DNA from: the human T2T-CHM13v2.0 reference genome, Homo sapiens | Length of the DNA stretch: 64,000 nucleotides | Direction: 5' to 3' (one strand) | Assembly: GCF_009914755.1 (NCBI RefSeq) | Contig: NC_060935.1 | Shown here: positions 1 through 64,000 of the stretch, in pieces | How positions within the stretch are numbered: position 1 is the stretch's first letter | Layout of the letters: each line of letters begins with the position of its first letter | The notes under the pieces: generated by a model | The model's database searches: none | The model's input: only the letters and a program-made list of their open reading frames with translations | What the model was told of the DNA's origin: nothing | Made by a program: the position numbers and the translations under genes

Positions 1-2510
1 TATACCCTACACCTAGTTTTCCTGATTGCTGACATCTTACATTATTGTGGTATATCTGTGAAAACTAAGAAACCAACCTTAGTACATACTGTTAACTAAA
101 CTTCATACTTCATTTGGATTTTTCCAGCTTTTTCATTAATGGCCTCTTTCTGTTCTAGGATCAAATTTAGGATACCACATTGCCTGTAGTTTTCATGTTT
201 CCCCAGTCTCTTGGTTTGTGACAGTTTCTCAGTTTTTCCTTGTTTGTCACGACCTTGCCATCCCCGAGGACTTTGTAGAATGCCCCCCAGTCTGCGTTTG
301 CTGCTGTTGCTCGGTATTAGACTGGGTTATGCGTTTTTGGAAAGAATCCTCTTTTCCTCTCATCAGGGGTGCATGATGTCCACGTGGCATCACTGGTGAT
401 GTTAACCATGACCACTTGGTTAAGATAGTGTTTGCTAGGTTTCTTCACTATACTCTGTTTTTTGGGAACACATTACTAAGTCCAACCCACACTTTAGGAA
501 GGGGGAGATATCTACATACATGGTTTGAAATTCTTCTGTAAGGAAGATTTGGATCTTTCCCCACATTTATCTGTTTATTCAGTCATTTATATCAGTATGG
601 ACTCATGTATGTTTATTTTATACTTTGAGTTCTAATGCTAGGTTTCTTTTCTTTTGCTTAAATTGTTCCAACTTTGGCTATTGGGAAGGTTTTCCGGTTA
701 CTGTTTATGTCCCTTTCATATGCCCCTATCCTTTTGTTTTTTGAACATCTCCTGACGTGGTACTAGAAGATGCTCCAGGCTCATCTTGTATTTTCTTTGC
801 ATCAGCTGTAGAATCAGCCATTTGAAGGAACTAGCATTCCTTTTATTTAGGAACCAAAATGTAGTTACTAGGTGTGCTCATTGCTATTGGAGTATCGTTG
901 CTTTTAGGCCCTCTCAGGGGACAGAGCTAGGTAATATCTGTGTGAATACTAACCCATGTATACACATACATCTCTAATTGTTTCTATATGTATCAGTTGG
1001 CATATATGTTAAGTTAAACATGAGTTGATATTGATGTCTCTGATTATAATCCATTACCACAAGGTTCACTCTAGTCCTCCTTTTTAATCTGTGACTTCCT
1101 TGTCTGACCATAAGAAACCTGGCTCCAGCCACCCCATTATCCATCCACTTATTTTTTCAACCTATGTACACATGAAAAGCAAATTTAGAATTATTACCCC
1201 ATACCCCATGAGTACAGTATTTATGTACAGTTTCTTTTGTCATTAGCCTTACAATTTCAAGTCAAAACACCGTGTTCCAAAGTTTGTTAGGTAAGCTCCT
1301 TTTTCACCGCCCCTTCAGTGAAGTTATGTCATACATTTGTAATGCAGTTAGTTTCATTTGTCGCAATCCACATTTCATCTTGGGATCCTCTGACGTTTTG
1401 GTTGATGTTAGTGGTTGTTGTTTGGTTAACATTTGTTGAAGTTCACTCTTTGTACTGTGCCATTCTGTGGGTTCAGACAAATGCAACGGGTCATGTATTC
1501 ACCACCCTAATGTACAGCGCAGATCCTGCACCCTAAATGTCCCCCTGTGCATCCCGTTTGTAGTCAAACACTCTCCTCTCCTCTAGTCCCTAGCAACTAC
1601 TAATTTATTTTCTGTGTCTCTACTTTTGCATTTTCCAGAGTGTTGTATAAATGGAATGATACAGTCTTTGGATTTTTCCATGTAGTAAAATACATGAAAA
1701 ATCCAAAGATTGTATCGGGCTTCTTTCATGTAGTAAAATGTATTTAAGATTCATCCATGTTGTGTAAATTAATAGTTCATTTGTTTTAAAAATTGTTGTA
1801 CTATTCCATTGTGTGGATGAATCATAATTTGTTTTTTCATTCCCCCATTAAAGGCCATTGTAGTTACTTTCAGTTTTTGGCATTAGGAGTAAAGCTGCTG
1901 TAAATGTCCATGGCCAGGTTTTTGCATGGATATAAGTTTTCAAGTCCCTTGTGTAAATACCTAAGAGTATGATTGTAGGTCGTATGGTAACTCTGTGTTT
2001 AACTTTCGACTGCTTTTGTTCTTTATAGAAATGGAGTTGTGCAGTATGTGCTCCTTTTTAATCTAGCATCTTTCTTTTGAATTGTTTATGACATTTATCT
2101 GTATATTTTGAGTGGTCATAATTCATTTGCATTATTGATTAATATTCTAATGTGTGAATAAACTACAGTTTTAAAAATCCATTCTACTGCAGATGGACAT
2201 TTAGATAGCTCTAGTTTGGGACTGTTACTAACAGTGCTGTTTAGGAACCTTCACAGACATGTATTTTTGTGAACATACATATACATTTCTGCCTAGTTGT
2301 GGAATTCGCTGGTACAGCTTTAGCTGATTGTACCAAGTAATTTTCTGGAGTGATTGTACCAATTTATAGTCTGATCAGCGGATGTAGTTTCTAGGTGCTT
2401 AATGTCTTCATGAGTACTGTATGTATTCATTCATTCTATTTCTCTCTCTCTCTCATTGTGGTTTTAATTTACATTTCCTTAAAGTTGAGCACCTTTTTAT
2501 ATGTGCATTG
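1..2510 (-). mobile_element. Old L1M (L1MB/MC/ME-type) 3' fragments
   Basis: typical antisense L1 3' motifs (gattcatccatgttgtg, tattccattgtgtggat, gatggacatttag); boundaries approximate. Confidence 0.7.
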
Positions 2511-2618
2511 GTTATTTGGATATTCAGAAAAATTAAGAAAATTGTAAATTTCTTCTGGGCTCTGAAAGCATTGGGGTTTGGAATAAGGGGTGGCTTCCAT
2601 TAGGAAAGGCAGTAAGGG

Positions 2619-3559
<941 letters not shown>

Positions 3560-5023
3560 TCCTAGAGTACACAGTGAAAAAGTTTGATAGAGAGGGGAAC
3601 AGTGGAAGATTTTGTTAGATATGTCACATGATTAATGGATGACTAAAGTTTTGTTTGGTGATCTAGGATGATAGAGATGTTGAGACATGAAATTAGTTGG
3701 CTTCAAGTTCTAAGCTGTCCTGTGTGAGAAATTGCCTCATCAGCCAACACAGGCTTTGACATATGGGTAGCTTCGTGTTTCTTAGGATACTTGGGCTGGT
3801 CAGAAAGTGCCAAGCATCAGAGAAACTGAGACCTCGGTATAGGTGGAGGAAGTCTAATGATAGCCACAGTCAGTAGCCTAGTCTGATTTGTTTTTAGCAA
3901 ATCTAGACTATTTTCTTAATCAGTAACTACTTCTTTAGTAACTACTTACAAGGCGACTGCCTTTGCCAAGGTATATGTTCTCTGAAAGCTGATTCTTCAT
4001 AGATCACTAACTGTAGTTTTGAGGTTCTGTGATTTCCTTCAAAATTCACAGAACCTTGAGCTATAATTTATGTGGATAGAGTGATTACTGGGATTTAACT
4101 TAAAATTAGATGTATTCAAATGTTTTAAGGAATATGTTTTGTAAAACAACATGTTTTTCATTCGTTACTTATATATTGATCCCAGAAATTGTGTGCCTGC
4201 AAATTGTCAAGTTGGGTTGATGCTTCAGAAAAGGAAAGTAGAGGCTGAGTCTTCTTAGTATAGCAATGCATTTTTTAGAGCAGTGTTTGAGGCAAATTAT
4301 TTTCGCAAAATTACATGGCTTCTAGGGATTAGATTGCATGAGTTTGTCTCTTGTTCCTCCCTCATTCTACTGTAAGAGGCCAGGCTGCTAGTTAACAGAA
4401 TGCCAGACATAATGCCTAGGGCATAGTTTGAGACCTGGGAAGATTCACAATAATCAAACACAAACAGACAGAGTAGCATGAAGAAATTTCAATCCTCCCA
4501 GTCTTGCTTACAGATTTAATTAGGCTTATTGGGGCAGAAAATATTTTTCCTCCCCCCATGTTTAAATCTGTTTCTCCTCTACTCCCACCTCCTGTCCCAG
4601 ATTCTCTTTGAAGGGGTAATACTAGCAACAAAAGGAGATTTTTTTTTTTTTTTTTGTAAATCCTAACTTATTTGGTTTATCTGGCTTTAGGAAAAGGAGC
4701 AGTAACAACAACCGAATTTTAAGGTATTTGAGGGACTCCATTTTTTGGCACTGTATTTGGGAAATTCCCAATTTAAAAATCATGCTGTACTCAAGAAGAA
4801 AATTAGGGTTTTTTTGTGGCTTTATAATTGGATCTTTTTTGCAAGTATTTTTAATTTTATGAGAGGTATTTGGCCTGTTCTGCTAGAGAATTATCAGCCA
4901 AATCCTTGCTTTCTTTATATTATATATATTTTCCTGAGTGATATTCTAGGGAAATGTATATGGATGCTGTTCTCTGTCTTTCCATTAGCAGCGCAGTGTT
5001 GGGCTTCGAATGATGATGGTAGA

Positions 5024-5246
5024 TGATTGGGGGTGGGAGAAGAGGTGGGGTTTCTTCTTATCATCCCTCTTGTGGTCAGTAAAATCATCTGACAAATGCC
5101 TTTCCAAGGATGTCGAATGTATATATAAAGAAAAAGCTTAGGATTGCTAAGGGAGTGGTATTTTGGTGAGGATTTCATTTTCTTCTACTCCATGGAAACG
5201 AGCCTTTTGAGCTTTTGCTTGTCTGCTGATTTGTCCGGTGATCCAG
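5024..5246 (+). promoter_or_regulatory. Candidate alternative promoter and first exon of ARHGEF12
   Basis: TGATTGG (reverse CCAAT) 5024, GGGTGGG 5031, CTTATC 5057, TATATAAA 5122, ATG 5192, donor CAG|gtaatc 5247; repeat-free context. Confidence 0.65.
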
Positions 5247-7679
5247 GTAATCTACTGCAGTCTTTGTTTTCTGGGTCGTGTATAAAATGGAGCAAAATGG
5301 TAGAAAAATAGCTTCAGTGAAAGGGATGTACCTGTTAACAGGAATAAAATAGAAAGGAAAAGGATATTTTTACATTGTTCATTATTATTTCTCACAACAG
5401 CTTTTAGGATTTTTATCATGTTTTAAAAAACCTAATTTGACCTAAGGAAGAAAATTCCTAGTTTTGAAAACCCGTGCCTTAATTGCTTAGCTTTAGAACA
5501 AAGGTTTTTACATCCAGCATTGCAAGGATATCTTTATTCAAAAGAATAGGATGCAGCATTCTTATGTTACCTTTTTAGAACTGAATTGGCATAACCTCTC
5601 TTGAATCTTAGAGACTTTGACGTATTATTCTGTGAATTGTGATTTAATTATCTCATGCTTCAGGATGGTTGTTTCCCTTTGATACCCAAGAGACCATGGA
5701 TGGGATATAGGGGGTGGGGATTAATATTACAGTGGGGGAAGGGAGTGTTTTTACAGAGTAACCTTCCTGTTTTTGCATTGGAAACTAAATTGAAATATAT
5801 AATCATTGGAAAAGGTGGTATCCATGGCACCAATCTTATCAACTTGAATTATTTTATCCTTTGTTCAGTTTGTGGTATTTTTGCTCTTGTCAGCTGAAAT
5901 GTTGATTATAAATTTGAAGAAGCTGCCGAGTTGCTGTGATGGCACTGGAATTGCATTCTGCTTTCTTTTTCTTTCCAATTATAGCTGTAAATACAGGAAC
6001 CAAGGGATGAATGTGAAAAGAAGTAATATAAAATGCTGAAGATATTTTTGGTTTTCTCTTGAAAGTATTTTTCATAGTGAGAATTATTTTCTTGTGGACA
6101 GAAAGAGCTAGGACCCTAATTTATGACATTAAAAAGCATTTAAGTGCTACAGACTTCTCTATTTAGGAAAGACAGACTGAAAACATGTTGAAGCGTACTA
6201 TGGAGCTTTCAGTTAAGTTGATTATTTCCATCATGGTGATATGAGTTATCATACTGTTTGCCACATTTTGAAAGCTGTTTGACTCCTCAGAAGTATTAAC
6301 AAATTAACAAATTCTTACTGAGCATTTACATTATGCTAGGTTCTTTAGATGTATATCAGGTTTATAGTCTAGTAAAGGATATAAAAAACTCATGCATATG
6401 ATGTACCATTTTTGGTGCAAGCATATAAGTATTGCAGTGTTATATATTTATGTACTGACATGTAGGTGTTTTACATAAGCTACTACATTTAATCCTCATA
6501 ACAACCTAGTCACGAAATTATTGTCATTCTTGTTATCCTATGCACATTAGTCCAAACAAGCAAACAAAAATTGTCATTCTCTTTTATAGATGAGAAAATT
6601 TACATTTTGAGAGATTAAGTGATTTACCATAAGTAACAAAGCCATGAAGTGATGAAGCCTGGGTCAGTCAGACTCTAAAGCTCTTTCCACTGTTTGTATA
6701 TGAGTAGATTAAAGCATTTTATCATGATTATTTGACATCACAAATAGTGATGCCATGAGTGAAAAGGAGATAGGGATCCTAATCTTTAATCTATGCCAAG
6801 AACTGAGTGATTGAGCAAATCATTTAACATCGTCTGTAAAGTGTGAGGGTTGGACTAGGCAACCTTGGTTCATGATTCTATTCAGTGTAAGAGATTTTCA
6901 CATATGGTCTATGGAAACAATTCTCATTACTTTAGTGTTTTTATTATATTTAGTTTCCATTACTCATCCTTCATAATGTGCTGTACATGTTGGATTGTGT
7001 GTGGTGGGGGGGGAGGGTGATAGAGTGCATATCATCTTCTAACATATTACATACAATATACATTTATTTATTAAGATTATTACTGTCTGTCATCTTCCTT
7101 CTTCCCTTCCCCCAAATATGTCACGAGGACCTAGACTAGAGCCTGGCTACATAGTATGCAGTTATAAACTAATTTTTTGAATGAATGAATAGGAATAATA
7201 GACTTGTATAGTACATTGGCAAAATATATAAGTAACTTCATAATTCTTAACACCAAAAGATTCCCTGGGGGCCAAAATTATTAATCTTTCTATTACAGTG
7301 ATCCTTTAAGGAACTAAGTGTAAGAATCTTAAAAAGAAGAACACCTACGAAACAATCAAGTGTAGTCAAGTAATCTGAAGTTTGCTGGAATTCCCCCATA
7401 CAAAATTATTGGTAGTATAGAACTTGCTAACCATAGGTTTGTTTACCCAGTGTTCTATTTGAAAGTAGTTTACTAAAGCATTCCATATAAGCAAAGAAAA
7501 AAAGCAGCAAAGTTTCTTTTTTGTTTATGTGTCACTGTATAGTCTCAAATGCTGTAAATTTACAGTGAGTAGAAAATATTCAGACCATTGAGTCTTTTGC
7601 TTAAAAGATATTTCGTAAGGTATAACATAACGTTTACTGGTAGTTTTGTTTCATTTAAACATTAGGCTTCTTGAGAGTT

Positions 7680-9775
<2,096 letters not shown>

Positions 9776-12700
9776 AGGAGTGTCCTAAATCTAAGGATGT
9801 GTCATATTATTTTTTCTTTATTTTTTTCTCCTCCTGCTGTTCCGGGTCTCTACAGTGTCCCCTACTCCTTTGTTTTATTCGCACACCTGGGTAGTGCCTT
9901 TCCAATCAAAGGATAGTTGGGTCTGCATTTCAGGTCTGTGATCTTTATGTTTAGGGAAATCCGTTTCCTGGTCAAAGCCTACCAGACTTCCTTGGTATCA
10001 CTCCAGAATTTAACAGATTTGGCAAGTATGTTTTTTAGTTAATGGTTTGAGATCATAATCATTTCCTTCATGCTCCTCCTGCCTTCTATTTTTGCTTTTA
10101 ATATTGAGGAATGCTAATGGAATAGATTTGCTTTTGCTCTCTCCCATCTTTACCTGGAATTGAACACATATTTATTGAAGGAATGAGTGGTTTGCAGGAA
10201 TGTTGCCATTCAGGTGGAGACATGTTTCTCTTTAAATATATAGCTGGCAAGTTGCCCATATGGCACATAGATATTAACTGAATTATCCACTGAGCTCTGG
10301 GATTAGGAGATACAGATTGTGTAGGATTGGGAGTTCTTTCTATTGGCTTATCTTTTCCTAAAACTATGTAACGGGATATGAATACCTTTCTACCTAAGTA
10401 TCTTGTCATTATACTAGATCTAGTTTTCTGAGTCTCACTTGTGAAAGCTTTTGGTTAACTATTAATAAAAAACTGTACAAAGGGAAGATGATAATGGTTT
10501 CTCTTGTAAGGTGGTAGTCCAGGGGTTGAAAGCAAGGGTTCTAGTTAGACTGTGAGGTTTTGAATCTAAGCTCCCTCTTCTACTAGTTATATAACTTGTA
10601 TATGTTACTTAACTTCTCAGAACCTCACATTTCTCTTCAATAAAACAAGGCTAAACATTTTACTTATAGAATTATTGTTAAAATTAAATGAATTAATGCA
10701 TAAAAAGTACTTAAAGCAGATACTGTAAGTATGCAAGTAAAGCTACTCAAGTTTTAGCTATTATTGTAACCATTTTAATTGTTAATTATTGTTCTTATAG
10801 ATAATGGATGATGTGTTTGAAGCTATCACCTAGCACAATTTCTGACTACCAAATGTAGTTTGAGGCTTTTGAGTGTTTTTCACCTAACCATTCTTCCCAA
10901 ATGAATATTTTTCAGGGAAGCTAACCCCAGGAAATGTGACACAATTTACTGTATTGTTCCTTACCTCTATAATGTATGTTTATTCTAGCTGGTTCATCTC
11001 TTCCTTATATACAAGTTCCACAGAATGATTTTTTTCTAATAAGAATTAAGAAACCTTTGTTCTGATGATGAGCTTATTTAAATTTGGGTTTAATTTGATA
11101 GAAAATTAAGCTGTTTCCTTAATGGGGAATCTGGCCAATCACCATCCTCCACCCTCCCAGGGTAGAATTTTTTCCAGGAATTAAATAGCTCTATCTAGCA
11201 GGGTCTTCCTGCCTTTGGCAGTAGAGCAGTACAAAGGCCACATTGAGCATAGCTGCTGGGGAAACCCTTTTTCCTTCTCTAGCCTATAAATGCTGTTCTG
11301 TCTCTGTGAAAAGCCCTGACATCAGCTCTTGGAAAAATCCAAATACTTGTGTTAGAACAAGGCTGAAACACTTGCCTGGGCAGAGACTAATGGCTGAACT
11401 ATAGTTCTAAGTTTACCAGATTGCCTCTCAGTATTGTTATGCTTTAAAAAACAAAACAAAAACTGTAAGTTTCAGACATAATCTAGAGAAATTAGGATAG
11501 AAAGGACAACTTAATAGCGCCTCCCATTCTTTGCTAGTTTCTTCTTATTTTTCTCTTTTTTCTAAAAATCTACCTTCAAGATAATGTGAAATTCTTGCTT
11601 GAGGAGTGAGGGAGAGAAATAATATATCAATATTATAAACTTTATGCAGTGTTTTCCACATATTAGATGCTGCATAAGTATTTGATGTTTGAGACAAAAT
11701 AAACTGTAAACAGACTGTACTTAACTTCCTTAGTGTTCAAATTAGATCATGATGTAAAACTCTCCAGTGGTTTTCCATTATATTATGAATAAACTCTAAG
11801 CCTGTTTCTGTGGCTCACATTCTTACATTAGCTGGCCCCTGTCTACTTCTGTGGATCTCATTTCAGCACTACTTTACTACTCTCTTGGTCATTTTCTATG
11901 CTTAAGCCACAGCGGACTTTGTATTTCTCAAATACATTAATCTGCTTATCCTTTGTGACTCTTGTACTAGCTGTTTCCTTTACCTGTAATTCTGTGGCCC
12001 ACATCTTCCCATGGCTGGCTCCTTCATTTAAGTCTCAGCTTAAATGCCTCTAAGGTCTTTTTTGAATAAACTAAATTAATGTATTTAGTCAAATAATATC
12101 TTTTTTTAATAGCACTTACCACGATTTGAAATTCTTTGGTACAATTATTTTTTTGTGGAGTTTATCTTCCTCCTGTGGAATGTAAGCTGCTTGAGAGCAA
12201 GGACCTTATCTGTTCATTAACGTAACCTCCAGTGTCTTGAACCTCCTGGCATAGGTTGGTGTTTGTGTAACTTTGTATGTACTTGGCTGCCTGTAACGGA
12301 AAACACAAGTCAAACTGACTTAAGCAGTAACGCATTTACTGGCTCACATAAAAAAGAAATCTAGACGTAGGCTTCAGAGATTTTTGATTTAGGGACGTAA
12401 CTATGTCAAGGGCTCAGATGCTTTCCATCTTTACACTCTTGCCATCAAAATCATCCTCATCCTAAACTAGTCCTTAAAGATGAATGCGAAGTAGCTGTTA
12501 AGGCTGCTTGCTTCTTCACTCAGGTTCAGTGGGAGGGAGAGAAAGAAGTTTCACATCATTCTCTCAAGAATAAGGAAATACTTTCATAGATGCCACCAGT
12601 GAACTTTGTTTCTACTTTTATTGGCTTTTTTGGAACCAATTGCTTACCCAAGAATGGAATTACTGTTAGGCCAAAAAGGCCCATCACTGTTGCTACAGAT

Positions 12701-13985
12701 GGGGTTGGCTTGACCTGAGTCATCTGGACTCTGAGAGGAATAGTAGATAACTGAATAAAATCGGAGTTCTCTTAAAAGGAAGGCTGTGGTTTCTGGGGTA
12801 ACTTATATCCTCTGTAGTTCTCAATAAAAATGTATGGAATGAGTGAATTCATGTAGTAAAAATGTATTGAATTGTCAGGCGTATGCTCAGCACCATAATA
12901 GTTAAGTAGAATACAAAATCAAATAGAATGTGGTCCTTGCCTTCAAATAATTTAAAATCTAGTGAGAGAGCCAAATTAACGGAATATTAAAATTGTTTTA
13001 AAAATCAGTTGATTAAAATAATTTAAAAGATGAAAAAGAGAAAAGGGAAACAACAGATGAGACAAATAGCAAGATGATAGACTTAAATACATTAGTAATC
13101 ACACTAAAGGTAAATGGTCCAAACACCCCAATTAAATGTATAGACTATCAGATTAGATGAAACAGCAAAGCCCAACTGTATGCTACAAGAAACACACCTT
13201 AAAATTAAAAATACACATTGTTTAAAAGTAAAAGGATGGAAGAAGATGTGCCCTGCTAATCTACATTAAAGGAAAACTAGACCACATTAATATCAGATAA
13301 AGTAGATTTAAGATTATAGAATATCAACAGGGATAAAAAAAGTAATTTCGTACTGATAAAAGGGTCAATTTAAAAAGAAGACATATCTAGGCATGTATAC
13401 ACCTAATGACAAAACATCAAAATTCATGTAACAAAAGCTGACATAACTGAAAGGACAAATAGACAAATCTACAAACATTGTCAGTTATTTCAGTATCCGT
13501 TTTTCAGTAATTGATCAAAGTAGATAAAGTAAGCAAGGATATAGAGTACTTAAACAATACTGTTGGCCAGTTTGATTTAATTACATTTTTGGAACATTCC
13601 AGCCAACAACCAAATACTTTTTTTTTTTTTCATGTTTGCAAGCAGACATGGGACATTTACCATGACAGACACAATTCTGGGCTGTGAAGTAAATTTCAAT
13701 AAATTAAAAGGATTCAAGTCATACAAAGTATGTTTCCTGGTCACCATGGACTGAAATTAGAAATCAATAAAAGATCTCTGGAAAGTTTCCAAATATTGGA
13801 AAATAACACAATTCTTAGTCAAAGTGGAAATAAAAAAGGAAATGGCAAAGTATTTTGTATTGGATGAAAATGAAAACACAACATATCAGAATTTGTTGGT
13901 TGCCATTAAAGCATTACATAAAAACTTATAGCATTAAACACCTATTAGAAAAGAGAGAAGGTCTAAAATCAATGACATCAGCTTC

Positions 13986-14254
13986 TTTTTTTTTTTTAAG
14001 ACAGGGTCTTACTCTGTTGCCCAGGCTCAAGGGCAGTGGTTTGATCACTACAGCCTCAACCTCCTGGGCTCAGGCTGTCCCCACCTTATCCTCCCAAGTA
14101 GCTGGGACTACAGGTGTGCCCCACTAATTTTTTTTAGTAGAGATGGGGTCTCACTGTGTTGCCCAGACTGGTCTCAAACTCCTGGGTTCAAGCAATCCTC
14201 CTGCCTCGGCCTCCCAAAGTACTGGGATTTCAGGTGTGAGCCACCGTACCTGAC
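13986..14254 (-). mobile_element. AluJ
   Basis: antisense Alu with J-type diagnostics (acagggtct, ctcctgggctca). Confidence 0.88.
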
Positions 14255-14513
14255 CAATTTCATTTTAAGCAACTAGAAAAAGAAGAGCAAATTAAAACCA
14301 AAGCAAGCAGAAGAAAAAAAAAATAGAGATGAAAGCAGGAATCACTGAAGCAGAAAACAGGAAAACAGTAGCGAACATTAACCCCAAATCTGGTTCTTTT
14401 GAGAAAATTAATAAAATTATTAAACCTCTAGCCAGCTGATCAGGATGAAAAGAGAGAAGACACACATTACTAATATCATAAATGAAAGAGGTGACATCAT
14501 TACAGATTCTTCA

Positions 14514-14840
<327 letters not shown>

Positions 14841-15266
14841 GATAAGGGAGCATTATGAATAGCTTTATGGCAATAAATTTAACAATTTAGATGGAATGTG
14901 GTTGGTAATTTTATAAATTCCAACAATATATATACAATATGTAAATATATATTACATATACATAAAACAGGAAAATACATAAAATATATATGCACTCTGT
15001 GTGTATGTATGTGTGTGTAATGACCGGGTAGGGTTTATCCCAGGAGTGCAAGATTGGTTCACCTTACAAAAATCAGGCAATGTAAGTAAATGGATGGTAA
15101 ATGGTGGTAACTATGTTTCTCACTGTCTCAAAGGAGCTAAGCAAGAGAGAAGACTGGAATGAACCTGATGGAATTAGATTAGAATTAGAGATATCAGTAT
15201 GAACTCATGCTGAGCTTAATATAGATACAGATATATGGATAGCTACAGAAAGAATTATAGATATGT

Positions 15267-15632
15267 TGTATTAGTCTCTTCTCACACTGCTAATGAAGAC
15301 ATATCCGAGACTGGGTAATTTATAAAGGAAAGAGGTTTAATTGACTCACAGTTCCACATGGCTTGGGAGGCCTCACAATCATGGCAGAAGGCAAGTGAGG
15401 AGCAAAGTCATGTCTTACATGGTAGCAGGCAAGGAGAGCTCGTGCAGGGGAACTCCCCTTTATATAACCATCAGATCTGGTGAGACTTATTCAATATCCC
15501 AAGAACAGCATGGGAAAAGACCCCCCCCCTTCATGATTCAATTACCTCCCACCAGGTCCCTCCCACACATGGGAATTATGGGAGCTACAATTCAAGATGA
15601 GATTTGGGTGGGGACACAGCCAAACCATATCA
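15267..15632 (-). mobile_element. THE1-family (ERVL-MaLR) solo LTR
   Basis: TGTATTAGTC...GGGACACAGCCAAACCATATCA termini; near-TSD TATGT/TGTGT. Confidence 0.9.
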
Positions 15633-18600
15633 TGTGTATGTATACCCCAGTTAGTATAACACATTCATTTCCCTGCTCTCTCTGCTGAGAGGGCCTAGAA
15701 ATGGTGACATCTCAGTAGCAGTGAGCGCACCCAGCTCCTGGATCTTGGTTACTAAATATCACTCTCCAATAAAATAGCTCCTTGGAGAAATGGTTGACTC
15801 TAAGGCTGCAATAGGGAAAATGCAAGTTGAACCTAGAGTGCCTTATAGTGCCACAAACAAGAAAGTGCCCAAACAGAAGGGTGAGAGCATGTCAGTGGCA
15901 TAAACGGGAAGAATTTGAGCAAGAGAATAAATAACGTAGTATTGGATTAGAACTCAAAGTCTAAAATAAACATACATGAGCCCATACTGATAAAAATGAT
16001 TACATAAATACATGGGTGAGAAAACACAAATCTTCCTTACAGGAAAATTTCAAATAGTATACGTAGATTCCTATTCCCAGGAGATGGAGCTTAATCCTCT
16101 CAGATGCTAGTGTGGATTGGGCTTAGTGACTTCTTCAAAGAAAAAAATATGGCAAGGGAAAAATAATAACTTTACAGGGAGACGTCGAGCAACCACTCCC
16201 TTAACCAAATGACCAAAGTTAACATTACTAGTGTTAAGTCATATTGGTGTCATATATCCTCTGATGGGTGATGAAAAGGGTACTTCACCCCTGTGGTATT
16301 CCAAAAATAGACCCACGTATATATGGAAAACTGATTTTCAAAAGTGCAAAAGGCAATTCAGTTTCAACAAACGGTGCTGGAACAATTGGATTTCAATTGG
16401 ATATCACACTCTATATAAAAATTATTACAAAATATATTGTAGACCTAAAAGTAAAATAGAAAGTCACTCAGCTCTTAGAAGAAAATGTAGGGGTAAATCT
16501 TTGTGATTTGGGGTTAGGCAAAGATTTCTTAGGTATGATACCATAAACATGGGCAGTGACCTAATTTCCAAATAAAGTCCCACAGGTATGGAAGTTAAGA
16601 CTTCAGCATGTCTTTGGAGATAACACAATTCAACCTGCAACAAATATAATGGTTCCCAATTAGGACTGCTTTCATGTTTAATACAGAGAAACTGAGAATC
16701 TCTATATGAGTTTAGTGCTTTTCACATACTACCTAAGAAATGCATCTTCCACATTTACATTTAGTCTTCCAATGTGTTGGTGTTGTCATTAACAAAATAC
16801 AAATTCTCCTAAAAATATTATGAATTGTAGCTTTGGGCATTTATTCAGTTTGTGGATAGTATAATAATTGCTATTATGTGTATCCCTGGGTTTTGTTTGT
16901 GTGTTTGTTTTCTACTTTCAACACAAATAGGGAGAGAGTCTCTCTCACCGATTTCGTGCCACACTTTGTCACTTGGGCATTAAAATAATTTTACCCTGGC
17001 CCTTTGTCTTACAAGGTCTGTTGCCAAAACAAGCTTCTTCAGCTTCTGCTGCTGTTTCCATAAAGATTTGACATGAGTTCATGGAATTGATCTCGGGGAC
17101 GAGTGTGTCCTCTCTTTTCTGTTTACCTAGTACCCACAGAAACTCCTGTCATTTCTAGTCCAAACTCCCACCTGGATTCCTTACTATAAATGAATTCATC
17201 CCAAGGAAGAAATCAAGGGGGAGTATAGAACTTGGGTTACAAGGATATTTGTTATAACATTCTTTATTATGCTGAAAAATTAGACCCAGCCTAAATATTT
17301 ACAAAAGGGAACTTCTTAATTAAATAGCCATATCACAGGATACTTTGCAGTTATCAAGAATTATTTAGAACTATGTTTTTTAAATCTTTATCTGATTTGG
17401 AAGTTCAATATATAGAATGAATAAAAAACAAAGCAGCTCTGATATGTGGGAAGTCTAGAGCCCCATCTACACACTCCCGCTCTGTGAGGGACCTCTTTTA
17501 AACCTCTAGAATTTTATAGAGCACAGTTTAAAACCAGCACTGTAGTGAAATATTTAATATGTAAACATATGTTGATATTTTATGAAGTTAAAGTTGTCAA
17601 TATGTCCAGTATGCTTTAATTTTTATGAAAATAAATTTTAAACATTGTATACAGAAATCTATCTCTATTTTGGGAAAGAATGGGAATATATGCATAACAA
17701 TGCTGGGTGTTGGGATTATGGGTGATTTTTGTTTACTATTTTGTCTTTAGTTTTTAAAAGTTTATACGTGTACTTCTTTGGACATAAAGAAAGTGAGACA
17801 TTTCTTCATATTGAAAAGGCAGAGAGAACCATTGCTTTATAGGAAACTACAGTTTGGAAAAACGGCAGTCTCATTACTCAATCCCTTGAGAGAGGAATTA
17901 TCTTGAAAATGTTATAAAAAATATTAGTAACAGATTTACTAGTGTCAGTGGTCTTGTGTGTTAAGTATATTAGGATAAGCCACATTTGTAACAGCTAACG
18001 GAGAAAACATAACTGAATGTCAGTGTTACACAGTGAACTTTGTAGAGCAGTGATTCCCAATTCTGAGATGTTGTAAGAGGAATGTCAGAATTCCTAAAAC
18101 ACTCATCCTCCAACCTTTCAAATTCAGTGCTGTGGTGAGCCATTGTTACTGATAAGGGTATATCCCACTTGTGATTTCTTTGTTTTGGGTCAAGAAAAGC
18201 TTTTGTAGAAGCCAGTGTAAAATGGCATGCATATAATTAATTTCCTCATCTTTTCCTCATAAAATCAGAGGTCCTTTTATCGATGGTGGTTTGAAAGTCT
18301 GGGGTATTCAGATTTGGCAGCAGAAAGTGTGTTTTTTTTGTGTGTGTGTGATAAACTAGGTGGATTGCTAATTCTGATTGAGGAATTCGTAATGTTTGAC
18401 ACCAGAACCAGAGCACTTGTGAAAAGAAGTCTCTTTAGTACAAAACCAAAAATTTAATTACAGCATTTGTTATAACTATAGCCAATAAAAGTATTTTTAA
18501 TGAAAAAGAATTTCCGCAGAAGAAAATGCTTTCTATTAATGCAGAAGGTGTTATATAGAAGATTTAATTGTAATGATATTGGTTATGATCCGTTTTTTGT

Positions 18601-18792
18601 TTTATCTTTACCTGTATTTTATATTCGTATAACCTCTAAATTTTACAAATTACCCATAATACATTTCTTATATAATTAAAAAAATTCTGAGTACAGAACA
18701 GGAAATATGTTCAATCTTTATTCCATTAGAGTTCTACTTGGAAAGTATTAATATGTAAGGTTTTTATTTCTCCATAAGAAATAGACCTATAT

Positions 18793-19120
18793 AGTCAGGC
18801 ACAGTGTCTCATGCCTGTAATCCCAGTGCTTTGGGAGGCTGAGGCTTGAGGATTGCTTGAGGCCAGGAGTTTGAGACCAACCTGGGCAACACAGCAAGAC
18901 CTGGTCTCTACAAAAAAATTCTTAAAAAATTTAGCTGGGTGTGGTGGCATGCTCCTGTGGTCCTACCTACTTAGGAGGCTAAGGTAGGAGGATTCCCTTG
19001 AGCCCAGGAGTTCGAGGTTACAGTGACCTATGATTGTGCCACTGCACTCCAGCCTGAGTGAGAGAGTGAGACATTGTCTCCAAAAAAAAAAAAAAAAAAA
19101 AAAAAAAAAGAAAAGAAAGA
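18793..19120 (+). mobile_element. AluJ
   Basis: Alu dimer, ggttacagtgacctatgattgtgcc, long polyA. Confidence 0.9.
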
Positions 19121-20701
19121 TAAATAGATCTATGTCTAGTTAATTCGAGGAGATGGTACACATTTTTAGAGCACATGAGAACGAAGTTTATACTTTTCTG
19201 ATTTTCTGGGTTTCCTTGATGATTTTTTGGCAAATCCTTGTCTGTTTAGCTGTCTGGCATATGTATGACTGTGGTTGGGCTTCTTTGTACTCAACCAATG
19301 AATGCATACCAACTGTAACACCTGAAGGTAGGATCATGAATAAATACTCTGTGATTTGGGGTTAGTATAGTTTTGGTTGTTTTCCCTTCTCCTGAGATTT
19401 CAGAAATAAAAGATTCCTATTCCTGTGATTTTTTTGGCACACAGTAAGACATATTTGATACATAAGATAAGTCATTATAATTAACTTGTCGAATCACTTT
19501 TTCTTGCTGCAGAATGATATTTTTATGAATGCCTTAGGTTTTTTCAATAAAAAATGCAACCAAACTGCAAATGTACTGTGATTTAAAGTGGTAATGTCAG
19601 AATTTAAATTTTGAGTAGTACTCTTTTTTTAAATCATAGAATGCTCTATGTTTATTCAAAAAAGTAAAATATTATTAGACAGTATTTTTTATTTTAATTT
19701 TGCATTTAAATAAAGTTCTCAAGCTCAGACTGAAAAGTAAACACTGTATGTTGGAGCCTGTCTCAACGACACTTAAAAGCTAAGACTTTCTACTTTTTCA
19801 GAAGTACATTTGTATCTTTTGGCAAATGTGTAGAAAGCAGCCTGTCCTAACAAATTTTGTTCACCTGTTCTCACTTCAGTTTATAGATTGTTAAACATTT
19901 AATCATAATATATTTTATATACAATATTTATGTGAAAAATGCCCATCCTTGATTAAGGGGATTTTTTTCTACTCTTATTTTTATTATTTTTACCAGTATA
20001 TTCTGAAGTAGAGAAATGTGAAATGAGATGAAGATTTAAATTCCTAGCAAACAGAATCATGCATTGCCCCTGTTTTATAAGTAATGAGATCATTTTGTAG
20101 AGTCCAGTTTATTTACATTTGTTAAATGATATTAATATCTCTTCCATAAGCATGAATTTGGTGGTTTGCATGGTGTTCACTGAGGTGAGGATACTTGTTT
20201 AAGTATTTTGAGGATCTCATACTTTCCTAGCAGTTCTTTTTACTTGGTTTTCTGAAGTGAATATAGTCTTTAAAAAAAAGTATAAGGTACTAGTAATCAG
20301 ATACTCATGATCACAAATGAAAGTGGTGGAGAAACCTTTTAAGGAATATTCACAAAAGTGATAATTTTCCAGATTGTCAATGAGGAAATGAAAGTCTCTA
20401 ATAAGCTGTCACATTAATTGTGAGCTGCATTTCTCAGTCAGCAACAACTAATAGTCAATCTATAATAGCTCCAGCAGAGGGAATGAAAGTAATTTAGAAA
20501 AAAGTTTACTATTTGATTTGTCAAAGTGTGTCCAGGAAGTAAGAGAGCCTAACCAAGGGGCTGTTGTGCATGTAAGCTCTTCAGTAAAAGTGGTGGTGTA
20601 CTAAGCTATATTTAAGAAGGTAATTTGAGATTTTATATTACATGCTAGTGAATCATTTTTGGATTTTGCACCAGAACTGAGCTCTTTGGTCCCTGCCTGT
20701 C

Positions 20702-21027
20702 TGTGGTTTGTGTTGCAAGGTCCAGAGGCTTAAAACAAAGAACACCATGGGAAATTCTCCATGAGTCATTCCGTCAGCTGTAGCTTCTGTTTTATAGTCC
20801 TTCGGATATAACTAGTGTTTTAATGCCAGCTCTCCTAGCCGCTTTTCATGCTTTGGTTCTATATGCTAATAAAAAAGTATGGCAGTATGGCTATTGTAGA
20901 TAACGTTCAGACTTTTTTTTCTCCCGATTCCACAATTTTTAGTTCTTCTAATGGCTCTAAGCTAGACCAATTATAAATTGTAACTGGTGAAAAGATTTAT
21001 GACTGTTTATTTTGTTGTAGTTGCGAG
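20702..21027 (+). promoter_or_regulatory. Candidate enhancer/promoter followed by a candidate exon ending at GAG|gtaagc
   Basis: RUNX, SOX, kB-like, AP-1, TEAD and E-box motifs within 80 bp; in-frame ATG 20999 and strong donor 21028. Confidence 0.5.
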
Positions 21028-22957
21028 GTAAGCGAGTGGTCACTTAATACTTTTGGTTCTGTGAATCTTACTGTCCAGAGAACTAAAGATTGAATTAGCA
21101 GTTCAGCTGGAGTCAGCACTATGTGCTAAATCCCTATACTTAAGAGCTCTTATGTATTGCAGACAAATGTCCTCTTAGCTGTTTTGTTATTTTGTGAAAA
21201 ATAATAATAATAGAGCAAGGCAGTTTAGATTCATATCAGTTTCAAATTTTAAGTACCATGTTTTAAGCCATTCTAATTGTTTTGTAGAAACAGATAAATT
21301 AAAAACTTGATTTAAATCCAGCCCACAGGATGCCTTAATCACCTTTGATATTTTAAAGGAGATGAGGAAATAATGGACTTTTTTGCTAGTAAGTGGCAGG
21401 TATGGTCAACACAATTTCACTACATTTGAAAAAAATCACTTTCCCTGCTTGCCAGGAAAATTTAAAGTGCAGATTGTAACCTGATCTTTTTTCTTACAGT
21501 GTAACGTCTGAGAAGTTCAAGTATTGACATGAATTTTCTATGATACCACTTGGTAAATTAAATCTGTGGTTTCATCACTGGCTTTGAATTATATATTTCT
21601 ATGCATTTTACTTAGCTAAAAACTTATTTGAATATTTAGTCTTTAAATTTATTTTTTCTTTTCTGCTTATTTGAATACATATCACCAACATTCAGATTTT
21701 ATTTTTGTTTTTCTTAATAGTAAATACATAAGTGGTTACTGCTTGCTAGGCAATGCTTCTTATTTTCTAATTTAATCCCCAAAACAAATTTGTGAGGTAT
21801 AGGTAGATGTATTAGTAATTATGTTTTAGAGGAGATGCTTAAAGAGGTTAAGCAACTTGTTCAAGTTCAAATACCTGTTAAATTATGAAACTAGAATATT
21901 AACCCAGTTACATTTGTTTCTGAGGAGTCTTTTGCCCCCAAGGCCTTGAAATTTTAGGGAATTTTCATTTATAGCAATCAATAATACTATTCCCATCCCA
22001 CCCTGTCCATTTCTGATTTTCAATAGTATAGTTTCTGCACTGATATTTACATCGTCTTACGATGGTTGAGCCTTAAAATTACCTGCATTGTTGTCTGATT
22101 TGCAATTCTTTGTCTAGTAACTCTTCTCACTGGAGTGGGTTCCAATAAAATGGTGCTGTATTTCACTCAAAATCAAGTTGCAGTGTTTTTTCCTCCTCAT
22201 TTTAACATCACTAAAATCAGAGTGTATCTACTAATGGAATTCTTGATAATTCTAAATTTAATAGGTAACATTCTTTGACTGCTAATAAAATCTTAACCAC
22301 TATCCAATGTAAGAAAAATTTGTTTAACCATCTCCCCTTCATTTCAACCATTCCTTATTAAGAAGAACCAACTACAGTCTCAAATGCTCCTTTATAACTA
22401 AGCCCAGGGAAGACATATCTAACACCCTAGAGGAGAGAGAAAAGGGTATGAATTAAGGTTTGAGTGTGATATCAGCATTTCTTCTCATATGGCTTCAGAA
22501 CACTTCTCACTGAAGTATTGTCAAAAGGCTCTTTATGCACTGAAATCAATAAAAGAAAAAAACAATTTCTAGCAGGCTATTTATTATAAGCAAATATGTG
22601 ACGACACAAAACTTTCTGGTCCTTTGCAATTTTTTAAGTCCAAAAGAAATTCTGTTTAACAATATTAAAGGACTATTCCAGTTACAAAATTGTGTGTTTG
22701 TGTATGCTTATTAGAATAATTAAACTTGGTTAAAATGTAAGTCTTACTCTAGTATACATTATTTATTGGGTAAGTGTTATTTAACTACCAAATCACATTT
22801 CCCTCTACACTGTAATAACACATCGGGAAGGGCCACCTAGGGCTTTAAAATTAGAACTCAGAATTTAACAAGGAAAAGGTATTCTGAGTTGAGTGAATAA
22901 ATGTATTCTGAACGTTTAAGGCCTTTGGTTAAGATTTCTAAAATGTAGCTGTGCTTA

Positions 22958-23293
<336 letters not shown>

Positions 23294-25875
23294 CTAGCCA
23301 CCATATCCCAGTGATTCAAATTCCTGATAATTCTTTGCTTTATTAATCATCGTTCTTCATTTTGGAATTTGACTTTTTTGCTATCTGTTAATAGAAAAAT
23401 ACACACACACACATATAAGTAAACACAGTATATTCATTGTTGACCAAGTGTCCAAGTTATCAATATGATATTTTCAAAAACCAGGCACAGTTTCATTAGG
23501 CACCTGTAACATTATGTCATAGTCACATACAGCTGTTCTACATAATATCGATCCAAAAGATATTGTCATGATTTCATGATTAGACTACACAGTGGACAGG
23601 GACTTAAAAATATAGGAGTTTTGTTCACCAGAATGTATTTCATCAGACTAATGGTTGAACTGATTTGTTGCTTATGACCTGGCCACTTTGTAGCTTTCAG
23701 ACCTGCCTTTCTGTAGCAGTTGATAGTATGGATTATCTGATCTTCCTTCCCTTCTGGGACAGGCTTTTCTCTTTTCTAATTCATTTTCTTAATCTCCTAC
23801 CTCCATTCTCAATCATGCAGATGCTAGTTTCTCCCCCATATTTGAGCCTGAGCATTTTTTCAAGTTTCCTTGGTGTTTTACATTTCAGTGACCATCAGTA
23901 GGTTGATAACTCAAATCTGCAACTTTAGCCCCAGGCTTTCTTTGAGGTTCTAGCTTTCTATTTCCAGCTCTCTGATTACATCTGTCTCAATATTCAGCAT
24001 GTGGTAGGGATTTTGCAAAACTATGGGATTATCTTGGTGACTTTCCTAGCTGAAGCAGAGAGAACTAATGAAATAGCCAAGAAGGTTCTTGACATTGTTA
24101 CTTATGCATATAAGCATATATATACACACATATGTACACATATATTTATTTGCTTTAGCAGATACTTTAAAGTAGAATTCAATGATTAGAGAAAAAATTA
24201 TGATTTTAATATTATTTGAGACGTTCTTAATCTATACTTGAAGTAGTAAGTAGATTATGATAAGCAAGTTGGACTGTGGGCGTGGTCCTTGTTCATTTTC
24301 TCATTCCGTTTTTGTCCCCATTTTTCCTCTCCTTTTTCATTACCTTGTAAGAGAAAATAGCTCAGGAAACGGGTTTACAATCAGTAGTCTGGGAACTTCC
24401 GGGATTCTTTACCAGCATCCCCCTGGATGTTGCAGTCCCTGACGCAAGCAGCATTGTTTTAGGGTAGGAGTTTTTATAATGGCTGTGAGGTCGAGTGCCT
24501 AAGGTTGATAAATGGCAGTTGTTATCCTTTGCAGAAACTCAGTTGGAATCCTTTCTGTCAACTTGTATGTTCATCTGTAAATTAAGAAACATGTTCCCAT
24601 TCCCTCCCTCTCCTACCTCAACAGTTATGGACAGACTGCTTAGGAACTCCTATTTCTGAAGATTTCGTGGTCTTTTGTAAAGTCAGTTTGTTCTCTAGAG
24701 CAGTGTCATCTTGTCCCAGAACCCCCTTTACTTACTACCACTACTTCTTTGTAAGTTAACATGCTATCACTGATTAGGAAAGGTTTTAGATTCTTAGTCT
24801 TTTTCTATGGATCAATTTTGGTTTAAATAGGTGTCGAAGGGAATTGTAAGTCAGCTTGTATTTTGGAGGTTTTGTTTCTACCTCCATGCCAAATGAAATG
24901 TAGTCATTGAAGTATCATTGTATTATGTTTATTTCTGTCTTTACTAATAGGCTTTTTTAAAACCCTAGTTTTACTGATGTTCTTAATAAAGTACGGTTCC
25001 TATTACTAAATAATCTTTACATAAAATGCCATAGGTTGAAATAATTTAAAAGACAGAAATCAAAATGTAGGATGATATTTGAGAAGACTTAGATTAGCAT
25101 TTATATATAGCATCAAACGCTTATCAAGAAGCTTCCGGCAGTATTCATTTAAAAGAGAGAGAACCAGGAGGAAATGCTGTAGTTCTTTCAGCTTATAGGA
25201 CCCCCCCAGAAAAACAAAACAGGAAAGTGCCCTTTGTTTTCTACTTTTGGAAGGTATTTTTTGTAACCGATAATTACTTTAATGTTAATTTTTTTCTAGA
25301 TAATCTGTTATTAAATCTAAACCTAATAATTGAGGATCACGATGACATAGATCAATAGTGCAGTAATCAACACCCAGATATTTTGGGAAGTAGTGTGAAG
25401 TGATGGGAAGGAAGGAACTTTCCCTTCTAGGAAAACAGTGAGAATAATATTTTAATGGCAAAATATTTCTTTTTGTCTTGATTTTTAAAAATCTATAAAA
25501 TGGAAAGTATATCTCTTCATAGAGATTTCTTTTTTTCAAGATTAAACGAGATAATACATGTGGAAATAATGCATAGCATTTGGTAAGCCCTTTATAAATT
25601 TAGCAATTGCTCTTATTATTGGGATTTTTAAAAAGAAAAGCTATATTCTAGGACAGCTGATGGTAAATGCACTGGCAGTTTAAGATTTAACAAAGTAGTT
25701 AAGATACTTAAACATGGTGTTCAACTTCTTATTCCTCCAGCTTATTGATTCTTGCTATTGGAAAGTTACCATAAGATTTAAATCTCTTATTCTGGTTCAG
25801 TAGGATGAATAAATTTAGTAACAAAATCTTACAAGTAAAGTAACTACATCTATCCTTATTTTTTCTTTGTTTCAG

Positions 25876-25899
25876 GTTTCCCCTCAAAAAACCTATAAG
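25876..25899 (+). CDS. ARHGEF12: ARHGEF12 exon 2, 24 nt, (R)FPLKKPI(R), phase 2-2
   Basis: ttgtttcag|GTTTCCCCTCAAAAAACCTATAAG|gtaagt. Confidence 0.95.
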
Positions 25900-26287
25900 G
25901 TAAGTTTGCTCAATTACACTTCATACTCAAGTTTAGGTTATATTTTAATTATAAGCATCCCTTTGAAATTATGGTGGATTTTTGTGGTTTTTGAGAATGT
26001 GTATTCAAGTAATTCAAAATTTCAAAATGTTTTACAAATTTAAAATGTAAAAGATGTTACTTTTTCTGGAAGACAGCATTGTTTTGATAATACTTCTAAT
26101 ATAAGCATTTAAAAATTTTGTTCAAAAGGATATTTAAGGTCACACTGAAGAGACTTAATTTTGAAGTCTATTTGTGACTGTTTTGAATTATGAGTAGCTT
26201 AGGAGGTGAAAATAGAATGCTAGTTTTTGATGTGTTTTATCACTTGTGTGACTATAATTGCCTTTAGTTAATGTACTTTGGTACTAG

Positions 26288-26615
<328 letters not shown>

Positions 26616-27495
26616 TAGTCTTAATTACTTTAAGACAGTGAAGAAAAAAATCCAAAATGTTAAAATGTATCTATGCCTATATCCATGTCTATATATTTAT
26701 TCATTTCCAGGTCTTAAATGCCTCTTCCTCAGTATTTTTGCTTTCAGCATTTCTTCTGTTATCTTATCATAAATATTATTTAAAATGTAGGTAGTATGTC
26801 ATTCCTAATTATTATATTTTATCATTTTTAGTGTCAGCATAGTCCAGGATCCAATGCTAACCTTGGCATTTCAGTGAATATGTGTATGTGTACATATGTA
26901 TTATTGTTATGGTCTTGTCACCCAACCATTATCTGATCAGTGTAATTGGCTAAGCCATAGAAGTAATAATAATAATAATGTCATTGGTCCTTAAAGTGGT
27001 TGGCTAAGACTTCTGTGGCTAGAACTACATCAGCAGGCTTAAAATGAGGCTTGCCTAAGGCTGCTTTTTAAATGTTAAACCGTTCTCATGCATGCTCTAT
27101 TTATGCAGTGATTTTGAACTTGATCATAGTATATGTAGAGTTGGAGAATGGGTTTAATTCCTTTTAGGCACTGTGTTTTTTTTGTCTGTTAAATGGAAAT
27201 GATAGTATTGACCTGTGAAAACCACACAAAAAAAATGTAAGCAGTTACTTCTGAGAATAAAAGAGACTTTAATGCTGAATACTATTTTTAATTATTTTAA
27301 GCAGTTTTTATAATCAAGTAAATAGACTGTGTATAACCAAAACTTATTGAAAAATGTAAATTAGAGAGGCTTATGGTGCTGTGTAAAGTAAACTGATTTC
27401 CTGGTTTTTCTTGTAAGATCCACTTTTAGAATTTTAAATTTTTTATTCTAATGATTTTCTTGCACTAAGCATTTGATTACTTTGCTTTAATTTAG

Positions 27496-27581
27496 GCATG
27501 GAAGTATTTTGAACCGAGAGTCACCAACAGATAAGAAGCAGAAAGTTGAGCGCATTGCATCACATGATTTTGACCCCACAG
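27496..27581 (+). CDS. ARHGEF12: ARHGEF12 exon 3, 86 nt, HGSILNRESPTDKKQKVERIASHDFDPT
   Basis: tttag|GCATGG...CCCACAG|gtaaaa; phase 2 to 1. Confidence 0.96.
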
Positions 27582-29151
27582 GTAAAACACTATTCATTCT
27601 TTCAAAGAGTATTGAGAGTAGTGAAGTTCAGAATAATAGAGCTTAAGCTACCCGAAACACTCAGGAATAGTTGTTTGATCTGTTTTAGGACTCTCACATT
27701 CCTCCAATTATATCATAATAAAGCCTTTGCATTTAGTAGGAATGCAAGCATTTTTAACTTCCAACACTGTACATTCCACTACAGAAGTATCATTGTAGAG
27801 TATATTGTATCTTTAAATAGTGATAATAATAGAAATGGTTATATAATAATTGGAGATTTGGTCAGATCAAGAACTCAGTGTTAAGTTGAATCATGGTATA
27901 AGCAGTAATATGTCATAAAACCAAGGCTCTAACAACTCGACACTTGCGTAGTCATCTAAAAATTCAATTGTGATTATGGTGAATTGGAGTTTTAGATAAA
28001 TCAGTTTCACAAATTAATGATGGTCTCATTTTAGAGTAAACAAATGAATAGAAATCCCTTTCTCTTCAGTCAAAAAGTATTCTGAACTTAAAGAGCTGTC
28101 TTTCAACCTAAGCAGTGTCGATCTTTCCTAGGGTTGTCACCTTAACAGACTTTCAGATTGATCTCCTTTTAAAACATCTAGGCTTTTTCCTTTTGCTTTC
28201 TCCTTGTAAGCTTACTCCATATTTGATTCATAGAAAGTGCTTGGTAATCTTGCTTTTTTCATTTGAAACTGATATATATTTTTTGTGCACATACTATTTT
28301 ATTCAGTTGCCTGTCCCTTTGACAAGAGACGAAGTAAATCCCGCTATCTCAGATACATAAAAATAATGTATCTATTTTTAGGTATTTTTACTTAGAAATA
28401 TAATTTTAAATATTTAATAGAGAATAGTATGTTTTATTTATCTAAGACATTTCATACTTTATTAGTATAAACTCCTTTATTTTGAAAAAATATTATAAAT
28501 ATTATCTAGGAAGCACATAGATAATCATTTTCTGCATTTTGGGTAGTAGGTAAAATGAAATTCCAATCATCAATTTAGGAGGCTTTGGTGGTGGGACTAT
28601 GTATTATGTCACTTACAGATCTCCATGAAGAGAGAATTTTCCATTCTGATGCCTAATTTTGTAGTCATGGGGCTCAGAGGCTTTCATTTACATGATTAGG
28701 TATTGTCTTGCCAATAAGGTCAAAAGTTTCTGCCCTATGTTCAGAAAAATATAATCTTGTTAGGTTTATTTTGTATCTACATCTGTGCTGTGCCCATCTC
28801 CAAAGACAGATTTAAGCAAAGATGTATACAATGCTTCATAATGAGATCATTATAGCTTTTAGTGCTTTTGTCATCTCTACAATTATCAGGTGATATATTT
28901 TGTATACTATTCATGTGTTGTTTTGTTTGAACATATTTTTATTGCACTGTCTTTTCTTCGATAAATCTTTAAAATATGTCATTACCTGTGCTGTTTGTGA
29001 CTATTCTAAGTGCTGTCATCTGTTATGTTCATACTTTGTGTTTGCACGATTTAACTTGATCATGATTCATTCTTTTTTCCCCATGAATTTTTCCCCTTAC
29101 ATTGTCTCCATATTTTCTATATCTCTCTCCTTTTCTCCCGCTCTTGTGCAG

Positions 29152-29208
29152 ATAGCTCCTCCAAGAAGACAAAGTCTAGTTCAGAGGAGAGTAGATCCGA
29201 GATATATG
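29152..29208 (+). CDS. ARHGEF12: ARHGEF12 exon 4, 57 nt, (D)SSSKKTKSSSEESRSEIY(G); symmetric cassette exon
   Basis: long polypyrimidine tract, tgcag|ATAGC...ATATG|gtaagc; phase 1-1. Confidence 0.95.
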
Positions 29209-29736
29209 GTAAGCTAATGTAGCTAATTCAGCCTTGCCCTTTGGAGCTTGCTTCATGGTGTTCCTTTTCTGTTCTTTTTTTCCTTTCTTTCTTTCTTTTT
29301 AAATAACTGCAGCCTTTCTTGTGTCTGCTGTGCATGGCATGATCTACTGCAGGGAAAGGGAGCCTGGGGTTTTAACGTGGCTGTGATGTGGAAGCTTAAG
29401 GTTGCTAGAAACTAACATTGTAGATTAAGAGTAGGCCACATTGCCCATCTTCTCCCGTCTTGTTTATGGTAGGAAGGTGATTATCTCTAATATGTTTGGG
29501 TCAGGTTCCTCCAAATAACATGAATGGGCTTTGAATTCTTGTCATCTTCTTCCCACATCTCATTTGCAGAGTTTGGATTATGAAGAATTTGAGGAATTAA
29601 GTCTTTTCCTCTAAGTATAATACTGGTGTAATTTAGACGTATTAGCAGTTCTTTGGAATTTTTATTTCATTTTTTGTTTGTTTATTTTTAATTGCCTCGT
29701 CATGTGGAAAAGTCATTCTTGTATAATTTATCCACG

Positions 29737-29749
29737 ATGGCAAAAATAC
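29737..29749 (+). CDS. Candidate alternative start exon, MAKI(R), in frame with exon 5
   Basis: CCACG ATG GCA AAA ATA C|gtaagt; strong Kozak, phase 1. Confidence 0.55.
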
Positions 29750-31339
29750 GTAAGTATTTTATCTTCATAGCTTGAAGAATTTGTGCCTTTGAGAAGTTTC
29801 TCTGAAGCTTAATCGGAATGGGAAAATTTCAGAATGGTACCTTTTAAATAATCTTAACAAAGAGCAAGTTTAACCTGAGTGGTCAACTTTTGCAGCAGAT
29901 GATTGAAATGCTAATATTTCTAGACTGTGTCCTGTCTTCCAAAGATACAATAACCATGTTTGTGAAGTTCATACCTATTTTTCCTTTTCCTTTGCAGTTT
30001 TATTTGCCCTCTTTCCTTCTTTTGGAGTCTGATTAGGGTTTTGTTTTGGGGTTTTTTTTTTTTTGGTTTTTTGTTTTTTGAGAAAAGTGAATAAGAGAGG
30101 AATTACCTGGAGCTAAGATTTTAAAAATAATTTCTGAAAGACTGATAAATTATTTCTTTTTTTAGGAAGATTCCAAATTTGGCCTCGAAGGGAAATCAGG
30201 TCATCTTTAATAGAGCCACAAATCTATAGAGCAGAAGCTCCCCCAGGTGCAGATAGATGTTTCCTAGCTTGATATATAGGAGAGGAAAAAATACAGGAAT
30301 TGCCCTCCCCTTTTTAAGACATTTGATAATTCACATCTGCTGGCACTTGAGCCCATATCAGATACTTTTTAGTATTATGAAAGCTCAGTGTTTGGTTCTA
30401 AACCAGTTAATTCTTCTATGTTAGATATATACACATAGTTCTTTACTTGGGTTTTTGTGACCAGTGCTTTTTCTGTGTATACCTTTTACAGTAGTTCAGC
30501 AGTAAATGTATACTGTGCCTTGTGACACATCAAGTTTACGCTTTTTCTTCCTTCCAGAGTATTTTGGCTACTGATAAGTAAGAACTACCTAATTCCTGGA
30601 GACTATATTTCTGTTCTATATAAAGAGCTTTCTATAGTTTATCCTCTCCTTAGGAACATGAACATTATCTTTATAGCTCTATTCTTTTTCGGTAGCCTTT
30701 GCAGTGTTCTATTTCGTCTTCCTCTCCATTTTCCTAGATCTGCGATGTGTATTTAGAAGCTTGTTGTATGCTTTGGATGAAGACTAACAATTTAGGAACC
30801 TCTGACTAGAAATACTATACTAATATTTTTCTTAGCAGTGATAGAAACATTAATACTAGTTCAGGCATGCCATTGGCTTGGTAGTGATAGAAACATTTTA
30901 AGTGGTAATTGGGAAGTAAGGTGTGGCTTCTCTGTGTGTTTGTTTTTTGAGAACCCTTGAAATACCTTTTTTGGAAGGAACTGAGTCCACAAGTCCTCAA
31001 AAAGCACTCATCGGAGGGATGAGTTGATTAGAACAGAATTAGCATGCTAACGTAAATCTCTTTGACATTACAAATATTTTATCACCTGTGTGAATAGACG
31101 TCTTTAGATTACGTACAGTTAGCATAGATGAAAAAGTCTCTCTGGGGATTCAGAAAAGCTTGAAACTACTGAGTAGAATCATAGCAACTGGTGACATTCT
31201 GCTTTAGTGTAGGGTCTTATTATAAGCCCACTTCAAACTTTAGAGATTATACATTGCTTTCTCGGGGTAAAATTCATTAGCTGAGTACTTAACAAAAATG
31301 CTAGTTACTCACATATTATTTATTTTAAACTTTCTTGGC

Positions 31340-31703
31340 TTTTTTTTTTTTTTTTTTTTTTTTTTGAGACAAGATCTCGCTGTGTGGCCCAGGATGGAGT
31401 ATAATGGCGGGATCATGACTCACTGCAGCCTCAACCTCCTGGGCTCAAGTGATCCTCCTACCTAAGACTCCAAAGTAGCTGGGACTACAGGTGCACACCA
31501 CTGCACCCAGCTGTTTTGTTTGTTTGTTTGTTTTTTTAATAGAGATGAGGTTGTTGAAGGAATGATTTGCCAGGGGAAAAAAAAAAAAGAAAGAAATAGT
31601 AGAGACAAAGTCTCGCCATGTTGCCCAGGCTGATCTCTGTCTCCTGAGCTCAAGCAGTCCTCCCAAAATGCTGGGATTAAAGGCATAAGCCACCGCACCT
31701 GGC
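31340..31703 (-). mobile_element. AluJ with an internal non-Alu insertion
   Basis: antisense Alu arms separated by an extra ~50 nt ending in + strand polyA. Confidence 0.85.
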
Positions 31704-32083
31704 TTCTTAGCCATTTTTAGAGCTACTTTGTGAACTAGATTTACTTTGTGCATCTTAAAAGGAAACCAAGTGTTTGCTTTGTATTGACTTTTTTTGTTAC
31801 ATTTCTGCCCAGTGCGGTCAGTTGGTTATTTATTCCATTTCCCCTTATTTGTCCCTTTCTACCTGTTAGAGTCTATTAAACGTGTATGGATGCGTTTTCT
31901 GATCTACAATTTTAATAATACTTAATTTTATTAATACTTTTGTGGGTTACTGTAGGAAATGAGAGATTCAGCAAGGGAATTCTGAGTTAGACCATAGCTG
32001 CTGCTTAACCGCTGTCATGGTGTCTGAACAGATTCCTGCTAACAGTATTTGGTTCAAGAAAATAAGTTATGTCTTTTTAAAGC

Positions 32084-32290
32084 TGTCTTAGTGTGTTCAG
32101 GCCACTGTAACAAAATACCATAGACTGCTTGGTTTAAGCAATAGAAACTTATTTTCTCACAGTTCTGGAGGTTAGAAGATCAAGATCAGGATGTCAGTGT
32201 GATCAGGTCAGAAGATTCCCTTGCTGGCTTGCAGATGGCTGCCTTCTTGCTGTTTGTCTCACATGGCCTTTCCTCCGTGTTTGCCAATGC
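32084..32290. mobile_element. MLT1-type MaLR LTR fragment
   Basis: tgtcttagt...tgtaacaaaataccatagactg...ctcacagttctggagg. Confidence 0.75.
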
Positions 32291-35200
32291 CCTTTCTTTA
32301 GTTTCTATGATATTACATCAACCTGGTTCTTTATTCTTTGTAATTATTTTGTCTCTCTTTATTTGATTGTTTTTTCCCTCCTGTTTTATACATGTAGGCA
32401 TGACCCAAGTTTCTGTCCCCAATCTTTCTTCCAGTCTCCAGTCTAAGTGTCCCATAAATTCAGAGTGACCAAACTGGAGTTCATCATTGTTCTCTACAGC
32501 TGGAAATCAGTCTTCCTCTTTATTTCCCTAATTCTTATAATGACACTGTCATTTTTCCACTCACCTAGTCTTATATTTCCTTAAAGTTATATTTGACTTC
32601 TCCATTTTCCGTCGTCCCCTGTGGTCAGCTATTTGCCAGGTCCCCTTGATTCTACCATCACAATATTTTTCATCCTTCACTCTTTGGTTTCAACCCCACT
32701 GCCTTGTCCATCATTTTATTAGACTATTATAATAGATTCGTAACTTACTTTTATTTCAGTTTCACATTGATTCATTAACTTTTCTCCATTCTATATTCTG
32801 CCTTGACTTGTCAGATTAATATTACTAAAGTAAGAATTTGGTCATTCACTTGCTAAGAAAGTACAGGTAGTTATTAAGATAATGCCACAATTTGTTTCCA
32901 ATTTATTCTACTCTGATTCTCCTTCAGCGTTTCATTTTCCAAAACATGTTTTGGCATTCTTCCTTTGCACATGCCATTTCTGTTGTCTTGAGTGAATTAC
33001 CACCTATAACTTAGAATCCTACTCATCTTTCAAGGCTTAATTCAAGTACTGCCTTTTCCTAGGATTGCCCAGCTACTTTTGTTGTTTCTGAATGTTGACA
33101 TCTGTTTTGTATTTAATTACTTATATTTATGTTTATCTTTACATCTCCCATAATGCTGAACATATTGGAGACACTCATTAAGTGAGTTTTGAATGAATGA
33201 TTGTTGAGATTGACATAGGAAGTATTTTAGTAGAGAAAATTGATGGAATAAGATCTTCACTCATCCTAATTGAATCTTTCTTTCCTTCTGAAAAACTTGA
33301 AGATAGAAGAAAATGTAACTTGGAGACATTTTTCTGGTAGTGGTCTGAAAGAATGAAATCAGCATACTTGGAATTTAAGGCTCTTCTTGCTGGCAAGACT
33401 GTGCATTTAGAATCAAGAAGCTTCTTAATCAAAGGATTATCTGAGGTCTTACTCATAAAACATGTATGTCTGGCACCAGTTTAAAATGAGCTGTTTTTAT
33501 GAGGTTGCACATGGCCCTTCTCCACTCCCTTCCCTGAAGCTGATTCTTAAGAGCTGAAACCTAGAGAAGTTTGGTCATGAAATAAAATAAAAGGTGAAGA
33601 AAGACTAATGTGCTTTCACTAAAGTCAATGTAATATGGAAGATTTAACAGGTTATCTTACATGTTTAACACTCCATTTTCATTAATATGCCCCACACCCT
33701 ATTTTCATTATAGGAGTTATGGCCTTCTTTCAGGAACAGTTATAGAATGACACTTCATTTTTTTTTCACTTTCAAAATATGATCATTGGTAATTATCTAT
33801 TGAGTAAGAAGGAAGCAGTCTTTTTATGTTGGTTTTAAGTGCCACATTGTAATAACAGAAAAAATATGTCTTTTGTTATGATAAGGAAATAAAAGAAATG
33901 GATAGTATTTATGTAAATTTGATATAACATCTTTACTTCACTGATGAGATGAAGCATGATATCAGGTTTATCAGCTTCTAGGCAAAATATGATTTTTAAG
34001 AGACAGGAAATAAAGTTTGTTTTGTAACTAGAGGAGTTATTTTGGGGTAGATGGAAAAATCAAATTATTATAGTTGGAATTTTGCCAGGGCAGAAGGTTA
34101 ATTAGCGTTCTTATAGAAATGTTCCTCTACTTTGCATAGTCTTCAAGGCTGTGATTTTTTTTCTAATTAGAAAATGTTTGAGTATTTTATTTAAAATTTC
34201 CTTTGTGTATAAAATTCAAATTTATTTAATAACTATTTAGTGAGCACCCATTACATGCCAGGCACTATACTAAGGCATAGAGATACAAAGATATAAGTGA
34301 CTCTACCTACTTTCTGGTTGTTCACAGTCTGGTACAAAAGAATTGCAATACATTTTGATAAGTGCAGTGATAGAGATATGCACTCATTTACCATTACTCT
34401 ATATGCACTTAAAAAAACAGCTGTGAAGAAATACTCATATGGCACCAAGAACAATGGGACGGAAGAAGTATTACTAGGACTAAGTCTTTTGTTTTTTTGA
34501 AAAACGTGTTTATTATTACTGTTATTTTTTGTAGAGAAGAGGTCTTGCTAAGTTGCCCAGGCTGTGCTCAAACTCCTGGCCTCAACCAGTCCTCTTGCCT
34601 TGGCCTCCCAAAACGTTGGGATTACAGGTGTGATCCACGGTGCCTGCCTGTTAGGATTACGTTTGAAGGAAGTTTAACTTTTTATACCAGTCTCACTGGT
34701 TTTACTTTTTGAACACTCTGCCTGTGTCTATGCAAAGTGCTGGCATATAGCACATATCAAAGTAATTAGGTGGCCTTACAGAACTCATATTCACAGATAG
34801 ATACATTTGTATGGAAGTTATGATTAATAATCTTTATACCAGATGATAAAGGATTTAGCAACAAAACAAAACCATGGACTATATGAGTTGTAGAAATCAG
34901 AAAAAGTAAAAGTGATGAAAGCTGGTTTTTGGGTTTTTTTTTAATTAATGAAATTTGAAGATTGCTATTTTGGAGTTATGAGTCTACTTTTATCTTTGGC
35001 TTTCTCTGTAACATACAGGGCCTATTTTCTGTACCATTTTCTGATTCTTAAACATTGTCATTTTTTTCTCCATTTGTTTTCAGTATTGTCCTGCCAGGAT
35101 TTTATGTTCTTTGAGAACAGAAACTCCAAGTAGTCTTGGGTTCTTCACAGCACCTATGAACTGCAGTGTTAAATAACTAGTATGGACAGATGCTCAATGC

Positions 35201-36416
35201 AAATTTGCTAAAACAAACAAAAGAAGTAGGATTTTTGTGTGTGTATGTCAAAAAGGATAGTACAAAGATATGATAATGTAGCCAGTATTGGTGATTTTAG
35301 TTCTACAGAGGGTGGAATTTTTCCCTCTGTGGTAGGTTAAAACAGCTTCTGGTCAACAAATAGAATATTTCTCTGAAGAAAAAGGGAAAACATTTCATTT
35401 GATTTTGAATGAGAGGGAACATAATAGATTTGAGCATTTGAAGGACTGGATTTCTGAATTTTGAATGGTAGGATGGCTTCGTTTTCAGTTAATTATTACC
35501 ACAGATCTAAATTTATGCAGACACCACAGATAGACAGGACAGAATAGTATTGTTAATTTGAATTTTATAGATTCTGAATTGACTGTATGTGTAACACTTT
35601 TTATATTGGTCTACTGATTTAAAGTACATGTTAAAGTACATCAATCTCACATTAGCAGGTAAATATAAAATAATAAATGTGGCTAATACAGTGGATTTGG
35701 GGAGAAGAAAAAATTGAATAGGATGTGTGCATAGTTCTTTTTCCTTTTCCTCTTTATTCTTTGTCCCTCATCTCCTTTTGCTGTAGAATTAAGAGGGAAG
35801 GTTATCAGACTGAGACTGTTATGAATTGGAGATAAGAGATTTGCTGTATTCTGAAGTAATACTAATAGGTTTTCTTGATTCTTATTAATCTGTTAGGATT
35901 CTAGGCATATTTATAAAATTGACTGTGCATGGTGCTGTTTTTTTCTCTCCGATGACCTCCCTTTCTGAGCTTCCTTTCATCTCTAGACTTGTCTACTTGT
36001 CTGAATTTCATTAATTCATAAGCAATTTTTTTAAGTTTCCTTCTGTCCCAGAATACATGCAAGGTTCTGAGATAAGATTGTGATGAAGATACAGCCCCTG
36101 CACCTTTGGAGCATAAAATCCAATGAAAGAATAAAAACAAATACAAATCAGTGTGAGTAAGGGTGATACAGTAGGAGTACACAGAGGGTGCAGTGGGAGT
36201 CTGTAAGAGGGGCACCTAACTTCAGTATGCATATTTAGGAAAAGCTTGTAAGAAGACTGATTCTTTTCTTAAGGACGTCCAGCTGTCTCTCATCTTCTAA
36301 AGCTGCCTATAACAAGAAGCTCTGCCCTTTTAAATTTCCCTTCTGTCTTCCTTACCCATCCAAAACTACTTTCCTTGTTTGCTAAAAAACAAAACTTAGA
36401 CATAAATCATAATTGA

Positions 36417-36682
<266 letters not shown>

Positions 36683-37264
36683 GAATTGATTCTCTTAAGG
36701 ATCATTTGCATTAATTGATAGGAGTTTATTAACATAAAAGTACTTACAATTGTACTAGTAGCATGGATAGAGGAGAAAATCCAAGGTCAACCTCCCCTTA
36801 ATCATAATAAAATAATATTTAACGTGTAGGAACCCTTAATATTTGTTAGACATTAAGCTAACTACTTTATATATTTTTTTATTCAAGTGAGAGGTGCAAA
36901 CATAGCAAACTCCTTGACTCCAAATACCCGTTTCCCTCATGTTTTACAGGTGTCCTGTTCTCTGCAGGCATCTGAAAAAAGGTCTATTTAAGAAGCCCAG
37001 GTTGCTTAGCACTGCAGTCACCCATATTAGAAACCTTTAATTCATTAATTTTCAGCTTTTGTGAGGTGAGGTGGGAGAATGGAGAAGCACGAATATAGTA
37101 TGAAAAAACGTATTCAGTGTTATAATTGCCTTGATTTCTAAAGTCACAGTATCTAATTTATTTTGAAATTTCAAATAACTATAAGGGAGGTTGTGAAATA
37201 TTTGTTTCCAAAAGCAAGCATGGATTTTAAAAGGTTCCTGTAAAATGCTGCTTAGTCTAATAAT

Positions 37265-37553
<289 letters not shown>

Positions 37554-37809
37554 AGAATCTCTGATTCTATTTATTATATGCTAGAATTTATAAAGAATGC
37601 TTTTTTTAAACTTGATTTATATATTCATATCCTATTTTATAGGTGTCCTAATTACTTGAAGGAAGTAACACTGAACAGATAACAAAGGTTGAATTCTAAT
37701 GTGTTATCACCTGACCTCATTACAATTTATTGTTTTGTGAGAGTGGTGAATATGTTATTTAGTATTTAGAAGTCTCTAGAATTTAGGGGTAACACATTTT
37801 TAAATGTTG

Positions 37810-39330
37810 AAAATCAACTTTATTGAGGTAAAATTTACATAAAATAAGATGCACTAATTGTAAGTGTATGGTTAGAAAATTTTGACAAATGACTATGCAT
37901 ACTCATGTAAACATTATCTTAAGAAACAGAACATTTCCATCACTGCAGAAAGTTCCTTCATTTCATTTTGCAGTCATTCCCACTCCTCTTCCGTGCTTCT
38001 CCCCTAGGCAGTTGCTATTCTGCTTTTTGTTGTTTTAGTTTAGTTTTTCCTTTTCTATGTTGGAGTCATGTAGTGTTTACTTTCTTACATACTGGTTTCT
38101 TTTGCTTACCATGATGTTTTTATGTTTCATCCATGTTTGTTGTATGAGTAGTCCTTTTCTTCCTTCCTAATACATTGTATGGACATACGACAGTTTGTTT
38201 ATCCATTCATCCGTTGATAGACATTTGAGTTTCTAGTTTTGGGCTCTTATGAATAAAACTGCTGTGAACATTTGTGTATGTCTTTCTGTGGACACAAATT
38301 GTTCTTTCTCTTCAGAGTAAAATTAATGGATCATATGCAAATATATGCTTACCTTTATAAGAAATTTCCAAACAGTTTTCCAGAATGTTAGCACATTCCC
38401 ACCAGCAATGTTATAATGTTCTAAGAGTTCTAGTTGCTCCACCTCTTTGCTACCACTGTTTATGATTAGCCAGACTAGTTGGTGTATAGTGGTATCTCAT
38501 TGTGGTTTTAATTTGTATTTTCCTGACGACTGCAGCTGTTAAGCACCTTTACATGTGCTTATTGGCCATTGGTCTATCTTTGTAATGTGTTTATTTAAGT
38601 ATTTTGCCCCCTTTAACATTTGTCTTCCATTATTGGCTGGAGAGTTGCATATAATCTGGATACAAATTCTTTATCAGATATCCATATTGTGAATATTTTC
38701 TCTGTGGTTTGCCTTTTCATTTTCTTTTTCTTTTTCTTTCTTTTTTTTTGTGACAGAGTCTCGCTCTGTCGCCCAGGCTGGACCCGCCTCCCAGGTTGGA
38801 CCCGCCTCCCAGGTTCACGCCATTCTTCTGCCTCAGCCTCCCGAGTAGCTGGGACTACAGGCACCCGCCACCACGTTCGGCTAATTTTTTTGTATTTTTA
38901 GTAGAGACAGGGTTTCACTGTGTTAGCCAGGATGGTCTCGATCTCCTGACCTCATGATCCGCCCTTCTCGGCCTCCCAAAGTGCTGCGATTACAGGCCCG
39001 GCCTGCCTTTTCATTTTCTTACCAGTGTCTTTAGAAGAGCAAATGTTTTAAATTTTTGTCCAGTTTCCTAGGTTTTTTTTCTTTTATGGTTTATAAACCC
39101 ACCCTAAGGTCTTTTTTTAATGTTATAAAATATTTTGTTACATGTATTTTATCTGTTTTCTTTTTCTTTCTTTCTTCCTTTTTTGTTTTTTTAATACCCT
39201 AAGGTCTTGACGATTTCCTTTTGTGTTATCTTATGAAAAATTTTAGCTTATGTTTAGGCCCATGATCTGCTTTAATTTTTGTGTAGGTCATGAGTTCAAG
39301 GGTTAAGGTTCATGTTAAGCTACAGTAGGC
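37810..39330 (-). mobile_element. L1M 3' fragment hosting an AluY
   Basis: antisense L1 motifs (cattcccaccagcaatgt, gtggtatctcattgtggtttta). Confidence 0.8.
38727..39003 (-). mobile_element. Internally rearranged AluY with 17-bp TSD
   Basis: TSD TGCCTTTTCATTTTCTT at 38710-38726 and 39004-39020. Confidence 0.92.
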
Positions 39331-40510
39331 TCATGTACTCATGATGTGTCATTATCAGCAAAAATAGATATGTATATACACTGTGTGTATATATATATAA
39401 TTTGTTATATGTATATGTTTTCTATGAGCCATTGTACACACAGTCTATATATATTTTTTATTAACATATCTTTAGCATATCGTTTGGTTGGTAAATCAGA
39501 CTTATATTTAAAAGATTGTGGCTTTTTGTATAAAAATCTTTAGAAAAAGTTTTTATTTTCTATTCATTATCTTTGTGTTGTTTTACCTGTTTTATATATT
39601 GACTTCGGTGAAATGCTTAGATCCTGCAAAGCTGAAAATATATGTTGTCTCTGGCTAACACAGAGTTCAAGATCTTCAGATCTGGTCTATGATAAAACAG
39701 CCCTGGGTACTAATCAGGGTTCTACCCTGGCAGGACATTTCTATTCCTCTGGCTGGGGCCCTCTTTCTCTCACCTTGCCCTGACAGTTTTCATTTGCTGT
39801 TTAGAAGAAACACAAATTCTCCCTTAGGAATCAGGTAAGTATATGAAAGAGATGAAGGAACTGGTTGAGCTCACAGATTCTTTATCTTTTCTATTTTTTT
39901 CTCTTTTCTGTTTCTGTTTTCTATAAGCCAGGGTTTTTCTTCCCCCTGAACTCTTCCTTTCTCTTCCCTTCTTTGGGGAATAACTTCAGGTACTCTGTAA
40001 GCACCTCCTTTCTTTTTACTGTTTTCCTGAGTATATTTTCTTGAGAGTGAGACTGGATTTCTGCAGAATTTTCCTTGAGATGCTCCTAGCCCCATGTCCT
40101 AAGATGGTTGATTTTTCTTGGGTTAAACACCAATTAGGGTACCAAAAACTCAGGGCAGTGGGGCAGGGGGAGAATTTTTTTACTACAGAGAAATAGCATG
40201 GATGTGAATGGGCTTTCCTTCTAGCTGTCTCATGTCTAATACTTAATATTTTGCAGTTTGCCATAGCTGTTTTTAATATTGGAGCAATTCTATTATACTC
40301 CGCCAGTGAGAAAACAGTATGTGTGACTCTGTGGTGTTCTTGTGTTTGCTTTGTTGATGGTGGTTAGTGTTCTTATTTTACCATGTGGATTTACATGTGC
40401 TACTTTTTGTTTCTCCAGATGGAACACAGTTTATTACTAATATATAATTATTGTCTTTTCCTTTCTCTGTTTTCTCTTCCTTCTTGTTTTACACTGTGGT
40501 TCTTGTGCAG

Positions 40511-40609
40511 GTCTTGTTCAGCGTTGCGTAATCATCCAGAAAGATGACAATGGATTTGGGCTGACGGTCAGTGGAGACAATCCAGTCTTCGTACAGTCTG
40601 TCAAAGAAG
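40511..40609 (+). CDS. ARHGEF12: ARHGEF12 exon 5, 99 nt, PDZ start LVQRCVIIQKDDNGFGLTVSGDNPVFVQSVKE
   Basis: tgcag|GTCTTG...AAAGAAG|gcaagg (GC donor); PDZ GFG loop. Confidence 0.96.
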
Positions 40610-41103
40610 GCAAGGCATTTTAAAAAACAATTTATCACTCAGTAAACAGAGTAAGAATAGAAAAGCTTAAATAATGGCAATTGCCAAGAATAGAATAATT
40701 ACATAGATTGCAGGTCATGTGGACTATTGTGCTAGATTCGTCTATCATGTCATAGTTACAGGAAGGAGTTTACTCCAGTTGATTTTTTTTTGTACTTGTT
40801 AGAAAGAAATCAGTTTTTATTTAGTTTTAGAAATCATGTGACTCCTTGGTCATGATACTTTATTGTCCACACAAAAGTTTCTGAAATTTCAGTTTTCCAT
40901 GGCACCACTGATATTTTGGCAAAGACAGATTAAAGAGATAGCTATGGCTTCAGAAATACCATTTATTTTCCCAAAACAACAGTGATAATATTTTCTACTG
41001 CTGTTACCATATATTGAATACTTCCTTTATGTTGGGTGCTATAATTTTGAGGTAGACAATTTTTTTATCCCCATTTTATAGGTGATATTGAGGCTTAGAG
41101 TAA

Positions 41104-41523
<420 letters not shown>

Positions 41524-41558
41524 TGAATCACATTTTAAGCAATTAATTTCTCATACAG

Positions 41559-41608
41559 ATGGAGCAGCCATGCGGGCTGGAGTACAGACAGGTGATCGAA
41601 TCATCAAG
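41559..41608 (+). CDS. ARHGEF12: ARHGEF12 exon 6, 50 nt, (D)GAAMRAGVQTGDRIIK
   Basis: atacag|ATGGAG...ATCAAG|gtaagg; PDZ motif AGVQTGDRI. Confidence 0.96.
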
Positions 41609-41909
41609 GTAAGGAAAAGGCTATTATAGAATTTACGGTAGGATTAAAAAACAACATATATTGGTCATATTCTGATTTTTTTCACTTGGATTTTTATAAA
41701 AAGCATCATACTTCTATGTATGATAGATCTGTTGACTATACAAACTTATTTCATTTGTTTTAAAATTAATACTACCCTTTACTGAAGGACGTAATAAAAG
41801 GATTGAAAATAATGGAGGAATATATGTTCTTGAGTAGGAGAGTAATTCAGGGTTGGAAAGATCATTTCTGTCTAGATTAGTCTGTTATTAAGCAATTCTC
41901 ATCAAAGTA

Positions 41910-42442
41910 CAAGTTGAACATTTCTAATCTGACACCTGAAATGCTCCCAACTCTGCAAGTTTTTGAGTACCAACATGACACCATGAATGGAAAATTTCAC
42001 ACCTGACCTCATGTGATGGGTCACAGTCAAAAGTTGGTTTCACCAGGTACAGTAGCTTGAGCCTGTATTACCAGCTACTCAGGAGGCTGAGGTGGGAGGA
42101 TTGCTTGAGTGCAGGAGCTGAGACTGCAGTGCACTTTGATCATACCTGAGAATAGCCACAGCACTTCAACCTGGGCAATATAGTGAGACCCTGTCTTTAC
42201 AAAACAAATAAAACCAAACCAAAACAAAAAACTTGGTTCCATGCACAAAAGTATTTAAAATGTATAAAACTACCTTCAGGCTATGTGTATAAGGTATATA
42301 TGAAACATAAAAGGCTCATATTTAAACCTGGGTCTGATCCCCAAGATGTATCATTATGTATATACAAATATTCCAAACTTCAAAAAAATCCAAAACACTT
42401 CTTCTGGTACCAGGTATTTCAGATAAGCGATACCTGACCTGT
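41910..42442. mobile_element. Tigger4/MER46-type DNA transposon relic with an Alu monomer inserted at about 42042-42230
   Basis: ta|caagttgaacat...cacacctgacctcatgtgatggg...gatacctgacctg|ta. Confidence 0.7.
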
Positions 42443-44113
42443 ATGCAAATAGAATTGTAGTGGTAGATGTCTATCTGATTATTCTTCCAGATGAACTTTA
42501 TAAAGATATAAGAATCACTAAAGATAAAAACATGTTATATGTATGTGTATGTATGAGAAGAGATGTATATGACTCTAATCTAGATATAGACCTACCAGTG
42601 GAACACAACAGAGAGACTAGAAATAGATTTTGAATTCAGATCAGTAGAGAAAGAATGGGTTAGTTAGTAACTATTCTTTAAATAATTGACTAATTTGATT
42701 ACTTAAAATCAAATTATTACATAAGAAAACATACCATGAAAAATAATTTGGAAGAAATATCTGAAACGTATCACAGACCAGATATCCTTAAATTTAAAGA
42801 ACACTTTTAAATTATAAGAAAGGAATAAATATTCTAAAAGAAAAATGGGCAAAGAATTTTATCAGGCAGTTCCCTAAAGTAACTGAAATACATAACATAT
42901 TAATGAGGATATGGCCAACCTCACTGATAACAAAGAAGAAGAAATTAAAATGATAGGTGAAAAATACATTTGGCTGTCAGAAAATTTAAAGATTGGTAAT
43001 ACACATTTAGTATAGTTTGGGTATGGTAAAATGACTATTCTCATGAGTTCGTTGTGAGTATAAATTAGGTAAAACCTGTTTGGATGAAAGTCTGTGAATA
43101 TGTATCAAAAGCCTTTAAGAAAGTATATAACATGTGACAAGCAATTTTGCTTTTAGGAACTTATCTGAGGAAATAAGTGTACAAATGTGAAGTCGTGTGT
43201 ACAGGGAAATTTGTACTGGCTTTATTACATAACTGTGCATAAACTGAGGGACAGAGAAATAAATTATATTCCATTTGCAGCTTTTGAAAAGAATGGATTA
43301 GGTCAGTGTGTATCTTTATTGAAAGATAGCTGCCGTACAGTGAAAAAAAAGTTTTATTTTTTTTTTCCAGGAAAAAGCCAGTCGTAATGTATAATGTTTA
43401 TGTGTCTCTTTGGTGTGTGTATACTAGAAAAGTGTCTCCAAAATTAAATGTCATAGCTAACAGTAACTGCCTCATGGGGCAGGATGAGTATACTTGTACT
43501 TCTGTTTTTTACACTGATATATTTGTATTTTAGATAACTTGGATCAGAGAATTAATCAGAAAATTAATGTTAAATCCACATTTGATAGTTTTGCCTTGAT
43601 TTGTTTGGTTTAATTCAGAATCGGGATAACATTTTCTACATTTAGCCGGTCTGAAAATTAATTTTCTTTGTGAAGATTAGATCATGGTTGAAAAACTAAA
43701 AGCAAATTGAATATTGTGGAAATACTTATTTTAAAAATTATTTTTTATTATTAATTTTGACAAATTGATGACTTGGTAATTAAAAGCAAAGAGATCTTTT
43801 CTATTTGTATGAGCCCTTCACCGTGAACGATTTGTAAATCTGTTTCATGTTATGTTTTGTCATTTGTCATGGTGAATAAGTTGTACTGTTTTGTATGTCA
43901 AGGCCTCGGTTTATGTTTAAGTTCATTTTGTTGCTGAATATGCCCTGTAGAATCATGGTGTGAAAATGAATATTGAATCAAATACATAAATATTTTAATG
44001 TAATGTGATTACTATATTATATTGGTTATATTATGTATGATAATTCTTGAAGTCATTTTATCCATTGTCTCAATAGAATGTATCTGACATACACTACTTT
44101 CGTTTTCTTACAG

Positions 44114-44171
44114 GTGAATGGAACTCTGGTGACTCATTCAAATCATCTGGAGGTGGTGAAGCTAATCAAAT
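44114..44171 (+). CDS. ARHGEF12: ARHGEF12 exon 7, 58 nt, VNGTLVTHSNHLEVVKLIK
   Basis: ttacag|GTGAAT...CAAAT|gtaggt; PDZ VNG and helix B. Confidence 0.96.
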
Positions 44172-44227
44172 GTAGGTGAATGTTATTCTTAGTTTTAATT
44201 GTTTTCTGAAACCCTTAAAGTAAGGAG

Positions 44228-44430
44228 CAGCAAATTTCCTGTAATAGGCCAAATAGTAAATATTTAGGCTATGTGGACTATATAGTCTACTGCCGACTCT
44301 GTCATTGTATCATGAAAGCAGCCATAGACTATATGTAAATGAATGGGTGTGGCTGAGCTTCAGTAAAACTTTATTTGCCAAAAGTCTGTGATCCTGGTTT
44401 AGCCCCTTGGCTGGAGTTTGCTGATCCCTG
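44228..44430. mobile_element. MER58A-type hAT MITE
   Basis: aaatagtaaatatttaggct...gaaagcagccatagac...gtttgctgatccctg. Confidence 0.75.
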
Positions 44431-45094
44431 CATTGAAGGAAAATCTGAGGTGAAAACTCTTAGCTTACTAATAGCTATCTTTTGTCAACTCCATTTATAT
44501 GGTTGATTATAATATTCCTGTCATTCTTGGTAATATTTGATACATATATTTGAAAGAAATGCATGAGTCACCTGAGAGGAAGGAGGTTGAGAAGTCAGAC
44601 ATATGGCCTGATGAACTGAAATGGAACTTTAAAAATCATCTAGCACAATCACTTTCCCTCAGATAAGTAAATGATTATATAATCCAGAGTAGCGATCTTC
44701 TCTTGGAAATCTTTAGGGTTAAGAATTTGTGATCTTCAGGTTTGAGTGAATAGCCCACTTGGACTTAGTTCTCTGTGGAGAAACAGGCTTGAAGCAGTGG
44801 GAGTCTGCAGCTAACCTCCCGTCACTTGCAGGGTCAAAGGTGGATTCACGAACCTCGAGCTGGCAGTGAGTTATGGGCAAGCCAGGCCTCAGCCACTCAC
44901 AGGGCCTCAGTTTTCCCATCTGCACAGGGAGAAGGGAAGGTTCAGTGGCCCTGTGAGCTTTGCTAGCAGGTGGTGATGGGGTGGGTCATCTGAATCTGAG
45001 TCAGGTGGAATCTTCCCCAACCTGGGCTTTGGTTTCATTTTGTTGTTATCCTTTAACCTTACCTGCTTTCCAAGAGAGATTTTATGTTTTCTTG

Positions 45095-45352
45095 GTTTTT
45101 TTTTTTTTTTTGTTTGTTTGTTTTTAGGGTAGGGTCTTGTAGAATGCAATGGTGCAATTATAGCTCACTACAGCCTCCAACTTCTGGGTTCAAGTGATCC
45201 TCCCACCTTGTTTTTTGTTTTTTGTTTTGTCTTGTTTTTTTGGTAGAGACAGGGTTTTGCTGTGTTCCCCAGGCTGCTGTCAAACTCCTGGGCTCACCCA
45301 TCTCAGCCTCCTAAAGCGCTGGGATTACAGGCACGAGCCACTATACCTGGCC
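45095..45352 (-). mobile_element. Degenerate AluJ
   Basis: antisense Alu pieces with polyT. Confidence 0.8.
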
Positions 45353-46573
45353 AAGATTTTATATTTTCTAATTGCTTCACATACTGAATGGAAAATAGCA
45401 TGACAGTTATAACAGAAGTAAAGAAAGTCACATGAGAGTCCACCACCTAAAATATAACTTCCTTTTTCTTTGTTCTGGCCTGGTTTGGGCCGTATGTATT
45501 TGTTATTGTATCTCTTAAAAAAAAAAAAAAAAAGAGAGAGACTGCTTGAACTGAATGAAATTTTTTTAAAAAAGGAATTAAAAAAAGAATTTATGATCTT
45601 CTGCATCAGATTATTCCACAGTAAAGTAGACTAGAAATAAGAGATAGTTGTTTGTGATCAATCAGAATCACTACTGTTTTATTTAATTCTGTTTCTCTGT
45701 ATTGGGTGGATGGACATCTTCAAAAGAAATTTAATAAACTAACTTTTTTCTTGGCCTTTTTACTGCTATGTTAAGCAACTATGAAATTTTTTAAACTTTT
45801 TCATCAGAGTACCAGTGCTCCAAATGGTCACTTTGATCAGCGTTCTTTAGTTTAAAAGAGTGCAGTGATCAAAATTAGATCCCCATACTTGAATAAACTT
45901 GACCACTTATTTAATGAGAATGTGATTTATAAATTGTTATGTGCTGCATAAATATGGTTTATGTTAATGAGTTTATGCCTGATGTCCATTGAGGTGTATA
46001 AAAACATTTCTTTAGCTTTCTAGGTTATATTTTTTGCTCATTCCAGTATAAATTTTACTTAAAAAATTAAATCCTGGGATTCTAGCAATAAATTACTTAC
46101 CCAATAGTAAGGGCATAGCTAAAAACTTAAAGTAAAGCATAAAAACCTCTGCATATCCAAAACTGATGTAAATTTGACATCACATCTGTAAAGCCTGGGT
46201 GTATGTAACAGAGTTCCTGCATGTCCTACTTTCTAATGTGTATTCTGGATATAATAAAAGTGATATCAAATCAGAGCAGTTTAGAAACAGCTAAAGAAAG
46301 GAAGGGAAAAGCTAGGAAGCTATTAAAACCAAATACATAGGCAAGTGAGATATAATAGATGACTTTCTGATAGAGAGCAATAAGATTGAAGAGCCTTAGA
46401 AAGTGTTTATATGTAAAATTCCTCCAAATTATAACACTTGTGAGTATTATACATAGCAAAACTAGTTTTTAGAACACCAAAACACTGTGAAATAATTGAT
46501 AATGATTTCCATGGGAGGGTTAAATTGGGAGACAAGTGTGAAATACATTTAAAAGTTCTATTGAAATATCTAA

Positions 46574-46931
<358 letters not shown>

Positions 46932-47176
46932 TGATTATGGTGATTTTTGCTGTCTAGATTCCCGCCCCCCGCAATATGTCTACTGAATTCCTGTCCATTC
47001 CTCCAAATATTTTCTACTAAAATTTACTACTTATTATTGATTGTGTTTTTCCCTGTTATTGTGGAATATTTTTTGGTCATACTCATTTTGTAAAGTTAAT
47101 TTAAAATTGCATTTTATGTTCTAGCATATTCACTAAACCCTGCCTAGTTAGTGTCATCTTAAAATATGAAGATCTA

Positions 47177-47440
47177 GGCCAGGTGCTGTGTCTCACACCT
47201 CTAATCCTAGCACCTTGGGAGGCCAAGGCGGGTGGATCGCTTGAGCTCAGGAGTTTAAGACCAGCCTGGGCAACATGGCGAAACCCTATCTTTAAAAAAA
47301 AAAAACATTGCAGCTACTTGTGGGGGCTGAGGAGGGAGGATTGCTTGAACCCAGGAAGTCGAGGCTGCAGTGAGCTGAGATCGTGCCGCGGCACTCCAGC
47401 CTGGGTGACAAAGTGAGACCCTAATTAAAAAAAAAAAAGA
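47177..47440 (+). mobile_element. AluJ (inverted relative to the Alu 250 bp upstream)
   Basis: Alu dimer with polyA. Confidence 0.88.
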
Positions 47441-47824
47441 AGATTTAAAAAATTTACATTTAAGAAATTAATTAAACATAGCCACTAATAGATGGTTGAT
47501 TTTAACACTCCTCTAAATAAAGAAAATATATAATATATTCTTGGAGTTATAAATTTTATTTGCTTTTAAGTAATATCTGATCTTACTAGTAGTAACTTGC
47601 TATCTGAAAACGGCATCATTCTTTTGGATTTTTAGGGCAGTCATAAAAGAGAAATGACAAATTAGTTTTTTTTTCTGTGGAGACATGATGTAGCAGATGA
47701 TGGGACTGTCTTACATAACTGGATCTTTTAGAACTATCGAAGATTAAGTAGTAAAATGGTATAAAAAGTTTCTTGACAATGTTATTTTCCCTTCCCTTCC
47801 CTTTTTCCGTCTCCCCACCCCAAG

Positions 47825-48003
47825 CTGGTTCCTATGTAGCTCTCACTGTTCAGGGACGCCCACCTGGGTCGCCCCAGATTCCACTTGCCGACTCTGAAGT
47901 AGAGCCGTCAGTCATTGGACATATGTCTCCCATCATGACATCTCCTCATTCACCTGGAGCATCTGGGAATATGGAGAGAATCACTAGTCCTGTGCTCATG
48001 GGG
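47825..48003 (+). CDS. ARHGEF12: ARHGEF12 exon 8, 179 nt, (S)GSYVALTVQGRPPGSP...TSPVLMG
   Basis: C-rich tract, caag|CTGGTT...ATGGGG|gtaaga; overlaps ORF 47773..48030. Confidence 0.96.
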
Positions 48004-49195
48004 GTAAGAATGGGGAAATTTCTTAGTTAAATGCTCAGTCTTATAAGGATGTGTTTACTTTATATGGAGAGTTTTCAAGTATTCGGCTGATGAACTAATT
48101 AAATTTAAGATTTTAGAAAATGATTTACTAATATAAAAATTACATAATAGGAATGATTAGAATATTGTCATAGCAGATTTAATTTAACAAGTATTAGACA
48201 CCTGCCATATGTAAAACAGTGTGCCACCCACAGAAATATAGTTAAGGTACTCTATGTTCAAGATTATAGTCATCTTAGAATGTGTACTTTTAGGAGGGCG
48301 GGGATTTTTGTTTATTTTGTTTACTGTTACGTTTCCAGTACCTGAAATATTGCTTAGCATGTAGAAGGTGCTTAACAAAGCTTTGTTGATTGAGATTAAG
48401 TCAAGAGTATACAAGTAACTATAATACAAGGCAGAATGTAGACATTATGAGGGCAAAAAAAATGCTAAGTTCTATGAGGATTCAAAGGAGGGAGAAAGCA
48501 CATAGAAGAAGAACAATAAATAGAAGGAGCCAAAAAAGCATCAAATATTGTGGAGAAGTAGCTAGGATTTTTGGTTGGTTGGTGCCTGTTAAGGATGTGC
48601 ATAGTGGGAGATGAACTTGAAAATAGTAGGTTGACTATATATTTTGAAAAGTCACATCTCCCAAGCTAATTTACATGTAACTAGATAAGCAGTAAGAATC
48701 CATTCAATGTTGTTTCTTTTTAAGCAAAAGAGTACATGATTATCCTAGGATTATAGGAAGACTAATTTGGTAAAATATTATAGGGTTGTGAAACAAGGAG
48801 GGATGATGGGTGATGAATTAGGGAGCTGTCTTCATATTTCAGGTAAGAGGTACTGGGAGTTTGAGCTATGCATGGGGATCGATAGTAAAGATCCAAATGA
48901 GGGAAAGTAAAAGATACTATTCTTATACTAAGACAACTTCATTTCTCCAATATCAATATTTAGTGTTCTCTTGAATCCAGTTTAGTAAAAATGAAATAGA
49001 AGGGCAGACATTTCCTTGTAGTTTCTTGTAAGTGTCATGTCTGAAAGCCTGTCCACATAACCCGGAAGTAAAAACCTAATAGGTATTGATAATTGGAGCC
49101 GAGGCAGAACTTTGTATGCCACATTTTCTCTATTTATTTTAGCTTCATTTTGTCTATACTGGTTGTTGTTTGTTTTTTATCTTTTTCTTTTCTAG

Positions 49196-49273
49196 GAGGA
49201 AAACAATGTGGTTCATAACCAGAAAGTAGAAATTCTGAGAAAAATGTTACAGAAAGAACAGGAACGGCTACAG
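49196..49273 (+). CDS. ARHGEF12: ARHGEF12 exon 9, 78 nt, EENNVVHNQKVEILRKMLQKEQERLQ
   Basis: ttctag|GAGGAA...CTACAG|gtatta. Confidence 0.95.
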
Positions 49274-49467
49274 GTATTAAATGAGAAGTAGGGCTGTTTA
49301 CAGGCCAATAAAAATGTGAGTGGGCATGGTTGAGTTGGTGTTTATCAGTCACAATCAAGCAGCATTGTAACCAATGCCATTAGTTATATTATTGATTAAG
49401 AATGGACTATTTCTGTATCTTTTTTACATAAGTAATTAATTCTGAAAATATTTTTATAACTTTTCAG

Positions 49468-49587
49468 TTATTGCAGGAAGATTACAACCGAACACCTGCC
49501 CAAAGATTGCTAAAAGAGATCCAAGAGGCCAAGAAACACATTCCTCAGCTGCAAGAGCAGTTATCCAAAGCCACAGGCTCTGCTCAG
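49468..49587 (+). CDS. ARHGEF12: ARHGEF12 exon 10, 120 nt, LLQEDYNRTPAQRLLKEIQEAKKHIPQLQEQLSKATGSAQ (coiled coil)
   Basis: tttcag|TTATTG...GCTCAG|gtagca; overlaps ORF 49471..49692. Confidence 0.95.
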
Positions 49588-50615
49588 GTAGCATCACTAT
49601 TACAAGTGCTACCCAACTTTTTGCAGGAGAATTTTCTTCTGGGAATGTGTCAGAGAATGTTGCAGTTGCCTTTTTTAAAGTTATTTTTCTAGCGTAGGAC
49701 AACAGGATGTCCTGTTAAGGATGTTACAGAAGTAATGATTAACAAAAATAAATGTGGGCGTCTGATTGTTTGCTTGCTCATGAGATCACATTTCTTTGTT
49801 CCATAATAATTTAAAAAAGAATTGAGTGCTTTTGCTTTGATGTGACAAACTACTAAAATGTATTTAGATATATATATATATTTATATTTTTTGTGGTTCA
49901 TTCTGCCATCTTAAAACAGAATGGCAGTTGATATGTTTTTAAATAGGAATTTAAGAATTTACAACAACAGGCATTGAGCTAAATATATGGACAAGCATTT
50001 TCTTATTTAATCTGCATAACATCTCTGAGGTTACTTATGGTTGTTTTCCTCCAGTTTACATATATACTTAGAGAGAGTTAGAGAGATTAAATGACTTGTC
50101 TGAGGTCATATAGCTGCAAAGTAATAGAACTGGAATTCAAACCCAGTCTGAGGATTTAAAAGCACATTCATACTCTTAATGACTATATTTTTATTGTAAT
50201 TTAAAAATAGATTTCAGTAGAATTTGCTGTATAGTTATAAGCTATAGAGATAATGGTCTCATAAGAAAAAAAAAGCTCAGCATTTATATGTTAACCAGAC
50301 TTACATTCTGTAATATTCAGATTTGGGATATGTAAAGCACCTTGTACTTCATCTTAAAGCAAAGTAGATAAATTGCCTATACATTTAAAATAGGTAAAAG
50401 CTGTTTTTTTGTCACTGTTCCCGAGTTAAATCTGAAGGGAAGGCTGCATATTCGCAAAAGAATTCTTTGAGATCATCTAGCCTAATCTGCTTACTTTCTG
50501 ATTTAAAAAAATTATGTTATAATTGAGAAACCTAGGGTCTAAACTGGTTAAATCACCTATACAAGGCCATACAGTATGTAAGGTCCCCTGACATCCTGGT
50601 TTAGTGTACTTTTCA

Positions 50616-51068
<453 letters not shown>

Positions 51069-51526
51069 TTATAACCTGATCTAAATGCTTATAATAATTT
51101 ATGTTATAGTATTATGTCCTAGAATTGGCCATTGATTGACACTCTGAAGCATTGGAAGGTAGTTAACAAGAAACTATAGGGTAATAACCTTTATTAATGG
51201 GCAGACAATATAAATTATATAAATATAAATTACATAAATTAACAAACCATTTTATCTTTTTGCTATATTTAGAAGTTTGAACTTACATTCTTTTTACCAA
51301 AATATCACTTGCCCTGTCTTTAAGGTCATGACATTTTAGAATACCGGAATTAGTAGTTATTTATGGATTTTACTCGTAGAATTTTAAACATACTTGAGCA
51401 TATCAGAATGTCCAACTTTTAGTAGTCTCCATGTAGATTGTAGTACCACTATTTCTTTATGCAGCAAGTAATGAAAGTTTTCTTTTATGTGTTTGTGTGC
51501 GCGTGTTTTTCTTTCATCTGTTTTAG

Positions 51527-51667
51527 GATGGAGCTGTAGTTACACCCTCCAGACCTTTAGGGGACACCCTAACAGTCAGTGAGGCAGAAACAGATCCTGG
51601 AGATGTACTGGGCAGGACTGACTGTAGCAGTGGAGATGCTTCTCGGCCCAGTAGTGACAATGCAGAT
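51527..51667 (+). CDS. ARHGEF12: ARHGEF12 exon 11, 141 nt, DGAVVTPSRP...RPSSDNAD
   Basis: ttttag|GATGGA...GCAGAT|gtaagc. Confidence 0.95.
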
Positions 51668-53429
51668 GTAAGCTTTCAGTTTTCTAAATCTTTTTTCTTC
51701 TGTATTCTTCTTTACAGCCCCTTTCTAGATTTGATTTTAAGTGATGTGAATTAGAGGTGTCTTAGCACTTTTTACCATCCCCATTTTTAATGTACCAATT
51801 TGATAAACAGAAATCTGGTTACTGTTATATATAAGCTTTTAATTCCAGAGTTCACTTTTTCCCTTGAACACCCATTGCCAACTGTTTCTTTTACAGGGAT
51901 GGAATTTCCCAGCAGGCATCTTGTTCGTGGGTAGAGAAGTTACTAATGCCAGTGCATTTTTACTGAACCGAGAGACCAACTGTTGATATCTTTAAGAGCA
52001 TGTTAATATTCCATTTGTGGTCAGAGTGACTCAGTCTTGAATCATGGGGCACTTTGCCATTACCAAGAGGAAAAACCTCAGTCCTGTTAGATAGGCTTCA
52101 GTTAATAGCCCAGGTTTAGTGACAGCACTTTCTTGATTAACCCAGAAACTGCCAGATGAACATGACTATCTGTTAAGATGATAATAAAACATTTTAAGCT
52201 GAATATGATGTAACACCATAGACATATGAATACCTAAAAGCTAAGTTCAGTATTACTTACCCAGCAATACTTTGTAAATTGTATGCAGTGGTAGGAATAA
52301 TGACTTAAATGTAGATCACCCTCTTTAAAAGTGATGAGGGAAGAAGTCTGAACGAATGTTTTGTAATTGTGGGTCATGAAATCAATTTTGTGGGTTGTAT
52401 TTCTTTTTTAAAAAAAGAATAGGAAATACAGTGCTTTGCATATAGAAGAGGTGTCACTTCTTGGGACTTTTGTTACATATACACACATCTACTATTTAAC
52501 AATGTGAAGTTTCTCTCTTATTGAAGGTTGTTGTTGGGGGATTGTTTTGTTTTGTTGTTTTTTAAAAAGGAAGCCGTGGTCTAAGCCATCATTCAGGCTA
52601 TCTCTTGAGGCTTAGGCCCAATGACCCAGTTCCTCATGCAAAAAACAAACTGAGGATTTGTGGGTTTTTTGTTTTGTTTTGTTTTGTTTTTTAAGGTAGT
52701 GATAGGAGTCTTGTGATTGGGTTAGCTAAAGGTTTTAATGGAAAATTTCAATTTGGGCTCAAGGAAAAAATGGTAGTCACTAATATTTGTTGGGTATATG
52801 TCCCATACACGGTGATAAGGTTTTATGTTCCTTAGTTAATTCTCAAAACAGCCTTATGAAGTAGTACTGTTGTTACTGTAACTTTACAAAAGAAAAAATT
52901 GAGGCCAAAGGGAGTTAACTAACTTTCCAAACTTATTCAGGCAATAGGTGATCTACTTCCACCTAGCTCCAAAATACCAGTAATCGAAATATAAACAAAA
53001 GCACTGAGGTTTGAAAATGCGTAACATTTTGAGAGAGCAGTGAGAATTTTAGGGCAACCTGGCATATTAGGGTTATAGATGGAATGGCTAGAGATTATCT
53101 TAGAAGCCAAATCATGAATCCAGGTTATAAAGGGCTTCAACTTGTTCTAGCAGTACATACCGCTTTTGGGAATGCTTTTCGTACTCTTCTTTTTGTTTTA
53201 GTAATGCGTCTCCTCGCTGTTTTCATGGCTTGTCCCTACCATGAGATGGGAAGTTCCTTGAGAGCAGAGGGACTGTCTTGTCTGACTTTATGTTTCCAAA
53301 GTGTAGCAAATTGTAGGCATTCAGAGCAAATGATACGAATGAGAAATTTGAATTTTATCTTGTATTTAGAGGAATGTTACAATAAAACATGTGACTTAGA
53401 AATATAACCTTATAAAAGAGTGAATTGTT

Positions 53430-53772
<343 letters not shown>

Positions 53773-55253
53773 TTAAGACTGTTTGACATGTAATTGATAC
53801 TTAGTATTTGAATACATGAAATCAATGAATAAAGTGGGCTTTATCTTGCATGCAGAAGAGAGACACCATCAGAAACATATCTGTGGAAAATGATTTGGTG
53901 TAAAGAGGGAGATCTGTAAGAAAAGAAGACTGCTTGGCTTAATAGGAACTTTAACAAATGTGTGCTGAATGGATAATAGTTAGCATTTATTCAGTACCTA
54001 CTTTGTGCCAGAGGTTGTACCCAATGCTTTACAGATACTCTTTTTTAACACTCATAATAATCTTAAAAAAGCAGTATCACCATTTCATAGATGAGGAAAC
54101 TGAGGCCAAATAAATAAATGAATATTGTGGAAATCCGAGTGAGAAATGATAAAGTCCAAGCTAGGCTATCTTCTGAACACAGAACACACAGGTTTAATTT
54201 CTACAAGTGTCTGAGGCTAAAGATGTGTTGCTTTTAGCTTATGGATTTCCATGTTTGTTTCAATTTTAAGTATGGAGGACCCGGTCTGCTTTTGTTGTTG
54301 TTTTAACAGTACTTTGAGTCGCGGTTTTACATTTTATCTTTTGAATCAGTGCTTTTAACTTTTTTCATTGTCTTCTCATTTTTATAAAATAATTTCCTGG
54401 TGGTGTTTGTGAAAGTTCCCTGCTTTTGCTTACCTTGGAGAAGGCTTTAAAGAATGCCCTGATACCCAGTTCTCACAAGAGAAGCAACTTGGTAACAAAT
54501 CATCATCTGAAATTCAGAGCATCTATCATTTTGATTTTCAGTTTGTGAGTGATATTTTTGAAAAATTATTTATTTTGGAAAATTGTTAAACATATTCAAA
54601 AGTAAAGACTAACATAATCCTCCTCATGTCCCTGAGAACCTAGTCTCAGCAGTTTTGTTTGTACCCCCTATTCCTCACATCCTCCAAACACCAGATTAAA
54701 GTAAATCCAAGGCATTCGTTTATTAATATGTCTCTCTCTAAGAGATAAGAAGTTTTTAAAATATAGCTATAATATTCTTATTAAATCCTAAGAATTAATA
54801 TTTTCTCAATACACAATTTTATTACCTTGTTTTATAATGATCTTTTTACAGTTTATTTGATTCAGGATCCAGTCAAGGCTTTCATATTGCCATTGGTTAA
54901 TAAGTCATTTTAAGTCTTTATAATTTATAATAGTTTCCTTCTTTTTTTTCCTTGGCCATTTGTTGTTGTGGTTGTTGTTAAAGAAATTGAGTCAGATGTT
55001 CAGTAAAACAATCCATTTTCTAATTATATTTTCATGGTGTCGTATGACATGTTCCTTTATCTAAATTTTCTTAAAACTCCTAGTTAAATCTACAAGTCTT
55101 GATCACATTAGGTTTGATAGTTGTTATTTGGAATAATTCATAGATGATACTATGTACATCTCATTATATCACATGAGGATGTGAATGGCTGTCTTACTGT
55201 GGTTGTAAGCTTAAGGTGTTTAGGTGATATCAACATGATTTCCTTCATTATAA

Positions 55254-55571
<318 letters not shown>

Positions 55572-56289
55572 CCCAAGCTTTTGTGAAATGTTTTCACATG
55601 CCATTTATGATCAAAATGCCTAGATCCATTGTTTAATTCAGAGTTTCAAAAGGATATTATTATAATTTTGTCAGTATTTCTGTATTTATTACATGGAGTT
55701 ATGTTACAAAAAATGATTTCCCTTACTAGCTAATAGGTTACCCTAAAATACAGCTTATACAGAAAATGTAGGGTAAATACTTCTCTTGATTCTTTTCAGA
55801 AGAGTTTTTTCAGGAGAGATGATACTCTTACAAACTCCAAAGGTGACAAGTGGGAAGGGTATATGTGTGTAATATTTTGAACTCATAGATTTCAGTATGA
55901 GTTACTCTTTTCTTTTGTTGGTGGGAGCCCCCTCAAATTTTCTCCTGTGTTCTTTTGACATGCCCCTCCAATATCTTTGATAGCTTTCTTGCTTTTTGTG
56001 ACAGAATTATTCTAATCTTTTATATATCTTGTCCAAGACCTGAAAGTCATTCATTTCTCCAAGGTGGGGCATACATTTGAAAGTGCTGTTTTCTCTTGGT
56101 AACAGAAATATCTGTGATACCACCAAGATATCTTGCTATATGCATAGGTAAAATGTATCTTCCCTATTGGCACTCGTTAGGTCTCTGGTTCCTCATTTTC
56201 ATTGCTCTAAAGAATGTCTCCCGTTGCTTTGGGGTGTTCCTCATCTCCACAAAGTGAGTTTCTGTGTCTCATATAGTTCATATTTTATA

Positions 56290-56580
56290 CAGAAGTTCTC
56301 AGTATTTGTGGACAGCATCTGTGGATTCAGCCAACCATTTATCAAAATATTCAGGGATAGAAATGCATCTGTACTGAATATGCACAGACTTTTTTCCTAG
56401 TCATTATCCCCTAGACAATACAGTATAACAACTATTTATACAGCATTTATGCTGTATTAGGTATTATAAGTAATCTAGAGATGATTTAAAATATATAGAA
56501 GATTTGCGTATGCAAATACTATACCATTTTATATCAGGGACTTGAGCATCCATTCCCCCACAAACACTGAAGAACAACTG
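56290..56580. mobile_element. Tigger3a/MER7-type TcMar MITE
   Basis: cagtataacaactattt...gtattaggtattataagtaatctagagatgatttaaa; TA flanks. Confidence 0.8.
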
Positions 56581-57063
56581 TATTAGGTATTATACAATAC
56601 CATATAAATGTATTAAAATCCACCTTTCACATGAAGCGAGTAACAGAATAGTAGAAGCTTAATTGTACTCATAAGTAGGGCAAAATGCTTTTAGCTTGGA
56701 TAGAAAGGATAGTTTGAGAAGGTAAGGATTAAGGAAGATAAGAGAGTTTGATTTTGACATAATGAGTTTGAGGTATGCAGTATATCTAATTATTTGGTAG
56801 AAAAGTAACCTCCAGGCCTGGAGATTAGGTAAAATTGTTTTGTTGATTCTGTATTGTTTATCAATATAAAATTGAAAAGGTGAGAGAATAAGTGACTTGC
56901 CAAAGTAAGGAAAAAGTAGCAGAACCAAGCATTTTACGAAAGATATTTAGTAGTTGTAAATACAAATATGAAATTCAGAACAATTTTTTTTTCACACTTT
57001 TTTCCCTCATCTCCTTTTGGTGTGCCTATTGAAATGAACTGAAGATCTTGTTTTTTTCATTAG

Positions 57064-57138
57064 AGTCCCAAGAGTGGCCCAAAAGAGAGAATTTATCTAG
57101 AGGAAAACCCAGAGAAAAGTGAAACAATTCAGGACACT
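57064..57138 (+). CDS. ARHGEF12: ARHGEF12 exon 12, 75 nt, SPKSGPKERIYLEENPEKSETIQDT
   Basis: cattag|AGTCCC...GACACT|gtgagt. Confidence 0.95.
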
Positions 57139-57344
57139 GTGAGTATGAAATCCATGCAATGATAGTGCTGTCTTTGGCTTTCCTTATACTTAAAGTATGG
57201 TATAGACACATCTGATGTTTACATATTTTATTTTTTATTTTTTGGAAAAAAAATTAAAATTTATTAAAGAAACTTAATAAAGATTTGAATAAGTCAAGAG
57301 ATATTCCATGGTTTGTAAGTATTCTTAGGTTCCTTCATATTTGT

Positions 57345-57830
57345 CGTGGTGGTAACATAAAATGTACTAGTTTAACCATTTTTAAGTGTATAGTGGCATT
57401 AAGTATATTCACATTGTTGTGCGACCATCACTGCCAACCATCTTCTCCAACTGCAATTTGGTACCCGGTAAACACTAAGTCTACATTTCCCCCTTCCCCC
57501 TAGCCCCTGGCAGCCACCATTCTACTTTCTGTCTCTATGAATTTGACTACTTTAGATACTCATGTAAAAAGAATGATACAATGTTTATCCGTTCATGACT
57601 GGCTTCTCTCACTTAGCATATGTCTTCAGCTTTCATCCGTGTTGTAGCATGTGTCAGAATTTCCGTCCTTTTTGAGACCAAATAATATTCCATGACATGT
57701 ATATACACCACATTTTGTTTATCTGTCCGTTTGTCAGTGGGTACTTAGATTGCTTCCACTTTTTGCTATTGTGAATATGCTGCCTTGCCTTCAGTTTTTG
57801 TGGGTGTTCATCAAGAAGAAGAATTGTTTG
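57345..57830 (-). mobile_element. L1MB-type 3' UTR fragment
   Basis: cagccaccattctactttctgtctctatgaatttgactac. Confidence 0.8.
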
Positions 57831-58579
57831 ATCTTACGTATTCTTAATTGCATGCTTTTAAGCACTCTGATTTTATCTTCTAATTACATTTATTTACAGT
57901 TTTGTAGTAAAAGATACAACAGCATTTTGTCATCTTTTTATTGTTAGCAACATAAGGACTATTGAAAAATCAGAGACATCAAATCAGTTATAAAATCAAA
58001 ATTGTCTGACTACTGCTCGAAACTAATTTATGTTGTTTCACCTAATTTCTTTTTTTTAATTTTTTAATTTTTCCTTTTTTTAAAGAGGGAGTTTCGCCAT
58101 GTTGGCCAGGCTGTTCTCAAACTCCTGACCTCAGGTGATCCACCCGCCTCAGCCTCCCAAAGTGCTGGGATTATAGGCATGAGCCACAGTGCCCGGCCAG
58201 TTTCACCTGATTTTTTTTTGGAATATTAAAGCCTTGAGGTTAAAGAAAATAATAAGAGTTGTTAAAAGGCAGAATTGTGTTTAGGAGACTCAATATGTAG
58301 TGTTGCAACACTAGGAGGAAAAACTACAGGTACATATTATTCACTCAGTTTAAAACTTGCGGATCTGTTTATACAACTTCAGCTATAGCCACTATAACTG
58401 CTGTGCAAATGACTCTCAAATCATAGGCCTACCCTTCTTTGCTGAACTCCATCCAGATCTTGCAATGTTAAACTGCTGTTAGATTTAAGCCAAACTCATT
58501 TTTTTCCTATTTCTTCCAAAATTTTTATTCCCCAATCCTATATGGTCTTTAATTTTAGTACTTATGGTCTTCAGACATC

Positions 58580-58906
58580 CTGTATGTATGTATGTATTTA
58601 TGTATGCATGTATTTATGTATGTATATATGTATGAATGAGACAGAGTCTTACTCTGTTGCCCAAGCTGCAGTACAGAGGTTAACTGTAACCTCAAACTCC
58701 TGGGCTCAAACTGTGTACCCACTTTGGCCTCCCAAGTAGCTAAGACTATAGACACACGCCACCACGCCTGGCTAATTTATTTTGGTTTTTTTAGAGATGG
58801 GTCTTGTTGTTTTTCCCAGGCTGGTTTCAAACTCCTGGCCTCAAGTGATCCTCCCTCCTTGACCTCCCAAAGTGCTGCGATTACAGGCCTGAGCTACTGT
58901 GCCCAG
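58580..58906 (-). mobile_element. AluJ with (TATG)n-derived tail
   Basis: antisense Alu preceded by tgtatgtatg repeats. Confidence 0.85.
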
Positions 58907-59103
58907 CACCCATGTTTATTATTTTATATATTAATGCCTCTGTACTGCCGTTTTTGTGCTGAATCTAACTTTGTGAGTTGACAAATGGAGGAGCTATTGC
59001 ATGGGAAACTATCTGACAATCTACAATTTATTCTTAGAATTTTGTTATCTTTGTTTCTATAGCAGTGTTTGTGAGATTACTTGATGATTTTAGAGCATTG
59101 TAT

Positions 59104-59296
59104 CAGTGATTTTTCAATCAAGAGTGATTATGCCTCCGTGGACATTTGACAAATGTCTGGAAACGCTGCAGCTGGCATCTGGTGGGTGCATAGAGGTCAG
59201 GGGTGCTGCTAAGTGTCTTAGAATGCACGGGCTAGACCCTACAGCCAAGAACTCTCTGGCGCAAAATGTCAACAGTGCCGCAGTTGAGAAACCCTG
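59104..59296. mobile_element. MER20-type hAT MITE
   Basis: cagtgatttttcaa...aaaatgtcaacagtgccgcagttgagaaaccctg. Confidence 0.8.
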
Positions 59297-59884
59297 CATT
59301 ATACATTTATGAAAATTAATTAAAAATGAAAACATAGAGTTCGATGATAGCCTTCAATTATGTATCATTAATGGAAATCTTGGGTTAGTACTTCTCAGGT
59401 ATATTAGCCTCTCTGCTAACTTTGTCTTACCATTTCTGCTCTTATTTTTCCTTTCTCCTATTGTCTTCATTCACTTTTTCTTTAATTTTTTAATTGTAAC
59501 CATTTATGTAAGCCAACTTTATTTTTTTCTGTAAGAAGTTTTAAGTATGTATGAATTAATAAAAGAATGTACAGAAGTGTACAGAAAGTGTTAAAGTCAG
59601 ATAACCAAGTGTATAGTGAGCAAAGGATATTTACTGTTTCCAAGGGGAGTGGTTTTTTCCCCCCAAAAAAAACTCGTTGTTGTGGTCTTTTTCTCTGCCA
59701 GAGTGGTACATGGCCTTGAAAATTTGTGAACCCCTACTTTGAAAATAAAGTACTTCAAAGGAAATAAACAAAAAGAAATCTCACCATTTAAGTGAACCAT
59801 GTCTTTTTGATGGGTTGGCTTTATTCTTTTTCTAAATTTGACCACCAGGTAATTTTTCTGTTTCTTTTCCCTGAATGTTGCCAG

Positions 59885-59977
59885 GACACTCAATCACTTG
59901 TCGGAAGTCCCTCAACCCGTATAGCACCTCATATTATTGGAGCAGAAGATGATGATTTTGGTACTGAACATGAACAG
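59885..59977 (+). CDS. ARHGEF12: ARHGEF12 exon 13, 93 nt, DTQSLVGSPSTRIAPHIIGAEDDDFGTEHEQ (acidic IIGAEDDDF motif of RGS-RhoGEFs)
   Basis: gccag|GACACT...GAACAG|gtgatg; overlaps ORF 59792..60046. Confidence 0.96.
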
Positions 59978-60259
59978 GTGATGACTTTTTTCTTTCTAAA
60001 AAATAGATTGTTACTTTCTGCAATATCTGATTTGTTGCAAAAATGAGCACGTTCTGGAGATTAAGATAACATTTGTAAGGATTTGAAGCTAAATCTTAGA
60101 ACCAATAGCTCCTTGGGTTAATTGCTTATTTTAGCTTTGACCAACAGAAATGACCTTGCTTTTAAAGCCAGTGAGAGATCATTAATATATGTTTAAGTAC
60201 TTCATTTTATTGGGGTTGAGTGTGTTTCTTAAAATAGTATTTTTAAAAAAAATTTCAAA

Positions 60260-60965
60260 TCCCAGTTCATTGGTGCTATAAAGGAATATGATTAGCTAGA
60301 TTCTTGTCCTTGTATCCTGTGATCTTGCTAAATTCACTTATTATTTCTTGGTGCTTTTAAAAATAAGTCTTTTGGAGTTTTCTACATAGATAAATATGTT
60401 GTCTATAGTTTTTATTTCCTTATTTTCAAGCTGTTTATCTTTTATTTCTTGTTCTTGCCTTTATTGCACTGGCTAGGACTTCCACTATGAGGTTGAATCA
60501 GAGTGACAAGACATGCTTGCCTTATTCCTGCTATTAGGGAGAAAACACTCAGTCTTTCATCATTAAGTATGATGTTAGCTATAAGTATTTTTTAGAGGCT
60601 CTTTATAAGGTTAAGGGTTATTAGGTTAAGGAATACTCCTGGTTTGCTGAGAGTTTTTATCATCACTGGATGTTGAATTTTGTGGAATGAGATTATTATG
60701 TGGTTTTTCTGATTGTCTATTAATATGGTAAGTTATGTTGATTGATATTAGAATATTAAACTAGTCTCGCATTCCTGGAATGAACCTCAGTTGGTCATGA
60801 TATGTTATCCCTTTTATATATTGTCGGTTTCAATTTGCCATATTTTACTGAGGATTTTTTACATCTTTGTTGATGAAGGATATTGGTGTGTTGTTTTTCT
60901 TTTTGTAATACCTTTGTCTGGTTTGATAGTTGGGGGTAATGCTGGTCTTTAGAATGATTTGGGAA
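60260..60965 (-). mobile_element. L1M ORF2 fragment
   Basis: ttattgcactggctaggacttcca, cattaagtatgatgttagct. Confidence 0.8.
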
Positions 60966-61462
60966 TATGAAAATTGTGATGCTAGTTTACATTATTATTG
61001 TTTTCTGTGTTCAGTATATTTAGGGATTATACAAATATTCTAGGATTTGTCTTACTTAAAATCATACAACTTCATTTCCCACCATTTCTGCAATTAGCCC
61101 AGAAGAAAAGGATAAACAGCTATTTTATGATTGGGCAAAAAGCCTTCCACTGCATTTCTAGAAATGTTAGACTGTTTTTTACATACTGATTTGTATACAT
61201 CCGAGCTACTTGATAATCGTCTCCTAAATTTCCGTTCTCCCACAGTGGTCTTTCTTCTAACCTATCCCCAAGAGGTGGTTAATGTTCACAGAAAGAGATT
61301 CCATAGCTTCTGTTGCTAATAAATTTTAGTGAAGTTTTTTAAATCTTGAATTTTTTATAGGGAGATCAAAGTGAAATTTGGATAGCTATGTTCAATTGAG
61401 CCTACTTTGCATTTAGTATTTGTATGTTGGAGTTACTGATGCATAATCATTTCTTCCTCTAG

Positions 61463-61573
61463 ATCAATGGACAGTGCAGCTGTTTCCAGAGCATTGAATT
61501 ACTAAAATCTCGCCCGGCTCATTTGGCTGTTTTCTTACACCATGTAGTTTCACAATTTGACCCTGCGACTTTG
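61463..61573 (+). CDS. ARHGEF12: ARHGEF12 exon 14, 111 nt, INGQCSCFQSIELLKSRPAHLAVFLHHVVSQFDPATL (RGS-like domain)
   Basis: ctctag|ATCAAT...ACTTTG|gtaata. Confidence 0.96.
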
Positions 61574-61859
61574 GTAATATATTTTACAATCTAGCAGATT
61601 CAGAGTTCTTCTGTTGATTCATGTGCCATAGAACTTTTCCTAGCTATACAACGAGTGGGCAGACTTCTTTCAGTTTTCCGTATAAAGACAGATACAAAAG
61701 ATAATTAAAACATTATTTTTAAAGACTTGGTTATATAGTAATAACTACATTGTTTATGGTGACCTACCTGTTCCAGACATTCCTACTCAATGGTGACCTA
61801 GCAAATTACATTTTTCATGGTTCCTCATTTTGTCTTTTTCATTCCTTTCTCCACTACAG

Positions 61860-61958
61860 CTCTGTTATCTCTATTCAGACCTGTATAAACATACCAATTC
61901 CAAAGAAACTCGTCGCATCTTCCTTGAGTTTCATCAGTTCTTTCTAGATCGATCAGCA
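61860..61958 (+). CDS. ARHGEF12: ARHGEF12 exon 15, 99 nt, LCYLYSDLYKHTNSKETRRIFLEFHQFFLDRSA (RGS-like domain)
   Basis: ctacag|CTCTGT...TCAGCA|gtaagt; overlaps ORF 61830..62135. Confidence 0.96.
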
Positions 61959-62166
61959 GTAAGTTGCCAAGTTAATGTTGTAATCTTTGCCTTAGTACAT
62001 GGAATTATTGTCCTCCTGCTTCCTATCTTCCCTCCCATGTTTTTGGATTTTACTGTGCTTTCTCACACCTGTATTATATTTCAATTATTGATTACTCTAG
62101 ACTTTTTTTTTTTTATCATTTCTAAAGTAGTTTAGGCATATGAATTCTCACAGTAGGTTTTAGGGG

Positions 62167-62168
<2 letters not shown>

Positions 62169-62220
<52 letters not shown>

Positions 62221-62240
62221 CACACACACACACACACATA
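62169..62240. repeat. Compound (TA)n(CA)n(TA)n(CA)n microsatellite
   Basis: directly visible. Confidence 0.97.
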
Positions 62241-62777
62241 TTTGTGTTTTTTGCATGTGCATAATTAGAGTGAGGAAATGAAAAAGGGAATACATATATA
62301 TTAAGACCCAAGGAATAATACTTGAATAACTGAACTCTGGGTGGCCTCTTTGAAGTTTGGAGGCATAATTTTAACTAAAAAGTGGCAGAAAAGATTTCAC
62401 TTACACTGAAATAAATGATGATAACGTTATATTTTGTCATTAAAAGTGTTAATAAGGTTTTTAAAGTAGTAAGTTTTATTATTAGTCTTGTTATGGGTAA
62501 ATAGCACCTAGCCCTTAATGCATACTGGATAATCATGCCGCAGGTCCCTAGTCCTTTCACATTTGCAGTTCCCTTAGACGACTGCCTCATGCTTTTTCCC
62601 TCCTAAAACCTCCATCACTTCCTTTCCTAGTCCTTTCTCAGCTGATAACCTTGACCTTATTGTTTCTCTGAGAAATTTAAAGTATATAGAAGAGAACTTC
62701 TACCAGATGTATCATCTGCCCTCATTATACCATACCATGTACTCTACTCTTTCTCCTGATGCTATGGAGTGACTGTC

Positions 62778-63075
62778 TTTTTTTTTTTTTTTTTTGAGAC
62801 AGAGTCTTGCTCTGTTGCCCAGGCTGGAGCACAGTGGCACGATTGCACCTCACTGGAAGCTCTGCCTCCTGGGCTCAAGTGATCCTCCTGCCTCAGCCTC
62901 CCAAGTAGCTGGGACTACAGGTGTACACCATCATGCCTGGCTAATTTTTGTATTTTGTAGAGCCGGGGTTTCGCCATGTTGCCCAGGCTGGTCTTGAACT
63001 CCTAGGCTCAAGCAATCTGCCTGCTTCATCCTCTCAAAGTGCTGCGATTACAGGCATGAGCCACCGCACCTGGCC
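62778..63075 (-). mobile_element. AluJ
   Basis: antisense Alu with polyT. Confidence 0.9.
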
Positions 63076-63466
63076 TTGATTGTCCATCTTTTATCCAAGG
63101 CCAGCTCTGCTCCAGTTTACAGTGTATTTCCTTATACCTACTCAAAGATCTTACTCTAACAATTATCCTCCCTTCTCCTGCATCATCGGTTTTATATTTT
63201 CTACAGATAATCATTCACATTAGTCTGCAAATGTTGTTATTTTCCCTTTCTAAAAACAAACACACATTTTGGCTCTACTTCTCCCTCCAACTCCTGCCCC
63301 GTTTTCTTTGTATGCCTTTACAAAATTGTCTGTACACTTTCACATTCAATTACCTACTCAGTGACTTTCCTAACCAACCTACTTAAAATCTCAACCCTTT
63401 CACTTTGTCACTTTTTCTATTATTTTTGTCCATAGAACTTTTATTTAGTTAGTTAGTTTGTTTACA

Positions 63467-63784
63467 CAGTCAGTCTTCTGTGCCTGCAGCTTCCACGAAT
63501 TCAACTAACCATGGTTGAAAATATTCAAGGAAAAAAACAAAAGCCAATACCACAATAAAAAATGAAACAATTTTTTAAAAATATAGTATAACAACTATTT
63601 GCATAGCGTTTACATTGTATTAGGTATTATAATTAATCTAGAGATTTAAAGTATACAGCAAGATGTGCATAGGTTATATGCAAATACAGTGCCATTTTGT
63701 ACAACGGACTTGAGAGTTCGCTGATTTTAGTATCCATGGGGGTTCCTAGAACCGGTACCCCATGTGGATATCAAGGGATGACTA
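63467..63784. mobile_element. Tigger3a/MER7-type TcMar MITE (second copy)
   Basis: same core as 56290-56580. Confidence 0.8.
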
Positions 63785-64000
63785 TATTCCTACTCTCCTA
63801 CCCTGAATATAAGTTTTATTAGGCCAGATATTTTTATTCTGTTTGTTCACTGCTGTGTCCCTAACACTGAACAGTTCCTGGGACATAGCGGGGTCACTTA
63901 AGTATGTGTTAAGTGAATTAGTGTTCTGATCCTACTCCCATTGTTTAAAATATTGTGTTATTTTTATTAAAATAATTTACTTTCCTAAAAAAATGACAAT

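What the first reader, a model, noticed from the sequence alone, without database searches (positions are those of the whole stretch)
29570..29755. Hidden start exon MAKIR fused directly to the PDZ domain; possibly a stop-and-restart cassette
Seen: CCACG-ATG-G (A at -3, G at +4) ATG GCA AAA ATA C|gtaagt, after an in-frame TAA at 29689. Phase 1 matches exon 5, giving MAKIR-LVQRCVIIQKDDNGFG. An upstream acceptor (catttgcag|, 29570) would define a 180-nt exon with TGA at 29581 in the upstream frame. As an internal exon it ends the upstream ORF and supplies a new optimal start in the same frame. An out-of-frame ATG at 29702 overlaps it. Inference: an isoform lacking about 66 N-terminal residues but keeping an intact PDZ.
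Basis: partly seen in the sequence, partly recalled or inferred. Interest (0 to 1): 0.8.

Follow-up and report, generated by a model that had tools for sequence, protein, structure and literature searches.

The report
Unlisted alternative start exon in ARHGEF12
A short stretch inside an intron of the human ARHGEF12 (LARG) gene carries every signal needed to start a slightly shorter protein, and database gene models from six macaque and baboon relatives start their protein with exactly these five residues, but nothing here shows that human cells use it.

Summary
ATG 29737 has A at -3 and G at +4. The exon ends ...ATAC|GTAAGT at 29749/29750 in phase 1, so splicing to exon 5 (40511) reads MAKIR-LVQRCVIIQKDDNGFG. 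There is an AG acceptor at 29570, a TGA at 29581 in the upstream frame and an in-frame TAA at 29689.

These signals alone do not exceed chance. The strict combination arises in 7.6% of shuffles of this one intron. The window holds 122 acceptor/donor pairs that score at least as well, and only 4 are annotated exons.

The new evidence is comparative. Seven database proteins of 1482 aa begin exactly MAKIRLVQRCV. They come from Macaca (4 species), Papio and Theropithecus. Five have NCBI-style isoform names and two have UniProt-style accessions.

So this is the intact human counterpart of an exon that monkey annotations use. The hub's RefSeq table lists no human exon there, and I found no human protein with this start. 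The product would keep the PDZ domain and lose the published nuclear import signal at residues 29-35.

The stop-and-restart idea has no support. The upstream ORF would be 70 codons, and an out-of-frame ATG at 29702 lies in the way. This is a modest annotation-level finding.

The parts
29540..29569 (+). Pyrimidine-rich tract and AG of the candidate acceptor (TGTCATCTTCTTCCCACATCTCATTTGCAG)
   Evidence: Read. Weight-matrix score 8.0; 137 of 4140 AG sites in the window score as high.
29570..29749 (+). Candidate 180-nt exon if used as a cassette. If it is a first exon, its 5' end is unknown.
   Evidence: Composition is intron-like: GC 28% and T 44%, against GC 37-54% and T 15-34% in the 14 annotated exons. 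It is unique in the T2T genome.
29581..29583 (+). TGA that ends the canonical reading frame if the exon follows exon 4 (...SEIY-EFGL-stop, a 70-codon ORF)
   Evidence: translation of the exon-included join, frame 1.
29580..29600 (+). Upstream ATG with a 6-codon ORF (MKNLRN-stop); the ATG overlaps the TGA at 29581
29689..29691 (+). In-frame TAA 48 nt upstream of the ATG; it bounds the MAKIR frame on the 5' side
29702..29749 (+). Out-of-frame upstream ATG (GTCATGT). Its 22-codon ORF runs over the MAKIR ATG and ends in exon 5 at 40529-40531.
29737..29749 (+). ATG GCA AAA ATA C: start codon in context ACGATGG, plus 4 1/3 codons (MAKI + first base of R)
   Evidence: The same five residues head seven monkey proteins.
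29750..29755 (+). Donor GTAAGT (exon side TAC)
   Evidence: Weight-matrix score 5.5, lowered by C at -1; 205 of 3783 GT sites score as high.
40511..40609 (+). Exon 5 of ARHGEF12 (start of the PDZ domain), the proposed splice target in phase 1
   Evidence: hub annotation.
29152..29208 (+). Exon 4 (57-nt cassette), the upstream neighbour, ending in phase 1
   Evidence: hub annotation. 51 of 238 anchored proteins lack it.

Best explanation
The stretch is the intact human counterpart of a minor alternative exon of ARHGEF12 in intron 4. Gene models in papionin monkeys use that exon to begin a 1482-aa protein. Any transcript that uses donor 29750 and splices to exon 5 has ATG 29737 at the head of its only long ORF.

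The product would be LARG with residues 1-67 replaced by MAKIR. It would keep the PDZ, RGS-like, DH and PH domains and lose the N-terminal nuclear import signal.

In human the exon is most likely used rarely. My committed reading is a low-inclusion cassette (29570-29749) after exon 4. That cassette stops the normal frame at 29581 and makes the mRNA a target for nonsense-mediated decay, and the MAKIR coding sequence in the monkey models is then a longest-ORF call. I put this at about 55% if the exon is used at all. The other architecture is a first exon from a weak intronic start site, translated by ordinary scanning (about 45%).

Shown here: the signals in the human sequence and the monkey proteins. 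Inferred: use in human, the exon architecture, and the loss of nuclear import.
For: - All signals are present and the frame is open into exon 5 and beyond.
- 7 of the 120 proteins listed from 562 hits start MAKIRLVQRCVVIQ and are 1482 aa long. That length equals 1544 - 67 + 5.
- A search scored on residues 1-40 alone puts the same 7 on top with 100% coverage. The other 113 listed cover 88% (1210 hits).
- The 7 come from Macaca mulatta, M. fascicularis (two entries), M. thibetana, M. nemestrina, Papio anubis and Theropithecus gelada.
- Their source names are of two kinds: NCBI 'isoform X' names, and UniProt accessions A0A5F8ARW5 and A0A8D.... From recall, the latter usually come from Ensembl gene builds, which would mean two pipelines.
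- The PDZ domain is intact in P0046: residues 13-83, profile positions 4-81 of 81.
- The solved LARG PDZ construct (2OMJ/2OS6) begins at G-LVQRC, which is the exon 5 boundary.
- The nuclear import signal 29-PTDKKQK-35 is reported in the discussion of PMC12799961, which cites Grabocka & Wedegaertner 2007 (passages read). It is encoded in exon 27496-27581 and would be absent.
- For the cassette reading, the acceptor at 29570 scores in the top 3.3% of AG sites, and the stop at 29581 lies 166 nt before the exon's 3' junction. That is beyond the roughly 50-nt rule for nonsense-mediated decay (established knowledge).
Against: - The hub's human RefSeq table lists 19 transcripts and none has this exon.
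- No human, ape, colobine or New World monkey protein with this start is among the 287 proteins held.
- No protein derived from assembled reads (sources lgn, ena, jgi) carries it.
- The exon has intron-like composition.
- The window has no CpG island, and the two TATA-like words (29616, 29722) are badly placed for a start site upstream of the ATG.
- Equal or better decoy exons abound: 122 pairs, 4 annotated.
- The six monkey species are close kin, and the models may share evidence or owe their first exon to ab initio extension. They are not six independent observations.
- I could not see the monkey mRNA models, so the exon architecture is unknown.
Confidence: 0.55

Rival explanations
1. Chance pseudoexon that is silent in human. 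Ordinary intron sequence happens to hold a good ATG next to a GTAAGT in the right phase. The monkey models then reflect a papionin-specific gain, or a choice made by the annotation pipeline.
For: - The strict combination arises in 7.6% of shuffles of this intron alone.
- 122 equal-or-better acceptor/donor pairs exist in the window, of which 4 are annotated.
- Composition is intron-like: GC 28%, T 44%.
- The hub's human RefSeq table does not list it.
- The start is seen only in one monkey tribe among the proteins listed.
- The literature is silent.
Against: - Identical MAKIR start in 7 proteins from 6 species, with two kinds of source name.
- The human sequence keeps the ATG, its context, the open frame and the donor.
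- Human RefSeq is curated and also lacks another start that monkey models carry (26718-26765), so absence from it is weak evidence.
Confidence: 0.35
2. Alternative first exon with its own intronic promoter. It would give an N-terminally truncated LARG without the import signal by ordinary scanning, as a regulated and perhaps tissue-restricted isoform.
For: - Good start context, ACGATGG.
- The monkey models are coded as proteins.
- A strong acceptor within 30-300 nt upstream is expected by chance in about 44% of cases (my calculation from 137 sites per 64 kb), so the acceptor does not exclude a first exon.
Against: - No CpG island anywhere in the window, and no well-placed TATA or initiator pair.
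- The hub lists RefSeq enhancers elsewhere but no functional element here.
- Unless transcription starts within 35 nt of the ATG, the out-of-frame ATG at 29702 would be met first.
Confidence: 0.25
3. Stop-and-restart cassette. The exon is included after exon 4, ribosomes terminate at TGA 29581, and they reinitiate at ATG 29737. One mRNA would then yield a 70-residue peptide and PDZ-first LARG.
For: The geometry exists: the exon is 180 nt, the stop at 29581 and the ATG at 29737 share the exon and the frame, and they are 153 nt apart.
Against: - The upstream ORF is 70 codons. From established knowledge (not tested here), reinitiation in mammals falls off sharply after ORFs longer than about 30 codons unless a special element is present.
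- The first ATG after the stop is 29702, with a purine at -3. It is out of frame and overlaps the MAKIR ATG.
- The exon RNA shows no unusual structure: z = -1.35, and 20 of 200 shuffles fold as well.
- No Rfam match in 28500-31000.
- Such an mRNA meets the rule for nonsense-mediated decay.
Confidence: 0.03

Closest known systems
Predicted 1482-aa ARHGEF12 isoforms of papionin monkeys (P0046, P0048, P0049, P0050, P0055, P0062, P0064)
   Same: Identical first five residues (MAKIR) joined at the same point to LVQRC of the PDZ domain. The length is exactly what the human splice would give.
   Different: They are monkey models and I did not see their mRNA structure. They have V where human has I in CV(V/I)IQ. 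No human counterpart is in the hub's RefSeq table or among the proteins listed.
1441-aa ARHGEF12 forms starting MRAGVQTGD (seen in Chlorocebus, Cercocebus, Macaca, Papio, Theropithecus, Mesocricetus; from recall, human RefSeq isoform 3 is of this type)
   Same: N-terminally shortened LARG produced when the 5' exons differ and a downstream ATG is used.
   Different: That start lies inside the PDZ domain, and the precomputed Pfam lists for these proteins lack PDZ. The MAKIR form keeps PDZ whole.
Poison (NMD-inducing) cassette exons, such as SCN1A exon 20N (abstract of PMC11981616 seen in the listing)
   Same: An intronic exon with usable splice sites that puts an in-frame stop far upstream of the last junction.
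   Different: No inclusion, regulation or deep conservation has been shown for this exon.
ARHGEF12 exon 4, the 57-nt cassette 360 nt upstream (29152-29208)
   Same: Alternative splicing in the same N-terminal region before the PDZ domain. 51 of 238 anchored proteins lack it.
   Different: It is annotated, in frame and coding. A review table lists it as NOVA2-regulated in mouse (PMC12221596, passage read).

Membership tests
Alternative 5' coding exon giving an N-terminal proteoform | ATG in frame and open through the donor into the downstream constitutive exon | tested here: met
   MAKIR-LVQRC..., with no stop through the 11 downstream exons of the window.
Alternative 5' coding exon giving an N-terminal proteoform | The donor is actually spliced to exon 5 in transcripts | not testable with these tools
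   No transcript data for human. Indirect support comes only from 7 monkey protein models with the junction.
Alternative 5' coding exon giving an N-terminal proteoform | Own transcription start or promoter upstream of the ATG | tested here: inconclusive
   No CpG island in the window. TATA-like words sit at 29616 and 29722 and initiator-like words at 29662 and 29667, with non-canonical spacing. CAGE data are not available.
Poison (NMD) cassette exon | AG acceptor and GT donor bounding an exon of ordinary size | tested here: met
   180 nt; acceptor score 8.0 and donor score 5.5, within the range of the 14 annotated exons (2.95-11.4 and 2.2-11.9).
Poison (NMD) cassette exon | In-frame stop more than about 50 nt upstream of a downstream exon junction | tested here: met
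   TGA 29581-29583 lies 166 nt before the junction at 29749.
Poison (NMD) cassette exon | Inclusion is seen and rises when NMD is blocked | not testable with these tools
   No expression data. Literature searches on ARHGEF12 with 'poison exon', 'cryptic exon' and 'nonsense-mediated' gave nothing on this exon.
Termination-reinitiation (stop-restart) unit | Short upstream ORF or a dedicated reinitiation element | tested here: not met
   The upstream ORF would be 70 codons. No unusual RNA structure and no Rfam family.
Termination-reinitiation (stop-restart) unit | No competing ATG between the stop and the restart codon | tested here: not met
   ATG 29702 is out of frame and overlaps ATG 29737.
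Chance intronic pseudoexon | Signals no better than the many unused decoys, and intron-like composition | tested here: met
   122 equal-or-better pairs, 4 annotated; GC 28% and T 44%; 7.6% of shuffles.
Chance intronic pseudoexon | Never used in any annotated transcript of any species | tested here: not met
   Seven monkey protein models start in it.

The most novel reading that the evidence does not exclude
In human the 180-nt exon is a regulated switch on transcripts from the normal promoter. Its inclusion ends the normal frame after 70 codons, and ribosomes restart at ATG 29737. One promoter would then yield either full-length LARG or a PDZ-first form that lacks the nuclear import signal.
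Probability: 0.03. Interest if true: 0.7.

Novelty: new member of a known kind. Interest (0 to 1): 0.3.

Why it matters
If human cells use it, ARHGEF12 would have an unlisted isoform. That isoform keeps the PDZ domain, which binds plexin-B and other receptors. It loses the first 67 residues, which hold the published nuclear import signal and the NOVA2-regulated exon 4. This could change where the RhoA activator sits in the cell.

If the exon is instead a cassette, it would be a way to lower LARG output through nonsense-mediated decay, and intronic variants nearby could matter for splicing. Either way it is a small correction to human annotation, prompted by the monkey models, and not a new principle.

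The unique N-terminal tryptic pieces (M)AK, IR and LVQR are too short for shotgun proteomics to detect (inference), so the isoform could have gone unseen at the protein level.

Tried and rejected
I used the 59-aa exon 47827-48003 of the window instead.
- Literature, from listings and passages only, gave nothing on this exon:
  - ARHGEF12 with 'alternative first exon': 0 papers.
  - With 'poison exon': 0 papers.
  - With 'cryptic exon': 4 papers, 3 listed.
  - With 'alternative promoter': 5 papers.
  - With 'nonsense-mediated' and 'exon inclusion': 3 papers.
  - The peptide MAKIRLVQ: 0 papers.
  - Two broad any-two-terms searches returned papers without ARHGEF12 and were useless.
- The Spliformer-V2 preprint names a spinal-cord-specific ARHGEF12 exon but gives no coordinates in its text. 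Its figure and supplements could not be seen. A review table points to exon 4 as the known neural cassette, so that lead is probably exon 4, but this is unresolved.
- A retrocopy that might preserve the junction: none. Exon 5 and the candidate exon each hit only themselves in the T2T genome.
- Rfam on 28500-31000: no match at E up to 1.
- RNA fold of 29570-29760: z = -1.35.
- ORFs on both strands of 29300-30000: only two, of 35 and 45 aa, neither overlapping the exon.
- I considered and rejected the human 89-aa UniParc hit P0171 as a MAKIR form. It is the tagged PDZ construct of PDB entries 2OMJ/2OS6.
- Conservation in other mammals could not be tested, because no non-human vertebrate DNA is reachable with these tools.

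Full report
**What is in the sequence.**

- ATG 29737-29739 sits in the context TCCACGATGG, with A at -3 and G at +4.
- Thirteen bases later the sequence reads ...ATAC|GTAAGT, with the donor at 29750.
- The 13 bases leave phase 1, which is the phase in which exon 5 (40511-40609) is entered.
- Joining 29749 to 40511 in silico gives MAKIR-LVQRCVIIQKDDNGFGLTVSGDNP..., open through every downstream exon of the window.
- Upstream there is an in-frame TAA at 29689 and an acceptor-like site, TCTTCTTCCCACATCTCATTTGCAG|AG, whose first exon base is 29570. This defines a 180-nt exon.
- If that exon followed exon 4 (29152-29208), the normal frame would read ...SEIY-EFGL and stop at TGA 29581. That is a 70-codon ORF.
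- Two further ATGs lie in the exon. One at 29580 opens a 6-codon ORF and overlaps the TGA. One at 29702 (GTCATGT) opens a 22-codon ORF that runs over the MAKIR ATG and ends in exon 5.

**Is it more than chance?** On its own signals, no.

- The strict combination was purine at -3, G at +4, open frame, GTAAGT and phase 1. It occurs once in intron 4 and twice in the window.
- In 500 dinucleotide-preserving shuffles of intron 4 the mean count was 0.082, and 7.6% of shuffles had at least one. The window is more than five times longer than the intron.
- I scored splice sites with a weight matrix built from recalled human frequencies, so the scores are approximate. The acceptor scores 8.0, which would rank ninth among the 14 annotated exons plus this one. 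137 of 4140 AG sites score as high.
- The donor scores 5.5, twelfth of 15. It is penalised for C at -1 despite the perfect GTAAGT. 205 of 3783 GT sites score as high.
- 122 acceptor/donor pairs 30-300 nt apart score at least as well on both sites, and only 4 of them are annotated exons.
- The exon is intron-like in composition: GC 28% and T 44%, against GC 37-54% and T 15-34% in the annotated exons.
- There is no CpG-island-like stretch anywhere in the window. The two TATA-like words (29616, 29722) are not placed to give a start site shortly upstream of the ATG.
- The 180 nt and the 501 nt around them are unique in the T2T genome.
- No Rfam family matches in 28500-31000.
- The exon RNA does not fold unusually well: z = -1.35, and 20 of 200 shuffles fold as well.
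- No sizeable ORF overlaps it on either strand.

**The evidence that changes the picture.** The protein database of the search for homologous proteins turned out to hold vertebrate proteins.

- I searched with the 59-aa exon 47827-48003 and asked for longer proteins. This gave 562 hits, of which 120 were listed.
- Seven of those 120 begin MAKIRLVQRCVVIQKDDNGFG and are 1482 aa long. That length is exactly 1544 - 67 + 5.
- A second search was scored only on residues 1-40 of one of them (P0046). It ranked the same seven on top with 100% coverage, and the other 113 listed covered 88%, that is, without MAKIR (1210 hits).
- A third search among shorter proteins found none with this start (147 hits, 120 listed). 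The one human hit with 98% coverage, P0171, is the tagged PDZ construct of PDB entries 2OMJ/2OS6.
- Among all 287 proteins held, 238 carry the LVQRC anchor. In 86 it is preceded by the commonest canonical ending ...ESRSEIYG, with close variants in others. In 51 it is preceded by the exon-4-skipped ...SHDFDPTG. In 7 it is preceded by MAKIR. The rest are single odd or read-through forms.
- The seven come from Macaca mulatta, M. fascicularis (two entries), M. thibetana, M. nemestrina, Papio anubis and Theropithecus gelada.
- Five carry NCBI 'isoform X' names and two carry UniProt accessions. From recall, such accessions usually derive from Ensembl gene builds.

**What that does and does not show.**

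It also shows that the human sequence keeps every element of that isoform's first coding exon.
- It does not show use in human. The hub's RefSeq table (19 transcripts) has no exon here.
- No human, ape, colobine or New World monkey protein among those listed has this start.
- None of the read-assembly-derived proteins (sources lgn, ena, jgi) carries it, although about twenty macaque-type full-length forms from such sources are listed.
- There are four caveats:
  - The database is clustered at 90% identity, so a human copy or fragment could be hidden as a cluster member.
  - Only 120 rows are listed per search.
  - The six species are close kin and their models may share evidence.
  - I could not see the mRNA models, so an ab initio first exon in some of them cannot be excluded.
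- Human RefSeq also lacks another start that macaque models carry. MPLPQCFCFQHFFCYL maps to 26718-26765 with 15 of 16 residues identical. Absence from the human table is therefore weak evidence.
- Conservation of 19 bases between human and Old World monkeys is expected by descent alone and says nothing about selection (inference).

**How it most likely works.** Any transcript that uses donor 29750 has ATG 29737 at the head of its only long ORF, so an annotation pipeline will call MAKIR as the start whichever way the exon is reached. Two architectures fit.

- As a cassette after exon 4, it stops the frame at 29581, 166 nt before the next junction. That marks the mRNA for nonsense-mediated decay under the established 50-nt rule.
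- The strong acceptor at 29570 mildly favours the cassette reading. Such an acceptor within 30-300 nt is expected by chance in about 44% of cases (my calculation).
- As a first exon, it needs an intronic start site, for which I see no sequence support. Unless that site lies within 35 nt of the ATG, the out-of-frame ATG at 29702 is met first.
- I commit to a low-inclusion cassette as the more likely architecture (about 55:45), and to rare use in human.
- The restart idea fails two defining features. The upstream ORF is 70 codons, well beyond the short ORFs that permit reinitiation in mammals (established knowledge, not tested here). A competing ATG also overlaps the restart codon.

**What the protein would be.**

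- Pfam finds PDZ at residues 13-83 of P0046 (profile positions 4-81 of 81), together with the RGS-like, RhoGEF and PH domains.
- The solved PDZ construct starts at the exon 5 boundary, so the domain should fold.
- The missing 67 residues include 29-PTDKKQK-35. The discussion of PMC12799961, citing Grabocka and Wedegaertner 2007, gives this as the nuclear import signal of LARG (passages read).
- The missing residues also include exon 4, which a review table lists as a NOVA2-regulated cassette in mouse (PMC12221596; passage read).
- Loss of nuclear import is therefore a reasonable but untested prediction.
- By contrast, the 1441-aa forms that start MRAGVQ begin inside the PDZ domain, and PDZ is absent from their precomputed domain lists.

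**Literature.**

- Nothing in the searchable library describes this exon or peptide.
- The Spliformer-V2 preprint mentions a spinal-cord-specific ARHGEF12 exon without coordinates. Its figure and supplements were not visible. It is probably exon 4, but that is open.

**Verdict.** The start-exon reading is partly supported through monkey annotation. The stop-and-restart reading is not supported. This is a new member of a known kind, namely an unlisted alternative 5' exon or poison exon. It has modest interest, and public transcript data that I could not reach would decide it.

Noticed in passing
window 40610-40615: The donor of exon 5 is GC rather than GT (AAG|GCAAGG), so intron 5 of ARHGEF12 is a GC-AG intron.
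   Followed up: no
window 26718-26765: A macaque alternative protein start (MPLPQCFCFQHFFCYL..., P0072 and P0089) maps here with 15 of 16 residues identical, in the intron before exon 27496-27581. The hub's human table lists no exon here.
   Followed up: partly
window 31963-31992 and 34423-34470: A tamarin model (P0203, Saguinus oedipus, 136 aa) inserts about 33 residues between exon 4 and exon 5. Pieces of the insert map weakly to these two places in human intron 4: 8 of 10 residues at E 6.1, and 13 of 16 at E 8e-5. This is probably an ab initio model.
   Followed up: partly
window 29152-29208: Exon 4 (57 nt, 19 aa) is skipped in 51 of 238 anchored vertebrate proteins. A review table lists it as NOVA2-regulated in mouse. 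It is the likely identity of the 'spinal-cord-specific ARHGEF12 exon' in a 2026 preprint.
   Followed up: partly
window 29580-29583: ATGA overlap: the ATG at 29580 shares two bases with the TGA that would end the upstream frame. This looks like a stop-start overlap, but it opens only a 6-codon ORF.
   Followed up: yes
P0226 (Sciurus carolinensis, 533 aa): A squirrel protein named POU2F3, with POU and homeobox domains, matched the LARG PDZ start. This is probably a fused gene model across the neighbouring POU2F3 and ARHGEF12 genes.
   Followed up: no
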